This document shows, piece by piece, positions 1 to 64,000 of a DNA stretch of 64,000 nt. The notes below the pieces were generated by a model that was not told the origin of the DNA, made no database searches, and saw only the letters and a list, made by a program, of their open reading frames with translations. Position 1 is the stretch's first letter. Every line of letters starts with the position of its first letter. The DNA comes from a virus (lineage: Duplodnaviria; Caudoviricetes): the IMG/VR virus record IMGVR_UViG_3300029998_000597. One strand, written 5' to 3'. Both the position numbers and the translations under genes were made by a program.

Positions 1-1
1 T

Positions 2-1975
2 GACGATGCGCTTGAAGGTGGGCTTGGGCGAGGTGAATTAGGTGTTATAATAGGACCTTCATCTTTTGGTAAAGAGCAACCAATCAGCGAGTTAGTGTGT
101 ACTCCAGATGGATTTAGAACTATGGGTTCAATTGAAGTAGGTGATTTTGTTATTGGTGGAAATGGAAAACCAGTCAAAGTAATTAATACCTTTCCACAGG
201 GAGTTAAAGACGTATATAAAGTTACTTTTTCTGATAAAGTTTCAGTAGAATGCGGTATAGATCATTTATGGAATGTTAATTCAGTATATCAAAGGTGTGG
301 TAAAAAATACGTTAGTGGTGTTAGTAAAAGTCGTGATGATAAATATTATATACCAGATCACACATATCAAACATTATCATTGAAACAAATTTTAGAAAAA
401 GGGTTATTTAAAAACTATGCTGGACACCCTAAAAGACATAACTTTAAAGTTCCAATGCCAGAAGCGGTTCAGTTTAACACAATAGATATACCAGAAACAT
501 TACCACCTTATTTTATAGGGGCATTTATTGGAGATGGCTGTTTTTCAAGAATGGACATCACATCTGTTGACCAAGAAATAATTGATAAAATTTGTAAAAT
601 AACAAATGTAGTTTCATTAAATAATTCAACAAGAGACCCACATATTACCAAAATTCAATTATCTTATTTACTAAAAGAACAATTATATAAATATTTTACA
701 TTAGAAGAAAAAAGTGAAGATAAGTTTATACCAAACGATTATTTATATAATTCAATTGAAAATCGGATAGAATTATTAAATGGTCTTATGGATACCGATG
801 GAACTTGTCAAAAAAATGGTTGTTCTTGTTATAATACAAAATCAAAACAATTAGCCGAAGATGTTAAAACACTTGTATTATCTTTAGGTGGATTTGCAAT
901 TGTTAGAGAAAAAAATGCTTCTTATTTTAATAAAAAATATAATATTGGAGTAGATTGTGGTATTCATTATGAAGTAACAATTACATTAATAGATACAACT
1001 ATCCCAATATTTAATTTAAAAAGAAAACAAGATAGAGTTAATTATAGAACAAGTAAGAAAACACTTAGATTTATTGAGTCGGTTGAGTTAGTTAGACAAG
1101 AAGAGTCCAAATGTATTATGCTGGAAAGTGAAGATGGATTATATTTAACGCGAGATTTTATTGTTACACATAATACCTCATTAACAACAAGTTTTGCAAA
1201 TCATGCCGCTTTAAACAATTTTAAAGTACTTCAAATAATTTTTGAGGATAAGGAAAAACAAATTCAACGAAAACATATTGGGAAGATTACGGGTGTCGAG
1301 GCAAGAGATTTATCAAAACCAGAAAATATTGAAATGGTTAAAGATATTATGTCTTACACGGATGCTTTCGATGAAAATCTTGTAATTAAAAAATTTAATA
1401 CAGGGGAAGTTAATCCAGTTCAAATCAGGACATATATTAAGAGACTTATCAATACTGGTTTTAATCCAGATATGGTTATAGTGGATTATTTCGAATGTTT
1501 GGTAGCTTCAAAGAATTTCAAGGACCAGTGGACAGGAGAGGGTCATACAATGCGTCAATTAGAAGCAATAGCATCAGATTTAGATATTGCCTTATGGGTT
1601 CCAACCCAAGGAACGAAAGATTCATTAAATGCTGAAATTGTGACAATGGATAAAGCTGGTGGTAGTTTCAAAAAAATTCAAATTGCTCACATTGTAATAT
1701 CAATTGCCCGTTCAATGGAAGATATGGAAAATAATATTGCAACGATTGCTGTATTGAAAAATAGATCTGGTAAATCTGGTAGAGTAATGGAAGGTGCTTC
1801 ATTTAATAATGGTACTTGTGAGATAAACACTGATAATATCCAAATGTTTGAGGGAATGACAGATTATAATAGTTCTGAAGCTGAGAAAAAGCAAGAAAAA
1901 ACAAAAGATATTTTGGAAGCCGCAAGATTAAGAAGAGAATTGGCGAAAAAAGAAAAAGAAGAACAAAACAATTAA
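2..1975 (+). CDS. dnaB: Replicative DnaB-like helicase, 5'-truncated, intein-containing
   Basis: Frame is open from base 2: DDALEGGLGRGELGVIIGPSSFGK-[intein]-TSLTT (Walker A split by intein), later VIVDYFEC (Walker B). The ORF-track start at 95 is internal. Confidence 0.92.
   Translation, partial: DDALEGGLGRGELGVIIGPSSFGKEQPISELVCTPDGFRTMGSIEVGDFVIGGNGKPVKVINTFPQGVKDVYKVTFSDKVSVECGIDHLWNVNSVYQRCGKKYVSGVSKSRDDKYYIPDHTYQTLSLKQILEKGLFKNYAGHPKRHNFKVPMPEAVQFNTIDIPETLPPYFIGAFIGDGCFSRMDITSVDQEIIDKICKITNVVSLNNSTRDPHITKIQLSYLLKEQLYKYFTLEEKSEDKFIPNDYLYNSIENRIELLNGLMDTDGTCQKNGCSCYNTKSKQLAEDVKTLVLSLGGFAIVREKNASYFNKKYNIGVDCGIHYEVTITLIDTTIPIFNLKRKQDRVNYRTSKKTLRFIESVELVRQEESKCIMLESEDGLYLTRDFIVTHNTSLTTSFANHAALNNFKVLQIIFEDKEKQIQRKHIGKITGVEARDLSKPENIEMVKDIMSYTDAFDENLVIKKFNTGEVNPVQIRTYIKRLINTGFNPDMVIVDYFECLVASKNFKDQWTGEGHTMRQLEAIASDLDIALWVPTQGTKDSLNAEIVTMDKAGGSFKKIQIAHIVISIARSMEDMENNIATIAVLKNRSGKSGRVMEGASFNNGTCEINTDNIQMFEGMTDYNSSEAEKKQEKTKDILEAARLRRELAKKEKEEQNN
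74..1174 (+). mobile_element. Class 3-type intein (367 aa) with LAGLIDADG homing endonuclease
   Basis: Starts EQPISELVCTPDG right after Walker A GK, ends FIVTHN before T. LAGLIDADG motifs IGAFIGDG and LNGLMDTDG; HLW, KCIML and VTHN motifs. Confidence 0.9.
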
Positions 1976-1991
1976 AAACAAAATAAATAAA

Positions 1992-4250
1992 ATGCAAAAA
2001 GGTAAAAAATTTCTATCGGATTTAAAATTACATTCGGATTACTTGAAATGGAGAGAAGATTTAGGTCGATATGAAACGTGGGAAGAGGCTTGTGATTCAA
2101 TTATTGAAACCCATTTAAAAAAATATGGGGATAAGATAAAACCGTATACTGACTCAGCTGTTCAAAGCATGAAGGACAAATTGGTATTAGCATCACAACG
2201 AAGCCTACAATATCGCGGTGAACAATTAGAGAAACATAATAGTAGATTATACAACTGCACGACTGGCTATGTAGCTTACAATAAGATTTTCCAAGAGGTA
2301 TTTTATTTACTACTTAGTGGGTGTGGGTTCGGTGGCGGATTATTAATACCATTCGTTCAAAATATATCTAATATTGAGAAAAGAAATAATGGAACAAAAA
2401 CATTTATTATTCCAGACTCAATAGAGGGGTGGTCAGATTCTCTTGGTGTTTTAATGTCTTCGTATTTCAAAGATAACCAACCATTCCCAGAATATTATGG
2501 GTATGAAATTAAATTCGATTATTCAAAAATAAGAAAAAAAGGTGCTTTCATTAGTGGAGGGTTTAAAGCTCCTGGTTCTGAAGCATTAAAAAAATCATTA
2601 GAACAAATTGAAAATTTAATTGAAAATTGGTTATCTAAAGAAGGTAATGTTGTTAGACCTATTTTAGCATTCGACATACTTTGTTTTGCATCAAACGCTG
2701 TTCTTAGTGGTGGTGTTAGGCGATCAGCAATGGATATGATTATTGATGAAAATGATGATGAGATGATCAATGCAAAAATGGGGAATTGGTTTGAAACTAA
2801 CCCACAGAGGGCAAGGTCCAATAACTCTATTCTATTAAAAAGAGATAAAGTTGGAAAAGCTCAATTCGAAGAAATTATCAAAATGAACGATGGTGTTTCG
2901 GATATTGGTTTTGTTTTTGCAAATTCATATTTTGATATGTTTAATCCTTGTTTTGAGATTGCACAACTTCCAATATTATGGAATGATACGATGGACTTAG
3001 AAAATATTAAGTACGAAGAATTAGGTGATTTCATTAAAAATAACAGCCATTTATTAGGTATACAAGGTTGTAATCTAACAGAAATTTCAGCCGAAGCTTG
3101 TACTACAAAAGAAAAGTTCTTTAAAGCCTGTGCTGATGCAACTATTTTGGGAACAATTCAAGCTGGTTTTACATCGTTTTCATATTTAGGTGAAACAAGT
3201 GAAAAAATATTTCAAAAAGAATCTTTATTGGGGGTGTCAATTACAGGCTGGATGAATAATCCAAAATTATTCAACGCTGAATTATTACAAAAAGGAGTTG
3301 ATATCATAAGAAAGACCAATGTAGAAGTAGCAAAACTAATTGGTATTAACCCAGCTGCAAGGCTAACTTGTTGTAAACCAAGTGGTAATAGTAGTGTTAT
3401 TTTAGGTACATCCTCTGGCATTCACCCAGAACACGCTCAATCATATTTCAGGTTAATGCAACTAAATAAAGAAGCTGAAACCGCTAAATGGTTGAATGAA
3501 AATATGCCTTTCTTATTAGAAGAATCGGCGTGGTCTGATACTAATTCGGATTATGTTGTTTTTATACCAATAGAAAATTCAAAAGATGGTTTTTACAAAA
3601 AAGACATGACTGGTTTAGCACATCTTGAGAAAATCAAATTAGTTCAAGAAAATTGGGTAACTTACGGTACTAACCCAGAACTATGTGGATATCCACACAT
3701 TAATCACAACGTAAGCTGCACTGTTATTATTGATAATATTGAAGAAGTAATTGATTATATTTGGGATAATAAAAAGGCTTTTACGGCTGTATCATTTATA
3801 TCAAATACAGCCGATAGAGAATTTAATCAAGCCCCTTTTACAACGGTAAATACTATGGAAGAAATTATTTCTCTATATGGTAAAGGTTCTTTATTTGCAT
3901 CTGGGTTAATTGTAGATGGGTTACATTACTTTAAAAATAATTTATGGCTTGCTTGTGATAGCGTCCTTGATAGAGATTTATTAGTAACAGGAACAAGGGA
4001 AGAAGTACTTCTTAAAAAATATTGGTTAAGCTGCGCAAAGAAGTTTGCTAAAAACTATTTTAAAGGAGATCTAAAGAAAATGGTATATTGTTTAAAAGAT
4101 ATTCACCTAATTCATAAATGGGAGGTTATTAACCGACAAATGCGCGAGGTTGATTTTAATAAGATACTTAATAAACCAGCATTTAAAGATGTATCTGATT
4201 ATGCCGCCCAAGCCTGTTCTGGTGGGGCTTGTGAAATCAAAAGAGTGTAA
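1992..4250 (+). CDS. nrdJ: Class II (B12-dependent) ribonucleotide reductase
   Basis: SGGVRRSA, NPCFEI, KPSGNSS and C-terminal CSGGAC motifs; no small subunit adjacent. Confidence 0.85.
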   Translation: MQKGKKFLSDLKLHSDYLKWREDLGRYETWEEACDSIIETHLKKYGDKIKPYTDSAVQSMKDKLVLASQRSLQYRGEQLEKHNSRLYNCTTGYVAYNKIFQEVFYLLLSGCGFGGGLLIPFVQNISNIEKRNNGTKTFIIPDSIEGWSDSLGVLMSSYFKDNQPFPEYYGYEIKFDYSKIRKKGAFISGGFKAPGSEALKKSLEQIENLIENWLSKEGNVVRPILAFDILCFASNAVLSGGVRRSAMDMIIDENDDEMINAKMGNWFETNPQRARSNNSILLKRDKVGKAQFEEIIKMNDGVSDIGFVFANSYFDMFNPCFEIAQLPILWNDTMDLENIKYEELGDFIKNNSHLLGIQGCNLTEISAEACTTKEKFFKACADATILGTIQAGFTSFSYLGETSEKIFQKESLLGVSITGWMNNPKLFNAELLQKGVDIIRKTNVEVAKLIGINPAARLTCCKPSGNSSVILGTSSGIHPEHAQSYFRLMQLNKEAETAKWLNENMPFLLEESAWSDTNSDYVVFIPIENSKDGFYKKDMTGLAHLEKIKLVQENWVTYGTNPELCGYPHINHNVSCTVIIDNIEEVIDYIWDNKKAFTAVSFISNTADREFNQAPFTTVNTMEEIISLYGKGSLFASGLIVDGLHYFKNNLWLACDSVLDRDLLVTGTREEVLLKKYWLSCAKKFAKNYFKGDLKKMVYCLKDIHLIHKWEVINRQMREVDFNKILNKPAFKDVSDYAAQACSGGACEIKRV

Positions 4251-4263
4251 TAAATAATATTAA

Positions 4264-4308
4264 ATGGTTGGGTTTCTAAAGTTATTTAGGTTCCCAATCA
4301 TTTTTTTT
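4264..4308 (+). terminator. Intrinsic terminator
   Basis: ATGGTTGGG/CCCAATCAT stem plus T8 after nrdJ. Confidence 0.75.
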
Positions 4309-4316
4309 AATTTAAC

Positions 4317-4347
4317 TTGTTTTATTCAATAATTAAACGTATATTTG
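4317..4347 (+). promoter_or_regulatory. Bacteroidota-type sigma70 (early) promoter
   Basis: TTG-N20-TATATTTG; one of nine copies with identical spacing. Confidence 0.8.
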
Positions 4348-4367
4348 TGAAAATTAAATAAAAAACC

Positions 4368-4601
4368 ATGAAAGAAGAAAAAGAAATATTACCAACAAAA
4401 TGGTTTAAAACACAACAAATTTCAACCTGGATCGGAGAGCCACTTGGACAAATACCTGGAAAGCCTATTGAAGAATATGAGGGTGGTCACGGTAAATTAA
4501 TTATTATGCACCAATGTGGTGAAAATAAGCAAGAATTAAAAGGTCAAATACAAACTTTTTTATCTGGTTTAGATGAAGATTTTGAATATTTCGCCTGTTA
4601 A
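4368..4601 (+). CDS. Hypothetical protein
   Basis: 77 aa ORF behind early promoter. Confidence 0.7.
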   Translation: MKEEKEILPTKWFKTQQISTWIGEPLGQIPGKPIEEYEGGHGKLIIMHQCGENKQELKGQIQTFLSGLDEDFEYFAC

Positions 4602-4629
4602 ATAAAAAAAAAACAATTTAAATAAAATT

Positions 4630-5781
4630 ATGAAACAAACAATCGAAATACAAGTTCCAAGTGGTAAGAAAGTAGTTATGAATCAAATGGAAAAAGGAAT
4701 GTTATTTACTTTCGAGGATAAAAATAATTTAGAGCTCTTACAAGATGATATGGATTATGTTAGGAGCTCAATATTATCATATATGGGAATTCCAAAAAAA
4801 ATTTTTGGTAATTATGAATTAGAACAAAAATTGGAAAGACAGAAATGTTTTGACGATAAAACTCGTATTTATATGATCGAAAAATATTTCAAAGTTTTTG
4901 ATGCTACCCAAATGAATAATGATAATCATGGAATGATTCCTTTCAAATTAATGGATCACCAAAAACTGATTTTAAGGTCACTGGTTGATAATAAAGGAAC
5001 GATAGTTAAATCATATCGCCAGGCAGGAAATACAGCTTTAATGGCAGCCTATTATGCCTGTGAGCTGATTTTAACTGAGGGTACGGATATATTATATATG
5101 TCAAGTAGCTTACAATGTAGTTCTATGTTTATGAAATTAGTAAGTGGTTTTATTGATCAATGGTTATTGGGAACTAATCAACCAATATTTGATTACGATA
5201 AAAACTGGGTTATAAATAATGGAAATGAGATCAAATTAGCAACAGGTACAAACATTAGAGTTATTAATCCAAATAAAGTATATTCTTTACAAAACATAGA
5301 ATTAGATAAAATAACACATATTATTTATGATAATTCTGCTTTTATCGAATTTGATGATGGATTTAGAGAGCTTATGGGTTACAAATTACCTGAAAATATT
5401 AAAACTACGATTATTTCAACAGACCAGAAGGTTAAGAATTGGTTTAAAGACAAATGGGATTCAGCTGATAAACAAGGTAATAAATTAAATAAAATCGAAC
5501 TTGAATGGTTTAATGACCCACGATACAATAAAGATTTAAAATGGGTTAAAGTCAGTCAAGAAGTTATCGAAAACGGTATTAATAAGATTAAACAAGCTTA
5601 TTTACCAACAAATGAGTGGTATGTTGGTATGTGTAGAATTTGGAATAATAAAGAAAGAATTGAACAGGAAATTGGTATTGGTTATAATCCGAACGAAAAT
5701 TATGTTGAAATAAAAAAGAATGATATTAGAGAACATATTTTACAATTAAATAATGAATTACAAAAATTAAAAAATCTATGA
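4630..5781 (+). CDS. Degenerate terminase-large-subunit ATPase-like protein (no nuclease domain)
   Basis: PFKLMDHQ, KSYRQAGNT (Walker A K>N), IIYDNSAFI (Walker B E>N), IIST, WFNDPRY. Confidence 0.7.
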   Translation: MKQTIEIQVPSGKKVVMNQMEKGMLFTFEDKNNLELLQDDMDYVRSSILSYMGIPKKIFGNYELEQKLERQKCFDDKTRIYMIEKYFKVFDATQMNNDNHGMIPFKLMDHQKLILRSLVDNKGTIVKSYRQAGNTALMAAYYACELILTEGTDILYMSSSLQCSSMFMKLVSGFIDQWLLGTNQPIFDYDKNWVINNGNEIKLATGTNIRVINPNKVYSLQNIELDKITHIIYDNSAFIEFDDGFRELMGYKLPENIKTTIISTDQKVKNWFKDKWDSADKQGNKLNKIELEWFNDPRYNKDLKWVKVSQEVIENGINKIKQAYLPTNEWYVGMCRIWNNKERIEQEIGIGYNPNENYVEIKKNDIREHILQLNNELQKLKNL

Positions 5782-6218
5782 GTATAATTTTAAATGAATA
5801 CAATGAAGAAAATAGAATTGATAAAACTTGGTTCGATAGTTCTAACGTTAAATATTGTGAATGCGATGATAAATTGGATGCACTAAAAGAAGTTACTGTT
5901 TGCTTCTCAGACGGGCGAACTTACTCATACTCAGACGTTAAGGTAAACGATTACCTCATGTTTAGAAATTCTTTAAGCCAAGGTAAAGATATATTTAAAT
6001 ACATTGCGGTTAAAGATAATGGTGTTCCAAGATATAAAACAACCAGATTAGAAAATACCGATTTAACTTTATTAGAGGTTCAAAAACAACAAATTTTAGA
6101 ATCACGCGTTGAAAAACTAAAAGAGTTCAATAAAACATTGGTTGAATCACAAGTTGATTTAGAACCAGAATTTTCTAAACATATTAAAGATAATATTGAA
6201 GATTTATTAATGAAATAA
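5778..6218 (+). CDS. KTSC-domain protein
   Basis: DSSNVKY...VTVCFSDGRTYSYSDV...SQGK pattern. Confidence 0.65.
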   Translation: MSIILNEYNEENRIDKTWFDSSNVKYCECDDKLDALKEVTVCFSDGRTYSYSDVKVNDYLMFRNSLSQGKDIFKYIAVKDNGVPRYKTTRLENTDLTLLEVQKQQILESRVEKLKEFNKTLVESQVDLEPEFSKHIKDNIEDLLMK

Positions 6219-6439
6219 TGGAAAATAAAGGTTTTTTTGATACAGGAGAGTTAACTTTAGCAGACTTAAAAAAATGGGTAAACATGATTCCAGATGTTTA
6301 TTTGGATTATAATGTTGTATGTTGTCAAGAAGTTTATTTAGTTGGGGAAATTGGAATTCGAAAAGATATGCCAGTTGTAGGATTAGCATTAGATGTGGAA
6401 ACATCGGAAGTTTTAATTAAAATTGAGTTAAACGAATGA
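6218..6439 (+). CDS. Hypothetical protein
   Basis: Translationally coupled 73 aa ORF. Confidence 0.7.
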   Translation: MENKGFFDTGELTLADLKKWVNMIPDVYLDYNVVCCQEVYLVGEIGIRKDMPVVGLALDVETSEVLIKIELNE

Positions 6440-6621
6440 TAAATAAAGACGGTATAACTATTAAGCAATTAAAAGAGTTGGTAAAAGAATTACCTGAGAC
6501 GGATGAAATAACGGGTGAAGATTTTACTATCTGGATGGAAACTGGGAATATGCTTTCAAGTCCAATATTGGAATGTTTACAATTAAATAGAGGTGATTTA
6601 TATTTTAGCATAAAATTATGA
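6436..6621 (+). CDS. Hypothetical protein
   Basis: ATGA-coupled 61 aa ORF. Confidence 0.7.
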   Translation: MINKDGITIKQLKELVKELPETDEITGEDFTIWMETGNMLSSPILECLQLNRGDLYFSIKL

Positions 6622-7376
6622 TAAATAACAAACAATTTGATTATTTTTCAGTATTGGTTATTGGAATAAATCCAGAGGAACAAATTTCAAAGTATGATGA
6701 GATGTCAGATGCTAAAGAACCATATATTTTATATCAATATAAGGATATGGGTAAGCTAAGAAAACTCCAAATAGAAATTTATAAGGGTTATTTAAAATCG
6801 ATTAAAGATTTACAATCAAAGAATATTCTAATCGATAAAATAAATGATTTAAAAAGCATCTCAGATGAAAATTATTATCTTCGGTTAAGTGATTATTATC
6901 AATTTGATATTAATAAAAATATTATTAGTAATGATAATCCAGACGGTAAATGGTTAACTTGTGAGGTTGGTGGGCGAATGTATTCTGAAAAACTTATTAA
7001 TCTTGATAATATATATGTAACATCTGGTAAAAAAACAGATATAAATTGGTCGGTTATACATTTAAACCCTGGAATAGTCAATAAATACAAACGCGCTTGG
7101 GAACTTTGTAATGAGAATTCACCAATAACAACACCCGAAGACTTCAAAATTTTAGAAAATATGAAGGGGTTTGTTAATTATTTTGAACATTTTACTGATA
7201 AAAATCAATATATAAAATATAACTCATCTTTTTTTACTAATGCTATAATAGTTAATGGAAAATGGTTGGATATGGAGAATAGTAGTTACGTGGATTGGGT
7301 AATAAATTATTATGATAATTTTATTTCTGGGTTAAAACCAAATGATTTGATTACAATTTTTGAGTGTACAAAATAA
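6618..7376 (+). CDS. Hypothetical protein
   Basis: 252 aa ORF followed by terminator. Confidence 0.8.
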   Translation: MINNKQFDYFSVLVIGINPEEQISKYDEMSDAKEPYILYQYKDMGKLRKLQIEIYKGYLKSIKDLQSKNILIDKINDLKSISDENYYLRLSDYYQFDINKNIISNDNPDGKWLTCEVGGRMYSEKLINLDNIYVTSGKKTDINWSVIHLNPGIVNKYKRAWELCNENSPITTPEDFKILENMKGFVNYFEHFTDKNQYIKYNSSFFTNAIIVNGKWLDMENSSYVDWVINYYDNFISGLKPNDLITIFECTK

Positions 7377-7393
7377 TAATTTAATTATATCAT

Positions 7394-7428
7394 AAAGGTA
7401 GGGAACTTAATTGTTTTCTACCTTTTTT
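7394..7428 (+). terminator. Intrinsic terminator
   Basis: AAAGGTAGGGAAC/GTTTTCTACCTTT stem plus T run. Confidence 0.75.
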
Positions 7429-7464
7429 ATTTTAAAAATTTAAACACAAAAAAAAAATTCTAAA

Positions 7465-7474
7465 GTATTTATAT
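7465..7474 (+). promoter_or_regulatory. Putative late promoter
   Basis: GTATTTATAT 16 nt before the baseplate operon; motif recurs before ten units. Confidence 0.55.
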
Positions 7475-7490
7475 GGAAAGTAGTTAGTAT

Positions 7491-7883
7491 ATGGCACTAA
7501 ATAGAAAATATCTTGGAATTAGATTCCCATTCACTGTTAAAGACGAGGAAGGGTTCTTTATAGATTTAGAATATGATCCGTATAAAGAAATTAAATCTGA
7601 TTTAATGCATTTAATCTTTACACCAAAGGGGCAACGACTTAGAATGCCAACTTTTGGTACTAATTTAATTCGGTATATATTTGATCAAAACGATGAAAAA
7701 TCTTATACTGATATGAAAGTAGAGATACAGGAATCTATTAAAAAATTTATTCCAAATGTGAAGATAACAAGTTTATTAGTTACAAACAGCACCGATGAAA
7801 ATTACACTGCAAATATAGAGATAAAATATGATATAGATGAAGGTAGTTTTGTAACATCAGATTCCATAAATACATCAGTTTAA
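7491..7883 (+). CDS. Baseplate wedge protein, gp25/GPW-like
   Basis: GIRFPF, IKSDLMHLIFTPKGQRLRMPTFGTNL motif. Confidence 0.88.
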   Translation: MALNRKYLGIRFPFTVKDEEGFFIDLEYDPYKEIKSDLMHLIFTPKGQRLRMPTFGTNLIRYIFDQNDEKSYTDMKVEIQESIKKFIPNVKITSLLVTNSTDENYTANIEIKYDIDEGSFVTSDSINTSV

Positions 7884-7894
7884 TAAAATATAAA

Positions 7895-9841
7895 ATGGCA
7901 AACCCAATTAATTACAACACACGAACATTCGAGGAATATAAAGAGCAATTAAAAATATATATCCAAAGAAATTACCCAAACATAATTAATGATTTTCAGG
8001 ATTCATCAATTGGTTCATTTTTTATGGATTTAAGTGCTGCTATTGGGGATGATCTAGGCTTCCTTATAGATAATAGATTTCAAGAGACACAGATTGATTA
8101 TATGCAAGAAAGAAAGTCTTTACTATCAACAGCAAGGACTAATAATTTAAAGGTACCTGGAAAGCGCCCATCAATGTTAGAAGCTGTTTGGTCATGTTAT
8201 ATACCAGTCGTTATTGGTGGTAGTACTCCAGATTGGGATTATGCTCCTATTTTAAATAAAGGAACGCAAGCATCAGGTGGTGGTCAAAAATTCGAATTAC
8301 AATCAGACGTTAATTTTTCCCAGCAATTTAATTCTCTTGGTATATCAGATAGAACAATTTTACCACTTAAAAATTCAACTACTGGTAGTTTGGTTGGATA
8401 TACTATAACAAAGACCTGCGTCATGATAAGCGGGGAAAGTAAAATATATAAACAAACGATTAGTCCATCAGATGTATCTCCATTTATGGAAATTATTTTA
8501 CCAGAGCCAAACGTGATAAACGTGCAATCAGTCCTAGTATTTGATGGGTACAACCAAATTACCCCAACAATTTCGGACTTTGTTAGTAACACAGAAAATA
8601 GGTGGTATGAAGTTGATAATTTAATAGACGATAAAATATTTGGAAAAGATATAATACAAAGTGCAAATTTTATTGATAAATTATTATTTGATTTAAATCA
8701 AAATGGGATAACAGGTTCAACAAATTATGGAAATACCTATTGTGGAAATTTGGAAGATGGTTCAATAGTATATGGATATATACCAACTGTTGCAAAATGG
8801 AATTCTGTAACTCAAAAATTTATAACAGAATATACTGATAATTATTATTTAAAACTTATTTTTGGTGCTGGATCAAACGAAAATTTAGATAATATTAAAA
8901 ATTCAACTGACTATACTCAGTATCAATTAAATAAAGCTATAAATAATAAATACCTTGGGATGATACCAGCATCTAATTCAACTATATATATTTATTATAC
9001 TGTAGGGGGTGGAAAGTCATCAAACATTGGTACTGGAATAATGAACACAATAGGTTATTTAGATTGCACGATAGGTGGGTCTAATGAGTCAAAAATAGCA
9101 CAGGTTAAAAACTCACTAAAGGTTACAAATTCTATCCCATCTGTTTCTGGTAGAGATGAATTAACAAATGAAGAAATAAAATATTTAATTAAATATAATA
9201 ATTTATCTCAAAATAGATGTGTAACATTAAATGATTATAAAAATAAAATATTAACAATGCCATCCGAGTATGGGGCACCATTAAAAATAGGGGTAGAGGA
9301 GGTTAATAATAAAATACTTATAACGATGCTAGGCCTCGATTATGATGGTACGCTATCTAATAATTTAAGCGAAACATTAATCAATAATATAGTAGAATAT
9401 CTTAGTGAATATAAAATGATAAACGATTATGTTGAAATTCAACCAGGTTTAATAAATAATATTCAGTTTGAAATCGATATTACTATAGATACATCTAAAT
9501 CAAAACAAGATGTACTCAAGGCTGTAATTTTATATGTTGGTAATTATATGGACATAAATAATCATAAAATGGGAGATGAAATATTTACTAGTAAAATGAA
9601 GTCTGATATCGGTGCAATAAGTGGGGTGATAAATCTAATCGATTTAAGGGTTTATAGTATTTATTCTACGGGGTATTCCCCTAACCAAATAAAACAGCCA
9701 ACAATAACAAATACAGAATACATGAATCGAGTACAAATAGATTTAATTGCCACCGATGGTATATTGTATTCAAATTCAGATACTATGTTTGAAATTAAAA
9801 ACCCAAAATCAGACATAATTATTAGGGTAAAATCAAAATAA
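7895..9841 (+). CDS. Baseplate wedge subunit (T4 gp6/J-like)
   Basis: Follows gp25; NYNTRTFEE, LIFGAG, YTVGGGKSSN, GRDELT, RCVTLNDY motifs. Confidence 0.8.
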   Translation: MANPINYNTRTFEEYKEQLKIYIQRNYPNIINDFQDSSIGSFFMDLSAAIGDDLGFLIDNRFQETQIDYMQERKSLLSTARTNNLKVPGKRPSMLEAVWSCYIPVVIGGSTPDWDYAPILNKGTQASGGGQKFELQSDVNFSQQFNSLGISDRTILPLKNSTTGSLVGYTITKTCVMISGESKIYKQTISPSDVSPFMEIILPEPNVINVQSVLVFDGYNQITPTISDFVSNTENRWYEVDNLIDDKIFGKDIIQSANFIDKLLFDLNQNGITGSTNYGNTYCGNLEDGSIVYGYIPTVAKWNSVTQKFITEYTDNYYLKLIFGAGSNENLDNIKNSTDYTQYQLNKAINNKYLGMIPASNSTIYIYYTVGGGKSSNIGTGIMNTIGYLDCTIGGSNESKIAQVKNSLKVTNSIPSVSGRDELTNEEIKYLIKYNNLSQNRCVTLNDYKNKILTMPSEYGAPLKIGVEEVNNKILITMLGLDYDGTLSNNLSETLINNIVEYLSEYKMINDYVEIQPGLINNIQFEIDITIDTSKSKQDVLKAVILYVGNYMDINNHKMGDEIFTSKMKSDIGAISGVINLIDLRVYSIYSTGYSPNQIKQPTITNTEYMNRVQIDLIATDGILYSNSDTMFEIKNPKSDIIIRVKSK

Positions 9842-10143
9842 TGATAAAAAATAAAGACTGTAATTGCAAAGCAACGAAAAACATTATTAAGATGATAAAA
9901 ACTGTCGATGATATTAACTTATCAACAAGTAAGACTCATCTAAAAGAAAGAAGGTGTTTTAATAAAATATTTTTTAAAATATTAAAATATTTAGTTTACT
10001 CGATATTATTACTATTATTATTTACGTTAGCAATACCGATATTAATATTAATATTTATTTTGCATGGGATATTAAAAAAACCAACAATATTAAATATTAA
10101 TTTTTTAAAACTATTCAATAGAAGTAAAAATGGTGGAAAATAA
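9841..10143 (+). CDS. Small membrane protein
   Basis: Long hydrophobic stretch YLVYSILLLLLFTLAIPILILIFIL. Confidence 0.65.
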   Translation: MIKNKDCNCKATKNIIKMIKTVDDINLSTSKTHLKERRCFNKIFFKILKYLVYSILLLLLFTLAIPILILIFILHGILKKPTILNINFLKLFNRSKNGGK

Positions 10144-13100
10144 TAAAACTTTCAGAATAAAATACGACCAATTAAATCCAGTCGATCATATTAATGTTAA
10201 ACTTGATCAAGACTTTGATTTATTAGAGGTATTATCATTATCAATATCACAAGAAGATGTTTATAGAATGTATACATCTGAATATGGTGTTGTAGTGGGA
10301 CGCGTTCTAGCAAACGATGGTTTTGGAATTCCAAACGCAAAAATTTCTATATTTATATCAAACAAATCAACAAATCAGGCAATTGATAAAAATATATTAT
10401 ATCCTTTTAATACAACAGCTGATAAAAACTCAGATGGTATAAGATATAATTTACTACCAGATAAAAAGGTTAATAAATGTCACCAAAACGTAGGGTCATT
10501 GCCGTCAAAAAGAGATATATTAGATAATAATATTAAATTAGATACTTTTAATGATTTTTATAAATATACAACTATAACGAACGAATCTGGTGACTATATG
10601 TTTTTCGGTATACCTACTGGATCACAGCAAATTCATGTTGATATTGATTTATCAGATATAGGTGTTTTATCACAAGCACCAAGAGATATGGAATATAAAG
10701 GTTATAATATAAAACAATTTGATAGTCCAAATAAATTTAAAACAAGTACAAACTTAGATTCATTACCACAAATAATAAGCCAAGATACTACTATCTTTGT
10801 ATATCCATTTTGGGGAGATGAATCACAATCAGAATTAGCAATTACAAAAAAAACTATTAATATACAATATAAATTCGAGCCAACCTGTGTTTTCATGGGA
10901 AGTATTTTCACAGATTCACAAAAAAGTTCAATTAGTAAAACTTGTCGGCCAGATACAACAACTGGTGTTATGAGTGAATTAACTACATCTCAAGGTTCAA
11001 TTGAAATGATACGTAAAACGATAAATGATGAAATTGAATTATTTGATATTAATGGTGGTAGGTTAATTAATAACGATGGGGTTTGGTGCTATCAAATACC
11101 AATGAATTTAGACTATGTTGTTACAGATGAATTTGGTAATTTGGTACCAACAACAGATCCAACAAAAGGAATACCAACAAGCGCAAAAGTAAGGTTTAGA
11201 ATAACGCTAGATGATAATGGAGATGACTTCGTACAAAGTAAAACAGGTGTATATTTAATACCAAATAAACCAAAATCAGAGTTATATGATGATTATGAGT
11301 TTAGTTCAAATTGTAAAGAATTTAGTTTTGTTAATTTAATGTGGAATAAGGTATATTCAGTAAAAAATTATATACCTAGAACTGGAAAGAGTGCTTTTTT
11401 AAAGGATATTTCTGCAGATAGACATTTCACAGGACTAAAGTCCGTGAATTATCATGGAAATAATAACCCAGCCCCATATAATAATATTTGGGTCAACATT
11501 AATTTGAGATTTATGTTAATATGTTTGTTAACGACTTTTTTTATTAAGACAGTTGGATATATAAACTATATAATTACCCTTATAAATCATAATGTTCCAT
11601 TAATTGTTATGGGTTTTTTAGCTTTGGATGTTAAATTAGCTGGGGATGTATGTTCAACAATAGATTGGAAAGGAAAATCTTTATTTGTACCATTTTCTAA
11701 GATACATAAGTGGATGTACGGAGATGAAGAAGCCGCTACGAATAGTATTTATGGTATCGATAATTGGTTCAAAGGTGATGGTATAGATGGAAGTGGTGGA
11801 CCTGGAATTTCCAATAATACATTAATTGGTAATATAATAAGTTGTGTTGAAACACAGTTATCATCTGAGAATGAAGTTGTTAATTTTGATTTTACAAATG
11901 ACTGGATAAATGGAAGTTTATACGCCCCCAGATTTTTAACAAAAACAAAGAAAAATAGAAAGACTGGTAAGCAAGACCCAGTGTATTGTGGGTCGTGGGT
12001 TCAGAAGTATACTAATTTATTTTTGGTACAATCATGCGCCCCATCTATTAGTAAAGATGGCATTATTAATGTTGATACGACAATAAACTGTAATGATAAA
12101 CAAAATTGTTATAAAAAGAAATCAATAGATCAGATATATAGAGGGACAATAAATAGAAATGAAGTAGATGACATTTTTTATTATAGGGCGGTTGAATTTC
12201 CAGGTAATAAATATTTATATAGTACAGATATTATTCTATTAGGTAGTTTATTGGATTGTGACCAGGATGGTATACCACAATTACATCAACTATTACCAAG
12301 TACGTCGTTTAAATTACCACCTGATAGCTTTGAACCAGATGGTGATTATACAGATGTAAAAGAGAATTCACCTAGTATACAAAAAGAAATGTCTGGTATT
12401 GATTGGGGTAATACCCCAGGATATGAAATAAATGGTTTATTTGTGGGTGTTAGTTGTATGGACAGTAATACTATTGTTAAATCTTGTGTTAACGCCACGA
12501 GATTATGCGAAATAGGTGTAGATTTCGATGAAAAACATGTTGGGTCTACATCTGATGGTTATGATTTAGTTAAATTAATTGATGGATATATATCAACAGA
12601 TGAAATCACTGACGGGGATGTTAGAGGTATGTTTTCAACATTAAATATTAATAATTTATCAACAAGTGTTAATTCTTTTAATCAACCAAAATATGATTTT
12701 ATTTATAACTATCCAAATGGTTTTGATGGAAAATTGAGGTCGGTATTTGCGCAAGATGGGTTCATATTAGATTATTATACTTTTAGATTTGGTACTGATA
12801 ATTTAAATGGAAATTATTATACTGGGGATTATTCGTTTCCGAGATATGAGAATTCTTTTTATTTCTATTTTGGAATTAAACCTGGTTCTACAGCAATAGA
12901 TTTATTTAACAATCAATATTTTGTACCATGCTCTACGATTGAAAAAGAAAAATTCACTTTAAATCTTATAGTTAAAACAAAAGAAGGTATTTGTGAAATT
13001 GAAAATGGTATATTAAGCGTAAAAACTAGCAAAGCGGTTTATCCATATGATGTTTATCTGGATGATGTTATGTGTAGTTCAAATATTTCAAGTGATAATG

Positions 13101-13576
13101 AAATATTAATAGATGGGTTAAAATCTAAATATTATAGTATTAAAGTTATTGATGGTAATAATAATATAGTAGTAAAATCAATATTTTTACCTAAAAACAT
13201 AGGAATATCTTATAAATATTTGATAAAAAATACAACAACAATAGATTCGAATAAGGGTGAATTGTTAATTACAGATATTCTTAATGATAACTCAAGTAAT
13301 ACATCAAACTCATATAAATTATATAAAAATGGCGTCTTATTGTTTAGCGGTGTAATATCTACTAACACTTTAGCTATAACAGATTTAGGTGTTGGTTTAT
13401 ATGTTATTATGATTTATGAAATAGGTTGTGCTACCAATATAAAACAATATACTTTTAATATTAATTATCTTTATACAAGTCAATTTATCAACTATTTTAT
13501 AGAAACTAAGCTTCCAGACTCAGGATATAATGCTGAATTTATAAATTATGTTGCTGAATTAGAAGAATCAAATTAA
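10130..13576 (+). CDS. Large virion structural protein (baseplate/tail block)
   Basis: 1148 aa, beta-rich, N-terminal GVVVGRV..GIPNAKISIF beta-sandwich; context only. Confidence 0.6.
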   Translation: MVENNKTFRIKYDQLNPVDHINVKLDQDFDLLEVLSLSISQEDVYRMYTSEYGVVVGRVLANDGFGIPNAKISIFISNKSTNQAIDKNILYPFNTTADKNSDGIRYNLLPDKKVNKCHQNVGSLPSKRDILDNNIKLDTFNDFYKYTTITNESGDYMFFGIPTGSQQIHVDIDLSDIGVLSQAPRDMEYKGYNIKQFDSPNKFKTSTNLDSLPQIISQDTTIFVYPFWGDESQSELAITKKTINIQYKFEPTCVFMGSIFTDSQKSSISKTCRPDTTTGVMSELTTSQGSIEMIRKTINDEIELFDINGGRLINNDGVWCYQIPMNLDYVVTDEFGNLVPTTDPTKGIPTSAKVRFRITLDDNGDDFVQSKTGVYLIPNKPKSELYDDYEFSSNCKEFSFVNLMWNKVYSVKNYIPRTGKSAFLKDISADRHFTGLKSVNYHGNNNPAPYNNIWVNINLRFMLICLLTTFFIKTVGYINYIITLINHNVPLIVMGFLALDVKLAGDVCSTIDWKGKSLFVPFSKIHKWMYGDEEAATNSIYGIDNWFKGDGIDGSGGPGISNNTLIGNIISCVETQLSSENEVVNFDFTNDWINGSLYAPRFLTKTKKNRKTGKQDPVYCGSWVQKYTNLFLVQSCAPSISKDGIINVDTTINCNDKQNCYKKKSIDQIYRGTINRNEVDDIFYYRAVEFPGNKYLYSTDIILLGSLLDCDQDGIPQLHQLLPSTSFKLPPDSFEPDGDYTDVKENSPSIQKEMSGIDWGNTPGYEINGLFVGVSCMDSNTIVKSCVNATRLCEIGVDFDEKHVGSTSDGYDLVKLIDGYISTDEITDGDVRGMFSTLNINNLSTSVNSFNQPKYDFIYNYPNGFDGKLRSVFAQDGFILDYYTFRFGTDNLNGNYYTGDYSFPRYENSFYFYFGIKPGSTAIDLFNNQYFVPCSTIEKEKFTLNLIVKTKEGICEIENGILSVKTSKAVYPYDVYLDDVMCSSNISSDNEILIDGLKSKYYSIKVIDGNNNIVVKSIFLPKNIGISYKYLIKNTTTIDSNKGELLITDILNDNSSNTSNSYKLYKNGVLLFSGVISTNTLAITDLGVGLYVIMIYEIGCATNIKQYTFNINYLYTSQFINYFIETKLPDSGYNAEFINYVAELEESN

Positions 13577-13590
13577 AAAAAAATAAAAAA

Positions 13591-14211
13591 ATGGGATTAA
13601 TAGAAACAGGATATAAACGATCATTGGAGTTAATAATAACAAAAATGGATGATAATACGCCACCATCAGTTATAACAGAAACACATAATGGCGTAATGTC
13701 GTTCGAGGTTACTGGAACAACATACGAACAATTAACTGGAACGTCATTCCAACAATTAACGGTTGCTGATTTTAATGAAAGGCTTGGTCATTTCAAAGAT
13801 TATATAAAAGATTATTATCTTACATCAGACCCAAATCTATATGATACTATATTGTGGGATCAAACTAGAATACTTATGCCGATAGTGAAACCTACTGCGT
13901 ATATTAAATTTACTTCAACACCTGGGTCAATTAGTACAACTGTAGTATTAAGATCAAGCATACCAGTTGGCAGCAATATAACACGAGTAATTAATTATTA
14001 TGATAATAGTAAAGAATTATTGATTACAATTAGTCTTACCATATTTAAAGGTGGAACTACCTCGATGGGTACGAGTATACATAATACTTCTACGATAAAT
14101 AATGTATATGTTGATCCTCTTGGTGAAATATTAAGTGATAATCTATGTAATTATAACTATAATGATACTATTGTTTTATCAACAGGGCCAATTCCAATGC
14201 CAATTGACTAG
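13591..14211 (+). CDS. Putative structural protein
   Basis: 206 aa, T/S-rich, in structural operon. Confidence 0.55.
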   Translation: MGLIETGYKRSLELIITKMDDNTPPSVITETHNGVMSFEVTGTTYEQLTGTSFQQLTVADFNERLGHFKDYIKDYYLTSDPNLYDTILWDQTRILMPIVKPTAYIKFTSTPGSISTTVVLRSSIPVGSNITRVINYYDNSKELLITISLTIFKGGTTSMGTSIHNTSTINNVYVDPLGEILSDNLCNYNYNDTIVLSTGPIPMPID

Positions 14212-14217
14212 TAGCAT

Positions 14218-16503
14218 ATGAATATAAAAATAGCATTAAATAAGAATAAGAATAAGAAAGCTGTTAATACAGCTTTTTATCAAACCATGGAGCTAGAACA
14301 AACTTCAAGGCAATTACCTATTTCTAACATTAATAAAATTGTTAATAGTTATCAAATATTTGATAACGAGATAAATTCTTGTACAAAATACAGGTTAACT
14401 ATCACAATAAATACAATTGCAACAAACGTGTTAATAAATCCAATAACTCAAATATATGATGGGGATATAGAAATAACTGGAAGTACTAGATTAAATGCTA
14501 TTAAAACAATCAATCCAGAATTTACATATAATTGTGGGTATGATATTTTTGATAATCATTTTTTAAGAGTAAACACCTTTAAAAAAGGTACCTCATTAGA
14601 TAGTTTTATTGGTACATCATTGAAAAATGTTAGTTCAATTCAAGATTCTGTAGATAATAATTTATTTGAAGATAATGGGTGGATGTATTTTTTAAATGCT
14701 GGTAAGATTAATAATAATCGCATGTTTATAAATAAATTACCATGCGAAAAAATTGATTTATTTCCAACTAGAGAATATTTTAGTTTTAGCCCGATGATTA
14801 TAAATGAAAAACCAGAGGATAATTGGGATTATTGCGTTACTTATCCATATAAAAATATTATAGATCATATATTAGTTACAGATGCGAACGGAATAAATGG
14901 ATTACCAATATCAGATGGTGTTATTGGATATGCAAATGAAAATGGTAATTACCTACAAATAACGACCTCATATAAAAATAAATTAAATCAACACGATATA
15001 ATTTCTTTTAAATATACTAATTCACCAATTGGTAAAACTTATCAAATTTATAATGTTGGTGATATTAATGGGTTGAATAAAGAATGTACATTTATATTAG
15101 ATATTGATAAATATTCAGATCTAAATGATGTAGACTTTTTAAATAGTATAAAAACAAAACGGATAGTTAAGATAGTGGATGGTGTCGAATCAGATTATTA
15201 CATTAGAGAATTAAGAAAAGTACCTAATTTTAAATTCGATACAGATGAAATAACAATCGAAAATATTGAAAGTAAAATAACAGGTAATACAACGCAGATA
15301 ACATCAGATAATTATCAGCTTGCATTTTCAAGAAATATTTTTGGTGATAAAATTCATCAGATTCAATTTATTGATGATATTGATATAAGTCTTTTGTCTG
15401 ATAACTTAGGTAGGCCAATCAGTGAATTATATTTAACAATAATAAAAAAAGGGAAGACATCCGATACTTTAGGTCATAATAATATATTTGGTAATGTAAC
15501 ATCTGGAATTGATGAAGCTCCATATGTTAATGGTTATTCAAATATAAGATTAATTAATTCGAACAATACTATAGAAATACCATTAGAAGAAGATATAACA
15601 ATAAATGGCTCATCAAATAATAATAAATTTTTATGTGATATAGTCGAATATAATAAATCCTTAGTAAAGGAAATTGTATTAGATAATGTAATGCATAGAT
15701 TTAATACGGTTCAGAGAGAACGATTAGATAATGTTTTTGAATATCATACTATAAATCACACATATACTTCATTCTACGATGAAGATCAAAAAATGTATCT
15801 CGAACCAAGAAATGAAGGCTATTTTTATAACCCACATTATAAAATACAAATTAAAAATTATTCCTCTATTATAAATCAAGGTGAATTAAATACAATTGTA
15901 AGTTGTGAAGACGATATATTTACTTTGGGGTTAAATAAAGATGGTAATATTATTAATTTAAATTCATATGTTGGTTCAGAAAGCGATATACAATATTTAA
16001 TTTTAAAGATAAGTAATTCAAAAAACTTTTTAGATTTTGATAGAATTAGAATAAATAAGGTAGATTCAAATAATAATATAATTAAAACTTTAACTTTAAA
16101 TATTAGAATAAGGGGAGATATAAATAAGTCAATTTTAATACCATATAATTCTATTTTTTTTGGTGCGATTGAAGATATAAATAATAATATATATCAATTC
16201 AAAAGATATTATAGTGATTCAATACCATCATATGGGAATGATATGAACAATGGTAGAATACTTTGGCGAGATATATTACCAGAAGGAATTTTTGATAGTG
16301 AATCACAATTTAATAACGATATTCAATTTACAAATGGAAGGTTATACCTAAACAAAGCTATAAATTTAGTGGTAAAAAGACAAGATCCTTTTGGACTTTA
16401 CGGTTTAAAGAGTAGGACATTTCCATCTGATTTATATGGTGATAATACAACAAACGATATTTTAATTAATAATAGATTCAGCAACCAAAATAGTATATGT
16501 TAA
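14218..16503 (+). CDS. Putative structural protein
   Basis: 761 aa in structural operon. Confidence 0.6.
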   Translation: MNIKIALNKNKNKKAVNTAFYQTMELEQTSRQLPISNINKIVNSYQIFDNEINSCTKYRLTITINTIATNVLINPITQIYDGDIEITGSTRLNAIKTINPEFTYNCGYDIFDNHFLRVNTFKKGTSLDSFIGTSLKNVSSIQDSVDNNLFEDNGWMYFLNAGKINNNRMFINKLPCEKIDLFPTREYFSFSPMIINEKPEDNWDYCVTYPYKNIIDHILVTDANGINGLPISDGVIGYANENGNYLQITTSYKNKLNQHDIISFKYTNSPIGKTYQIYNVGDINGLNKECTFILDIDKYSDLNDVDFLNSIKTKRIVKIVDGVESDYYIRELRKVPNFKFDTDEITIENIESKITGNTTQITSDNYQLAFSRNIFGDKIHQIQFIDDIDISLLSDNLGRPISELYLTIIKKGKTSDTLGHNNIFGNVTSGIDEAPYVNGYSNIRLINSNNTIEIPLEEDITINGSSNNNKFLCDIVEYNKSLVKEIVLDNVMHRFNTVQRERLDNVFEYHTINHTYTSFYDEDQKMYLEPRNEGYFYNPHYKIQIKNYSSIINQGELNTIVSCEDDIFTLGLNKDGNIINLNSYVGSESDIQYLILKISNSKNFLDFDRIRINKVDSNNNIIKTLTLNIRIRGDINKSILIPYNSIFFGAIEDINNNIYQFKRYYSDSIPSYGNDMNNGRILWRDILPEGIFDSESQFNNDIQFTNGRLYLNKAINLVVKRQDPFGLYGLKSRTFPSDLYGDNTTNDILINNRFSNQNSIC

Positions 16504-17309
16504 AATATAAAATAAATTTAGATACTGAAAATGTGGTCGATAATCATATATCAATTAAAATCGGGCAATTATTTTATCCAAATTCAGAACAATACGAAGT
16601 TATTGAAAACAAATTTGATATTAGCAACCTGAACGTAATTAATCCAACAATCGATTTTGAAAAAGTTAGGTTACACCCAATAATTTCCAGCAATATTAAT
16701 AACGATATTCAATCTATAACGTTTAAATTACATTTTTATATTTCAAATAATTGGACATATAATTCTACATTATTATCAGATATTGGCTATACGAGCGATG
16801 ATGTAATTAATAGAAGAAAAAGGTTAAGCAACAACTTCATTAGACTATCATTTTATGATTCAAATGATATAAAAGTACAGAATTTATTATATTATTCAAC
16901 TATTTTTATCAATTCAGGAGACTTATATGATAAATATATTAATAACGGCTTATCAATGAGTACATTAATGACTGATTTTACTATTTATAATCCAAGAACA
17001 AGTTTAAAAATAGCTTCTTTTGAAGGTTTTTATATTTATTTATTTGGAAGTGATATATTAAAAAATACTATTACTACTATTTATATGAAAGTTGAATATA
17101 ATAGCGCATTAAATGGTAAAACTTCATTATTTTTAAAAGATTATTCGCATGGATCAGTAAATGGATTTAATTTATCTGATTTAAAATCAAATATGTTTAT
17201 CCCTATAAATATTGAATATAATACAAACTTAAATAAATATGTTTATTGGTTTAACGACTATAATACTGAAAATACGGTAATAAATTTATATCAGGCTAAA
17301 GTTAAATAA
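16497..17309 (+). CDS. Putative structural protein
   Basis: 270 aa, coupled. Confidence 0.55.
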   Translation: MLKYKINLDTENVVDNHISIKIGQLFYPNSEQYEVIENKFDISNLNVINPTIDFEKVRLHPIISSNINNDIQSITFKLHFYISNNWTYNSTLLSDIGYTSDDVINRRKRLSNNFIRLSFYDSNDIKVQNLLYYSTIFINSGDLYDKYINNGLSMSTLMTDFTIYNPRTSLKIASFEGFYIYLFGSDILKNTITTIYMKVEYNSALNGKTSLFLKDYSHGSVNGFNLSDLKSNMFIPINIEYNTNLNKYVYWFNDYNTENTVINLYQAKVK

Positions 17310-18214
17310 TGGAATTAATTAAAAAGACAATATACTTAAGTGATTATATTTGTAGAGTAAACCCTTATATAATTAATGGGTTGATTCCAGAAGATATTGA
17401 TTATACAGGTATAACATCACACTGGGGTGAATTAATTGGAATAAAAGATAATGGTGAAGTTGAATATTACGTCGGTAAAAATACAACTTATACATCAAAT
17501 TTGTGTTCTTTTAATATTTTATTTATACAGAGCGCAGATGATATTGGTGTATTAGAACCAAAAATTGAAAATTGGGTACCGAATAAATTATATTTCGCAG
17601 GTGAAAGTAAATTATATAATGGACACAGTTATCGATGTACTAAAAATCAAAGTAAATTATCAATATTCGATTTAAGTGATTGGGAATTAAATACAATTGA
17701 ACCAGCAGATAATAATATTATCACGTTTACAGGTGAAAGTAAGATTAATGAGTTTAGAAGATATTCAAAATCAAACAGTGATAGAGACCTTTATAATCCA
17801 ACATGGAATAGTGGATTTACCCAAGAAATTAAAAGCTCTTATGGTAATATAAATAAAATTATTTCAGAGAGTAGTGATTTTAGTGGTGAAAATCAAGGAT
17901 TATATGAATATATAATAGGTGCCACAGAGAATGAATTAGAGACAACAGGTATTCATTATAAAGATGTATCCAGTGGAATTTCTAATATTTCTTATTTAAC
18001 AAATGGTCTGACTGCTGAGAATTCGATAAGTTCACCAAACATAAAATCAGACTATTTACTTGGAATAATAGAGACACCAAAAACTTTTATTAATGTAAAA
18101 ATTGATAGAGGTGTAAATTCGACTTTTGAAAAGAATTTAAAATTAGGTGATATTAGGACATTAGATGATTTAACAAAATATGGTAATGGATTTTTTAAAA
18201 TAAAGGATAATTAA
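17309..18214 (+). CDS. Putative structural protein
   Basis: 301 aa, coupled; short WVPNKLYFAG..LYNGHSYRC carbohydrate-binding-like segment. Confidence 0.55.
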   Translation: MELIKKTIYLSDYICRVNPYIINGLIPEDIDYTGITSHWGELIGIKDNGEVEYYVGKNTTYTSNLCSFNILFIQSADDIGVLEPKIENWVPNKLYFAGESKLYNGHSYRCTKNQSKLSIFDLSDWELNTIEPADNNIITFTGESKINEFRRYSKSNSDRDLYNPTWNSGFTQEIKSSYGNINKIISESSDFSGENQGLYEYIIGATENELETTGIHYKDVSSGISNISYLTNGLTAENSISSPNIKSDYLLGIIETPKTFINVKIDRGVNSTFEKNLKLGDIRTLDDLTKYGNGFFKIKDN

Positions 18215-18222
18215 TATAAATA

Positions 18223-19107
18223 ATGGCAAGTAGCTACGGAATTAATAGAGCCGCTGATTTTAACCCAGCAACAGATGCTGAGATCTTTTGGTCTTACAGT
18301 GAGAATAGAAGTATTGTTAATGATAATTATCAAACAGACAATATAACCAAATTTTTATCAGCGCAATTAGCGCCTGGTTCAACAGTAAATCCTATTGGTG
18401 GAATATATAATTTAAAACTACCTTTAGATATTTTTAATAAAGTAGGTATTTATAATATATATATTAGACCAAAACAAGTAGAAGTTAACATACAAGATAT
18501 CGGTATTTTATCTGCATATCCAAATATTAGGGGTATTATTTTAAAATCTTCTGATTTAATTGGTATTTCAGTTGGTAACGATACACTTTCTGGTTATAGA
18601 ATTGAATATTACGATTCCATTGGTAATAAAGTAAGTAATTTATTTAGGATAATAACATCAAATAATAGATGTGAACCAGTTAATCAAAATATTATAAGCA
18701 CTAGTCAAAAATCTGTTAGCTATAGATTTAATGATAGTTCTGATTTATTATTTTTAACTGTAACACCATCATCGGCAACAAATGCGAATCCAAATTCAAT
18801 ACCATACATAGGGAATAGTGGAACAAAGATTATATTAAGTAATACTTTTTTTAATCCAGTACTATTAGAAATAGAATTAACTAATAATGATATTGAGTCG
18901 TTATATACATCGATAAACGGAAATCAAATAAGAACACTAGACAATGGGTTAATAACCACATATGATAATAGTAATAATATATTTAGTCAAGCAGAACATT
19001 ATGTAATCAAAGAATCTGCCACTGGAAAACCAGTATTTGAAGTGAAAGAAAACAAAACAAATATTGATTTCACACAAGACCATAACACAATAATTGGAAA
19101 CGCATAA
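18223..19107 (+). CDS. Putative structural protein
   Basis: 294 aa in structural operon. Confidence 0.6.
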   Translation: MASSYGINRAADFNPATDAEIFWSYSENRSIVNDNYQTDNITKFLSAQLAPGSTVNPIGGIYNLKLPLDIFNKVGIYNIYIRPKQVEVNIQDIGILSAYPNIRGIILKSSDLIGISVGNDTLSGYRIEYYDSIGNKVSNLFRIITSNNRCEPVNQNIISTSQKSVSYRFNDSSDLLFLTVTPSSATNANPNSIPYIGNSGTKIILSNTFFNPVLLEIELTNNDIESLYTSINGNQIRTLDNGLITTYDNSNNIFSQAEHYVIKESATGKPVFEVKENKTNIDFTQDHNTIIGNA

Positions 19108-19111
19108 AAAA

Positions 19112-21778
19112 ATGGCTAAGAAATACACAAAATCATTTTCTAATTATATAAAAAAAAGTAATCCGATAGCTACAAATAGTGGGACCATTTTAGAAAATGA
19201 CCTCCTTACTTATGGTGAACCATATAATTACGTTAATAAAAATTTAACTATTAGAACAGAGGGTGGTTTTACATTTATAACAAATACAGACACTACCGAT
19301 AAAAAAGAATATACAAACGGTGAATTTACTGGTAAATACACATTAAATGATTTATTATCTATACCAGATACAGGCAAAACCCCATTAGATAAAAATATTT
19401 TAAATGTTAAGTTAACACCAGAAAAAACTTATATAAATTTTAAAAAATCATATTTTGATTTATCTAAATTTTGTTATTATGGTTCAACAAATGATTTAAT
19501 TAGATCTTCGGTAGAAGATATTATTAATAGATTTCCAGGTGGGTTATTTATTAGTGATAGTTCAATTATTAGTGGTAACAATACAAAAATTATAACAATA
19601 CCAATATCGAATATATCCAATCCATTTAACTTAAATTTATTAAGTTATGAATATGATAGAAATTTATCATATGATTTAAAAACATTAGCTACTTCTTATT
19701 CAGATTACATTATATTAACTGAAGATAATCAAACGGCATCGATTACTGGGTTTACTAGTTCAGGAAGTAATATTATTATAGATTTAGATAAGGTAATATC
19801 ACTCAGTACTTCATTTCACATTAAACCGTCATTAAAAAAACAAGATGAATTTTTTGATAGTTTAGATGATTTTCAAAGTACGTTATTAAACAGAAAAACA
19901 CAACCAAAATATAAATCGACATTTAAAATCCCAGAAGAAACAGAAGACGGTATTTCAAGTAATTATCGTGATTTTATTTGGCGAACATATGATGGGTATA
20001 ATATAGATATCACATCAGTAGATTACGAATTATTCATACAAGAATTAATAGATAGTTCAATTTTAGTAGATGAAAAATATTCTGATAATATATATCGAAT
20101 GATGACCCACGATTCCATTAAAAACATGGATTCAACATATCAAAAGGTTATAGATAATGAGCTATTAGAAGAATATGTAGCTGGAGGTACAAAGATTCAA
20201 TCACTTTTGAGGATTTACGGACGTTTTTATGATGAAGTTAAAAAATATGCTGAAGGTATAGCTTTTACAAATAATATATCCTATGATAAAAAGGATAATA
20301 TTCCAGAAAAATATTTACAGGGAAAGGTAAATTCATTAGGATGGGAAAGTCCATCATTATTAAATATATTCCCAGAAACAGGTGTAACATCCAATAAAAT
20401 ATTTCGTGGTTGTGATGGTAATTTTAATTTATTGGAATGTACTAATGAATTAAATAGACGTATAATTTTATCATCTAAAAGTATTAGTAGCTCGAAAGGC
20501 ACGAGAGCATCAATTAGAAAAATATTTGGTATGTTCGGTATCGATGAAAGTATTTACGATGTTCGCGAATACACACAGAAAGTAGATAATTATATAACAG
20601 GTACAACCCTACAAAATATTATAACTCTAAATGAAAAATTAAGGTTAAACGAGATTGAAAATTTATATGGTTCACAACAAATAATAAGCGATGATATTTT
20701 ATTAACAGGTGTGAACGTAGGGACATTTGTAATGTCACCAAAAGGTTCAATGAATTATACTCATACAGGTGATACGGCTACCGATTTAGATTTCGATGAA
20801 CATTTTTCCATAATAGAGCATACATATGGATACCCAAAAGCAAGAGTAAATTCAAATGAATTTTATTTTCAACAAATGGGTGGGTGGTATAGAGAGACAG
20901 GTGGTCAGCACACCGACCTAACAGGTAATACATATGTTACTAATATAACAAGTGGAAATAACCCTCATACTGGTAATGGTAGCTATGATTATGGCTTTAA
21001 TTATATTGATCAATTTACGAATTTATTTAAAACAGATATTGATAAACAAGGTAATTATCCAAGTATTGATTTAACTGAATATACGAATAGTATAGGTTTT
21101 AATATAAATTCAATAAAAACAGTTGATAATAATAAAATTAAATGGATTGGAGACCAAAATTACATTGGTGGGAAGAATATATTAACAGATGATTTTTATC
21201 GTAATATATTAACAGACACTGGTGATTTAATATATATTGATAGTAATAATAACATATCAGATAGTAAATTAACTCTAAATTTAAAGAACTTTGTTATTGG
21301 TATTAACGCTAAAAAAGCTAAAGAATTATTTTATGCTGGTAATATGATAGGAAAAACTGGTATATCAGAAGAAGAAATATTTATTTCAATAAAGAACCTT
21401 ATATTACCATATTTAGAACATGTAATACCTTCATCAGCCATTTTTGATTTTGTGTTAATTAACACAGATACACCTAAATGGGTATTAGTAGATAAATATT
21501 GTGGTAGAACAAATGATATAAATCAAAATTTCAATGGACAAACTATTTTAAGGTATAAAAACATGAACTATTTTGATGAAACATCAACTGGATTTACAAG
21601 CGACCTAACTAATTTAATAAAAAAAGATTTTGGTGATATGTTCGTTCAAATACCAGCACACCCTAAAGACACTATAGTTGGATTCGAACGAGAAATTCTA
21701 TTTACTGGTGATAATGGTAGTTGTCAAAGAGATGAGTCACCGAAATGGATTGAAAAAACAGATTTATTTAATTTTTAA
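19112..21778 (+). CDS. Large baseplate-associated protein
   Basis: ATG at 19112 preferred over TTG 19094; SKGTRASIRKIFGMFG and C-terminal HVIPSSAIF resemble wedge proteins. Confidence 0.6.
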   Translation: MAKKYTKSFSNYIKKSNPIATNSGTILENDLLTYGEPYNYVNKNLTIRTEGGFTFITNTDTTDKKEYTNGEFTGKYTLNDLLSIPDTGKTPLDKNILNVKLTPEKTYINFKKSYFDLSKFCYYGSTNDLIRSSVEDIINRFPGGLFISDSSIISGNNTKIITIPISNISNPFNLNLLSYEYDRNLSYDLKTLATSYSDYIILTEDNQTASITGFTSSGSNIIIDLDKVISLSTSFHIKPSLKKQDEFFDSLDDFQSTLLNRKTQPKYKSTFKIPEETEDGISSNYRDFIWRTYDGYNIDITSVDYELFIQELIDSSILVDEKYSDNIYRMMTHDSIKNMDSTYQKVIDNELLEEYVAGGTKIQSLLRIYGRFYDEVKKYAEGIAFTNNISYDKKDNIPEKYLQGKVNSLGWESPSLLNIFPETGVTSNKIFRGCDGNFNLLECTNELNRRIILSSKSISSSKGTRASIRKIFGMFGIDESIYDVREYTQKVDNYITGTTLQNIITLNEKLRLNEIENLYGSQQIISDDILLTGVNVGTFVMSPKGSMNYTHTGDTATDLDFDEHFSIIEHTYGYPKARVNSNEFYFQQMGGWYRETGGQHTDLTGNTYVTNITSGNNPHTGNGSYDYGFNYIDQFTNLFKTDIDKQGNYPSIDLTEYTNSIGFNINSIKTVDNNKIKWIGDQNYIGGKNILTDDFYRNILTDTGDLIYIDSNNNISDSKLTLNLKNFVIGINAKKAKELFYAGNMIGKTGISEEEIFISIKNLILPYLEHVIPSSAIFDFVLINTDTPKWVLVDKYCGRTNDINQNFNGQTILRYKNMNYFDETSTGFTSDLTNLIKKDFGDMFVQIPAHPKDTIVGFEREILFTGDNGSCQRDESPKWIEKTDLFNF

Positions 21779-21782
21779 CGTT

Positions 21783-22358
21783 ATGATAAACACAATGATA
21801 AAAGATGTAAGTGGTGGGGTATGTTTAATCAAAAAATACATTTATTCAACATATATTCAAGATTTAACTTGTAATTGCGAGGATGTAGTTACAAGGAATA
21901 TAATTACATATTTACCTATGGGTGTCTATGTTAAACCATTTTATAATTCAAATATAAATTATTCTATCAACAATAGAGATAACTCAATCTATCTACAAGT
22001 AAATTCAATTTCAGAATTTGCTGAATCTTATATATCGGATTTAGTTACAACAGGGTATACAAGCACAGATGATAGTGGATTTGAGAATAGAGTGATATAC
22101 GACCAAGAATCTGATAGATATTATTATTTTGAAAATATATTAAATTCACCAAATTGTCAATTAAATGATACTTCTATGTGGGCTATAGTAGATAATAATG
22201 GGTTATTATTTAATGGTGTTGGTGATAATTATTATTATACAGAGTTAAATGAGTGTGGAATTGCTACTGGTAATAAATATATATATCTTTCCGACATCAA
22301 CCCAAATTCATTAACATATGGCCAAACCAAAACAATTTTAAAGTGTTATATGGTATAA
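21783..22358 (+). CDS. Putative structural protein
   Basis: ATG at 21783, just after the previous stop, preferred over 21678. Confidence 0.6.
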   Translation: MINTMIKDVSGGVCLIKKYIYSTYIQDLTCNCEDVVTRNIITYLPMGVYVKPFYNSNINYSINNRDNSIYLQVNSISEFAESYISDLVTTGYTSTDDSGFENRVIYDQESDRYYYFENILNSPNCQLNDTSMWAIVDNNGLLFNGVGDNYYYTELNECGIATGNKYIYLSDINPNSLTYGQTKTILKCYMV

Positions 22359-22374
22359 TTATATTAAAAGCAAC

Positions 22375-22405
22375 TTGTTTTTCTTGATTCTTTTACGTAC
22401 ATTTG
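22375..22405 (+). promoter_or_regulatory. Bacteroidota-type early promoter
   Basis: TTG-N20-TACATTTG. Confidence 0.8.
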
Positions 22406-22433
22406 TAAAAATTAATCAATATAATAAGTTTAT

Positions 22434-24851
22434 ATGTCAGTAAATAATAAATATAGAGTTAAAGTAGGGAAGAAATCAAAAATCAATGTTGAATGGAACG
22501 ACAATCCAATTAACTATTCTCATGAATCAAAAAAACATATTATATCGACATTTGCCGATAGATATGGAATACCAAAAGAATCGGTAAAAGTTTCTTTTAA
22601 TGCGATCAAATTAAATGAAAAAGGAGAACAAATAGATGTTTCGTCCGAGGTTATAAATAATATTCAAGATCCAAAATTTCAATTAAAACTATTTAATGAT
22701 TACATTATCGATAATAAAATCGAGAATATTGATTTTGAACATATAAAGGTTATTGATTCTGAGATAAATTCCAAAATTGATTACGATGTTTATGAAAAGT
22801 TTAGAAAATCTGAATTGGAATGGATTGAATGGAGCAATTTCCTAAGTTACGGTCCAGATAATAGGTTTGATTATACAGACTTAAAAGGCTTAATTCTTTT
22901 GAATGGTAGTATAGACGGAGTAACTAGTGGAAATCAAAACGGAAAAACTAGTTTCGCTATGGATTTAGTATCATTTTTATACTTCGGAAAAACTCAAAAG
23001 CCATACACGTTATCAGAATGTTTCAATAAATATTTAGATGTTACAACCTTTAATGTATGTGGTGGTATTAAAATAGACGGGTTAACTTATGTAATTGAAC
23101 GAGTAGTTACAAGAGCAAAAAAACGTACTGGTGAATGGGGAGATGCATCACAAAAGGTTAAATATTACCAAATAATAAATGGTGAAAAGGAAGAATTAAC
23201 GGATTCTATTTCAAACGAACAGGGTGAGTATTCAGTAAAAACCAATAAAATAATAAAAGAAGCTATCGGTAACGAAAAAGATTTTGGAATGATTGTAATG
23301 ACAACTGCTACTGATCTATTCTCTCTAATTGAAATGGGTAAAACAGAAACAGGTAAATTATTATCTAAATGGGTAGGATTATCACCACTGGAGGAAAAAG
23401 ATAAATTTGCAAAGGATAAATATAAAGAATTTGAAAAAGGTTTAAAATCAAAGTTATATGATAAAATAGAATTAACTTCGGTAATTGAAAACAATAATAT
23501 CTCTATCAAAACAAATAATGAAAATATTAATTTATCGAAAACCAGAGTTACTGAGCTAAATAAGTTAACAGAAATCGAACAGCAATCCAAGGACACATTA
23601 TTACTTTCAAAAAAACAAATCGATCAAAATATATTAAAATTAGATATTAATACGGTAAACGGTAGAATTGAAAAAATAAAACAAGAAGGTGCATCTAAAC
23701 GATTAGAATTAGCTGGATATAAATCAGAGTTTGAACTATTAAAAGATATTACATTCGATGAAATTATTTATAAGGGTAAGATTAATTTAGATAAAGAAAT
23801 TTCAATTGAAATAAGTAATATAAAAAATAAAATTACCACATTAAAATTAACAAACGAAAATTTAACTAAAAGCGAGTTTTGCCCAACATGTAAAAGGAAA
23901 TATGATGGTTTGGATAATTCTGGTGCAATATCACAAAACGAATTAAAAATAGAAGAATTAAAAAAATCTGGAATAACATCAGCTAATAATTTAAATACAA
24001 CTAAATCTGAAATTATTGAATTAGAAAATAATAAAAAAACTTTCGATAAAAAAGCAAAATTAATAGGTTTAATTGAAATAATACCAGTCCAAATTCAAAA
24101 TTTATTATCTCAATACAAAGAAAATGAACAAAAAATTAAAGATTTTAATGAAAATAAGGGTGCAATTGAAAAGAATAATCAGATAGATATCAGTCTAATA
24201 AACATCAATGCAAAAATTAGATCACTTACAATAGAAAGAGATGCCAAATTAAGAGAAATTGAAAATTTCGAAAGGAATATTGTTGAATTAGATAAAAAAA
24301 TTAAAACAAATGAGTTATTAATTAAAGAAATTAATACTGAAGCTATTTTAATCAGAGATTGGAAAGCTTATTTAGAAATGGTTGGTAAAAATGGTATTTC
24401 GAAAATGGTGTTAAAGAAAACACTACCAATTATAAATTCCGAATTAAGTAGACTTTTGGAAGATGTTTGTGATTTTGACATTGAAGTTGCTTTAACAGAT
24501 AAAAACGAGGTAGTTTTTAATATAATTAAAGATGATGTGGCATCAAGTTTGGGCGGTGCGTCTGGTTTCGAAAAAACAGCATCGGCGCTGGCTTTAAGAT
24601 GTGTTCTTGGGAATATATCAACAATGCCAAGACCAAACTTTTTAATTTTAGATGAAATTCTTGGCGGAGTTGCGAGTGAGAACTATGATAACATGAGAGA
24701 AATGTATAAGAAAATTGAAAAGGATTATCAATTCATTTTACACGTCACCCATCTGGATTCTATTAAGGATTGGCATAGCACTACCGTCCGAATCGACAAA
24801 CAGAAAAATATTTCATCCGCTAAAATAGAAATTAATGGTAATAACCAATAA
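22434..24851 (+). CDS. SbcC/Rad50/gp46-like recombination ATPase
   Basis: GNQNGKTS Walker A, coiled coils, CPTC zinc hook, ASGFEK signature, LILDE Walker B. Confidence 0.9.
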   Translation: MSVNNKYRVKVGKKSKINVEWNDNPINYSHESKKHIISTFADRYGIPKESVKVSFNAIKLNEKGEQIDVSSEVINNIQDPKFQLKLFNDYIIDNKIENIDFEHIKVIDSEINSKIDYDVYEKFRKSELEWIEWSNFLSYGPDNRFDYTDLKGLILLNGSIDGVTSGNQNGKTSFAMDLVSFLYFGKTQKPYTLSECFNKYLDVTTFNVCGGIKIDGLTYVIERVVTRAKKRTGEWGDASQKVKYYQIINGEKEELTDSISNEQGEYSVKTNKIIKEAIGNEKDFGMIVMTTATDLFSLIEMGKTETGKLLSKWVGLSPLEEKDKFAKDKYKEFEKGLKSKLYDKIELTSVIENNNISIKTNNENINLSKTRVTELNKLTEIEQQSKDTLLLSKKQIDQNILKLDINTVNGRIEKIKQEGASKRLELAGYKSEFELLKDITFDEIIYKGKINLDKEISIEISNIKNKITTLKLTNENLTKSEFCPTCKRKYDGLDNSGAISQNELKIEELKKSGITSANNLNTTKSEIIELENNKKTFDKKAKLIGLIEIIPVQIQNLLSQYKENEQKIKDFNENKGAIEKNNQIDISLININAKIRSLTIERDAKLREIENFERNIVELDKKIKTNELLIKEINTEAILIRDWKAYLEMVGKNGISKMVLKKTLPIINSELSRLLEDVCDFDIEVALTDKNEVVFNIIKDDVASSLGGASGFEKTASALALRCVLGNISTMPRPNFLILDEILGGVASENYDNMREMYKKIEKDYQFILHVTHLDSIKDWHSTTVRIDKQKNISSAKIEINGNNQ

Positions 24852-24854
24852 AAA

Positions 24855-25589
24855 ATGAGAGAAGAATTAAAAGAGTATAATGTTCTAAAGCAATATGGCC
24901 TTGAAATGAAAAAATTTTCAAGAATTAATTTAAAAGAGGAAAAACAATTAAGTAAAGCAATTCAAAAAGGAGATCTAAAATCAAGAGATAAGCTGGTCAC
25001 TTCAAATTTAAAATTAGTCCCATATATTGCATCAATGTATAAAGATAGAGGTGTAGAATATAAAGATCTAGTTTGTGAGGGAAATAGAGGTCTTATACTC
25101 GCAGCAAATAAGTTTGACTATAAGATTGGTACTAAATTTTCTACATACGCTTACTGGCAAATTAAAGAGGCAATTACGTCATCCATTAAAAACGAGGGTA
25201 AGTGGTTAGAAATACGAGAGCCAAATTTTAAATTTGATATTATGACTAATGGAGTAGAAGTGCTTAATGAATTAGATAAAGATGTAAACGATATTAGTAT
25301 AGATAAAACAATAAAATCATCTATTCAAAGCTTTTCAGATGATGAAAATGAAAAAGCTGAATTTGAGGCAATTGAAGACATGTTTAAAAGTGTGTTATTT
25401 TATTTAGATGAACTTAGCCCAAGAGAATCTACCATTGTTAAACATTATTTCGGAATTGAAGAACATGATGAATTAAATATTACTGAATTATCTAAAATGT
25501 ATAATATCTCATATATGCGAATTTCTAAAATAATTGATGAGTCGATTCGTAAAATTAGGTGTAAATATTTAGAAAAAACCGTTTTTTGA
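24855..25589 (+). CDS. Phage sigma70-family RNA polymerase sigma factor
   Basis: LVTSNLKLV, DLVCEGNRGL, KFSTYAYWQI (region 2) and LSPRE..HTH (region 4). Confidence 0.9.
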   Translation: MREELKEYNVLKQYGLEMKKFSRINLKEEKQLSKAIQKGDLKSRDKLVTSNLKLVPYIASMYKDRGVEYKDLVCEGNRGLILAANKFDYKIGTKFSTYAYWQIKEAITSSIKNEGKWLEIREPNFKFDIMTNGVEVLNELDKDVNDISIDKTIKSSIQSFSDDENEKAEFEAIEDMFKSVLFYLDELSPRESTIVKHYFGIEEHDELNITELSKMYNISYMRISKIIDESIRKIRCKYLEKTVF

Positions 25590-25590
25590 A

Positions 25591-25600
25591 CTATTTATAA
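25591..25600 (+). promoter_or_regulatory. Putative late promoter
   Basis: CTATTTATAA 14 nt before ATG 25615. Confidence 0.55.
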
Positions 25601-25614
25601 TAAAAATAAGTAAA

Positions 25615-26064
25615 ATGACTAAAAATAGTAACGTGGTACTTTTAAACGAATCGGATATTACCAGAAAAATGTGTCAAACACTACGTCGATTAACAGAAGA
25701 GTTTGAAACAGCAGACCCATCCAACAATGATACCTCAAATACAATTGTAATTCCAGAGAGTGATCCATATTTTATGGAATTAAAGGCTAACTTACAGAAA
25801 TTTGTTGGGGCAGTTAAAACAGACTCTAATTCATTAATAGTTTATACAGCGGATAGTGATGTTGTGTTTAATGGTGAAATTACGGGAATGAACAATTTAA
25901 AATTTCAATTCAGATATAATGATCAAAGTGGTGGATTATATATTTGGGGTGATTCTGTTTTACTATCAAAAGACACATCTGATAAACTTGGTAAACTCGT
26001 AGTTTTAAAAGACCAGTGGAAAACATATTGGGATGAAAAATTGGGGGATTATCAAAATAAATAA
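25615..26064 (+). CDS. Hypothetical, putative head-associated protein
   Basis: Late motif upstream; LLNES and LTEE motifs. Confidence 0.6.
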   Translation: MTKNSNVVLLNESDITRKMCQTLRRLTEEFETADPSNNDTSNTIVIPESDPYFMELKANLQKFVGAVKTDSNSLIVYTADSDVVFNGEITGMNNLKFQFRYNDQSGGLYIWGDSVLLSKDTSDKLGKLVVLKDQWKTYWDEKLGDYQNK

Positions 26065-26083
26065 TTATTTTATTTATATAGTT

Positions 26084-26111
26084 AAAAAGTTAGAGAAATC
26101 TAGCTTTTTTT
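26084..26111 (+). terminator. Intrinsic terminator
   Basis: AAAAAGTTAGA/TCTAGCTTTTT. Confidence 0.65.
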
Positions 26112-26121
26112 ATTTTACATA

Positions 26122-26131
26122 CTATTTATAT
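26122..26131 (+). promoter_or_regulatory. Putative late promoter
   Basis: CTATTTATAT. Confidence 0.55.
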
Positions 26132-26153
26132 TAAAAATATATTAAAATAATAT

Positions 26154-26360
26154 ATGGAACCGAACAGATTAAAACAATTAATTAAAGAAGAATTTTCAAA
26201 GCCTGAAATTATTAGTTTAATTAGAGATGAAAACGCAAAGCAATTAAAATCAAAAGATTTTGAAGCAAGAACAAAGGTAATTTCAGCCAAAGTAATAGAG
26301 GAGTTATATAAACTATTATGGCAACGTAAAAATTTCTGGGCCGATACAATAAATAAATAA
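26154..26360 (+). CDS. Hypothetical protein
   Basis: 68 aa; LIKEE motif. Confidence 0.7.
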   Translation: MEPNRLKQLIKEEFSKPEIISLIRDENAKQLKSKDFEARTKVISAKVIEELYKLLWQRKNFWADTINK

Positions 26361-26367
26361 TTAACTA

Positions 26368-26823
26368 ATGAACATACTTATTAATAAAGATAATTTAATG
26401 ATATTAAAAGAGTCTATTGAAGCTCAAAAAATATCAAGAGATGAGTTCATTAAAGAAGTAAAATCTTTTTTATATGAAATGCTTTCAAATAATCATACAA
26501 TAAATAAAGGTAATTTCTGGGGTTTAAATGGATTAAGAAATAGCGAAGTATTAAATAAGTTACTGAGATTTGGTCTAGTTGAAAGAAAGTTAGAATTATC
26601 AGAGGATACAGGTTTAACAGAGATTAAATTAATGGTTCCAAAGAAAAATTTCGAACGAAAAGTTGATAGATTATATTATGATATGTTTCCAGAACAAGAA
26701 CTTGTAACTGAAGATGGTGAAGGTGGTGGAGATATGGGTGGAGTAAATACGTGTAGTTCAGTTGGTGGTAGCTTTGAAATTCCGTTTATGTCACCAATCA
26801 ATAGAAAAATAGGTGGATTATGA
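26368..26823 (+). CDS. Hypothetical protein
   Basis: 151 aa; ILKES and LVTED motifs. Confidence 0.7.
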   Translation: MNILINKDNLMILKESIEAQKISRDEFIKEVKSFLYEMLSNNHTINKGNFWGLNGLRNSEVLNKLLRFGLVERKLELSEDTGLTEIKLMVPKKNFERKVDRLYYDMFPEQELVTEDGEGGGDMGGVNTCSSVGGSFEIPFMSPINRKIGGL

Positions 26824-26855
26824 AAATAATTTTCAAAAAAATAGTATAAATAATA

Positions 26856-26865
26856 ATATTTATAT
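26856..26865 (+). promoter_or_regulatory. Putative late promoter
   Basis: ATATTTATAT upstream of 26928. Confidence 0.4.
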
Positions 26866-26927
26866 ACTTATAATAAAAGTAATTTATTACAATAGTTAAT
26901 TGAAAATAAAACGAAAATAAAAATTAT

Positions 26928-27770
26928 ATGGAAACCATCTTAACTGGAAAACAATTACGTGAAATGATTGGAGAAGGTATCTCTGAATTCAAGCCAGTTC
27001 TTGGTCCAGGTGTTACTGATAAAAATAAAAAATCCAATATCGAATCCAATAAAAATACATTAGAATACACTGGTGCAACCACTAAAAAAAATATTGGTGA
27101 TGAAAGCAATCCAGTTAAATTCAATGATGCTAAAGGTGATATAAATAACAATAAAACAAATTTAGATCTTGAGTTTCCTAGTGATCCTGGTGACAAATGG
27201 AAAGAACGTGTAAAAAAAGGCATCGAAGGTGACCCATCAATGGGTAATAGTGTAGATAAAGAGGATGCAGCTACGAGCGATAAAGGGAATAAAGAATATT
27301 ATAAAGCAGCTGATAAATCAAGCGAAGATAAAACAGATAAAGAGCATATTCTAAAAAGCACAGGTCTGGTTTCGAAATTTATTGATTTACCAAAGAAGCC
27401 TACCGCATTTGAGAGTGTAGATTTAACTAAAACACTACGTTTGAATTTTAAAAACACTCAATTTTTAGGTGAAAGTCATATGCTTAGTTTAATCCCAGAA
27501 GATTATAAAAAAGATGGGTGTAATTTCATTATGAAAGATAAAAATCAAAATGAATATTTAATAGCCTGGAAAATAAATGGCTTAATAAATGAGGCTGTAA
27601 TTAAGGGGTATGAAAATAAAATTAAATTAGCCGAAGAATTTAATAGAATTAAAAAGTTATATAATTACGATAGTAAAGAACAATTTGGAACACCAACTAA
27701 CGAACAAAGGAAACAAGAAGATTCACAAATACAAAAAGGAATAGAAAAGATGCGTAGTTTGTTGGATTAG
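26928..27770 (+). CDS. Hypothetical, putative internal head protein
   Basis: 280 aa, K/D/E-rich low complexity. Confidence 0.6.
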   Translation: METILTGKQLREMIGEGISEFKPVLGPGVTDKNKKSNIESNKNTLEYTGATTKKNIGDESNPVKFNDAKGDINNNKTNLDLEFPSDPGDKWKERVKKGIEGDPSMGNSVDKEDAATSDKGNKEYYKAADKSSEDKTDKEHILKSTGLVSKFIDLPKKPTAFESVDLTKTLRLNFKNTQFLGESHMLSLIPEDYKKDGCNFIMKDKNQNEYLIAWKINGLINEAVIKGYENKIKLAEEFNRIKKLYNYDSKEQFGTPTNEQRKQEDSQIQKGIEKMRSLLD

Positions 27771-27820
27771 AATTCCATATTTTCTCATCATTAAAATAAA
27801 ATATAAGCTGAGTTAAAAAA

Positions 27821-28543
27821 ATGAATATAATACCAACAACTAAGATAGATGAGCAAATAAATGACAAGTTAGGGTTGTTGGAAAGAACGTTGAGGATGAT
27901 TGATAAATATGGTTTATTTAGGGTTTTTGGTGGGCTATTTGTATTAATATTATTTGCTTTAACTCTCGCCTTATTTATAAATCAAAAAGCTATTGTAACA
28001 AAAGTAATGCAGGATCAGAAAATTGAAGAGACAAAAAAACATTCAACAACTATGCAATTAAGATTGAATCAAATAAATCCTCAGATAGATGCTATATTAT
28101 TAAAGTTATTAATAGAAACAAGTTCAGATAGAGTATTTGTTATTGAAATGCATAACGGGTCAAATAACCCAACAGGATTACCATTTGTTTATGGAGAAAT
28201 AACCTATGAACAAATGATAAATCCAGATATGCCACCAATTGCTGAAGAATATGGTAATATTAATCTTTCCAGATTTAGCTTCGTTGCTCATGTTTATAAA
28301 AATAAAATATTTAAAGGAACTATAGAAGATCTGAAAAAAATAGATGTAAAATTAGCTAATAGAATGTCTCAAAATAATGTAAAATATCTATATATGGTAT
28401 CATTAACTGGGAGTAATATGGCTATTGGTTTTTTAGGTATTTCATATATAGAAAAACCAATTAACAAGAACGCCGATGGGAAGATTATTGATGCATCACA
28501 GAAAATAGCTATACTTTTAGATTTATATCAATCAACAAAATAA
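27821..28543 (+). CDS. Single-pass membrane protein
   Basis: One N-terminal TM segment followed by a globular domain. Confidence 0.6.
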   Translation: MNIIPTTKIDEQINDKLGLLERTLRMIDKYGLFRVFGGLFVLILFALTLALFINQKAIVTKVMQDQKIEETKKHSTTMQLRLNQINPQIDAILLKLLIETSSDRVFVIEMHNGSNNPTGLPFVYGEITYEQMINPDMPPIAEEYGNINLSRFSFVAHVYKNKIFKGTIEDLKKIDVKLANRMSQNNVKYLYMVSLTGSNMAIGFLGISYIEKPINKNADGKIIDASQKIAILLDLYQSTK

Positions 28544-28565
28544 ACTTTATTTAATACGTTTCACT

Positions 28566-28970
28566 ATGGCAAAAAATAAATTAGTTGCAGACTTAGTACA
28601 GTGGGTTTTAATATTATCTTTATCGGGAATGTGTTTATTACTTTATTTAAATGGACAGTCAATTATCGAGAATGCAAATTTACACAAATTAGAAAATAAA
28701 ATTTTAATTGGTAAAAATGAAAGACTTACCGACTCAATTAATTTTATGCGAATAAATAAACCATTAACAATAGTTAAATATAGACTAATACATAATGGTG
28801 ATACTATTTACATTGATAGGAAATTAGCGCCTTTAGATGATACAATTTATGATTTTACAGAAAAAAAAGGAGCACTGAATTACCAAATTAAGATAAAAGC
28901 TAAAAATATAAGCTGGTATAAAGTAAATGTTTCAGTAAATGAAGACCTAACATTTTTAGCAAAAAAATAA
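28566..28970 (+). CDS. Membrane-anchored protein
   Basis: N-terminal hydrophobic anchor then coiled coil. Confidence 0.6.
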   Translation: MAKNKLVADLVQWVLILSLSGMCLLLYLNGQSIIENANLHKLENKILIGKNERLTDSINFMRINKPLTIVKYRLIHNGDTIYIDRKLAPLDDTIYDFTEKKGALNYQIKIKAKNISWYKVNVSVNEDLTFLAKK

Positions 28971-28989
28971 AACATTTTATAGTTTTAAC

Positions 28990-29020
28990 TTGTTTTTCTT
29001 AATTATTATTCGTACATTTG
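28990..29020 (+). promoter_or_regulatory. Bacteroidota-type early promoter
   Basis: TTG-N20-TACATTTG. Confidence 0.8.
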
Positions 29021-29046
29021 TTTTGAATTTAAAATAAACAAATGTT

Positions 29047-29238
29047 ATGGTTATGTTTTTAATTATCATTCACTTTTTAAAGATATTTATTTTATTTCTT
29101 TCAATACAGATAGTAGTGAAAGAAATTTTCCATCTATATAAGTGTATAAAAGCGAAAATTTCGTATGAAATTGTGAGTAAAGATTTACTATTTTTCGGAT
29201 TGAGTGTGAGTTATATACTTACAATAATCTTTTTTTAA
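29047..29238 (+). CDS. Small membrane protein
   Basis: Two hydrophobic segments. Confidence 0.6.
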   Translation: MVMFLIIIHFLKIFILFLSIQIVVKEIFHLYKCIKAKISYEIVSKDLLFFGLSVSYILTIIFF

Positions 29239-29249
29239 AAATAAATAAA

Positions 29250-29726
29250 ATGTTAGAAGAAAAAATAAACAAATTAGGCGATAGGTACATTATAAATGGT
29301 ATCTACGAGGGCTTTAAGTATGTCAAAGTGTTTATACCCACAGAATGGGTTCTACAGGAGATGTATGGCGATATAGATGTTCAGAGAGATAGTAATAAAC
29401 CAACGCAAGTAGTTTTTGGTTCTGATATTGTAAGTATAAGTTTTTCTGACATTATAGATGTAATATTAGAGAGTATTAACCCATATCTAGTAGATTTAGA
29501 AAAGGATATTTTATTTAATTCTTACATTGATAAATTAGAATTAATTTTTAAAGAGAATGAATTAGATTATTTAAAAACTCTAAATTTCACATTTAGTGGT
29601 AAACAAAAACGCCCATATAAAAAATCAAAAGTGGAACCTGAAATAGCATCTGATAAAAGGGAATTACTAACTGAAGATAAAAGTGTTATCAAATCAGACA
29701 TTGAAATATCAAATAAAGCAGAATAA
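29250..29726 (+). CDS. Hypothetical protein
   Basis: 158 aa ORF. Confidence 0.7.
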   Translation: MLEEKINKLGDRYIINGIYEGFKYVKVFIPTEWVLQEMYGDIDVQRDSNKPTQVVFGSDIVSISFSDIIDVILESINPYLVDLEKDILFNSYIDKLELIFKENELDYLKTLNFTFSGKQKRPYKKSKVEPEIASDKRELLTEDKSVIKSDIEISNKAE

Positions 29727-30103
29727 TGGAACTACTTGTATTACTATCTTTTATTTTTATATCATACGGTCTATCAAACATGATCGTATATTCAAATGGT
29801 CCTGGTGGTATTTTTACTTGGTGGAGATCGTGTTCCAATAAAATACATCCTAAATTTGGTGAATTATTTGATTGTATGATGTGCCTACCTATGTGGGTTG
29901 GTATGTTTTTTTCAGTAATTAATTTATTTTTTATTTCCAGTTTTTCATTTACACCAATGAATATGATATTTGGCCGAATTATATATGACTATTATGGTAT
30001 TGATTTCTTGTTTATTACAATATTAATTTTATTGTGTGATGGGGCAATTGCCTCAGGTACGAGCTGGGTAATACATAACATAGAAGAACATTTTGAAAAA
30101 TAA
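29726..30103 (+). CDS. DUF1360-like membrane protein
   Basis: ELFDCMMCLPMW (CxxC..W) plus TM helices. Confidence 0.65.
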   Translation: MELLVLLSFIFISYGLSNMIVYSNGPGGIFTWWRSCSNKIHPKFGELFDCMMCLPMWVGMFFSVINLFFISSFSFTPMNMIFGRIIYDYYGIDFLFITILILLCDGAIASGTSWVIHNIEEHFEK

Positions 30104-30287
30104 AAATTATGTTTTTTTAAAACAAGCAATAGAACAAGATTTTATAAATCTTACCAATGATTTAGCATATTATGGGAATCAATATAAAGATTTAAAACAC
30201 GAAGGTGATGATAAAATTTGTAAAGGCATATTTAAAGGTAAATCAGAAGTTTATTTATTCGCAAGTAAAAAAATTTTAATATATTAA
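30093..30287 (+). CDS. Hypothetical protein
   Basis: 64 aa, TTG start, coupled. Confidence 0.55.
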   Translation: MKNKNYVFLKQAIEQDFINLTNDLAYYGNQYKDLKHEGDDKICKGIFKGKSEVYLFASKKILIY

Positions 30288-30302
30288 ACTGGTATAGGAA
30301 AG

Positions 30303-30521
30303 ATGATTAATGAGGAAAAAGAAATAAAAGAGTCTGAATCTGAATATATCATGCTAAATATTAAAAATGATAATTTTAGGGATTCATTTGCAAACCAATT
30401 AATTAATGGGTTAGGTGAAAAAATGATAACTGAGATTAAAAATCCATATAAACCAACAAAATATAATTTATTTAAAATTAAGATAAATCGATTTATAAAC
30501 AGTATATTTGAAGTATTATAA
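30303..30521 (+). CDS. Hypothetical protein
   Basis: 72 aa. Confidence 0.65.
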   Translation: MINEEKEIKESESEYIMLNIKNDNFRDSFANQLINGLGEKMITEIKNPYKPTKYNLFKIKINRFINSIFEVL

Positions 30522-30781
30522 TGGGAAAAATATTTAACATACCTACATATGAACAATTATTAAAAATTGCATCTACATTACACAACGAGTTAAACGATGT
30601 AAGGAAAGATAATATCACAATTGTATTTGAATTAGAGCAAGAGCTTTTAAGACAAATAGATGAGGATTATTTTTTCAAAAATAATAAAGATGCATTACCA
30701 AGCGATTTCAGTCCAGGAGATGAGGTATTAGTTACAATACTTGATTTAAAGTTTAAATTTATTAAAGATGTAAATGAATAA
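30521..30781 (+). CDS. Hypothetical protein
   Basis: 86 aa, coupled. Confidence 0.7.
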   Translation: MGKIFNIPTYEQLLKIASTLHNELNDVRKDNITIVFELEQELLRQIDEDYFFKNNKDALPSDFSPGDEVLVTILDLKFKFIKDVNE

Positions 30782-31658
30782 TATTTTATTAGAAAACGAT
30801 ACAATTGAAAATAAATATACAAAATTAAGAAAAAGGCTTGCGGATGAGGCTTATAGAAAATGTGGAAATCAAAGAAGAAAAGATGCTACTTCTCATCGAA
30901 AGAAATATAGAAAAGATAAGAAGAAAAAGGATTCTGAAATAAAAGCATTAAAGAAAAAGCAAGAAAGAAAAATAAATCCCTACTGGAGGATAATAGTTAC
31001 AAGTCAAAAAAAAGTTTTAGTTGATATTTTATATACACCAAGCAAAGATGATGCAATTCAGAAATTTAATAAGATTCTTATTGAAAACAAGAAAGATATA
31101 AGAATACCCAAAAAAGTTATAATAAAGGAGCATAATGTTTATGAAGCAAAATACGAATTAGTTTTATTACAGAGAAGAAATGCTGACGATCCTAAAGAGA
31201 CACTACTCAGAAATGAAATTGGCCAATTCGTCCCAAATATAGCGACAAATGAAAAATGGTTAATTTACGAGAAATCAGATTTTTATTTTGAGGAAACATA
31301 TTGGGTACACGGCTTCCACCCCAGACACCAAAGAAAAAATTTTTATTATATATTAGAAGATATATTATTAAACGGTGTTAACAAGGTTAATCACCATCAG
31401 AAACGGGTAATGGTTTATAAAAATAAACTAATAATTGAAAATGAAGATTACAGTTTCGAAATGGTTATATGTAAAACCCACGAAGACTGTATTAGGTTAT
31501 ATAATGAATTAGAAAAGGATGTATTACCATTAAAACTAAAATCAATATATTGGTCAGGATTCGTTAGGGACGCTATTTCAGGTAATTTAATTGAGAGAAT
31601 AGCCGAAAAAACAGGATGGGATAATAGAAAAATAATGAGAAGCAGTACGAGACCTTAG
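30774..31658 (+). CDS. Hypothetical basic protein
   Basis: 294 aa, very K/R-rich N-terminus. Confidence 0.75.
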   Translation: MNNILLENDTIENKYTKLRKRLADEAYRKCGNQRRKDATSHRKKYRKDKKKKDSEIKALKKKQERKINPYWRIIVTSQKKVLVDILYTPSKDDAIQKFNKILIENKKDIRIPKKVIIKEHNVYEAKYELVLLQRRNADDPKETLLRNEIGQFVPNIATNEKWLIYEKSDFYFEETYWVHGFHPRHQRKNFYYILEDILLNGVNKVNHHQKRVMVYKNKLIIENEDYSFEMVICKTHEDCIRLYNELEKDVLPLKLKSIYWSGFVRDAISGNLIERIAEKTGWDNRKIMRSSTRP

Positions 31659-31689
31659 AGAAAATAATTAAAACTTTAACAATCAAGAG

Positions 31690-31720
31690 TTGTTTTTCTC
31701 ATAAAAAGTTAGTACATTTG
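31690..31720 (+). promoter_or_regulatory. Bacteroidota-type early promoter
   Basis: TTG-N20-TACATTTG. Confidence 0.8.
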
Positions 31721-31764
31721 TTGTGAATTTAAAAAGTAATATTAATAATTAAAACTTAGAAAAA

Positions 31765-32211
31765 ATGTTGAATTGGTTTAATGTAAAAGTAAAGTATGAA
31801 AAAACAGCCGAAGAAGGTAAGATTGTAAAAACGTGTGATGAATTTTTATTTGATGCTCTATCTTTTACAGAAGCGGAAGCTAGGGTAACAGAAGAATTAA
31901 AACCTTTTATTAGTGGTGAATTTCTTACGGCTGCGATTAAAAGGGAAAAAATTAGTGAAATGTTCTTCAATGATAATGGAGACAAATGGTATCGTTGTAA
32001 GGTTGCTTTTATAAGCTTAGATGAAATCAAAGGAGTTGAAAAGAGGACTACCTGTACTATGATGGCTCAAGCAAACGACGTTAAAGATGCTTGGGATGTA
32101 ATTGCAGATGGAATGAAAGGATCAATGGCCGATTATCAAGTTTGTGGTATTGTAGAAACAAATATTTTAGATGTTTATAAATATGAAGTACCAAAAGAAG
32201 AGGAGAAATAA
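31765..32211 (+). CDS. DUF4494-family protein (Bacteroidota-typical)
   Basis: WFNVKVKYEK..DALSFTEAEARV..DKWYRCKVAFI. Confidence 0.85.
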   Translation: MLNWFNVKVKYEKTAEEGKIVKTCDEFLFDALSFTEAEARVTEELKPFISGEFLTAAIKREKISEMFFNDNGDKWYRCKVAFISLDEIKGVEKRTTCTMMAQANDVKDAWDVIADGMKGSMADYQVCGIVETNILDVYKYEVPKEEEK

Positions 32212-32214
32212 ATT

Positions 32215-32418
32215 ATGTTCGGAAAGAAAAAAGTAGTAGAAAATAGTAGGTTGCTTGAAACGCCTGAACAATTCAATAACAGAATTAAAAAAGAAAAGGA
32301 TCAATCATTAAAAATTTCATCTGTTGATTTTGCCTTAAAATTTACAGCTGGGTTTAATATGGATGTAGATCATTTAATCAAATCGTCAAAGAAGATTTAC
32401 GAATTTATTAGTAAATAA
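32215..32418 (+). CDS. Hypothetical protein
   Basis: 67 aa. Confidence 0.65.
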   Translation: MFGKKKVVENSRLLETPEQFNNRIKKEKDQSLKISSVDFALKFTAGFNMDVDHLIKSSKKIYEFISK

Positions 32419-32431
32419 TTAAATAAAATCT

Positions 32432-32544
32432 GGTTGGTACTGGGGAAACAATTATCTATAGTGGTGAAGGCTGAAATATGCTACAAGAAGAATACCTAAA
32501 TGTCTTAATTTCCTGTTACGTGAAATGGATAGCCAACCTTTTTT
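32432..32544 (+). ncRNA. Putative structured RNA / cis-regulatory leader, family unknown
   Basis: Intergenic, 38% GC, GGTTGG/CCAACC closing stem plus T6, inner GGAAA/TTTCC and GTGG/CTAC pairings. Confidence 0.5.
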
Positions 32545-32570
32545 ATAAAATAAATTAATTAAAGTAATAT

Positions 32571-33152
32571 ATGTATAAGATTACAGAAGAAAAAATAAAT
32601 GTAAATTTCGTTAGGTTTATTAAAATGCTAAAGAAATACGGTATATATACCGAAAAAATGGTATTAGATGATGAGTTCGATAATTTATTAAAAATCGCAC
32701 CATCACATACAAAAGAAGAAAGTGGTGGTGCTTATATCGGAGGTTTAATTGAACATATTTTATTAATCACTGATTACGCAAAAAAAATAAATGAAACGCT
32801 ATTATCAGAGGAAGATAGAATTGAAAATAATTCATTAATGAAAACTTGTTTTTTACATCAAATTGCAAAAACAAAAGAATTTGTAGTAAACGATGTTGAA
32901 TGGGAAGTTAAGCGAGGAAATTTTTATAAATTCTCTGATGGATTACCAGCCATAAAAACTGGTGAATATTCTGTTTACCTATGCCAAAAATACGGTATTG
33001 AATTAGAAAAAGCTGAATTTGAAGCTATTTTATCAATTGACAAAGAAGATGATTTACAAACTAAGCTGTTCGGAAATATGTTATCCAGAATTTTAAGGGT
33101 TGCCAACGAATTTGCAAATGTTGAACGCAAGAAGAATTTTATTAAAAAATAA
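32571..33152 (+). CDS. HD-fold protein (HQ variant)
   Basis: GGLIEH...CFLHQIAK...EFEAI. Confidence 0.65.
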   Translation: MYKITEEKINVNFVRFIKMLKKYGIYTEKMVLDDEFDNLLKIAPSHTKEESGGAYIGGLIEHILLITDYAKKINETLLSEEDRIENNSLMKTCFLHQIAKTKEFVVNDVEWEVKRGNFYKFSDGLPAIKTGEYSVYLCQKYGIELEKAEFEAILSIDKEDDLQTKLFGNMLSRILRVANEFANVERKKNFIKK

Positions 33153-34198
33153 TGTTAAATAAAGAAGTTAAGTACGGGTTGATGGATATTGAAATTGTTC
33201 AAGGGCAAGTTTCACATATTAATAGTAGGAGTGAATGTAATCCATATATATCGAATGGTATGCTACCTCTTTTTACCGCCCCAATGAGTAGTGTTGTTGA
33301 TTTAAATAATTATAAACTTTTCCAAGAAAATAAAATTAATCCAATTATACCAAGACATATTGATTTACAAATTCGCAAGGAGATGTGTTCTGAAACTTGG
33401 TGTGCTTTTTCTTTAAGTGAATTCAATAAAATAGTTGAGTTTGGTGAGATTAATAATAACATAAAACACTTTATATTAATCGACGTTGCGAATGGTAATA
33501 TGTTTAAATTACATGAATCAATTCGGAATGGTAAATTAAGTTATGGTGATAATTTAGTTATTATGGTAGGTAATATTGCAAACCCAGAGGCATATATTAT
33601 ACTTAGCGAAGCTGGGGCGGATTATGTTCGCTGTGGAATTGGCGGCGGCGCTGGTTGTATAACTTCCTCAAACACAGGTATTCACTATCCGATGGCGAGT
33701 CTAATCTCAGAATGTTTTGATGCATCTTTAAAGCTGAGAAATCCAGCAAGAATTGTTGCAGACGGGGGAATCAAAGGTTATTCGGATATAAATAAATGTT
33801 TGGCGCTGGGGGCAGATTATGTTATGTGTGGATCTATTTTTAATAAAATGCTTGAAAGTGCTGGGGAAACAATATATACAGATAATACCACAAAAGTTGA
33901 TCAATATTCAAGCACGATTTTAGACGAATTTAAGGAAGGTTATATGTTCGATAAGGTGTTTTATGGTATGAGCACTAAAAAGGCCCAGAAAGAGCTTGGA
34001 AATGCGAAATTAAAGACATCTGAGGGTATAGAGAGAACCTATCGTGTTGAATACACAATGAATCAATGGGTAAATAATTTTACCCACTATTTAAAGTCAG
34101 CAATGTCCTATACCAATTCAAAAGATTTAGATGATTTTATAGGTGAAGTTGAAACTATAATTATTTCACAAGCGGCTCAAAATGCGATAAACAAATAA
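33152..34198 (+). CDS. IMP dehydrogenase / GMP reductase
   Basis: APMSSV, IDVANG, GIGGGAGCIT (catalytic Cys), ADGGI, FYGMS, SEG; guaB versus guaC not resolved. Confidence 0.9.
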   Translation: MLNKEVKYGLMDIEIVQGQVSHINSRSECNPYISNGMLPLFTAPMSSVVDLNNYKLFQENKINPIIPRHIDLQIRKEMCSETWCAFSLSEFNKIVEFGEINNNIKHFILIDVANGNMFKLHESIRNGKLSYGDNLVIMVGNIANPEAYIILSEAGADYVRCGIGGGAGCITSSNTGIHYPMASLISECFDASLKLRNPARIVADGGIKGYSDINKCLALGADYVMCGSIFNKMLESAGETIYTDNTTKVDQYSSTILDEFKEGYMFDKVFYGMSTKKAQKELGNAKLKTSEGIERTYRVEYTMNQWVNNFTHYLKSAMSYTNSKDLDDFIGEVETIIISQAAQNAINK

Positions 34199-34282
34199 TT
34201 ATTGCTTAACTGGTGGGTTAGATGGTTGAGTAGTTTGTTTTTTGCAACCGCAATCTTCTTTTATTAATAATATAATGTCCAT
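34199..34282 (-). CDS. 27-aa peptide MDIILLIKEDCGCKKQTTQPSNPPVKQ
   Basis: Not in ORF track; own late motif (GTATTTATAT, 34295-34304) 12 nt upstream. Confidence 0.5.
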   Translation of the reverse strand: MDIILLIKEDCGCKKQTTQPSNPPVKQ

Positions 34283-34294
34283 AGTTTTATTTTA

Positions 34295-34304
34295 ATATAA
34301 ATAC
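34295..34304 (-). promoter_or_regulatory. Putative late promoter
   Basis: GTATTTATAT on minus strand. Confidence 0.5.
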
Positions 34305-34345
34305 GACCAACTTTATATTTTTTGAATATTTTTATTTAAAAAAAC

Positions 34346-34376
34346 TTGTTTTTCTCACTTTTTATTAGTACATTTG
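34346..34376 (+). promoter_or_regulatory. Bacteroidota-type early promoter
   Basis: TTG-N20-TACATTTG. Confidence 0.8.
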
Positions 34377-34389
34377 TTTAAATTGATAT

Positions 34390-34611
34390 ATGATAGAGTA
34401 TATTTTTTGTTTAGTTTTTAAAATAATTCGCAATAGGTATTATATAGTTTTTGAAGATGGAACAAGTGAAAGGATATTTTTAACTCACTCCCCAAATATT
34501 ATATACTTTTCAAAGGAGCATTTATATTACTCAGTTCAAAGTGAGACGAGTGAAGTTATAAATAAAACATTAGTATATAATTGGTTAAAGGTTGAAAAAA
34601 TAGAAAAATAA
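34390..34611 (+). CDS. Hypothetical protein
   Basis: 73 aa. Confidence 0.6.
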   Translation: MIEYIFCLVFKIIRNRYYIVFEDGTSERIFLTHSPNIIYFSKEHLYYSVQSETSEVINKTLVYNWLKVEKIEK

Positions 34612-34614
34612 AAT

Positions 34615-34761
34615 ATGAAACTATATAAAAAGATTTTAGAAAAATTAAGAATAATAAATAGAAGTGACATTATATTTTATAGTAAACTAGCACTAATTTT
34701 AGGTTTATTTGGGTATACCATATTGAGCGTTATAATGACTTTAATTTATTTCCCAATTTAA
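34615..34761 (+). CDS. Small membrane protein (48 aa)
   Basis: Fills the gap; MKLYKKILEKLRIINRSDIIFYSKLALILGLFGYTILSVIMTLIYFPI. Confidence 0.55.
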   Translation: MKLYKKILEKLRIINRSDIIFYSKLALILGLFGYTILSVIMTLIYFPI

Positions 34762-34778
34762 AAACAAATTAAATAAAT

Positions 34779-35081
34779 ATGAAACCAATAGACTTCAAAG
34801 ACAGTAATGTTACATTTGCAAAAGATCAACCAGAATATATACCACTCCCAGCTTTAAGACTACATTCAAATGGTGGTGAAGTTATCTCTTGTTGGAAAAT
34901 GTCTTTTATAGAACGCTTAAAAGTGTTATTTACGGGTAAAGTTTGGTTAAGTTTAATGATGTTCGGACAACCAGTAACTCCAAGTTTTCTATCTGTATAT
35001 AGAAAAAAAGTGTATTCACACCCGAACGACATATATTCAATTAAAAATAAATTAATGAAACTTTTCAAATGCAAGAATTAA
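34779..35081 (+). CDS. Conserved-looking phage hypothetical protein
   Basis: FAKDQPEYIPLPA..SCWKMSFIER..GKVWL. Confidence 0.75.
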   Translation: MKPIDFKDSNVTFAKDQPEYIPLPALRLHSNGGEVISCWKMSFIERLKVLFTGKVWLSLMMFGQPVTPSFLSVYRKKVYSHPNDIYSIKNKLMKLFKCKN

Positions 35082-35422
35082 TAAAACAAATAAAAGAAAA
35101 GGGTTTTAAACCTATGAAATTCGCCATATTTAATTATATGGATGATAATGGGTATATAACTGAAATGGAAGGTATATTCAAAAGAAAATTTGCAATTTCT
35201 GATTTTGAGTATTTATATTTTGATTTAGAAGTGAATGAAAAAAATGGATTAAAATATAGAACCCATAATATATTGCAAAGGTTCTACGATTTACAAAATT
35301 TAGTTGAAGTTAAAATACAAAGTAATAAAGAACTACCAATGGTAAAATTATTCATATTGAAAGATGAAGGTCAAGTATTTCTTGTGAAATTACTGGACTT
35401 TAATTTAATAGAATTAATATAA
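35069..35422 (+). CDS. Hypothetical protein
   Basis: 117 aa. Confidence 0.7.
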   Translation: MQELIKQIKEKGFKPMKFAIFNYMDDNGYITEMEGIFKRKFAISDFEYLYFDLEVNEKNGLKYRTHNILQRFYDLQNLVEVKIQSNKELPMVKLFILKDEGQVFLVKLLDFNLIELI

Positions 35423-35431
35423 AATAAATAT

Positions 35432-35857
35432 ATGAAAAATTTAATAGAAATAAATATTCCAAATGAATATAAAAAATTAATTAAATATAATGATAATAAA
35501 ATAATTATTGATTTTATCAAAATAGATAAGAATAAAGAAATGGAGGATTTCTTTCGTTGTTTTTTAATCGATTTATCAATTGTTATTAAACCTGAATATC
35601 CTAATTCTGTATTTTATAAAGATAATAAAAATGATGAAGTTATTTTTGAATTATATCAGGATTCAGAAAATAAAGAAAAAAGGTATTTCTATGTTCATTA
35701 TGATAAAATTTGGTCAGTTTTTGGAAGTAACTTCGGTCTTAATTATAATGAAACTCAGTCCTTTATAAAAGACAGGGTGGAAGATACTCTAAAATTAGGA
35801 TCAGTAACACCTTGGAAGACAGGTCGTCGGAAAACGATTTGGTGGAAGATACTCTAA
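35432..35857 (+). CDS. Hypothetical protein whose C-terminus is encoded by a repeat-spacer array
   Basis: Ends VEDTLKLGSVTP (repeat 1)-WKTGRRKTI (spacer 1)-WWKIL* (repeat 2, shifted frame). Confidence 0.8.
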   Translation: MKNLIEINIPNEYKKLIKYNDNKIIIDFIKIDKNKEMEDFFRCFLIDLSIVIKPEYPNSVFYKDNKNDEVIFELYQDSENKEKRYFYVHYDKIWSVFGSNFGLNYNETQSFIKDRVEDTLKLGSVTPWKTGRRKTIWWKIL

Positions 35858-35925
35858 AATTAGGATCAGTAACACCAGATGTGGGAGGTAATAGTGTGAG
35901 AGTATGGTGGAAGAAACTCTAAAAT
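35776..35925 (+). repeat. 36-bp direct repeat x2 plus 20-bp partial third copy, 65-bp period
   Basis: GGTGGAAGATACTCTAAAATTAGGATCAGTAACACC at 35776-35811 and 35841-35876; GGTGGAAGAAACTCTAAAAT at 35906-35925. Confidence 0.95.
35776..35925. CRISPR. CRISPR-like mini-array, no cas genes in window
   Basis: Identical 36-nt repeats with paired GGTG/CACC ends, two unrelated 29-nt spacers, degenerate terminal repeat. CRISPR function unproven. Confidence 0.45.
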
Positions 35926-35964
35926 AAATAATAAATATTAATAAATTAAAAAAAAAGTAAAAAA

Positions 35965-36318
35965 ATGGCAAATTTAAGTTTTTCGGGTAAAATTACAGAA
36001 ATTGGTGTTACACAATCAGGAACTGGTAAAAATGGGGAATGGTCCAATACAACTATCAGAGTAGAAGAAACAGAGGGTGAACACCCAAATTCAATTATTT
36101 TTAGTGCATTAAATAAACAAGAAATTGTAGATACTTTATCAGTAGGTGCTATTGTTGAAGTATTATATAACGCAAAAACAAACGACTACAATGGTAAGAC
36201 ATATAATAGTTTAAATGTGTGGAAAATTAATAACACAGGAGGATCTCAGGAAATGCCTGATACAACACAAAAGACCACAACACAAGCACCATCGGAAGTA
36301 GATGATCTCCCATTTTAA
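35965..36318 (+). CDS. DUF3127 family, SSB-like OB-fold protein
   Basis: QSGTGKNGEW..ETEGEHPNSI..YNGKTYNSLNVWKI; C-terminal DDLPF tail. Confidence 0.85.
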   Translation: MANLSFSGKITEIGVTQSGTGKNGEWSNTTIRVEETEGEHPNSIIFSALNKQEIVDTLSVGAIVEVLYNAKTNDYNGKTYNSLNVWKINNTGGSQEMPDTTQKTTTQAPSEVDDLPF

Positions 36319-36334
36319 AAAATAACTTTAAATG

Positions 36335-36380
36335 AAAATAACCCAAATCTAATTTATATTATGATTTGGGTTATTTTTTT
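36335..36380 (+). terminator. Intrinsic terminator
   Basis: AAAATAACCCAAATC/GATTTGGGTTATTTT perfect stem. Confidence 0.8.
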
Positions 36381-36390
36381 ATATAAAAAC

Positions 36391-36421
36391 TTGTTTTTCT
36401 CATATTTTATTGGTACATTTG
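36391..36421 (+). promoter_or_regulatory. Bacteroidota-type early promoter
   Basis: TTG-N20-TACATTTG. Confidence 0.8.
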
Positions 36422-36436
36422 TTTAAATTAAATGCA

Positions 36437-37087
36437 ATGTATAAAGTCATTAAATATAAAGACCTTATCGATGATGTTGAATTGTATGATGTAATCCTTA
36501 TAGGAACGAATACCTACTGTACAATGAACAATGGGTTTCAAGGTAAGGTCAGAAAAAAATTTAAATATGTCTACGATCTAAATTTATCAACAAAATATGG
36601 TGATAAAAATAAATTAGGGAAAAGAGTTACAACAAAAAATACCATCCCATTATTTTCATTATGTTTTATTACTTCTGGATATAATTTTAGACCTGATCTA
36701 TTACCAGTTTATATAGATTACAATGCATTAGAAAACTGTCTTAAAACAGCCAATAATGAGTTCCAAGGATTAAGAGTTGCAACAACTATGATAGGTTGTG
36801 AGGAGTTTGATGGAAACGGGGATAGGCGCAAGGTTATTAGAATGATAAAAAAATATTGCGATAAAATAGACCTTTATGTTTATAATTACCGACAAATTAA
36901 AGGGAAATATGAAAGGGTAGTTGAATTTAAAAAGAATGCCAGTATATGTAAAGGGCATTCGGATGTTTCAAAATCAATCGTAGATAAACAAATTTTTGAG
37001 AGGTCTAAATTGAATACCTTTGAAGAACCAGTAGGAAAAAAAAAGAGAACAAGGAAAGAAATATTAAATTTATTAAAAAGAGATTAG
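36437..37087 (+). CDS. Macro-domain-like protein with basic C-terminal extension
   Basis: DVILIGTNTYCTMNNGF..GDKNKLG..IDYNALENCL..IGC. ATG 36437 lies downstream of the promoter. Confidence 0.6.
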   Translation: MYKVIKYKDLIDDVELYDVILIGTNTYCTMNNGFQGKVRKKFKYVYDLNLSTKYGDKNKLGKRVTTKNTIPLFSLCFITSGYNFRPDLLPVYIDYNALENCLKTANNEFQGLRVATTMIGCEEFDGNGDRRKVIRMIKKYCDKIDLYVYNYRQIKGKYERVVEFKKNASICKGHSDVSKSIVDKQIFERSKLNTFEEPVGKKKRTRKEILNLLKRD

Positions 37088-37094
37088 AAAAATA

Positions 37095-37544
37095 ATGATA
37101 AGATTTTCGAAGGAAATACAAGGAACAAGGAATAGTGATGATTATGCTACACCAATTAAATTTTTAAAAGAATTAAATAAAGAATTTAGTTTCGATTTTG
37201 ATCCGTGCCCACTTAAAAGTGAAATTGATGGTCTTACAATTGAATGGAATGGTAATATTTATATCAACCCACCATATAGTAATATTGAACCATTTATCAT
37301 CAAAGGAATTGATGAAATAAAGGCTGGAAGGGCAAACACATGTGTTTATTTAATACCTTGTAGAAGCGATACAAAATATTGGCATAATTTAGTTTTAGAA
37401 TATGCTAGTGAAATTCGTTTCATTAAAGGTAGATTAAACTTTAACGAAAGCAAAAGTCCAGCACCTTTCCCGTGTGTTTTAGTTATATTTGATAATTTAT
37501 TAAATGGGGCTTGTAATTGTATTAGTCATTACCAAAACTTATAA
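37095..37544 (+). CDS. Phage N6-adenine DNA methyltransferase (Dam-like)
   Basis: DDYATP, FDFDPC, YINPPYS, RSDTKYWH, FIKGRL..APFP. Confidence 0.9.
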   Translation: MIRFSKEIQGTRNSDDYATPIKFLKELNKEFSFDFDPCPLKSEIDGLTIEWNGNIYINPPYSNIEPFIIKGIDEIKAGRANTCVYLIPCRSDTKYWHNLVLEYASEIRFIKGRLNFNESKSPAPFPCVLVIFDNLLNGACNCISHYQNL

Positions 37545-37551
37545 ATATATT

Positions 37552-37737
37552 ATGAAAAGATATCTTATTATTAGCGATGGGTTCGATTTATTTCAAACTG
37601 ATTATTTAAAACGCGAAGACTTTATTGAAAATTGGGTTTACTTAGTAGTAGATACTAAAACTGGTAAAGCGATGAGTGGGGATGCTGATTTTATTATTAG
37701 TGAAAGTTGGTGGAAAATAGAAGACTTTGGGGAATAA
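37552..37737 (+). CDS. Hypothetical protein
   Basis: ATG 37552 preferred over 37504. Confidence 0.6.
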   Translation: MKRYLIISDGFDLFQTDYLKREDFIENWVYLVVDTKTGKAMSGDADFIISESWWKIEDFGE

Positions 37738-38263
37738 AATTATAAAAAATATGGATGTAAAAATTTACAAGGATGGTAAAGGTAATGTAGTGGTTACTGA
37801 AGATTATTTCAGAGACATTATTTATTATTGTAATAATGATGTTATCAGAAATTATGGTAATAGTGTGTTATATCAAAAATATATCGTTGAAACAAGATCC
37901 GATAATTATTTTTTAACAAAAAGGTTCGAACACCAACCAAATACTATATCATGGTATGATGGGGATGCTATTTGTAAAGTAAATGAGTTATTTAAAGATA
38001 CAATTCTAAAACGAGAACCGATTGATATATCTAAATTAAACCCAATTACAGATGATTCGATAATAATGAAAGATGGGCCCAAACCAATAGGTATAAACGA
38101 TAGAGGATGGGTGATATGTGAACCAGAAATCGAACCCTGGAAAATAGAAGTTGCTTTTAGGTCAGAAGGTGATTATTTAACAATATCGGAAGACGGAGTA
38201 AACAATAGGCCTTGGACAAATGAAGAAATTGATAAGATTAACAATAAAATAAATAACATTTAA
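37727..38263 (+). CDS. Hypothetical protein
   Basis: 178 aa. Confidence 0.75.
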   Translation: MGNKIIKNMDVKIYKDGKGNVVVTEDYFRDIIYYCNNDVIRNYGNSVLYQKYIVETRSDNYFLTKRFEHQPNTISWYDGDAICKVNELFKDTILKREPIDISKLNPITDDSIIMKDGPKPIGINDRGWVICEPEIEPWKIEVAFRSEGDYLTISEDGVNNRPWTNEEIDKINNKINNI

Positions 38264-38267
38264 TAAT

Positions 38268-38945
38268 ATGACAAATACACAACGACACGCAAAAACAGAA
38301 TTGGAACTTTTAAGTAAAATACATTTGGACCCAGATAACCGTCCAATAGTGGAAAATTTTATACCAGAGATATTAGCTTTATGTGAAAAGTTTGGGAATA
38401 GTGGTAAAAGTGGTGCATCGGCACCTTATATAGCTGGAGCAATCGCATCAACCATTAAAAAGCTATTATCATTTAAACCAATTAGCCCAATCAGTGGACT
38501 CGATGAGGAATGGGGAGATGTATCAGATATTGCTGGTGGTTCAGAGGAATTATATCAAAATATGAGATGTGGTGGTATTCTTAAACATAGCAAGGACGGT
38601 CAGGCATCATATGTTGATGCAATTGTTTGGCGAGGGCAATACCCTGGAGATGAAGAATCGGAAAAATGGGATGATACTTTTACAGGTAGAGTATGCGGAT
38701 ATCATAGTTCTCAAAATATAAAATCATTTCCATTCACTCCAAAAACATTTTATGTTGATGTCATTCGAGAACAATTACCAGATGATTGGACAGAAGAGCC
38801 TTATATTGAAGGATCAGATTGGTACGATTCAAAAGAATTTGAAGAAACAGGTATTAAAACCTGGCACAAAAATAATTATCGATATTATATTAAGGATCAA
38901 AAACAATTAGATGAAGTATTTGAATATTATGATAGGAAAGATTAA
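38268..38945 (+). CDS. Hypothetical protein
   Basis: 225 aa; LYQNMRC motif. Confidence 0.8.
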   Translation: MTNTQRHAKTELELLSKIHLDPDNRPIVENFIPEILALCEKFGNSGKSGASAPYIAGAIASTIKKLLSFKPISPISGLDEEWGDVSDIAGGSEELYQNMRCGGILKHSKDGQASYVDAIVWRGQYPGDEESEKWDDTFTGRVCGYHSSQNIKSFPFTPKTFYVDVIREQLPDDWTEEPYIEGSDWYDSKEFEETGIKTWHKNNYRYYIKDQKQLDEVFEYYDRKD

Positions 38946-39288
38946 ATATATGAAAAATTTTATAAAAAATATCTTAGGTAAGTGTATTGGTAAAGTTGAA
39001 TTCATAGTTACAATTACAAATGTCTCAGGTTGCGTTGAAAAATATACACTTGATTCAATGAAGAATGTCGAAAGCTATGTATGTGGGATAAACTCAGAAG
39101 CATATTGGATGGTATCTGAAATAGAAAAAATAAGAAGACTTAATTTCAATTTTAATAAAGAAGTAATACACACACCACTACATTTCTCCTTAGATACTGT
39201 CACAGAACGTGATAAATGTAGTGGTTATGAATATAATTTTTTAAAAATAAATGAAAGCCTAAAAAATATTAAACGAAAAGTATGGTAG
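38911..39288 (+). CDS. Hypothetical protein
   Basis: Start may be ATG 38950. Confidence 0.65.
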   Translation: MKYLNIMIGKIKYMKNFIKNILGKCIGKVEFIVTITNVSGCVEKYTLDSMKNVESYVCGINSEAYWMVSEIEKIRRLNFNFNKEVIHTPLHFSLDTVTERDKCSGYEYNFLKINESLKNIKRKVW

Positions 39289-39297
39289 AAAAAATAT

Positions 39298-39522
39298 ATG
39301 AAAGAATCAAATGAAATTTCAAACGCATTAAGTGTATTATGTGAAGCACTTCAAAACGACGAAGGCTATAGAATTGGTTGGGTTGTAAATATTGCAATGG
39401 CATATATTGATAACGAACGTTGGTACAAAGAAAAAACTGATAAAGAAGTGTTAGATGATAAAGATAAATTCATAATAGCAAACAATTCAGCAGAATATTT
39501 TATTAATAAACTTTGTAAATAA
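39298..39522 (+). CDS. Hypothetical protein
   Basis: 74 aa. Confidence 0.7.
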   Translation: MKESNEISNALSVLCEALQNDEGYRIGWVVNIAMAYIDNERWYKEKTDKEVLDDKDKFIIANNSAEYFINKLCK

Positions 39523-39530
39523 ATAATAAT

Positions 39531-39848
39531 ATGAAAAAAGTGACATTTGAAGAATATTTATCAGACGATGGTGATATTGAAATAGCAAAAGAATTAATGG
39601 TTTTAATACAATTGGATAATGGTTGTGTTAACAGACAAGAAAAAGAAAGTTATCCAGAAAAATGGGTTAAAAAAATAAGTAAATCAGCTGGCTACTTTTT
39701 TTATTTATATCCTGAATTTTTGGGTGATACAGCAATATCAGAATTAGCGGGTGATATAAATGAAATTGATTTTATTGATAAATACTCACTTTTGAGCGGA
39801 ATAGGTCAATTAATGGGAGATTTAGAAGAATATTTTAATAATTTATAA
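39531..39848 (+). CDS. Hypothetical protein
   Basis: 105 aa. Confidence 0.7.
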   Translation: MKKVTFEEYLSDDGDIEIAKELMVLIQLDNGCVNRQEKESYPEKWVKKISKSAGYFFYLYPEFLGDTAISELAGDINEIDFIDKYSLLSGIGQLMGDLEEYFNNL

Positions 39849-39850
39849 AA

Positions 39851-40192
39851 ATGGAAGAAATAAAACCAGGAAAAACAATTATTTTAAACACACATTTGAA
39901 TACAACGTTTATTGCAAGTGGTGGTGATTTAGGTATTTTAGATTATGATAAATATAAAGGTAAATTTGAATGGGCTGGAGAGTTGTCTATCAGTATTAAT
40001 AAAAAAGAAGAGTTATCAGATTTTTTAGATTGGGTACATAACAACTGGTATATTCCGTTTGGAAGTGATGGTCAGTGGAAATTGGATGTGGATAATGAAG
40101 AATATACGTTACCAATCCCTCCCGATGGTTTGAATTGTTTTGATTCTGATTATATTGCTTCAAGATATTTAAATGGGGAGGGTATGTCGTAA
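39851..40192 (+). CDS. Hypothetical protein
   Basis: 113 aa. Confidence 0.7.
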   Translation: MEEIKPGKTIILNTHLNTTFIASGGDLGILDYDKYKGKFEWAGELSISINKKEELSDFLDWVHNNWYIPFGSDGQWKLDVDNEEYTLPIPPDGLNCFDSDYIASRYLNGEGMS

Positions 40193-40602
40193 TGAAAGAA
40201 ATAATAGGTGGAAATTTAGACTTAACATTTAAAATACTGGGAATTGAAGCCAGCAAAACTCACAATGGTGGTTATTACCAAGTATGGGAATTAGAAGATA
40301 TCGAATATAATAAGTTAGAAGCGTTAGATGATCAAATCTGGGAAGGCAATTGGGGCTGGTGGAGATATAGCGAAGGGTCAAATATAGGATCAGTCAATAA
40401 ACGATTTTCTATTAATGGGCACTGGATTTATGCTTGGAAAGGAGCTAATATTATTAATAAATATAGTAATTTAATTGAATATATAAACACCGAATTGGAC
40501 CTATCATCTGAAAGGAATATTTGTGCTCTAACAGTAGACTTAGCCCAACAAAACAGAGTAACTTTAAGTGAATTATTTAATAAATACCAATCAATAAATT
40601 AA
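40192..40602 (+). CDS. Hypothetical protein
   Basis: 136 aa, coupled. Confidence 0.75.
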   Translation: MKEIIGGNLDLTFKILGIEASKTHNGGYYQVWELEDIEYNKLEALDDQIWEGNWGWWRYSEGSNIGSVNKRFSINGHWIYAWKGANIINKYSNLIEYINTELDLSSERNICALTVDLAQQNRVTLSELFNKYQSIN

Positions 40603-40609
40603 ATAAAAA

Positions 40610-40996
40610 ATGAAAACAATAGAATTAGAGGATGTATCTAAATTATTAGATAAAGAATGGCTATCAGAAAATATAGAATTATTTGCTACCAATCGTTCAC
40701 CAACACATATAAAATTATTAAAAAGTAATAAATGGTACTGTTTTGATGAACAAAAATTTAATATTGAAGAATTAATATTTAATGAGGTTGAAATATATTC
40801 CTATAGAATTTGTGATAATTTAGATTATATATTTTCAAATGACGGAAATGTTATAGATAATGGGTTTCCAGTCTTTGCACCTACGATTACAGAATTAAAG
40901 ACAAAATTATTAATTGATATTAGAAATAGAATTGATGAGATTGATATTGAGAAAAAAGAGTTACTAAACAGAACTGAAGACATTTGCGAATTATGA
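40610..40996 (+). CDS. Hypothetical protein
   Basis: 128 aa. Confidence 0.7.
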   Translation: MKTIELEDVSKLLDKEWLSENIELFATNRSPTHIKLLKSNKWYCFDEQKFNIEELIFNEVEIYSYRICDNLDYIFSNDGNVIDNGFPVFAPTITELKTKLLIDIRNRIDEIDIEKKELLNRTEDICEL

Positions 40997-41358
40997 TCGT
41001 ATATTTAGATAAAAAAGGGTTATTATCGCTAGTTAAAGGTACTGAACCACATTATGGAGCTTTCGAACACCCATTAATTAAAAAATATGGTACTTATGTT
41101 GGTGGGATTGGTGATCATTGGGAGTGGTATTTTAGTCAGCTAATTGAAGCAACTGAGGCTGAACTATATGAAATGTATACAATATGTCAAGCTGGGATGG
41201 TTAATATACAACGAGAAATAATAGAAGATGAGTTTCCGATCACAACAGAACAAATGGATAATATGCCAGAATTTAAGTTTATGGAAGATAGATTAGGTTG
41301 GGAAATGGCTACATCAATTAATAACCATGTAATGGGTAATTTATTAAAACTAAAATAA
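40984..41358 (+). CDS. Hypothetical protein
   Basis: 124 aa. Confidence 0.7.
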   Translation: MRIMIVYLDKKGLLSLVKGTEPHYGAFEHPLIKKYGTYVGGIGDHWEWYFSQLIEATEAELYEMYTICQAGMVNIQREIIEDEFPITTEQMDNMPEFKFMEDRLGWEMATSINNHVMGNLLKLK

Positions 41359-41381
41359 AGAAGTTAAAAACAAAATTAAGA

Positions 41382-42947
41382 ATGAAATTTAAGAAATTAA
41401 CAGAAGAGGATAAGGAATATATTGCAAGTGTTTATAAGAATAAAGATCTTAGTTGGGACGATAGAATGGTTGATCTTTGTAATAAATTTTCAATTTCAGA
41501 AAGACAATTACGTAGGTGGTGTAGTGAAAAACTTGGTTTGAAAGAAAGAGTGGAAGGAACTGTTTCAACAGAACAATTAGAAGTAGCCAAAACGAAGGAA
41601 TTAAATAGCGATAAAAAATTCTTTTTAATTACAGCCGTACAAAATGCCAGTAAGATTAATTTAAGTTTTTGGAATAATTTAAAAACATACGCTGAATATT
41701 TAGATGCGCAGATACTTGTAATTCCATACACATATCATAACCCAACAAACCCATTGGTGATTAAAGAAGATGGTGATATGTGGTGGCCAAAAGAAGTTGA
41801 AGACTACTTAACATTAAATAGGCACAATATAAATGAAAATTTCTCAATACTTTCAGATGTTGTTATTTCACCAACAGCAATTATGCCATTAACCAATTTG
41901 GAAAGTATGACAGGAGAACACTCGTGTTGTGTTGCAAGCCCAAGGATACATATGAAAAGTTTGCCAGTATTTGGTGATAGGCCAAAGTTAATGTTCACAA
42001 CAGGTACTTTATCAAAACCTAATTTCACAAAAACAAAAATTGGAAAAATTTCAGAATTCCATTCAACGTATGGTGCATTATTAATTGAAAAAGATGGTAA
42101 AGAATTTTATGCGAGACAAATAACTGGAAAAGATAATGGTTCATTCAATGATTTATGGTATCACGTAGATAATGAAAATATTTCAAGAAATAAAAGTGTG
42201 CCAGCATTAATAAAAGGGGATACGCATTATCCATTTGTAGATAAAAATGTTCACAGAATGGGATTTGAAGATTTAGTACCAAAATTAAACCCAAATGAAA
42301 TATTTTTACATGATTTAATAGATTTTAGATCAATTAACCATCATGAAGCCAATAATTTCGTTAAAGTTTTTAGAAATCAGGAAGATGGATTAGGATCAGT
42401 CGAAAAAGAAATTGAAGGTGCAATGCAGTTTTTAGAAAAAATCAAACATTTAAATATTCGAATTGTAAACTCAAATCATGATCGTTTTTTAGAATCATTT
42501 ATTATTGATAGTGATATTAAAAAAGCTGGTATGAACACACTACAATATTTAGAATATGCAAAAGTCTTATTAGAAGATAAAGCACCAAAAGGACTGTTAG
42601 CTTATATTATCGAAAAAAGATTTCCAGAAATTAAATGTTTTGGTAGAGATGATAGTTATATTGTTAAAGGAGTGGAACTTGCTTGTCATGGATCTGATGG
42701 GATTGGAGGTTCACGAGGCAACGCCAAACAATTTAAATCGCTAAATATAAAGGTTATTACAGCACATGGACATAATGCACTTAGATATGATGGTAGTGCC
42801 CAGGTGGGGTGTAATTGTGATAAACGATTAGGATATAACCACTCAGCAAGCGCTTGGGTTCATAGTGATATTATTTTACATAACGATGGAAAATTTCAAC
42901 ATATTTTTTATTTGGGACCAAATTCTGAATATACAATATTAAAATAA
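41382..42947 (+). CDS. HTH + calcineurin-like metallophosphoesterase
   Basis: N-terminal HTH (CNKFSISERQLRRW); GDTH, HDLID, SNHD, CHG, AHGH metal motifs. Confidence 0.8.
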   Translation: MKFKKLTEEDKEYIASVYKNKDLSWDDRMVDLCNKFSISERQLRRWCSEKLGLKERVEGTVSTEQLEVAKTKELNSDKKFFLITAVQNASKINLSFWNNLKTYAEYLDAQILVIPYTYHNPTNPLVIKEDGDMWWPKEVEDYLTLNRHNINENFSILSDVVISPTAIMPLTNLESMTGEHSCCVASPRIHMKSLPVFGDRPKLMFTTGTLSKPNFTKTKIGKISEFHSTYGALLIEKDGKEFYARQITGKDNGSFNDLWYHVDNENISRNKSVPALIKGDTHYPFVDKNVHRMGFEDLVPKLNPNEIFLHDLIDFRSINHHEANNFVKVFRNQEDGLGSVEKEIEGAMQFLEKIKHLNIRIVNSNHDRFLESFIIDSDIKKAGMNTLQYLEYAKVLLEDKAPKGLLAYIIEKRFPEIKCFGRDDSYIVKGVELACHGSDGIGGSRGNAKQFKSLNIKVITAHGHNALRYDGSAQVGCNCDKRLGYNHSASAWVHSDIILHNDGKFQHIFYLGPNSEYTILK

Positions 42948-42955
42948 TTTAAAAT

Positions 42956-42987
42956 AAAAAAAGGAGAACTAAACACTCTCCTTTTTT
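42956..42987. terminator. Bidirectional terminator
   Basis: A7GGAGA/TCTCCT6 between convergent genes. Confidence 0.75.
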
Positions 42988-44072
42988 ATTATACCAAATT
43001 CAAACAACTTTTCTTCTATATTTTCATCAAATTTAATGATAAGTAAAGGTATTTTGTTATCCTTACAGTAATTAATTTTTATTTTATCTCTTATTTGTTG
43101 AGATTCAAATCCTTTACTACCATTAAATATTAATACTGGTATATAATGTTGTTCTCCATTATATTCAATACAAGTATTTAACGATGGTATATAAAAATCA
43201 AATGGTAACGGATTAATATTTCGACAATCGCTAAATCTATACTCTAAAATATATTCAATATTTTCTTTATCAAGCAAATTTTTAATTTCTATTGCGTTTC
43301 TCGAAAACTTACATTTTGGACACCCCTTACCAGAAAGATGTCCATGTGGTGTTTGCATAAACATACCATGACTTTCATTTGGGCAAATAATTGGTATTTT
43401 TATCTTTGCATTTGTGTAATTAACTAAGGTGTAATCATATCTATAATTATGTTTCAAATTTGCTTTTTCAATAAACTCTTCAGTTGTATAGTTATTAGTT
43501 CCAGCACATTCAATACAGCCATATTTTAAATGATTACTTGGAGTCTGACTAAACATACCGTGTTCTGGACAAATAATATTAACTTTTTCTTTGTTATTCT
43601 TATAATTGGTTAAAGAATAATCGTATTTAAAATTATGCTTAATATTTGATTCAAAAATGAATTGTTCTGTCGTTTTTCTAATATTTCCCCCACAAACTGG
43701 ACATCCCTTACCAGAAAGATGGTCAAGTGGTCTCTGTGAAAAAATACCATGACTAATTATAGGACAACAAATGTTAAGTTTAGTCTCAGAATCAATATAA
43801 ATTGTTGGAGAATAATCATATTTATAATTATGCTTAATATTAGATATTTCTATAAACTCTTCTGTCGTTCTATAATATCCCAAGCATCTTGGACATCCAG
43901 AACCCTTGTTAATATGTAAGTAAGGCTTTTGCTCAAATATTCCATGTTTTGGGCAAATTATTTTTACTGGCGTATCGCAATTTAAATATTCAACTAAAGA
44001 ATAATCATATTTATTTCCGTGTTTAAGTTTTGCTTTTATAATAAAATCACTTATATTTGAAGCTTTTCCCAT
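42969..44072 (-). CDS. Zinc-repeat (DUF723-like) protein with C-terminal PD-(D/E)xK-like nuclease; putative homing endonuclease
   Basis: Four repeats KHxxKYDYS..IICPxHG.F.Q.P..HL.G.GCPxC, then FDFYIPSLNTCIEYNGEQHY. Confidence 0.8.
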   Translation of the reverse strand: MGKASNISDFIIKAKLKHGNKYDYSLVEYLNCDTPVKIICPKHGIFEQKPYLHINKGSGCPRCLGYYRTTEEFIEISNIKHNYKYDYSPTIYIDSETKLNICCPIISHGIFSQRPLDHLSGKGCPVCGGNIRKTTEQFIFESNIKHNFKYDYSLTNYKNNKEKVNIICPEHGMFSQTPSNHLKYGCIECAGTNNYTTEEFIEKANLKHNYRYDYTLVNYTNAKIKIPIICPNESHGMFMQTPHGHLSGKGCPKCKFSRNAIEIKNLLDKENIEYILEYRFSDCRNINPLPFDFYIPSLNTCIEYNGEQHYIPVLIFNGSKGFESQQIRDKIKINYCKDNKIPLLIIKFDENIEEKLFEFGIIKKESV

Positions 44073-44081
44073 CCTTTAAAC

Positions 44082-44222
44082 CTATTTACTTTTTTCTATT
44101 TCTTTAACCAAATAATTTCTAATATTTTGGCTTAGATTAACGCCATTTTCCTTACACCATTTACGGATTGAAAGATATAGCTCTTCATCAATTCTAACTA
44201 AAATTGTTTTTTCTTTATTCAT
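44082..44222 (-). CDS. Ribbon-helix-helix-like protein (46 aa)
   Basis: Not in ORF track; MNKEKTILVRIDEELYLSIRKWCKENGVNLSQNIRNYLVKEIEKSK. Confidence 0.8.
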   Translation of the reverse strand: MNKEKTILVRIDEELYLSIRKWCKENGVNLSQNIRNYLVKEIEKSK

Positions 44223-44238
44223 TTGTTTTTATTGTTTA

Positions 44239-44248
44239 TTATAAATAT
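44239..44248 (-). promoter_or_regulatory. Putative late promoter
   Basis: ATATTTATAA 16 nt before the RHH ATG. Confidence 0.45.
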
Positions 44249-44329
44249 ATACAATTTTAGTTTTTGACCAGTTTTTAAAAAATTATTTTCATTTATTTTT
44301 TATTTAATATAATTTAACACAAGTAAAAC

Positions 44330-44360
44330 TTGTTTTTTATAAATATTATTCGTATATTTG
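44330..44360 (+). promoter_or_regulatory. Bacteroidota-type early promoter
   Basis: TTG-N20-TATATTTG. Confidence 0.8.
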
Positions 44361-44388
44361 TTTTGAAAGATTAAAATTATTTATAACT

Positions 44389-44781
44389 ATGGAAAAATTA
44401 GAAGAAGTCATTGGTTTAGAGCAATATAATAGATTGAATAAAGGTATTCAAAATTTATTAAATATTAAAACAGAAAATTATAATTCCGTCCTATTATCCC
44501 TTGATAATAAAGAATCTGATACAGTATATTTTGTTAATCACGATTCATTCCCATCCTTTGAGCTGGACATTGAAACAAAACAAATAACAGATGAGACAAT
44601 TGGTTATTTTCCAACAGGTTTAGGTTATTATAACCCTATCAAAATATTCAGCCCAATAGCTACCAATGAAAATTTTGAAAGATTATTAATGGTTTCAAAT
44701 GAATATATTTTCGAATTAACAGATGTGTTAATTTCAAAAGAAAATAAAAACCTAACATTTTCATCATCAAAAATTTTATAA
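44389..44781 (+). CDS. Hypothetical protein
   Basis: 130 aa. Confidence 0.7.
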   Translation: MEKLEEVIGLEQYNRLNKGIQNLLNIKTENYNSVLLSLDNKESDTVYFVNHDSFPSFELDIETKQITDETIGYFPTGLGYYNPIKIFSPIATNENFERLLMVSNEYIFELTDVLISKENKNLTFSSSKIL

Positions 44782-45050
44782 TGAAAACATTCAATAAAGA
44801 GACAGTTATATTAGTCATTTATGTTGATATCAGTATGCTTGATGCTTTTGATATTCCAGAATATATGGGCTCCGTTTTAAAATATACGAAATTGGGTGGT
44901 AATATCATTCAACACATCATACCAATTTATGGTGAATCCCGTATAGAGTGTGTTTATCCTAAATTTATAGTTTCAGAAGATGAATTTAATAGAGTAAACG
45001 ATGAAATCAAATTAATTGAAGAAAATTTATTAAACATAATAAAAAAATAG
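44781..45050 (+). CDS. Hypothetical protein
   Basis: 89 aa, coupled. Confidence 0.7.
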   Translation: MKTFNKETVILVIYVDISMLDAFDIPEYMGSVLKYTKLGGNIIQHIIPIYGESRIECVYPKFIVSEDEFNRVNDEIKLIEENLLNIIKK

Positions 45051-45083
45051 TTCCGAACAAATAAATAATTAAAAAAATTACAA

Positions 45084-45488
45084 ATGAAAGATTTAGAAAA
45101 GATTTTTGGCTCAGAACGATTTGGGATTATTAAAAATTTAGTTATCAACCCATTGGAGGTTACAATTTTTAATTCGGTTATTTTCAAAAAAGATGAAAAT
45201 GATAATAATCCAATTTATATTACACACACGAATTTACCAGCCATCATTGAAGATGAGAGTGAATTAATTTCGCCATTATCGATAGAGGAAGCTGAAGATA
45301 GTTATATTATTGGTGATTACCTCTGGGACCCAATTGACTACAGTAGTATTATCTTTTCAAATTTAATACCAACTGATGTGTTAGGTGATATTATTCTTTT
45401 AACAAAAAAACAAGTATTCGAATTAACAAATGTGTCGTTGGATGATGATAGGTTATTTTACGATGAAGCTATTGAATTAAACAATTAA
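45084..45488 (+). CDS. Hypothetical acidic protein
   Basis: 134 aa. Confidence 0.7.
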   Translation: MKDLEKIFGSERFGIIKNLVINPLEVTIFNSVIFKKDENDNNPIYITHTNLPAIIEDESELISPLSIEEAEDSYIIGDYLWDPIDYSSIIFSNLIPTDVLGDIILLTKKQVFELTNVSLDDDRLFYDEAIELNN

Positions 45489-45507
45489 ATAATAAATAAA
45501 TACAAAT

Positions 45508-45825
45508 ATGGAAAAAGATTTTGATAGACAAAAAGTACGTACAAAAAATGAGCCTAATTTAGAACTTGCGGATAATACCTTATTGGGGGATTTCATTTGT
45601 AAACTATCAACGGCTGTAAATAAAAATTGTAGTCTATCCACAGACATAGAAGGCATTGTCGGCCTAATTGCCCCAATGGATGAGAGTGAAATAACAATAC
45701 ATGATAAAATTGATGATTATTATGTCATAAATAGATTAAATGATTTATTATTTATTATTGAATCAGCGAATAGAACACTTGATAACACATTAAATACATT
45801 ACATAAGATAGTACCAAACAAATAA
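45508..45825 (+). CDS. Hypothetical protein
   Basis: 105 aa. Confidence 0.7.
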   Translation: MEKDFDRQKVRTKNEPNLELADNTLLGDFICKLSTAVNKNCSLSTDIEGIVGLIAPMDESEITIHDKIDDYYVINRLNDLLFIIESANRTLDNTLNTLHKIVPNK

Positions 45826-45837
45826 ATATATAGTAAA

Positions 45838-46131
45838 ATGAGTTTAAACCCAAATTATATTTATACAACCACAAAATCGAAATCCACAAGTGAATTATTT
45901 GAAATTAATGTACCAGAAGGAAAGCAAATTATTAAAACCGAATTGGAAGATGGGTTGTTAATTACATTTGAAGATATTATTAATAAAAAAGATAGTGAAT
46001 ATATAACTTTTGGAAATGGTAGAATGTATACTAGAGTTTTCTGGAAAAAAGCGCTTGAAGAATATATAATAAAATTAAAAAATAACCCTAATTATGGGCC
46101 AGTGTATCATGTGAGTGGAACATTTCTATAA
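45838..46131 (+). CDS. Hypothetical protein sharing a 26-aa module with 4630..5781
   Basis: FEINVPEGKQIIKTELEDGLLITFED. Confidence 0.7.
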   Translation: MSLNPNYIYTTTKSKSTSELFEINVPEGKQIIKTELEDGLLITFEDIINKKDSEYITFGNGRMYTRVFWKKALEEYIIKLKNNPNYGPVYHVSGTFL

Positions 46132-46152
46132 TTAATGATTACTAATAAAACT

Positions 46153-46191
46153 AATAATAGCTCATAAAAATAAATCTTATGAGCTATTATT
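46153..46191. terminator. Bidirectional terminator
   Basis: AATAATAGCTCATAA/TTATGAGCTATTATT perfect 15-bp stem. Confidence 0.8.
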
Positions 46192-46216
46192 ATTTTAATA
46201 TTTAATTCCAGGATGG

Positions 46217-46555
46217 TTAAACCCCTAAAACGGCAGCAATTTTATTGATTTCTTCATCAGAGAATTTATAAACGCCTGTACCATCCTGTGTTTTTTTCTG
46301 GTGTAACTGCTTAAATGCGTGAGATCTCTTTGCATCATCATCAGATTTAAATCCAAGAGCGTTAGACATTACTTGCGTCGCGTTGATTGTATCGTTCTCT
46401 AAAGCTTTTTGAATTGATTTATATTTCTTTTCGTAGTCCTTTGAAACTTCAACATTATCGTTACCTCTTTTTTTCTCATCTTCAGTAATAGCCTGTTTAA
46501 CTAATTTAGTAATTTTAGCTTCCAATAATTTAAGTAATTCTGGGTTAGTACTCAT
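46217..46555 (-). CDS. Hypothetical, putative internal head protein
   Basis: Isolated minus-strand gene with late motif; LLEA and ITED motifs. Confidence 0.7.
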   Translation of the reverse strand: MSTNPELLKLLEAKITKLVKQAITEDEKKRGNDNVEVSKDYEKKYKSIQKALENDTINATQVMSNALGFKSDDDAKRSHAFKQLHQKKTQDGTGVYKFSDEEINKIAAVLGV

Positions 46556-46570
46556 ATGTTTAGTATTTTA

Positions 46571-46580
46571 ATATAAATAG
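46571..46580 (-). promoter_or_regulatory. Putative late promoter
   Basis: CTATTTATAT 15 nt before ATG. Confidence 0.55.
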
Positions 46581-46669
46581 TTTAATTATTAAAAAAAATA
46601 AATAATTGTATGAAATATTTTTAGTTCAGCATTCAGGTTAAATAAAATCGTTATTTTTATGTTTAGAAC

Positions 46670-46700
46670 TTGCTTTTCTCACATTTTATCGGTACATTTG
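46670..46700 (+). promoter_or_regulatory. Bacteroidota-type early promoter
   Basis: TTG-N20-TACATTTG. Confidence 0.8.
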
Positions 46701-46723
46701 TTTTGAGACGATTAAAATAAATA

Positions 46724-47146
46724 ATGGAAAAATTTGAAATGGTTCAATTCCCAATAATAAAGAAAATATCAGCAAAATTATTATCAGATGAAATCACATC
46801 TTTAAAACCAATGTCACTTGAAGAAGCAGCCAAAGGAAGAGAAATTAAACAATATGATAATAGTTATAATAGTATAGACGAAATAAAAGATTTTATTATC
46901 AAAAAAGTTGTTGAATATAAAGGGTTAAATATAGATTGGGTAGACTACAAAACATATCATTCATTACCTTTTAATTTAGATAAGAATATTTATTATATTG
47001 ATAGGATTGGTAGCCTGGGTATTACTTGTTATAAACCAACAGAACACATTTTAGACCACCCCTATGGTATTGAGATTTGTACTTTAGACCCAAGAATCTG
47101 GAGTGAAGATGATATTAAAAAGGTGATCACAGAATTAAAAAATTAA
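46724..47146 (+). CDS. Hypothetical protein with capsid-like N-terminal segment
   Basis: FPIIKKISAKLLSDEITSLKPMS. Confidence 0.65.
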   Translation: MEKFEMVQFPIIKKISAKLLSDEITSLKPMSLEEAAKGREIKQYDNSYNSIDEIKDFIIKKVVEYKGLNIDWVDYKTYHSLPFNLDKNIYYIDRIGSLGITCYKPTEHILDHPYGIEICTLDPRIWSEDDIKKVITELKN

Positions 47147-47149
47147 ATA

Positions 47150-49630
47150 ATGGAAGAAAATAAATATACAACTGAATTAAAAAAAGTATTGGCATTAGTA
47201 ACTAAAGATTTAGTTGAAGACTTTCCTACCAAAAAGATAACCATTGAATATTTTATGCTGGCGATTTTGCAATCAAAACAATCAATAGCATATAAAATGT
47301 TGATAAAATTTTTAGCAAAAGATGATATAAATGATTTGTTAGTTTATTTTTCTGAATTATTAAAAGAATTATCTGCGACCACTTTTAAGCCGAAAGTATT
47401 AAATAATATTGAAAAATCAATAGGATTCGATTTAGTTTTTAGTAATTGTTTAATAGCTGCTAATACAGAAAAAGAAAAATTAAACGATATTAAGATAGGG
47501 TCTGAACACGTATTATTATCAATACTTTCAAATGTTAAAGATATATCAAAACTAACTCACGTTGGTCTAAAATATGATAACCTATTCAATACCATTAATA
47601 CTATAAAACAAGGTGAAATAGCCAAATTTGACGAACAAAATGAAAATACAAACCAAAGCTATGTAGAAACAATACAAGGCCAGAAAAATAAACCATCTGG
47701 TAAAGCAAATATGATTAAATTGTATTGTACTAATTTAAATACATTAGCAAAACAAGGTAAAATAGATCAAATAGTTGGTAGAGAAGTTGAAATTAATCGT
47801 TTAATAAAAATTCTTGGTAGAAGAAATAAAAATAACATAATTTTAGTTGGTGATGGGGGTGTTGGCAAGAGTGCTATAATTTACGGCTTGGCTAATATGA
47901 TAGAAGAGGGTAAGGGTATGTTTCTTAATGGGAAAGAAATTTTATCTTTAGACTTATCATCTTTAATAGCTGGTACTTCATTCAGAGGGATGCTCGAAGA
48001 GAGATTGAATGGTGTTATAAATGAAATAAAAGCCAATAAAAATTATATGTTATTTATCGATGATATTCATTCTGTATTATCATCAAATTCCAATAATGCG
48101 TCTGATATTGGTGGTATATTATCAAAGGCCATGATAGATGGTGATATTCAATTAATAGCAACGACATCCTTTAAAGGATATAAAAATTCGATAGAGAACG
48201 AACCATCTTTAAACAGAAAATTTCAAAAAAGCGTTATTACTTCAACAACAATTGAACAAACAGAGAAGATATTATTTAATTCAAAAAAATACTATGAAAA
48301 GTATCATAATGTAAGCTATACGGACGAAGCCATTAGAGCTTGTGTAACGCTTGCAAATAAATATATCACAGAAAGGCACCTTCCAGACTCAGCAATTGAT
48401 ATAATGGACGAATGCGGCTCAGAAAAAAAGGTTTCTAACCTATACAATGAATCGGAACTTTTTGAATTAAAGAAAGAGCTTGAATTAAATAAGTTAAACG
48501 TCAAAGAAGCATACTCAGAAAATAATTTTGATATTGGTGATGGTTATAATTTAATATGTATTGAAATAGAAGGTAAGATAGTAGATTTAGAAAAAAATAA
48601 AAAATCACAATCTAAGAATAATATTAAAGAAATTACTGAAATCGATGTGTTTAATATTGTATCTGAAATGACAGGTGTCCCAATTAATAGGTTGACTACT
48701 TCGGAGAAGGAACGTTATTTAAACATTGAAAACAAATTAGGTGAAAGTATAATCGGCCAATCGGAAGCGATTAAAAAGGTTGCTCAATCCATGAAAAGAA
48801 GCCGAATGGGACTTGGTAGAAAAAATAAGCCTAATGGAGTTTTTATGTTTGTTGGGGAATCTGGGTGTGGAAAAACTTTTTTAGCTAAAAAATTAGCTGA
48901 AGAAATATTTGGTAGTGAAGATGCTTTAGTTAGATTTGATATGAGCGAATACTCTGACCAAACAGCTGTAAATAAGATGGTTGGAACTGGAAGTGGATTC
49001 GTTGGGTATGATCAAGGTGGTTTATTAACGGAAGCCATTAAAAACAAGCCATATTGTGTATTATTACTGGATGAAATTGAAAAGGCTCATAATGATGTTT
49101 ATAATATATTTTTACAGATTTTTGATGAAAGTTTTGCTACCGATAATACAGGTGTTCGTGTTTCATTTAAAAATGTTATTATTATTATGACATCGAACGT
49201 TGGCGCAAAAGATGCGGCTTCATTAGGTCGCGGAACTGGTTTTCAAATAAATGTGGAAGATAATAAAAAGAATATAATTGAAAAAGCCCTCAAAGGTAAG
49301 TTTCCGCCAGAATTCATTAGTAGACTTAATGACGTTATTTATTTCAACTCATTAACCGAAGACAACTTAAAATCAATTATCGAGTTAGAATTGAGTAAAT
49401 TAAAAAAACGTTTGAATGAGATTAATTTTGATGTTGAATTTGGAGATGATGTTACGGACTATTTATTTAAAACAATCGGTTCAGATAAAAACAGTGGTGC
49501 ACGAAAGATCAATAGGGCCATTGAAAATGAAATTGAAAATGTTATTTGTGATATATACTTGGAAAATGAATTAGAAAATGGATATATATTTAATGTGAAT
49601 ATAAATAATAATAAAATCGAAATTAAATGA
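47150..49630 (+). CDS. ClpC/ClpB-family AAA+ ATPase
   Basis: Clp-N repeats, GDGGVGKS and GESGCGKT Walker A motifs, RFDMSEY, LLDEIEKAH, PPEFISRL. Confidence 0.93.
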   Translation: MEENKYTTELKKVLALVTKDLVEDFPTKKITIEYFMLAILQSKQSIAYKMLIKFLAKDDINDLLVYFSELLKELSATTFKPKVLNNIEKSIGFDLVFSNCLIAANTEKEKLNDIKIGSEHVLLSILSNVKDISKLTHVGLKYDNLFNTINTIKQGEIAKFDEQNENTNQSYVETIQGQKNKPSGKANMIKLYCTNLNTLAKQGKIDQIVGREVEINRLIKILGRRNKNNIILVGDGGVGKSAIIYGLANMIEEGKGMFLNGKEILSLDLSSLIAGTSFRGMLEERLNGVINEIKANKNYMLFIDDIHSVLSSNSNNASDIGGILSKAMIDGDIQLIATTSFKGYKNSIENEPSLNRKFQKSVITSTTIEQTEKILFNSKKYYEKYHNVSYTDEAIRACVTLANKYITERHLPDSAIDIMDECGSEKKVSNLYNESELFELKKELELNKLNVKEAYSENNFDIGDGYNLICIEIEGKIVDLEKNKKSQSKNNIKEITEIDVFNIVSEMTGVPINRLTTSEKERYLNIENKLGESIIGQSEAIKKVAQSMKRSRMGLGRKNKPNGVFMFVGESGCGKTFLAKKLAEEIFGSEDALVRFDMSEYSDQTAVNKMVGTGSGFVGYDQGGLLTEAIKNKPYCVLLLDEIEKAHNDVYNIFLQIFDESFATDNTGVRVSFKNVIIIMTSNVGAKDAASLGRGTGFQINVEDNKKNIIEKALKGKFPPEFISRLNDVIYFNSLTEDNLKSIIELELSKLKKRLNEINFDVEFGDDVTDYLFKTIGSDKNSGARKINRAIENEIENVICDIYLENELENGYIFNVNINNNKIEIK

Positions 49631-49815
49631 AAAACGAAAAAATTATTGCTGGAGTTTTGACTTCTGAAGAATATTGTAAATATCTTGAAGAAAGTAGACA
49701 TTTAATCCTCGTAGAAATTGATAACCTGTCAGAAAGTGGTGAGATAACATAAGAGTTAAGGCATAAAATATTGAATAAAGCTGGAAAATACAAAATAAAA
49801 ATTTTTGGTGAATAA
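49627..49815 (+). pseudogene. 62-codon ORF with internal TAA (49750-49752)
   Basis: MKNEK...ESGEIT*ELRHKILNKAGKYKIKIFGE*. Confidence 0.45.
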
Positions 49816-49821
49816 AATTAC

Positions 49822-51116
49822 GAAAAACGAATATAAATACGAAAGCCCTTTAAATAAAGGATATGTACAATTTAAATTAAGTGATCACATATAAATATAA
49901 ACTATATAATAATGTCAAATGGAATATAAAACTCCATGATCTGTGCAGAAGCTCCGCTTTTGTTTGGAATCATTGTCTTGCTCTTCAAAAACGATATTAT
50001 AGTTTATATGGATCTTATATTAACTCATCTAAAATGCAATCCCATTTTGCAAAGAAGATTGTCCCTAAAAACGATTTTCTTAAATTAATGGGGTCGCAGA
50101 CCATACAGGAAATCATACAAAGATTAGATACTTCTTATGTTCGTTTTTTTAAAAAGAAACAGAAAAGACCACCTAAATTTAAATCTGGTTTCAGTTTCTC
50201 TTCCTTTGTTTTTAAACAAGGTGGATACCTGTTGACAGAAAATAAACTTTACATTAATAAACTTAAACATAGTTTTAAGTTCTTTAAATCGAGAGATTAT
50301 GGAACTCCTAAACTAATTAGACTTAAACGTGATAAACTAGGTGACTTTTATTTAACCATCACATCAGAAGAAGATGTTAGAAATAAAAATTTTTACTCAA
50401 AGACACACGATGGTGCATCAGTAGGAATTGATTTCGGATTAAAAACATATCTAACGATGTCCGATGGAGAAAGTAGTATTTCCCCTTTATTCTTTAAAAA
50501 GGATATAAAGAAAATTAAAAAACTACATAATAAACTCTCTTCTAAGGGTAGAGTTAAGACTGGAAAGCAGAAATATAGTACTAAGTGGAAAAAGATGGTC
50601 GATATTACCGTTTTATCTTCAAATGGGAATAAGGCAAGGAAAACCCTTGTCAGAGCCTATAAAAAGATAACAAATCGTCGTTCTGATTATCAGTATAAGC
50701 TTGCTCATGAACTTTGTCGAAAATACGATCTCATTTTTTTAGAAACTCTGAATTTAGATGGAATGAAAAGACTGTGGGGAAGAAAAGTTAGTGACCTTTG
50801 TCACGCTTCATTTATTTATATATTAAAAGAAGTGTCTTTAAAATATAAAAATAATATTTATCAGATAGATCAATGGTACGCTTCTTCAAAAACTTGTAGT
50901 GAATGTGGAAACAAGCATAAAGGACTTAGATTAGAAGATAGAACTTTCATCTGTCCATCCTGCGGAGTGGAGATAGATAGGGATTTAAATGCAGCAATAA
51001 ATATACATCGACAGGGCTTTGTCGAATACCTTAGTAGTTGTAAGACCCCCAGCTTGCTGGTGGCAAACTGCGCCTGACGGTAGAATTCCACTGATTTATC
51101 TGTGGGAGTAAGTCAA
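49822..51116 (+). mobile_element. tnpB-only IS200/IS605-family element (IS608-like ends)
   Basis: Left: TTAC (49818-21), AAAG (49842-45) then hairpin. Right: GAAT (51083-86), TTCCAC/GTGGGA hairpin, terminal TCAA (51113-16). No tnpA. Confidence 0.75.
49881..51077 (+). CDS. tnpB: RNA-guided endonuclease TnpB
   Basis: GIDFGLK, IFLETL, CSECG/CPSCG zinc ribbon, DRDLNAAINI; RuvC D/E/D intact. Confidence 0.95.
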   Translation: MITYKYKLYNNVKWNIKLHDLCRSSAFVWNHCLALQKRYYSLYGSYINSSKMQSHFAKKIVPKNDFLKLMGSQTIQEIIQRLDTSYVRFFKKKQKRPPKFKSGFSFSSFVFKQGGYLLTENKLYINKLKHSFKFFKSRDYGTPKLIRLKRDKLGDFYLTITSEEDVRNKNFYSKTHDGASVGIDFGLKTYLTMSDGESSISPLFFKKDIKKIKKLHNKLSSKGRVKTGKQKYSTKWKKMVDITVLSSNGNKARKTLVRAYKKITNRRSDYQYKLAHELCRKYDLIFLETLNLDGMKRLWGRKVSDLCHASFIYILKEVSLKYKNNIYQIDQWYASSKTCSECGNKHKGLRLEDRTFICPSCGVEIDRDLNAAINIHRQGFVEYLSSCKTPSLLVANCA

Positions 51117-51136
51117 TTAGGTTATATCATCAAAAA
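50950..51136 (+). ncRNA. Predicted TnpB omegaRNA/reRNA plus about 20-nt guide
   Basis: By family rule the scaffold overlaps the tnpB 3' end up to TCAA; guide = TTAGGTTATATCATCAAAAA. The 5' boundary is approximate. Confidence 0.55.
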
Positions 51137-51219
51137 GATAGGGGTTCATTTATTTCAGATAGTATTAGCTGTAAATCAGAAAAATATACTCAAATAATGG
51201 AAATAATAACAAAAAATAG

Positions 51220-51345
51220 ATGAATAAAACTAAACAAATAATACCAAATCCTGATATTGAATATATCTTTTATAGAAATGGTGCATCAAATGATATTGAA
51301 ATAAAGAAAATTTTAGATAATGAATTTAACCAAATAATAAATTAA
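51220..51345 (+). CDS. Hypothetical protein (41 aa)
   Basis: MNKTKQIIPNPDIEYIFYRNG..., ends 5 nt before next gene. Confidence 0.45.
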   Translation: MNKTKQIIPNPDIEYIFYRNGASNDIEIKKILDNEFNQIIN

Positions 51346-51350
51346 AAAAC

Positions 51351-52526
51351 ATGGCTCAACCAATCCCAAAGAAAATTTCTGAAACTCACGAAATACCAGA
51401 AAAAAGCACATACACATTATTTATTGATGGAGATTCGCTTTTACAATTAAGTTGGAATGCCGATACAAAGATAAATACAAAAGGGCAACCATATGGCGGG
51501 GTATTTCAATTTTTACTTCAATTAAAAATTTTATTATCAAAACGCGATTTTGATTTTGCATATGTTGCTTGGGATGAGGGTGTTAGTGGTCAATTAAGAC
51601 ATGATATATATCCAGAATACAAAGAAAATAGGCATAAAAATTTTTCAAATGATAATGTTCATTCAGATTATTATGACCAAATGGATGCATTCGTGAAAAG
51701 AACATTAGAATACAGTAGAAAGAATAAAGAAAAAATTGAATCTAAATTAACAGAGAAAGAAGATTTTCATAGACAGAAAGCAATTTTACAAGCCTATTTA
51801 GAGGAGCTTTTTGTGAGGCAAGTATCAAGTAATAACATAGAAGGAGATGATCATTTAGCGTTTTACTGTTTAAATAAAAAATCGAATGATTTAACTTATC
51901 TTGTAAGCGGAGATATGGACGTATCACAATTAATAAATGAACAAATATGTATATATATTCCGCGATTGAAAAAATTTATATCAACCAAAAATTTCAGTGA
52001 AACATTCGGTTACAATTATAAAAATGTAGCTTTACGGAAAATATTGTGCGGAGATACCAGTGATAACATCAAGGGCGTGAAAGGGTTATCTGAAGATGGG
52101 TTAATGGAAATTATGCCAGAGATAGCCACAAGAGAAGTATATTTATGGGAGGTAATTGCAAGAGCCAAAGAAATCAATCAAAAAAGGGTATCCGAAAAGA
52201 AAAAACCATTTGTAAAATGTTTAAATATTATAAATCAAGAGACAGTTGGAATGCAAGGAAAAAAACTTTTCGAAATCAACGAAAAAATTATAAATTTAAA
52301 AAAACCATTATTGACACCAGATGCTATTGAACAACTAAACAATTTAATGTATTCACCGATAGACCCCGACGGTAGATCATTATCAAATCTATATAAACTT
52401 ATGTTACGCGATGGAATTGACGAACTACTTAACGAAAATAAGTTTGCTTCGTTTTTTTCTACGTTCAACAACTTAAAGAACAATGAGGTAAAAATGTACG
52501 AAAAGTGGGTTAAAGAAAATAATTAA
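51351..52526 (+). CDS. 5'-3' exonuclease (Pol I N-terminal/FEN/T4 RNase H-like)
   Basis: FIDGDSL, VAWD, YPEYKENR, EGDD, SGDMD, GDTSDNIKGVKG. Confidence 0.92.
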   Translation: MAQPIPKKISETHEIPEKSTYTLFIDGDSLLQLSWNADTKINTKGQPYGGVFQFLLQLKILLSKRDFDFAYVAWDEGVSGQLRHDIYPEYKENRHKNFSNDNVHSDYYDQMDAFVKRTLEYSRKNKEKIESKLTEKEDFHRQKAILQAYLEELFVRQVSSNNIEGDDHLAFYCLNKKSNDLTYLVSGDMDVSQLINEQICIYIPRLKKFISTKNFSETFGYNYKNVALRKILCGDTSDNIKGVKGLSEDGLMEIMPEIATREVYLWEVIARAKEINQKRVSEKKKPFVKCLNIINQETVGMQGKKLFEINEKIINLKKPLLTPDAIEQLNNLMYSPIDPDGRSLSNLYKLMLRDGIDELLNENKFASFFSTFNNLKNNEVKMYEKWVKENN

Positions 52527-52537
52527 CTAAATCAGAT

Positions 52538-53320
52538 ATGATAGAAGAAGAAAAAGAATTATTATATTTCAAGGCTTTCATTCGAGTCGTTAAATCAATT
52601 ATTTCAAAAGATGAATATTTTAGTAGTGGATTTGATACGGTTGAAGTTATTAGGGAGCCAATTATAATGGCAAAAGATAAAGCAGAGGTTAAACAAATAT
52701 TATTAGAAAAATACCCACAATTTTTCCCAACTGGGAAGGTTTACGAAAAAGAAACAAAAGATCAGGCTCAATTCTTTTATGTAATCATATTTCCTCTTTA
52801 TGAATATGAAAAAAAGTTAATTACTGAGGGTTCTTGGGTATGTAATAGCTGTGGTCAAATTCATGAAAATAAATATGTTTCAAAACCAAGGATTAGTGAA
52901 AGATTATTCGGTTCAGAAATATTGTTTTGTAGGAGTGATGATGATATTTGTTTAAATAATTATAAGAAAGATAAATATAAAAACATTGAGTTTCCAGACG
53001 ATGAAAACTACATTAAAACTGATTCACCAAATTACATTTACAAGTGTACCGAAAAATCAACCAATAAATGTTATGTAGGTAAAACACGAAACGCACCATT
53101 TTTTAGGTGGTGGAATCATCTAACGCATTCAAGCAGCCCATTTGGAATATACCTCAGATCAACAAAATTAAGTGATTGGACATTTGAAGTTTTAGAGGAA
53201 TTACCATCAAACATAGGTGATAGTGAAATTTTTAAAGTAGAATCAGAATATATACTTAAATATGATAGTATCAGTAATGGTTTTAACTCTGTAATTAGTA
53301 ATAAAAAAGTTTTATTATAG
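52538..53320 (+). CDS. C-terminal GIY-YIG nuclease with central Cys cluster
   Basis: YIYKC..YVGKT..R; CNSC..FC..C. Confidence 0.7.
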   Translation: MIEEEKELLYFKAFIRVVKSIISKDEYFSSGFDTVEVIREPIIMAKDKAEVKQILLEKYPQFFPTGKVYEKETKDQAQFFYVIIFPLYEYEKKLITEGSWVCNSCGQIHENKYVSKPRISERLFGSEILFCRSDDDICLNNYKKDKYKNIEFPDDENYIKTDSPNYIYKCTEKSTNKCYVGKTRNAPFFRWWNHLTHSSSPFGIYLRSTKLSDWTFEVLEELPSNIGDSEIFKVESEYILKYDSISNGFNSVISNKKVLL

Positions 53321-53336
53321 TTTAAGATAAAAATAC

Positions 53337-53367
53337 TTGTTTTATTAAAATATTATTAGTATATTTG
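53337..53367 (+). promoter_or_regulatory. Bacteroidota-type early promoter
   Basis: TTG-N20-TATATTTG. Confidence 0.8.
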
Positions 53368-53392
53368 TTTAAAATAAATTAGGAAAATAAAA

Positions 53393-53581
53393 ATGAAAGA
53401 CCAAACAATAAAATATTTAACTATAAAAGAAGTTGCCAATTTATATGGTGAAAGGATCAACTATAAGTGGTTATCTCCAGATGGATGCGACTGGATAGAC
53501 TCTAAAGGGAAAGTAACTGGAAGTATAATTTGTGAAATTGAAGATGAGACCATTAAAGATTGTTATAAAATAAGCAAATAA
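53393..53581 (+). CDS. Hypothetical protein
   Basis: 62 aa. Confidence 0.65.
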   Translation: MKDQTIKYLTIKEVANLYGERINYKWLSPDGCDWIDSKGKVTGSIICEIEDETIKDCYKISK

Positions 53582-53959
53582 ATGAAAATAATAGAAGGAA
53601 TATCTTATTACCCTATCACATTACACTATTTAATTGAAATAGATAAAACAATCCCAGTAGATAAATACAAGCCAGCATCGTATGATCAGTGGATAATGCT
53701 TAAAGAATTGGAACCAACTAAATTTGGATATGATTACCAACTTTATATTAATCTTAAAGAAAAAGAATTTAATGAAGAAGTAGAATCATTAAAAAACTGT
53801 GCCTTTAAATTAGAAACTATCACGATAGCAATAGACATTAGAGTAGTTGAAACAATTGAAAAACTTAAAAATAAAATAAAAGAAATTGAAACCAACGTTC
53901 TTTTTAATAGATGGTTGAATCCAATCGAAGTTAAGGATTTATTAACTCTACAATTATAA
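53582..53959 (+). CDS. Hypothetical protein
   Basis: 125 aa. Confidence 0.7.
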   Translation: MKIIEGISYYPITLHYLIEIDKTIPVDKYKPASYDQWIMLKELEPTKFGYDYQLYINLKEKEFNEEVESLKNCAFKLETITIAIDIRVVETIEKLKNKIKEIETNVLFNRWLNPIEVKDLLTLQL

Positions 53960-53962
53960 AAT

Positions 53963-54478
53963 ATGAAATACGACGTAATTTACGCAGATCCAGCCTGGCA
54001 GTATAGTTTTTCAAAATCAACAAGTAGATCGATTGAGAAAAATTACCCAACAATGACAGTCGATGAAATATGTGCTTTAAATGTGCCTTCAGCTGATAAT
54101 TCAGTTCTCTATTTGTGGGCAACAGCTCCAAAATTGCTTGAGGCCTTAAAAGTCATAGAAGCCTGGGGATTTACATACAAAACGCAGGCCGTTTGGGATA
54201 AAGAAATAAAAGGTATGGGCTATTGGTTTCGTGGTCAACATGAGATACTAATTGTTGCCACAAAGGGTCATTTTTCACCCCCTGAACCAAGTGTCAGAGA
54301 TAGCAGTGTAATACGCGAGAAACGAACGAAACACAGTAAAAAACCATTAATTGTACGCGAAATGATTGAAAAATGGTTTCCAAACGCTAATAGATTGGAG
54401 ATGTTTGCTCGGACCACAGCTGAAAATTGGAGTTCGTGGGGCAATGAAATTGAAGGAGGGGTTGAAATTGGAGATTAA
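53963..54478 (+). CDS. MT-A70-family adenine methyltransferase
   Basis: YADPAW, LYLWAT, WGFTY, GYWFRGQHE, HSKKP, EMFAR. Confidence 0.92.
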   Translation: MKYDVIYADPAWQYSFSKSTSRSIEKNYPTMTVDEICALNVPSADNSVLYLWATAPKLLEALKVIEAWGFTYKTQAVWDKEIKGMGYWFRGQHEILIVATKGHFSPPEPSVRDSSVIREKRTKHSKKPLIVREMIEKWFPNANRLEMFARTTAENWSSWGNEIEGGVEIGD

Positions 54479-55247
54479 CAAAAACTATAATGAAGATTGT
54501 TTAGAAACAATGTCACACATGTCAAACGAATTTATTGATTTAACAATAACATCGCCACCATATGATAAATTAAGGACATATAATGGATATTGTTTTGATT
54601 TTGAAAATGTAGCTAAAGAATTATATAGAGTTACAAAAGTTGGTGGAGTTGTAGTTTGGATAGTTGGTGATGCAACAATTAAAGGTAGTGAATCTGGAAC
54701 ATCGTTTAAACAGGCATTATACTTTATGCAATGTGGTTTTAATTTGCATGATACAATGATATATGAGAAACCTCCGCGTGGGGCTTGTGGAAATAACAAA
54801 TCGTATTGGCAGGCTTTTGAGTATATGTTTGTATTTTCCAAGGGTAAAATCGGAACCATAAATCTACTTCTCGACAGAGAAAACAAAGAGTCCAGAAATG
54901 GAGACAATGGGACTAAGAGATTAATAGATGGAACTCTTAAACAGGTTTCTCGTGGTGGATATGGTGAGTTTGGCAGAAGAACTAATATATGGAAGTATAA
55001 AGTGGGAAAAGGTAAAAGCAGCTTAGATGAAGTTGCATTTCAACACCCTGCTATTTTCCCAGAACAATTAGCTAACGATCATATAGTCAGTTGGTCTAAC
55101 GAAGGGGATTTAGTCTACGATCCTTTTATGGGAAGTGGAACGACTGCTAAAATGGCAATTAAAAATAATAGAGATTGGATTGGAAGCGAAATATCAAGCG
55201 AATATTGTGATATAATTAATAAACGTATAGAAAAATATGAACAATGA
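54462..55247 (+). CDS. N4C/N6A DNA methyltransferase (beta class)
   Basis: TSPPY, HPAIFP, DPFMGSGTT; start probably TTG 54462 or 54468. Confidence 0.9.
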   Translation: MKLEINKNYNEDCLETMSHMSNEFIDLTITSPPYDKLRTYNGYCFDFENVAKELYRVTKVGGVVVWIVGDATIKGSESGTSFKQALYFMQCGFNLHDTMIYEKPPRGACGNNKSYWQAFEYMFVFSKGKIGTINLLLDRENKESRNGDNGTKRLIDGTLKQVSRGGYGEFGRRTNIWKYKVGKGKSSLDEVAFQHPAIFPEQLANDHIVSWSNEGDLVYDPFMGSGTTAKMAIKNNRDWIGSEISSEYCDIINKRIEKYEQ

Positions 55248-55425
55248 AAACTATTTAGGAAGCCAACAGGCTATTGAAGATGAAATAAACGAACGTTACG
55301 ATGAAATGGAAAGTTATTGTAAACAACAGGAAAATGAATACTTCAAAGAATGTTATCTTGATATGCAAAACGAATACTATAAAGAACAAGAGGAAGAATA
55401 CTATAAATACTTAAAAAATGTATAA
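55237..55425 (+). CDS. Hypothetical acidic protein
   Basis: 62 aa, E/Y-rich. Confidence 0.6.
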   Translation: MNNENYLGSQQAIEDEINERYDEMESYCKQQENEYFKECYLDMQNEYYKEQEEEYYKYLKNV

Positions 55426-55630
55426 CATAGAAGACGAAAATTTATTAGCTTGGTATTATTAAGGGTTTAGAGATAAATCATATGGAAAAACAACAGTAGA
55501 GTCAAATATTGAACTTGAAAATGTAGCTTATAGGTTTGGTGTATCATTATTACTTGGGTCTGAATATATGGGTATTGATGATTTTCCGAATAGTGATGAA
55601 ATTTTAAAATTAATAAAAAATGGAAAATAA
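55418..55630 (+). pseudogene. 70-codon ORF with internal TAA (55460-55462)
   Basis: MYNIEDENLLAWYY*GFRDKSYG...LKLIKNGK*; overlaps both neighbours. Confidence 0.55.
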
Positions 55631-55868
55631 AATAATGGAGTCACTTATCGAAAAGCTAGGTAATTCAAAAGTAACATTCGGATTAAGAGATTCACAAATA
55701 ACATATATTGAAGATGAGTTAAAACGGTTTGGAAGCCGTGAAATTAATGCTAAATATGTTAAATATATTTGGGAAAAGTTAGGTACTGAGTTATACTGGG
55801 AGCCACTTACACTTGCATTAACATATTTTGAATATTTAGATAAAAAAGAACTTATTAAAAAATTTTAA
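55620..55868 (+). CDS. Hypothetical protein
   Basis: 82 aa. Confidence 0.7.
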   Translation: MENKIMESLIEKLGNSKVTFGLRDSQITYIEDELKRFGSREINAKYVKYIWEKLGTELYWEPLTLALTYFEYLDKKELIKKF

Positions 55869-55885
55869 TAAATAAAATACTAATT

Positions 55886-56350
55886 ATGAAACAAGAAATC
55901 ACATATCAATTTAACGGCATAACAATCAATGACCAACATTTTATAAGCTTAAGTGAAATCATCGAAAAATGTAACTTAGAAAAAATTAAGTTAGATAATT
56001 TACGACTTTTAAAAATGGAGTGGAGAGGTTGGAGAGGTTTTAGTGAGGGTATTATTGAAAGAATAGTTTTACCAGCATCAAACATAGAGACAATTTTAAA
56101 ATACATTATAGGGAAAACCATCTATTTTGGTGAAATCGCGGGTAAACATTCGGATGTATATAACACACTTGATGAAAACGATATTGAAATAATTGATGAT
56201 CCAAAAATAATAGTTGATTTTATGAGTAAATATCCAGATGGACACGAATACAACCATTCTTTTCTACATCATTTTAGCGATAAAGCATATGATGAGGTAT
56301 ATGAGGATATGGGTGAAGAACAAATTGTGGAATTTAACAATTGTTATTAA
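55886..56350 (+). CDS. Hypothetical protein
   Basis: 154 aa; IYFGEIAGKHSDV motif. Confidence 0.75.
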   Translation: MKQEITYQFNGITINDQHFISLSEIIEKCNLEKIKLDNLRLLKMEWRGWRGFSEGIIERIVLPASNIETILKYIIGKTIYFGEIAGKHSDVYNTLDENDIEIIDDPKIIVDFMSKYPDGHEYNHSFLHHFSDKAYDEVYEDMGEEQIVEFNNCY

Positions 56351-56358
56351 TTTAAAAT

Positions 56359-56583
56359 ATGGGAAATAAATATGATTATGATAAAACAATTGATTTAGGC
56401 TGGGAAACATTTTTGGAAGATATGAAAGTTTTCCCATATTTGGAGGATACGACTGATGAACATAAATTAAACGTTGAGAATCTTGTCAAATCTTTTGAAG
56501 AATTTGATGTGTGGTATAATAAAGTAATAAAATTAAAATTAGAAAGTGGTCATTCGGATACTTCATTAATAGGTTTAAAATAA
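56359..56583 (+). CDS. Hypothetical protein
   Basis: 74 aa. Confidence 0.65.
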   Translation: MGNKYDYDKTIDLGWETFLEDMKVFPYLEDTTDEHKLNVENLVKSFEEFDVWYNKVIKLKLESGHSDTSLIGLK

Positions 56584-56586
56584 ATT

Positions 56587-56967
56587 ATGAAAACAGTACC
56601 ATTTACAAAAGAAGAGGAAAAATTAATTAGGAAGTGGAGAAGAAAGATTAATTATGGGTTTAACGGAATACCAATATCAGAAAGTCTATTTTTGGCTATC
56701 CATTGTGAAAATATGTATAATAAAATTATTGGTGAAAATCGGAATGATTTTAGTTTATTTTACGAAGTAATATTATCTCTTAAGTTATTATATATGCATT
56801 ATTATTCTAAAGAGCCTAATTTAGAAAAATATTTAGAATTTTTTATACCAAGATATGATTTAGTAAAAGATAAAATAGATCGACCACATTATATTGATAC
56901 AGCTGCTTGCCTGGAATGGGGTTCAGCAGAATTATATTATAATACAGTAATTAAAAAAAATAATTAA
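56587..56967 (+). CDS. Hypothetical protein
   Basis: 126 aa. Confidence 0.7.
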   Translation: MKTVPFTKEEEKLIRKWRRKINYGFNGIPISESLFLAIHCENMYNKIIGENRNDFSLFYEVILSLKLLYMHYYSKEPNLEKYLEFFIPRYDLVKDKIDRPHYIDTAACLEWGSAELYYNTVIKKNN

Positions 56968-57032
56968 ATAGTTTAATATAACCACCAGAACTATATTAAT
57001 AATATAGTTACAGAAACTAATATAAACTAAAT

Positions 57033-57392
57033 ATGAAAAAATGTAAATTAACAATACCACCAGGACAGGAATGGATAGTACTAATCGATGATGAAGAAGC
57101 ATTAGCTAACCCAGGGGAAATATTTTTAACATTTATTAAACCATGTAATGACAAAACATGTTTTAATGAGATAAGTGGATGGATTAATAGTTACTGGCCA
57201 GGATATATATTCAGCAAACGAAAGGAAGGAGTTCCATACAAACGAGACGTTGCTAAAAATGTTCAATTAGAAGATTATGAGACTGAAAATAAGAATAAAA
57301 TAGTTTTTAATAATGCATATTTTAATAATGCTCATAAATTTTCTTTAGATAAACCGATGTTAATAGTATATGATTACTATATTTATATGTAA
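57033..57392 (+). CDS. Hypothetical protein
   Basis: 119 aa. Confidence 0.7.
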   Translation: MKKCKLTIPPGQEWIVLIDDEEALANPGEIFLTFIKPCNDKTCFNEISGWINSYWPGYIFSKRKEGVPYKRDVAKNVQLEDYETENKNKIVFNNAYFNNAHKFSLDKPMLIVYDYYIYM

Positions 57393-57408
57393 AAAATAAA
57401 AATTTTCG

Positions 57409-57418
57409 CTATTTATAA
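57409..57418 (+). promoter_or_regulatory. Putative late promoter
   Basis: CTATTTATAA preceding the structured leader. Confidence 0.5.
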
Positions 57419-57430
57419 TAGAATAATAAA

Positions 57431-58456
57431 ATTGAAACCTTGTGATTGAAAAGCTAACGTATAAAATATTAATTTTGGTGCGTTAAGTTGGGGTGATAAT
57501 CCAACAATTAGTTTTTCAAATAAAATAATAAATAAAAATAATAAGGAAAATGATTACAAATTCCAAAACAATGGGTAATGCTTGTCCAGTCGCATATATT
57601 GCAGCAAATAAGCAGCGGATTAAACAATATGTTAATAATGTTGTTTACCTGAAGAATAAAAACAATTTCGAAATTGAGTTGTTTAATCCAACACAATTCA
57701 AAGTTCTCGCCACGATTGAACTAAATGGGGTTTCAATAGGCTCTGGAATCATTTTAAGGCCAGCAGAGCGAGTTTTTCTTGAAAGGTATATAAATGAACC
57801 TAAAAAGTTTTTATTTGAAACCTATGGGGTAGAAGGTGAAAACAACGAAGTTATTAAAGCAATAGAAAAGAATGGATTGGTAAGGGTTAAATTCTATAAA
57901 GAATCTATTTTCGCACCAAATATTTCTTGGGGTTCTTTCGAAATTCCAGAAAGAATAATATATGGTGGTCCGCACATAGAAGATAATATTACTTGGCTTG
58001 ATGGCTCAAAATTGACAAATTTTAATCCTTTATTTGGCAGTGCGATAACAACAAGTGCCAGTTGTTATTATAATTCAACAGGATATAATGTGGAAATGGG
58101 ATGTCAAGAACCTAACGGTACGTTAACCGTATCAGGTAATTTAATTTTTAATTCATCAACGGGTGGCCAATCAACCAATTCATTACATTCTAAAAAATCA
58201 ATTGAAACTGGGAGGGTTGGAGAAGGTTCTGATTCTGACCAGAGATTTAACACTGTCGATACCAAATTTGAGATGTTTCATACTTGGAGTAGTGAGTGGA
58301 AACTATTACCAGAATCAAGGAAATTGGTGGTAGCCGAAGATTTGGTTCTTTTTTGTTCTGGGTGTGGTCGACGCTTTAAAACAAAAGAACGCTTTTGTCC
58401 ATCCTGTGGATCTAAAAAATAAATAAAATATATATTATCAATTACAAGGTTTAAAT
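57431..58456 (+). repeat. Inverted repeats flanking one gene
   Basis: AAACCTTGTGATTGA (57435-57449) pairs with TCAATTACAAGGTTT (58438-58452), one G-U. Confidence 0.75.
57550..58422 (+). CDS. Hypothetical protein with C-terminal zinc ribbon
   Basis: CSGCG..FCPSCG at C-terminus. Confidence 0.8.
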   Translation: MITNSKTMGNACPVAYIAANKQRIKQYVNNVVYLKNKNNFEIELFNPTQFKVLATIELNGVSIGSGIILRPAERVFLERYINEPKKFLFETYGVEGENNEVIKAIEKNGLVRVKFYKESIFAPNISWGSFEIPERIIYGGPHIEDNITWLDGSKLTNFNPLFGSAITTSASCYYNSTGYNVEMGCQEPNGTLTVSGNLIFNSSTGGQSTNSLHSKKSIETGRVGEGSDSDQRFNTVDTKFEMFHTWSSEWKLLPESRKLVVAEDLVLFCSGCGRRFKTKERFCPSCGSKK

Positions 58457-58464
58457 AAATTAAA

Positions 58465-58510
58465 AAATGGCTACTGAAATATAAAATTTTCGGTAGCCAT
58501 TTATTTTTTT
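58465..58510 (+). terminator. Intrinsic terminator
   Basis: AAATGGCTACTGAAA/TTTCGGTAGCCATTT plus T run. Confidence 0.8.
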
Positions 58511-58635
58511 ATTATTGTTGGTAAAACCCAACGTTAAATATGATTTTTGGTGTTAATGTTGGGTTAAACCAATGTTATTATCAACATATTTGCATTGTTA
58601 TCATATGCTGTGATAATGGTGCAAAAACTATGATA

Positions 58636-60060
58636 TTATAGGTATTTATTTATTAATTCCAATGCTTCATCTTTTGTTAAATCTGGATTTTCATACCAGG
58701 CATCTTGAATAACATCTAATAGTTCACCCATAAAAGGTGATGGCTTAACACCTAATCCAATTAGGTCACTCCCATTAATTGGTAAGTTTCTATTTGAATT
58801 ATTTATTTTAGAAGATAAATTATCAATTCTATCTCTAAGAATACCTATTTGATTAGGCATTGATGCTTCAGCTGTATGCGATATATTATCGGCGTGAATC
58901 AAGTCCAAAACCTGTTCGATATTATCACCAACAGTAGCTTTAAACTTTCGTAATGTTTTATCTAATAATTTATTTCCGTCATCACCGCCTTGTTTTAAAT
59001 ACATATGATTTTTAACTCCGCAAGCAACTATATCGATTATATCATTAGAATATTTTAAACGACTCATTATAGATCGCACTAATACTTCACTTTCTTTCTC
59101 ATGCCCCAAGAAATGAACTTCACCATTTTCGTCTATCGTTTTAGTAATAACCTTACCAATATCATGAAATAAAGCCATTAACCTTGTTTCCAAAACAGGA
59201 GGAGTATTATCCAGTACAGACATAGTATGTCCGAATACATCATTAATATGATATTTATTTTGTTTCATCCCAATAGTAGGGATTAACTCTTCAACAATAT
59301 AAGGTAATAGCCCAGTAACTTTCAATAACCGAATACCTTTAGCTGGATTATCAAATAATAATATTTTATTTAATTCGTCAGAAATACGTTCATTTGAAAT
59401 ATTATTTAACAAATATGCATTGTTTCTCATTACACGAATAGTATCTAAATCCAACTTGAAATTATATTTAACTGTAAACCGAACTGCGCGAAGCATTCTT
59501 AACCCATCCTGTTTAAATATTTCATCTGCATTTGATGTTGTTCGGATGATACCATTTTTAATATCATCGATACCATAACCAGTTAAATCAAGTATTTCAT
59601 TTGTTGAAACATTTTTTAGTAAAGAGTTGATTGTCAGATCACGACGAGAAACATCCACCTTTAAATCACCACCTACCACATCTGGTTTTCTTGAGTTAAT
59701 ATTATTATATGCTTCAGCCCTTGGAGCAACAAATTCTAAATCAATATTTGGTAAATTGAATACATTGTTATTTAAAGATAATTTTGAAGTTCCAAAACGT
59801 GGATAAATAACAGGATTTGAGTCCTCTTTATAATTGCCCAACTTGTTAGCAAGCCAAAATGAAAAGTTAATACCAGCATTGATATCTCCGTTAACTACAA
59901 AGTCAAGATCTTTAGCTGCCTTTCCCATCAACTCATCTCTCACTGCCCCGCCCGCCAAATAGATATTATTATCGTATTCGGTTCCAGCTATAAGATTTTT
60001 TAGGAAATCCAAGACTTCTTGTTCAAGTGTTCCTTCGGTTAAAACTTTTTTAATACTCAT
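58636..60060 (-). CDS. cca: CCA-adding tRNA nucleotidyltransferase with HD domain
   Basis: AGGAVRD, DLDF, EFVAPR, RRDLTIN, DGLRMLRAVRF, SNERISDEL, FHDIGK. Confidence 0.9.
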   Translation of the reverse strand: MSIKKVLTEGTLEQEVLDFLKNLIAGTEYDNNIYLAGGAVRDELMGKAAKDLDFVVNGDINAGINFSFWLANKLGNYKEDSNPVIYPRFGTSKLSLNNNVFNLPNIDLEFVAPRAEAYNNINSRKPDVVGGDLKVDVSRRDLTINSLLKNVSTNEILDLTGYGIDDIKNGIIRTTSNADEIFKQDGLRMLRAVRFTVKYNFKLDLDTIRVMRNNAYLLNNISNERISDELNKILLFDNPAKGIRLLKVTGLLPYIVEELIPTIGMKQNKYHINDVFGHTMSVLDNTPPVLETRLMALFHDIGKVITKTIDENGEVHFLGHEKESEVLVRSIMSRLKYSNDIIDIVACGVKNHMYLKQGGDDGNKLLDKTLRKFKATVGDNIEQVLDLIHADNISHTAEASMPNQIGILRDRIDNLSSKINNSNRNLPINGSDLIGLGVKPSPFMGELLDVIQDAWYENPDLTKDEALELINKYL

Positions 60061-61154
60061 CTTATTAGTTTATTTTTAAATTGTTTCTTAATTTCAGTCA
60101 TTTGGTCATTCGTCCCAAAAATCAATTTATTTAGGACATCTTTGTAATTAGATGAAATCCTATTATCAAGTTCGGAGTATACCATTGGTAAATATTCCTT
60201 CAATATACTTGGGACTGCGAAATAATGCATAAAATTTTCGGCAAACACCTCACTATGTTTACCAATATAATAGGAGCTACTGGCGTAAGTGATTGTTTTT
60301 GCATAACCCTCGTATTCACCTGAGATTCTGTGATCAAAATGGTGGCCAATCTCATGTATTAATGTATCAAGATCGATTATATTAGGTACTGTTATAATGC
60401 CAGCAACGTAATCAGCAAAATTACCTGGGCCGCCATCATATTCCCTTCTCTCAACTTTAAAATCAAAAATTTTTGATAGGTATTCAACATCCTCAACACT
60501 TGCAATTTTACCAGAAAGTTTCATAGCTGGAAATTCTCTTAATTGGAATATTCTATAGGCATATTTAACATAATTATCAAAGCTCATAAAATCATTCTTC
60601 TCTTTAATATTTTCTAAACTTGCATTATCTATAAATGACTGGTCCAAATCAACCGAATCGTAATCTATACCAAATTTATCTTTTAATACTTGTTTATATT
60701 TTCCATATCTTTCATTATTTGGATCTATTGAAATAATATCAATATACTGTTGTGCTTCCTCGTTATCCGATTCGAACCGAGATTCATTTATAGTTAACAA
60801 CCCACTAAATTTATTAAAATTTTCTTTCATTTCAGTTAAACCCTCCGATTTTTCACCATCAAGTTCCTTTTGCGCCCAATTTTTTGGTTTCGAAGCTGTA
60901 TAATAATCCAAGTTTTCTATTAAATGTTGTAATGCAATTATTTTCTGGAACTGAGTGTCCTCTAACGTATGCTCACGCTCTATTTGCTGCCCTATTTTGA
61001 GACTTTTTAATACATCCTTATCATCTACGTCATTTAACTCCGCAATGAGCGATATAGCCTTTGAAATCATTTTTTCAATATAGACCTGGTGAACTCCATT
61101 CTTCTTTGAATTAAAAATCGAATATAAGTAGTCAACTATTTCTTCTTTTGTCAT
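60057..61154 (-). CDS. DUF5661-like domain + zincin metallopeptidase
   Basis: IEREHT..IALQHLIENLDYYT; HEIGH..EVFAE. ATG 61154 (MTKEE) preferred because the late motif lies inside the longer ORF. Confidence 0.65.
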   Translation of the reverse strand: MTKEEIVDYLYSIFNSKKNGVHQVYIEKMISKAISLIAELNDVDDKDVLKSLKIGQQIEREHTLEDTQFQKIIALQHLIENLDYYTASKPKNWAQKELDGEKSEGLTEMKENFNKFSGLLTINESRFESDNEEAQQYIDIISIDPNNERYGKYKQVLKDKFGIDYDSVDLDQSFIDNASLENIKEKNDFMSFDNYVKYAYRIFQLREFPAMKLSGKIASVEDVEYLSKIFDFKVERREYDGGPGNFADYVAGIITVPNIIDLDTLIHEIGHHFDHRISGEYEGYAKTITYASSSYYIGKHSEVFAENFMHYFAVPSILKEYLPMVYSELDNRISSNYKDVLNKLIFGTNDQMTEIKKQFKNKLIR

Positions 61155-61175
61155 AATAATGATTGGTATATGTTT

Positions 61176-61185
61176 ATATAAATAG
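61176..61185 (-). promoter_or_regulatory. Putative late promoter
   Basis: CTATTTATAT 21 nt before ATG 61154. Confidence 0.55.
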
Positions 61186-61271
61186 TCATGAAATAGAAAA
61201 AGATACCTTTTTAGGGTATCTTTTGCAAATGTAGTGGAAATTTTTAATTTCGACAAATAAATTAACTTATG

Positions 61272-62747
61272 TTATGTTATTATTGATTCATATGGGTTAA
61301 TTGGTAATATATCCTTAGAAAATAATTCAGTGCTCCAACGTCTACCCATTCTATATTCAGAATTCTCAACTAATATAAATTGTTCTTTATTATAACAATT
61401 CAATAACGTATCATTATATACCCAAATAGCTTCAATTTTATTTATTTCCCCATTTGATTTTGATTTTAATGCTCCCATTCTTATATTTAATTTTCTTGAT
61501 GTTATTCCAATTTTATAATATTTACCATCATTAATTTTTAAATAATACAATATAGCAGGTTTTTCCCCAATTTTGGGATTTTCAATAAATATTGTTGAGT
61601 TATAACCCCCAACTAATTTATTATCTTTAATCAATTGTTCAATTCCACATTCAATACACCCTTGTCCCGATAAATGTTTTTGAGCTGATTTTGTAAATAT
61701 CCCGTGCTCAGGACAACATATTTTAATTTTACTTTTTTTATTTTTATAAATTTTTTCGTTTTCTATTGGATATGTATATTTATCCCCATGTACGATTTTA
61801 ATTTGTTCTATAGCATTAGCATAAGATTTTGTTCTATTTTTTGCCGAACTTTCCTTACCGCATTTGGGGCATCCACAGGTATTATTTAATAAAATTAAAT
61901 TTCTGGCAATAGTCTCAAAATTACCATGTTCTGGACAATAAGCCAAAATATTGGTTTTAGTAAGTCCATGCCATTCTCCTATTAACTTTAATGTTAATCT
62001 ATCCCCATGTTTATCAAAAACCCTTTTTTTTAAATCATCAAAGCTTACAGGTGGTTTAGGTTTTCTATTTTTGATCGATTTATAAGCTGAAGATCTATTT
62101 TCACTCCAGCATTCCATACAACCATATTTACTATTTAAATGTTTATCTGGTGATTGTGAAAATACTCCGTGTTCTGGGCAAATTATATCAACATGTATTT
62201 TTGCTGATATATATTCTACTAAAGAATAATCAAATTTATTACCATGTTTTTTAACTGCATTTTCTATAAATTTTTGTTTTTCTGTTTCATTTTTATGATC
62301 TGTTTCTTTATGAATTTCTTTAAATGAAAAAGCATAACACGATGGACACGGATACTCGGCGTTTAAATGATTTGTTGGTGATTGCTCAAATACTCCATGT
62401 TCTGGACATATAATTTTTACTTTTGTTTTGTAGTGTTGATAGTCAACCAAGGAATAGTCAAACTTATTATTATGTTTTAAATTTGCATTATTAATAAAAA
62501 TATCTTTTTCAATAATTCTTGATTTTTTATTTTTATCATCAATAGCACATTTTGGGCATCCAAAGATATATCTTAAATGATGAGTTGGCGTTTGGGTAAA
62601 AATTCCATGATCTGGACAGATAATATCTACTGGAATTTTAGCTGTTTTAAAATTAACCAAAGAATAGTCAAATTTATTATCATATTTTAAATTTGCATTC
62701 TTAATAAACGTTGCTTTTCTAATTTCTATATTATTACTTCTGGGCAT
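61272..62747 (-). CDS. Zinc-repeat (DUF723-like) protein with C-terminal GIY-YIG/T5orf172-like nuclease; putative homing endonuclease
   Basis: Five CPxHG repeats, then LYYLKI..YYKIGIT..R..E. Confidence 0.8.
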   Translation of the reverse strand: MPRSNNIEIRKATFIKNANLKYDNKFDYSLVNFKTAKIPVDIICPDHGIFTQTPTHHLRYIFGCPKCAIDDKNKKSRIIEKDIFINNANLKHNNKFDYSLVDYQHYKTKVKIICPEHGVFEQSPTNHLNAEYPCPSCYAFSFKEIHKETDHKNETEKQKFIENAVKKHGNKFDYSLVEYISAKIHVDIICPEHGVFSQSPDKHLNSKYGCMECWSENRSSAYKSIKNRKPKPPVSFDDLKKRVFDKHGDRLTLKLIGEWHGLTKTNILAYCPEHGNFETIARNLILLNNTCGCPKCGKESSAKNRTKSYANAIEQIKIVHGDKYTYPIENEKIYKNKKSKIKICCPEHGIFTKSAQKHLSGQGCIECGIEQLIKDNKLVGGYNSTIFIENPKIGEKPAILYYLKINDGKYYKIGITSRKLNIRMGALKSKSNGEINKIEAIWVYNDTLLNCYNKEQFILVENSEYRMGRRWSTELFSKDILPINPYESIIT

Positions 62748-62883
62748 TTAAATCGTTTTTCATCAAACTTATTATTCTCTTAGATAATGTATACCCATTA
62801 TCATCACAAAAGTTTTTATACTTCTCTTTAAAGTCAACACTTGTTCTGATCACGAAGTGTGTGTTTTTTAATTGTTTATCCAT
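62734..62883 (-). CDS. Ribbon-helix-helix-like protein (49 aa)
   Basis: Not in ORF track; MDKQLKNTHFVIRTSVDFKEKYKNFCDDNGYTLSKRIISLMKNDLNAQK; overlaps nuclease start. Confidence 0.75.
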   Translation of the reverse strand: MDKQLKNTHFVIRTSVDFKEKYKNFCDDNGYTLSKRIISLMKNDLNAQK

Positions 62884-62911
62884 ATTTGTTTTTGTTGGTA
62901 CGATTATTTTA

Positions 62912-62921
62912 ATATAAATAC
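62912..62921 (-). promoter_or_regulatory. Putative late promoter
   Basis: GTATTTATAT upstream of the RHH gene. Confidence 0.5.
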
Positions 62922-62964
62922 ATAAAATATTAATAAAATATCATATTTTCCTGAATTATTTTAA

Positions 62965-63000
62965 TAAAAAAAAGAGTTTACCAGTTAAGATAAACTCTCC
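62965..63000 (-). terminator. Intrinsic terminator after NAMPT
   Basis: AGAGTTTA/TAAACTCT stem plus T run on minus strand. Confidence 0.7.
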
Positions 63001-63018
63001 CATTATTTTTATTTATAG

Positions 63019-64000
63019 TTACGCTTTATTTATCTTTTCCCGAATTTCTGTTAAAGTTGTCCTTGAGATAAACTCTCCATTTTCAAAGATGAGTTTTAAT
63101 TCGCCTTGTCCTTCCTCTTCCCACGTACATTCATTTTTCAACTTATATGACCCATCAGAATCTTTATAAACTTGAAGTAAACCTTTAGCTGACTTTTTTA
63201 GCCCACGGTCTGTAACTGGATCTTTAAATATATTAACTCCAATTGTTTCAATCTCATTTGTTAAATCATTTATTTTTTCGATTTCGATAAATGTGGATTT
63301 TACAGCCCCTCCTTGATTATCGCGTGTACAGTAACCCATTGAAAATGATCCAGTTCCAAGCGTTATATTAGTAGTCGCAAAGCCTTTTTCTTTTAGTCTC
63401 TTACATATTTGTTCTGCCCTGTCCAGTGTAATGGCATCTCCGTAAACGCACCCGATAAATTTTGAAAGAACTTTAAAACCTTGATCATTTATATTACCTC
63501 CAAATATATCCCAAAGTAATTCAACTAACCCTTTATTCTCAGATATTGGTTCTATTTGGTTCCATGTACAATCAAGATATCCAAATCCTTTTGGTGTAAG
63601 TTCAAAATACACTTTATCAGATGTAACAATAAATTTAGCCCCATCTTTATTCTCATGAATATTCATTAAAGTGTAAACTTCTTTATGTGCTTCTGAATCA
63701 ATAACTAAATCAGATGATTTAAAATCTACTTGGTATGCGTTTCCACAGATAATATCCACTGGATTCCCCGAATCAGGGCGGATAATTAACTTACCATCAC
63801 GAGCAAGAATTGATTCTTTTAATTCTGGTAAAAATTTTGTCACAACTTGCCAAAGATCATATTGGTCTGATACTACAGATAATAATCCAGTTGGGAATAT
63901 TTTGATAAGCCTTTTAAACCCATCTATCTCATTTTCTTTTCCATAGGATGTCATACAGCTATGTTCAGAGGCTGGTATACTGAATCCAATATTCCTATCA
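63019..64000 (-). CDS. nadV: Nicotinamide phosphoribosyltransferase, 5'-truncated
   Basis: SIPASEHS (open to window edge), SVVSDQYD, IRPDSG, YGDAIT, RDNQGGAVK, KDPVTD..KKSAKG. Confidence 0.93.
   Translation of the reverse strand, partial: DRNIGFSIPASEHSCMTSYGKENEIDGFKRLIKIFPTGLLSVVSDQYDLWQVVTKFLPELKESILARDGKLIIRPDSGNPVDIICGNAYQVDFKSSDLVIDSEAHKEVYTLMNIHENKDGAKFIVTSDKVYFELTPKGFGYLDCTWNQIEPISENKGLVELLWDIFGGNINDQGFKVLSKFIGCVYGDAITLDRAEQICKRLKEKGFATTNITLGTGSFSMGYCTRDNQGGAVKSTFIEIEKINDLTNEIETIGVNIFKDPVTDRGLKKSAKGLLQVYKDSDGSYKLKNECTWEEEGQGELKLIFENGEFISRTTLTEIREKINKA

Follow-up and report, generated by a model that had tools for sequence, protein, structure and literature searches.

A gene of a giant phage carries, at its 3′ end, a short series of direct repeats separated by unique spacers, the first repeat being the end of the gene itself; we would put at about even the chance that the whole is a repeat-spacer mini-array of CRISPR type, in which the 3′ end of a protein-coding phage gene serves as the acceptor repeat. 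On comparison of the arrays, a fixed 36-bp target has evidently been duplicated with each insertion of 29–30 bp directly past the codon for Pro127, so that the conserved protein is regenerated and only its disordered tail is altered. New units evidently adjoin the gene, with older ones decaying downstream, and at least two spacers are, to judge from where their matches begin and end, exact-boundary copies of sequence elsewhere, in one case on a separate peat replicon and in the other in a gene family of related elements. Spacer turnover, the decay of repeats with distance from the gene and these outside matches together point to active capture of DNA. That the spacers are integrated CRISPR-style, with a 36 + 30 ruler, at a gene-embedded acceptor site and by an integrase supplied in trans, is a reading that in our opinion could as easily prove right as wrong.

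The stretch of DNA analysed here (the window, 64,000 nt; features in Table 1) is part of a 147-kb IMG/VR virus record, estimated to be 41% complete; contigs of 200–263 kb exist as well. The phage comes from peat metagenomes, where it was found in 24 runs, with the same array in independent assemblies. By gene content it is a T4-like giant phage (T4_Y16D, RNA ligase, and a DnaB helicase with a LAGLIDADG insert); no similar phages were found in INPHARED. A DUF3127 SSB adjoins the array, and the motif TAnnTTTG is in twofold excess upstream of ORFs; together these suggest a host among the Bacteroidota.

Table 1. Features of the gene-embedded array and their positions in the window.
Feature	Position	Strand	Description
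ORF, 141 aa	35432..35857	+	residues 1–127 form the conserved domain; uncharacterised phage protein family
Leader-position segment	35753..35775	+	conserved coding sequence QSFIKDR (CAG TCC TTT ATA AAA GAC AGG); abuts repeat 1
Repeat 1, 36 nt	35776..35811	+	last 12 conserved codons (VEDTLKLGSVTP); putative acceptor and template copy of the array
Spacer 1	35812..35840	+	29 nt, or 30 including the G at 35841; 45% GC, against 28% GC for the genome
Repeat 2	35841..35876	+	same as repeat 1; reads WWKIL-stop in the frame of the gene
Spacer 2	35877..35905	+	29 nt, 41% GC; no match found
Decayed terminal repeat	35906..35928	+	first 20 nt (to 35925) match at 19 of 20 bases, then TAA; own frame VEETLK-stop

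The first-pass annotation had described two identical 36-bp repeats and a partial third, an exact 65-nt period and two unrelated 29-nt spacers, with repeat 1 being in-frame coding sequence, and all of this was confirmed. The two complete repeats have the sequence GGTGGAAGATACTCTAAAATTAGGATCAGTAACACC; none of 100 dinucleotide-preserving shuffles yielded two such 36-nt matches. Both start-to-start distances are exactly 65 nt, and neither spacer is related to the other. The third copy runs into TAA and A-rich sequence, and over a full 36 nt has 13 mismatches to repeat 1. The boundaries are uncertain by one base, and the units may be described as 36 + 29 or as 35 + 30. The array has the generic form of a CRISPR array, with direct repeats in the range of about 23–50 nt and unique spacers of similar, constant length. 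It has no non-coding, AT-rich leader. The earlier remark that there is no leader holds in this sense, but is better put another way: the conserved 3′ coding region of the gene fills the leader position.

In the 141-aa ORF, residues 128–141 (WKTGRRKTIWWKIL, then a stop) are spacer 1 (WKTGRRKTI) and the start of repeat 2 translated out of frame, because 65 is not a multiple of 3. There are 11 metagenomic homologues of this ORF at 49–67% identity, and proteins of the family are about 115–130 aa long. An AF2 model of the 141-aa ORF (mean pLDDT 77.5) has an alpha/beta domain, with the last helix extending into the repeat-encoded residues; the tail after residue 127 (Pro127), which is spacer-encoded, falls below 50 and is predicted to be disordered, and the insertion point should therefore sit where a random tail does least harm. 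The protein matches no family above threshold in Pfam, NCBIfam or PADLOC, and gives only insignificant matches in PHROGs (where the ORF of the window was the sole member scanned). Foldseek and VIA-align returned only uncharacterised relatives and weak, homeodomain-like helical matches (Z ≤ 4), with no known fold. Occasional members of the family are fused to PcfJ-like and SET domains.

The possibility had been raised of an undescribed repeat-spacer system tied to this protein family, and this is strongly supported, by arrays that homologues have built from their own 3′ ends, by differences among spacers, and by outside matches of spacers. A profile search gave 1,159 cluster representatives at E ≤ 1e-3, the family being found in peat and in many other metagenomes. 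Homologues of the ORF, which the first-pass annotation had proposed to search for, do carry arrays at their 3′ ends, the repeat corresponding in each to its own C-terminal codons: nearly every homologue examined has 1–3 further copies of its own 3′ end, with unique spacers of 27–31 nt. At the DNA level, in a sample of loci where a single lineage rich in paralogues predominates, about 20 different homologous genes have 2–4 copies of their own last 36 nt, spaced 27–31 nt apart (mostly 29 or 30). Tandem clusters of at least eight paralogues occur, with an array of its own on each. The finding that was to have counted against such a system, that homologues lack arrays and that spacers are invariant between relatives, was not made; arrays are widespread and spacers differ.

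The same geometry can be followed in the proteins. Of 159 cluster representatives, all less than 50% identical to one another, 34 have a second in-frame copy of their own C-terminal 12-mer, and in 31 of the 34 it is offset by 22 aa (66 nt); the array period across the family is 65–66 nt. All homologues at 49–67% identity share a terminal 12-residue motif, followed by about 9 variable residues; among the homologues whose frame extends as far as the next repeat, most then end in [W/R]WK..-stop, which is that repeat out of frame, and two have a second in-frame copy of the motif instead. The 12-mer is widely different between proteins (VEDTLKIGSVTP, VWKHLKLKDVTP, VKRHTNLGSLTP and others) and the same within each protein; it is thus location within the gene, and no single sequence, that defines the repeat. 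Only one clear homologue without an array was found (locus L004). Its 3′ end has A, not G, before GTA, and CTCCAAC, not ACACC, and the terminal motifs common to the others are missing.

Spacer content differs even between close relatives. Loci L008 and L028 are about 95% identical over the 3′ part of the gene and the downstream flank, and have three and two spacers respectively, wholly different, together with concerted differences in their repeats, which affect three positions, shared by all copies. Between L021 and L022, identity extends over the repeat and the next 7 nt, with unrelated sequence beyond. In nearly all arrays, repeat mismatches climb with distance from the gene (0, then 0–6, then 10–17), a polarity that fits an array growing next to the gene and decaying at its other end, the leader-distal repeat being degenerate as expected for polarised growth. 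Recombination between arrays occurs as well: some of the differences between paralogous arrays seem to be due to recombination inside repeats, and the chimeric repeat 2 of L015 indicates that recombination between paralogous arrays is apparently also shuffling units. Arrays do not differ across 10 samples that contain the P0004 gene, nor across any of the runs in which the present phage occurs, so that acquisition is not fast, and turnover on that scale is slow. Mean spacer GC is 38%, against 24–31% for most source loci. Stops in the coding frame are found in 10 of 28 spacers, as often as in the other frames, which argues that spacers are not selected to be open.

The database search proposed for the spacers had a mixed outcome. 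Four spacers, the two of the window among them, found no match in IMG/VR; for the two of the window, INPHARED also gave none, and neither the rest of the 147-kb record nor about 10 kb past its end contains a spacer match. The most direct evidence came from comparing Logan contigs of the peat runs with the array, which gave an exact match (30 of 30 nt) to spacer 1 on a separate contig of 589 nt (598 nt in one run), present in runs X3, X7, X10, X11, X13, and X17. The match covers window positions 35812–35841 only, beginning at the first base past repeat 1 and ending at the boundary of repeat 2, and the flanks (255 and 222 nt on either side) are unrelated to the array. The depth of this contig (11–16) is decoupled from that of the phage: in X17 it has a depth of 11, with no coverage of the array at all, and in X10 a depth of 13, compared to 3–8 for phage contigs. 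Its 90 known bases (the match and 30 readable bases on each side) form one open frame with 43% GC; among 90-nt windows of the phage, only 1.5% are as GC-rich. The 30-aa peptide from this contig matches nothing in Pfam or PDB. A similarity between the downstream flank of the protospacer and the start of the repeat (p about 0.05 by shuffling) was left out as evidence.

The second match is that of a spacer found in two L014 arrays (at 5945 and 7425). The related loci L013, L016, and L020 contain a tandem “MYKTISN...” gene family, in 11 copies of which the spacer agrees at 25–28 of 30 positions with a site that is always the same; here too, the flanks bear no relation to the repeat. When the array is taken in the reading direction of the gene, both matched spacers are sense with respect to the ORFs they target. 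Two of about 37 spacers, spacer 1 and the L014 spacer, are in this way copies of foreign DNA; as for related viruses as targets, one spacer of the family matches related elements, and spacer 1 matches the contig of 43% GC.

Duplication of a 36-bp target with a constant insert of about 30 bp is, to our knowledge, made only by Cas1-Cas2 integrases. Considering these lengths of duplication and insert, the 36/30 dimensions of the units and a precedent for loading in trans, in which the type II-C Cas1 of F. columnare loads an array that has no Cas1 of its own and little resemblance in leader or repeat (PMC8092290), the insertions would be the work of a Cas1-Cas2-type integrase with a 36 + 30 ruler, supplied in trans, most likely by the host. 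This enzyme would read position and end motifs (G|GTRGA...ACACC, and upstream TTTATAAAG), not the whole repeat. The constrained positions are indeed narrow: the G before the repeat, the ACA CC at its end, and TTT ATA AAR a few codons upstream. The base before the GTG of the repeat is G in 20 of 21 sequences, in AGG, GTG, CAG, GAG, ATG, and CGG codons, and third-position G is rare in the genome; the sole sequence with A in its place is the array-less L004. The Ile in the leader position is ATA in 20 of 21 sequences. Because the synonymous junction G is kept wherever arrays exist, array competence looks to be under selection in the phage, if these codon counts are a guide.

Several observations count against an integrase acting in trans. 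A Cas1 HMM found nothing in the 147-kb record (about 41% of the genome) or in the record containing L004 (G001); ten large ORFs scanned have no Cas domain (six of the ten lack any Pfam match), nor do ten neighbouring genes at other loci. To this extent the earlier statement that there is no cas gene is borne out. In addition, arrays are identical across samples, some of their differences appear to come from recombination within repeats, and a source was found for just the two spacers above. A degenerate pattern of the family repeat, run against the genomes of 185,579 prokaryote species (GTDB), found no CRISPR array and no prophage copy; it gave two single matches, about the chance expectation, and of these L038, the one examined, falls within a bacterial gene that is unrelated. 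A search for the repeat elsewhere in IMG/VR was negative. A model based on host machinery would thus need a very permissive integrase.

One alternative is a self-contained phage module, in which the protein and its own 3′ end make up an autonomous spacer-capturing unit, independent of host CRISPR-Cas; we regard this as possible but doubtful. The strict coupling of gene and array speaks for it, with the gene's own sequence used as the repeat and boundaries at the same codons in a family of more than 1,000 members, as do the tandem clusters of paralogues, each with its array. The 65–66-nt geometry is invariant across the family, in peat and many other metagenomes, whereas the lengths of host CRISPR units vary by type, and no host repeat was matched in the 185,579 species. 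The novel fold, with its weak homeodomain-like matches, is also in its favour. Insertion would then be performed or guided by the protein that the gene encodes, or else by a different phage enzyme not related to Cas1. However, a protein of about 115 aa in which no nuclease or integrase motif was found makes an unlikely integrase; target duplication of this kind is familiar to us only from Cas1-Cas2; and no candidate enzyme co-occurs in the neighbourhoods seen, the record of this phage covering 41% of its genome. On balance, it seems to us rather unlikely that giant phages possess a Cas-independent, gene-linked capture of 30-bp foreign DNA, whether by machinery unrelated to Cas1-Cas2 or by an unrecognised relative of it.

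A second alternative, which we consider improbable, is that the array mimics those of the host, as a viral mini-array or RNA anti-CRISPR whose type VI-B or other class 2-like repeat loads or jams effectors; the first-pass annotation had likewise noted a type VI-B resemblance, and suggested that the array borrows or jams host Cas13b-like machinery. Features reported for Cas13b repeats (PMC11662929) are a length of 35–36 nt, a conserved hairpin, complementary GUUG...CAAC ends, and an open loop rich in U. The repeat studied here agrees in length, and the low number of spacers (1–3) recalls viral mini-arrays (PMC11656645), as does the spacer that matches a gene family of related elements. Its ends are complementary too, but they are GGUG/CACC, and its U-rich centre (AAUUUUAG), a loose likeness to Cas13b repeats, is on the minus strand only; of the type VI-B repeat features only the length fits.

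The fold that had been proposed for it, a GGTG/CACC stem with an upper stem, finds no support as a conserved feature. The single-sequence z-score is -0.37, no better than shuffles; RNAalifold found no consensus pair on either strand among 31 family repeats; and the proposed upper (inner) stem is paired in only 37% of cells. Neither CRISPR-DR nor any other RNA family of Rfam matches the repeat, and the comparison with known CRISPR repeats, another of the earlier proposals, came out negative on this count and in the 185,579 species genomes. No tracrRNA-like anti-repeat was found. Nor was a type VI-B locus found in the 147-kb record, with a cas13b of about 1,100–1,200 aa and two HEPN RxxxxH motifs by the array: no ORF there of more than 1,000 aa has two RxxxxH motifs. 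The fraction of identical synonymous codons is 0.58 in the repeat and 0.76 in the gene core; a constraint on the nucleotides of the whole repeat beyond coding was considered and is not seen, synonymous sites drifting at least as freely as in the core. Within one genome, the repeats of paralogues differ at up to about 8 of 36 positions. This drift and these differences are hard to reconcile with recognition by one effector. Moreover, both matched spacers are in sense orientation when the array is taken in the direction of the gene. Borrowing or jamming of Cas13b-like machinery was thus not demonstrated, given the ends, the lack of a shared hairpin, and the free synonymous drift; repeats like those of host CRISPR arrays, as in viral mini-arrays, were not found in the 185,579 species, although an unsampled host is possible.

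A third alternative is a feature of the protein alone, with no role as nucleic acid, either tandem coding repeats or a store of C-terminal cassettes; this we think very unlikely. Some relatives with 30-nt spacers do read through in frame, with the 12-aa motif alternating with 10-aa variable segments (P0121, P0104, P0122), and the L044 array looks fossilised into an in-frame protein repeat of four units. In the window, however, as in about half of the arrays, translation is thrown out of frame by the 65-nt period and runs into a stop; the ORF of the window ends inside repeat 2, unlike a tandem-repeat protein. The frequency of coding-frame stops in spacers (10 of 28, the same as in other frames) led to the rejection of alternative C-terminal cassettes kept free of stops. 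The spacer-encoded tail is predicted to be disordered, and exact-boundary matches of spacers to unrelated genes would not be expected of an evolving protein repeat. Finally, a one-off tandem duplication of the gene end, or an artefact of assembly, has in its favour that the window holds just two full copies, and is almost certainly wrong, given the same array in independent assemblies and in 24 runs, the arrays in nearly all homologues examined, and the mutually unrelated spacers.

The reading preferred here, a gene-embedded mini-array loaded in trans, has partial parallels in several known systems. Nivala et al. 2018 reportedly observed off-target “neo-CRISPR” integration by Cas1-Cas2 at repeat-like genomic sites, said to be rare laboratory events at chance sites; the subject also comes up in PMC6698737. 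As in the present arrays, a new repeat-spacer unit is made at a non-canonical site with duplication of a repeat-length target; here, in contrast, the role of acceptor falls to a conserved gene end that has been kept throughout a large phage family. The mini-CRISPR arrays of the Sulfolobales viruses SPV1 and SPV2 (PMC11656645) are similar in having 1–3 spacers in a viral genome with no cas genes nearby, and at least one spacer of the present family shares with them a match to related elements. Known viral mini-arrays, though, have repeats identical to host CRISPR repeats, a non-coding leader, and spacers that mostly match related viruses (PMC11656645), whereas here the first repeat is coding, the repeats differ from gene to gene and have no match in 185,579 species, and the spacers of the window match no viral contig in IMG/VR or INPHARED.

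Racr solitary repeat units (PMC10651486) and “Cracr” arrays (bioRxiv 10.1101/2024.10.29.618823) are likewise phage-borne, Cas-less, and shaped like CRISPR repeats. They imitate one particular host repeat, and any spacers they contain are conserved and functional (PMC10651486; bioRxiv 10.1101/2024.10.29.618823); the present repeats, by contrast, drift with codon changes and have no conserved hairpin, and the spacers are hypervariable. The closest dimensions are those of type VI-B (Cas13b) and II-C arrays in Bacteroidota (PMC13187072, PMC11662929, PMC8092290), which also combine a 35–36-nt repeat having short complementary ends with a 30-nt spacer: P. gingivalis VI-B has 36-bp repeats and 30-bp spacers (PMC13187072), and F. 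columnare II-C and VI-B have 36-bp repeats (PMC8092290). The present arrays differ from these in their GGUG/CACC ends and in having no conserved stem-loop, and neither cas13b nor cas9 was found in the 147-kb record, which covers about 41% of the genome. The literature searched yielded no account of arrays embedded in genes in this way.

Two benefits to the phage can be suggested. Like other viral mini-arrays, the array may be a source of guides directed at competing elements; the spacer that matches related elements supports this. Alternatively, it may be a sink, diverting prespacers from the host's own spacer integration, which is supported by the lack of an effector-type repeat signature and by the spacer from a contig that is not phage-like.

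CRISPR finders that discard arrays overlapping ORFs will miss this gene-embedded class. The arrays raise the question of the minimal target sequence for a spacer integrase, and of whether phages exploit the adaptation machinery of their hosts, to obtain guides of their own or as a sink against immunisation; they also raise that of a possible integrase outside the known Cas1 family. Were the Cas-independent module to prove true, repeat-spacer memory systems would be of two independent kinds, the second present in many habitats. If integration in trans is the correct reading, CRISPR-style spacer integration would not be limited to non-coding arrays beside cas genes, and a large family of phage genes would keep its 3′ coding end competent as an acceptor, each capture rewriting the tail of the protein and regenerating its conserved end.

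At least eight paralogues of the array-bearing gene lie in tandem, at a spacing of about 480-500 nt, on a 40-kb metagenome contig of which L014 and L015 are parts, and every one of them has a short array of its own. Because neighbouring arrays here have certain distal spacers in common, and certain of the repeats are chimeric, the cluster suggests unequal recombination among the tandem arrays. The DNA directly upstream of it encodes an AccI-type restriction endonuclease, which is complete (E 4e-222), and also an Eco57I-like methylase.

The array-bearing genes adjoin another set of tandem paralogues (“MYKTISNEIIR...”, 178-249 aa), a second family, for which no Pfam match was found; within genes of this family, the spacer of the L014 array has its match at one fixed position. 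For spacer 1 of the window, the exact match is on a separate contig (589-598 nt; peat runs X3, X7, X10, and X17), where the sequence four bases past the match, GGTGAAGAGACTTTA, is similar to the first bases of the repeat, GGTGGAAGATACTCTA; this likeness has p ~0.05 by shuffling, and may be due to chance.

At another homologous locus, L044, the reading frame runs through all four units of an array whose spacers are 30 nt long, and the repeats have diverged; this array seems to have become fossilised as a tandem protein repeat of 22 aa. Among the family members P0013, P0021, P0043, and P0130, some are long, with six domain copies within a single ORF in P0013 (760 aa) and five in P0021 (588 aa). 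Fusions to PcfJ-like or SET domains occur in others.

Coordinates of features in the window and at loci homologous to the array-bearing gene
Feature	Location
Tandem gene-array cluster	L014:3300-7450; L015:3700-4950
AccI-type endonuclease and Eco57I-like methylase	L015:662-3384
“MYKTISNEIIR...” tandem family	L013:33-3292; L016:1648-6052; L020:1319-3877
Four-unit in-frame array	L044:650-883
Terminator-like hairpin	window 36335-36377
DnaB-like helicase	window 1-1975; ORF start at G000:C1:43368
ClpB/Hsp104-like ATPase	window 47150-49630

Downstream of the window's array, no terminator-like hairpin comes before the one directly past the DUF3127 SSB gene, whose perfect inverted repeat of 15 bp encloses a 13-nt loop; the array, its own gene and the SSB gene are therefore probably transcribed together. 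Elsewhere in the window, the phage encodes a ClpB/Hsp104-like double AAA+ ATPase (826 aa), and a DnaB-like helicase in which residues 425-510 are a LAGLIDADG homing-endonuclease domain, an intein-like insert. In the 147-kb record as a whole (G000), 22 of the 139 ORFs have TAnnTTTG, the Bacteroidota-type -7 promoter box, no more than 80 nt upstream of them (7.4% expected), with positions peaking at -40 to -31, an excess that hints at a Bacteroidota host for the phage.

Follow-up and report, generated by a model that had tools for sequence, protein, structure and literature searches.

The window, a 64,000-nucleotide stretch of DNA, comes from a 147-kb IMG/VR virus record of about 28% G+C for which no DNA similarity to deposited phages was found. 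The segment studied here contains a single gene on the + strand, encoding P0001. The predicted fold of this protein comprises an Ig-like beta-sandwich, made up of the N-terminal 120 residues and the C-terminal strands, a disordered linker rich in Ser, Thr and Asn, and a basic, Lys/Arg-rich zinc ribbon. A protein search returned more than 1000 relatives forming a virus-specific family, none of known function; those with a named source occur only in the Lak megaphages of Prevotella and in other huge phages (460-735 kb), at 26-37% identity, and some relatives carry a SHOCT domain in place of the zinc ribbon. For P0001, Pfam yielded sub-threshold zinc-ribbon matches only, PHROGs no match, NCBIfam and a PDB sequence search nothing, Foldseek against the PDB only weak Ig-like matches, and the Atlas only virus clusters of unknown function. 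In the window (57550-60060), and in four homologous loci whose flanks were fetched (L004, L010, L012 and L014), the gene stands at the end of a + strand block and faces a convergent gene. The convergent neighbor encodes a CCA-adding enzyme in the window and in L014, while DUF5661 and NAPRTase genes occupy this place in L004.

The P0001 gene is bracketed by two complementary arms, which together would form a helix that we call P1 (Table 1). An inverted repeat enclosing only this zinc-ribbon ORF had been claimed in the original prediction, and both direct reading (core arms AAACCTTGTGATTGA and TCAATTACAAGGTTT) and a repeat search returned it at the same coordinates, the search giving arms of 22 nt (57431-57452 and 58435-58456) with 86% complementarity. 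The 15-nt core consists of 14 Watson-Crick pairs and, as its sole flaw, one G-U pair on the + strand; 18 of 19 positions pair in the 19-nt extension if the G-U is counted, so that both counts of the prediction were reproduced. P0001 is indeed the only gene inside, and the announced terminator follows the 3′ arm, whose end lies 8-12 nt ahead of the terminator stem.

Table 1. Positions of the features in the window
Feature	Position	Strand	Remarks
Promoter-like motif	57409-57419	+	from alignment; putative promoter
5′ arm of P1	57431-57449 (core 57435-57449)	+	at or a few nt after the probable transcript start
Leader domain	57446-57519	+	RNAalifold and pair counts; three helices, directly 3′ of the 5′ arm
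P2	57446-57457 with 57508-57519	+	encloses hairpins P3 and P4
P3 hairpin	57456-57461 with 57479-57484	+	inside P2
P4 hairpin	57487-57491 with 57501-57505	+	inside P2
Motif AUAAGG	57541-57546	+	3 nt before the ATG; candidate alternative partner of the 5′ arm
ORF P0001	57550-58422	+	290 aa; Ig-like beta-sandwich, linker, C-terminal zinc ribbon
3′ arm of P1	58435-58456 (core 58438-58452)	+	begins 12-15 nt past the stop codon
Intrinsic terminator hairpin	58465-58502	+	15-bp stem, A-run before, T-run after

In this one sequence, taken by itself, chance could account for the repeat. The window contains 60 inverted repeats of equal quality (15 nt, at most one mismatch, spacing of 100-2000 nt) vs. 38.9 ± 6.1 in dinucleotide shuffles, and five vs. 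2.0 expected in the subset with at least 5 G/C in the arms. Within the 147-kb record, P1 is the sole intergenic-to-intergenic inverted repeat with real G+C content, and its arms are the highest-scoring gene-flanking complementarity among the 190 genes; only 14 of these 190 attain the same flank-match score, nearly all with AT-only matches. We considered whether a closing helix might be a general habit of this phage's genes, and rejected the idea as no other gene has comparable flank pairing.

The promoter-like motif upstream of the 5′ arm reads CTATTTATAAT in the window; homologs have TATAyTTAT or TATATAAAT at its place, often with TTTACA 17 nt upstream. The prediction had called this sequence a late motif: it is present where claimed, on the + strand, but is not enriched (17 found vs. 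14 expected in the window). A scan with the sigma-70 consensus gave no useful information, the stretch being AT-rich. Solid pairing in P1 begins about 7-8 nt past the -10-like hexamer, i.e. at the presumed +1. At the other end, the terminator is probably bidirectional, since an A-run precedes it and a T-run follows. In many loci, the terminator of the upstream gene lies ahead of the promoter-like motif, and in L028, L030, L038, L045, L051, L080 and L082 an intrinsic terminator (GGGAAGT...ACTTCCC plus a T-run) stands directly before it, so that the gene looks monocistronic, with a transcription unit of its own. From the promoter-like motif and the terminator, we infer that both arms are contained in one transcript.

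Conservation and covariation of the P1 helix

Homologous loci were assembled from close relatives obtained by exact protein look-up (56-69% identical) and from two IMG/VR sets of 80 loci each, gathered by alignment-based scans; these succeeded where an IMG/VR scan with the single protein gave no matches. P1 was located in each locus as the stretch where the 5′ flank best matched the 3′ flank by Watson-Crick pairing. Its two arms occupy equivalent positions in about 115 distinct homologous huge-phage loci (proteins 38-69% identical), in nearly all of them 90-105 nt ahead of the ATG and 7-16 nt (about 11) past the stop codon, with the 3′ arm just ahead of the terminator. The Watson-Crick core has a median length of 12 bp and typically measures 9-19 bp.

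We measured covariation in subfamily A on a sequence-only MAFFT alignment (A3) of about 68-69 distinct full loci and 16 P1 pairs. Pairing was observed in 85% of the cells vs. 76% in shuffles, and double-sided changes in 14 of the 16 pairs vs. 7.0 ± 1.0; none of 500 shuffles attained any of the four measures used, and pairing fell to 31-45% in slid registers. Typical columns contain GC33/AU32, AU35/UA15, AU14/UA12/GC12 or GC41/UA12/GU8. The counting script gave numbers identical to those of the pair-count tool on alignment A2. Subfamily B, with 40 distinct arm pairs built on a GTTAAC core, behaved similarly (e.g. CG22/UA6/AU6/GC3), with 0 of 2000 shuffles as high as observed. In some loci the arms have been replaced outright with complementarity kept, as in L060 (TAGAGCCTGAAA / TTTCAGGCTCTA), L102 (TTTATAGCTGTTCG / CGAACAGCTATAAA) and L180 (ATCGTGATTGA / TCAATCACGAT); the GTTAAC class is a further replacement whose arms are still complementary, giving at least four in all. 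Folding of the whole transcript (1085 nt) placed P1 in both the MFE and the centroid structures.

Conservation and covariation of the arms had been named beforehand as the check on which the prediction could fall, and the arms withstood it. The proposed reading as a closed-loop mRNA is supported by arms at the same place, compensatory changes and arm replacements in about 115 loci, and this conservation with covariation makes it the best reading of the repeat. The comparative data thus argue that P1 is very probably a real element acting at the RNA level.

Several features bear on the strand concerned. Transition-type mismatches in the interior of P1 appear as G-U on the + strand in five contexts vs. 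A-C in two (strict flanks), a modest excess, and further wobbles include the common GGUU/AAUC pairing and three G-U pairs in L012. The 5′ arm lies between the promoter-like motif and the leader, and the 3′ arm between the stop codon and the terminator. Throughout the aligned loci the promoter-like motif precedes the 5′ arm, and inverted copies were not seen, a constant orientation that argues against an invertible segment. Together, the G-U lean, the placement of the arms, the monocistronic look of the gene and the fixed promoter orientation point to P1 acting as + strand RNA.

In some subfamily B loci the 3′ arm seemed to be missing; the ORFs there stop at a TAG or have an apparent frameshift, so our stop calls for them are probably wrong. 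The homologous ORFs of L112, L140 and L143 end at a TAG with no 3′ arm behind it, that of L076 has an in-frame TGA, and that of L122 an apparent frameshift ahead of the zinc ribbon. This suggests stop-codon recoding or assembly errors in these contigs. Stop-codon recoding is known for Lak phages.

A structured leader and a candidate partner at the start codon

The comparison of homologs brought out two parts that go beyond the original prediction: a structured leader beside the 5′ arm, and a putative third pairing partner before the start codon. The leader consists of helix P2 and the two hairpins within it (Table 1). On the 5′ strand, P1 runs into P2 without an intervening unpaired base, and the outer part of P2 shares the sequence UUGA with the inner end of P1. 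In the alignment, 92.6% of the leader cells paired vs. 74.3% in shuffles and 15 of 18 pairs showed compensatory changes, values matched by none of 500 shuffles. Unpaired bases are also strongly conserved, namely UUGA between P3 and P4, GAA past P4, and those of the P4 loop. Searching with a covariance model built on the leader (R1) gave a single match in the 147-kb record, located in the 5′ UTR of the P0001 gene, and further matches upstream of the subfamily B homologs and in the huge phages LR756504, LR756502 and LR756501, the last of which had been left out of the training. Comparison with Rfam (cmscan, 57300-58700) revealed no family near threshold, the best match (29 bits vs. a cut-off of 55) covering the terminator on the opposite strand. 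We also discarded, on visual inspection, a hammerhead-like interpretation of the leader junctions, as the core bases do not fit.

The candidate third partner, AUAAGG, has its complement in the 5′ arm (CCUUGU) and is similar to ACAAGG in the 3′ arm; the family keeps this motif 2-7 nt ahead of the AUG. In subfamily B, the motif before the AUG is AAAGUUAA, a sequence complementary to UUAACU in that subfamily's 5′ arm and the same as its 3′ arm core. The start motif thus changes with the core of the 3′ arm from class to class (AUAAGG/ACAAGG, AGUUAA/AGUUAA and UCAGGU/UCAGGC). In L060, GCCUGA of the 5′ arm faces UCAGGU, in L014 ACAAG replaces UAAGG, and in L102 and L165/L180 the pairing with the 5′ arm spans the AUG itself. 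In folds of the 5′ UTR alone, most of the loci tested had the 5′ arm paired to the start region; when the 3′ UTR was added to the fold, the arm moved from the start region into P1.

The class A arms pair with their own start regions at -6.2 kcal/mol vs. -2.35 with those of class B, and the class B arms at -4.2 with their own vs. -3.0 with those of the other class. Ranked against 189 start regions of the own genome, the cognate percentiles were 0.016-0.10 for four class A arms and 0.20 for L014, 0.04-0.43 for class B, 0.005 for L060, 0.058 for L102 and about 0.10 for L165/L180; most arms lay between 0.005 and about 0.15, binding their own start region better than the bulk of those in the genome. 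A Fisher combination over these five classes, which were chosen after seeing the data and whose helices are short, gave about 1e-3. The alternative helix measures 5-8 bp (-4 to -9 kcal/mol) and is AU-rich in class B, where two to three variants are at background. P1 is the stronger of the two in 115 of 115 loci (about -15 vs. -4 to -6 kcal/mol). The alternative helix does not vary within class A, where covariation between the 5′ arm and the start region beyond 6 bp was not significant; because of this invariance, the support for a switch derives from the comparison between the approximately five classes.

Two further points need to be weighed. First, AUAAGG in class A could simply be a Shine-Dalgarno-like site, and L098 retains TAAGGA with no clear CCUUG arm. 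The class B start motif cannot be a Shine-Dalgarno site. Only 8 of the 190 called genes of the 147-kb record have a Shine-Dalgarno-like core upstream, and the sequences ahead of the genes are rich in A and contain about 6-8% G, a Bacteroidota-type initiation pattern that is consistent with kinship to the Lak phages of Prevotella. Second, a switch does not account for the function of P2-P4, which counts against it.

In L104 and most subfamily B loci, the region of the 5′ arm (TACGTT AACTC AACGTA) can also form a local hairpin of 5-6 bp. It may represent a further metastable alternative at the extreme 5′ end, which would resemble the transient hairpin in the 5′ region of hok mRNA.

A proposed closed-loop control and its alternatives

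We propose that P1, a helix of 12-19 bp under selection, joins the 5′ end of the mRNA to the stretch between the stop codon and the terminator, and would so close a monocistronic megaphage message of about 1 kb into a loop stacked on the P2-P4 leader. The 5′ arm would have two mutually exclusive partners, the motif of the start region (5-8 bp) and the stronger 3′ arm. In nascent or 3′-truncated RNA, it would sit on the start region and keep ribosomes off; once transcribed, the 3′ arm would capture it (about -15 vs. about -5 kcal/mol), exposing the A-rich start region and hiding the 5′ end in a helix. A 5′ end buried in this way would probably also slow end-dependent decay. The outcome would be that translation is licensed solely on complete, intact transcripts.

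We consider a closed loop with a start-masking switch on a stacked leader to be the best explanation of the data as a whole, with a probability of roughly 0.55. For the three-partner switch taken by itself, in which the folding order and the effect on translation are presumed, we see the odds as about even, whereas a contribution of end protection through a presumed effect on decay is compatible with the switch and rather probable. The widest version of the proposal is more tentative, and we would put it somewhat below even odds: a prokaryotic closed-loop checkpoint in which the start is masked by default and unmasked only by the message's own 3′ UTR, with the leader as a new RNA class and possible sensor of a ligand or protein. 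If this were true, ribosomes would be admitted only to complete transcripts that still have their 3′ end, and the family would offer a natural, sequence-rich case in which to study how the ribosome could learn from a bacterial or phage mRNA that the message is complete, in hosts that apparently do without Shine-Dalgarno pairing. A single helix spanning about 1 kb and kept across a huge-phage gene family of more than 1000 members provides an unusually clear covariation record, and flags an abundant, uncharacterized megaphage protein as probably under tight post-transcriptional control.

Some of the same evidence would suit simpler roles. P1 might be a passive panhandle that conceals the 5′ end, and keeps hold of the 3′ UTR, as a protection from end-dependent RNases with no switch involved, as the start of its well-paired part at the probable +1 would suggest. 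A precedent exists in the hbs mRNA of B. subtilis, where a 14-bp pairing that links the 5′ UTR to the 3′ UTR can control RNase access (PMC5737220). The hbs interaction differs from P1 in having no sequence or structural homology to it, in overlapping an RNase Y site and in a model that has no alternative partner at the start region, and the loop formed here is about three times longer. A passive panhandle leaves unexplained why the start motif is complementary to the 5′ arm and changes with the arms between classes, and a local 5′ hairpin would be a cheaper way to protect an end. We therefore regard this explanation as unlikely.

Gene-flanking stems that are cleaved by RNase III, usually of at least 20 bp, occur in rRNA operons and as the stalks of T7 early mRNAs, and RNase III usually needs roughly 20 bp. 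P1 could be a processing stalk of this kind, perhaps stacked on P2, that trims the ends and leaves a stable mRNA. The layout is the same in that a whole gene is flanked by pairing 5′ and 3′ sequences, P1 adjoins P2 such that a stack of about 21-28 bp would result, and the length of P1 is held at 9-19 bp. P1 alone, on the other hand, is below about 20 bp, exceeding this length only if stacked on P2, and processing does not explain a start motif that copies the core of the 3′ arm; we regard a stalk as unlikely too.

The junction of P1 with P2-P4 might instead be a protein-binding platform, possibly for the encoded zinc-ribbon protein itself, in a form of autogenous control. Such a role would give a reason for the strongly conserved unpaired bases of the leader, which pairing alone does not explain, and the Lys/Arg-rich zinc ribbon of P0001 would suit it. 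Sequence and structure searches with P0001 found no RNA-binding fold or family, however, and some relatives carry SHOCT instead of the zinc ribbon; a platform of this type seems improbable to us.

Lastly, the arms could act as DNA, as invertase or recombinase sites or as terminal repeats of a mobile cassette, with the RNA pairing incidental. Exactly one gene lies between the repeats and the downstream neighbor differs in close relatives, as this idea would have it. It is opposed by the fixed orientation of the promoter-like motif described above, by arm sequences that are wholly different between clades yet complementary, by the lean to + strand G-U pairs and by a third complementary partner at the start codon, and scans of the neighbors (Pfam, PHROGs) turned up no recombinase; we rejected an invertible segment or transposon terminal repeats on the grounds of motif orientation and missing recombinase, and hold any DNA role to be very improbable. 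A chance inverted repeat in AT-rich DNA, which the ordinary single-sequence statistics would have allowed (60 vs. 39 expected), is refuted by conservation and covariation in more than 100 loci and has a practically negligible probability.

Related systems and neighboring sequence elements

The element is very probably an RNA control element not described before; it belongs to the known class of 5′/3′-UTR interactions, to which it adds a leader with no Rfam match. Its closest precedent, by analogy, is the hok mRNA of plasmid R1 and its relatives, whose 5′ tac element pairs with either the 3′ fbi element or the internal box ucb, a transient 5′ structure preventing co-transcriptional translation and the state of the 3′ end setting translatability (PMC9841398). 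The likeness to hok/Sok lies in the pairing of 5′ end with 3′ end within one mRNA, given that P1 is conserved, covaries and appears in the whole-transcript fold. It might extend to a second, internal partner of the 5′ element that sets access to the start site, a point on which we observed complementarity in five classes (combined p about 1e-3, short helices). The logic would be reversed, since the closed, full-length form of hok is silent and 3′ trimming activates it, whereas the closed form is proposed to be the translatable one here. Moreover, hok ORFs encode tiny toxins under the control of an antisense RNA, while our element surrounds a 290-aa ORF of a huge phage, carries an extra three-helix leader and showed no antisense partner. 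With a beta-sandwich and zinc-ribbon ORF of this size and no evident antisense unit, the element is better viewed as an analogue of hok than as a member of that group.

In the aapA1/IsoA1 system of Helicobacter pylori, long-distance 5′-3′ pairing and metastable co-transcriptional structures reportedly control the availability of the start site. Folding of the mRNA would decide access to the start site in both cases; aapA1/IsoA1 differs in concerning small toxin genes under antisense control, with an inert full-length form, on a bacterial chromosome rather than in a phage. The 3′ UTR of Staphylococcus aureus icaR is said to pair with the Shine-Dalgarno region and to repress initiation. Pairing of anti-RBS sequences has been found to work over hundreds of nucleotides in vivo in B. 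subtilis (PMC12697547). What these cases share with the P1 element is a distant sequence of the same mRNA that pairs with the ribosome-binding region; there, the 3′ or distant element is the repressor, while the 3′ arm is proposed here to be an anti-repressor of a repressor located at the 5′ end. The likeness to retron a1/a2 sequences raised in the original prediction goes as far as inverted repeats around a transcribed unit and did not hold further: no RT was found when the ORF and the genes next to it were scanned against Pfam and PHROGs, there is no msr/msd-like layout, and a normal protein gene is enclosed.

The P3 loop in the window has a 10-nt insertion absent from close relatives. A segment comprising the P3 loop and the start of P4 (57464-57492, AAATATTAATTTTGGTG..GTTGGG) recurs after the terminator (58536-58564, AAATATGATTTTTGGTG..GTTGGG), where two GTTGG..CCAAC-like hairpins make up a larger palindrome (58502-58588). 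Further downstream, a 13-bp hairpin (TGCATTGTTATCA ... TGATAATGGTGCA; 58592-58625) is kept in L004, L010, L012 and L014 despite the differing convergent neighbor gene. Two to three of its pairs are G-U only on the + strand, with an A-C at one of them in L010; from these + strand-only G-U pairs, the hairpin may be part of a read-through transcript or a separate + strand RNA element.
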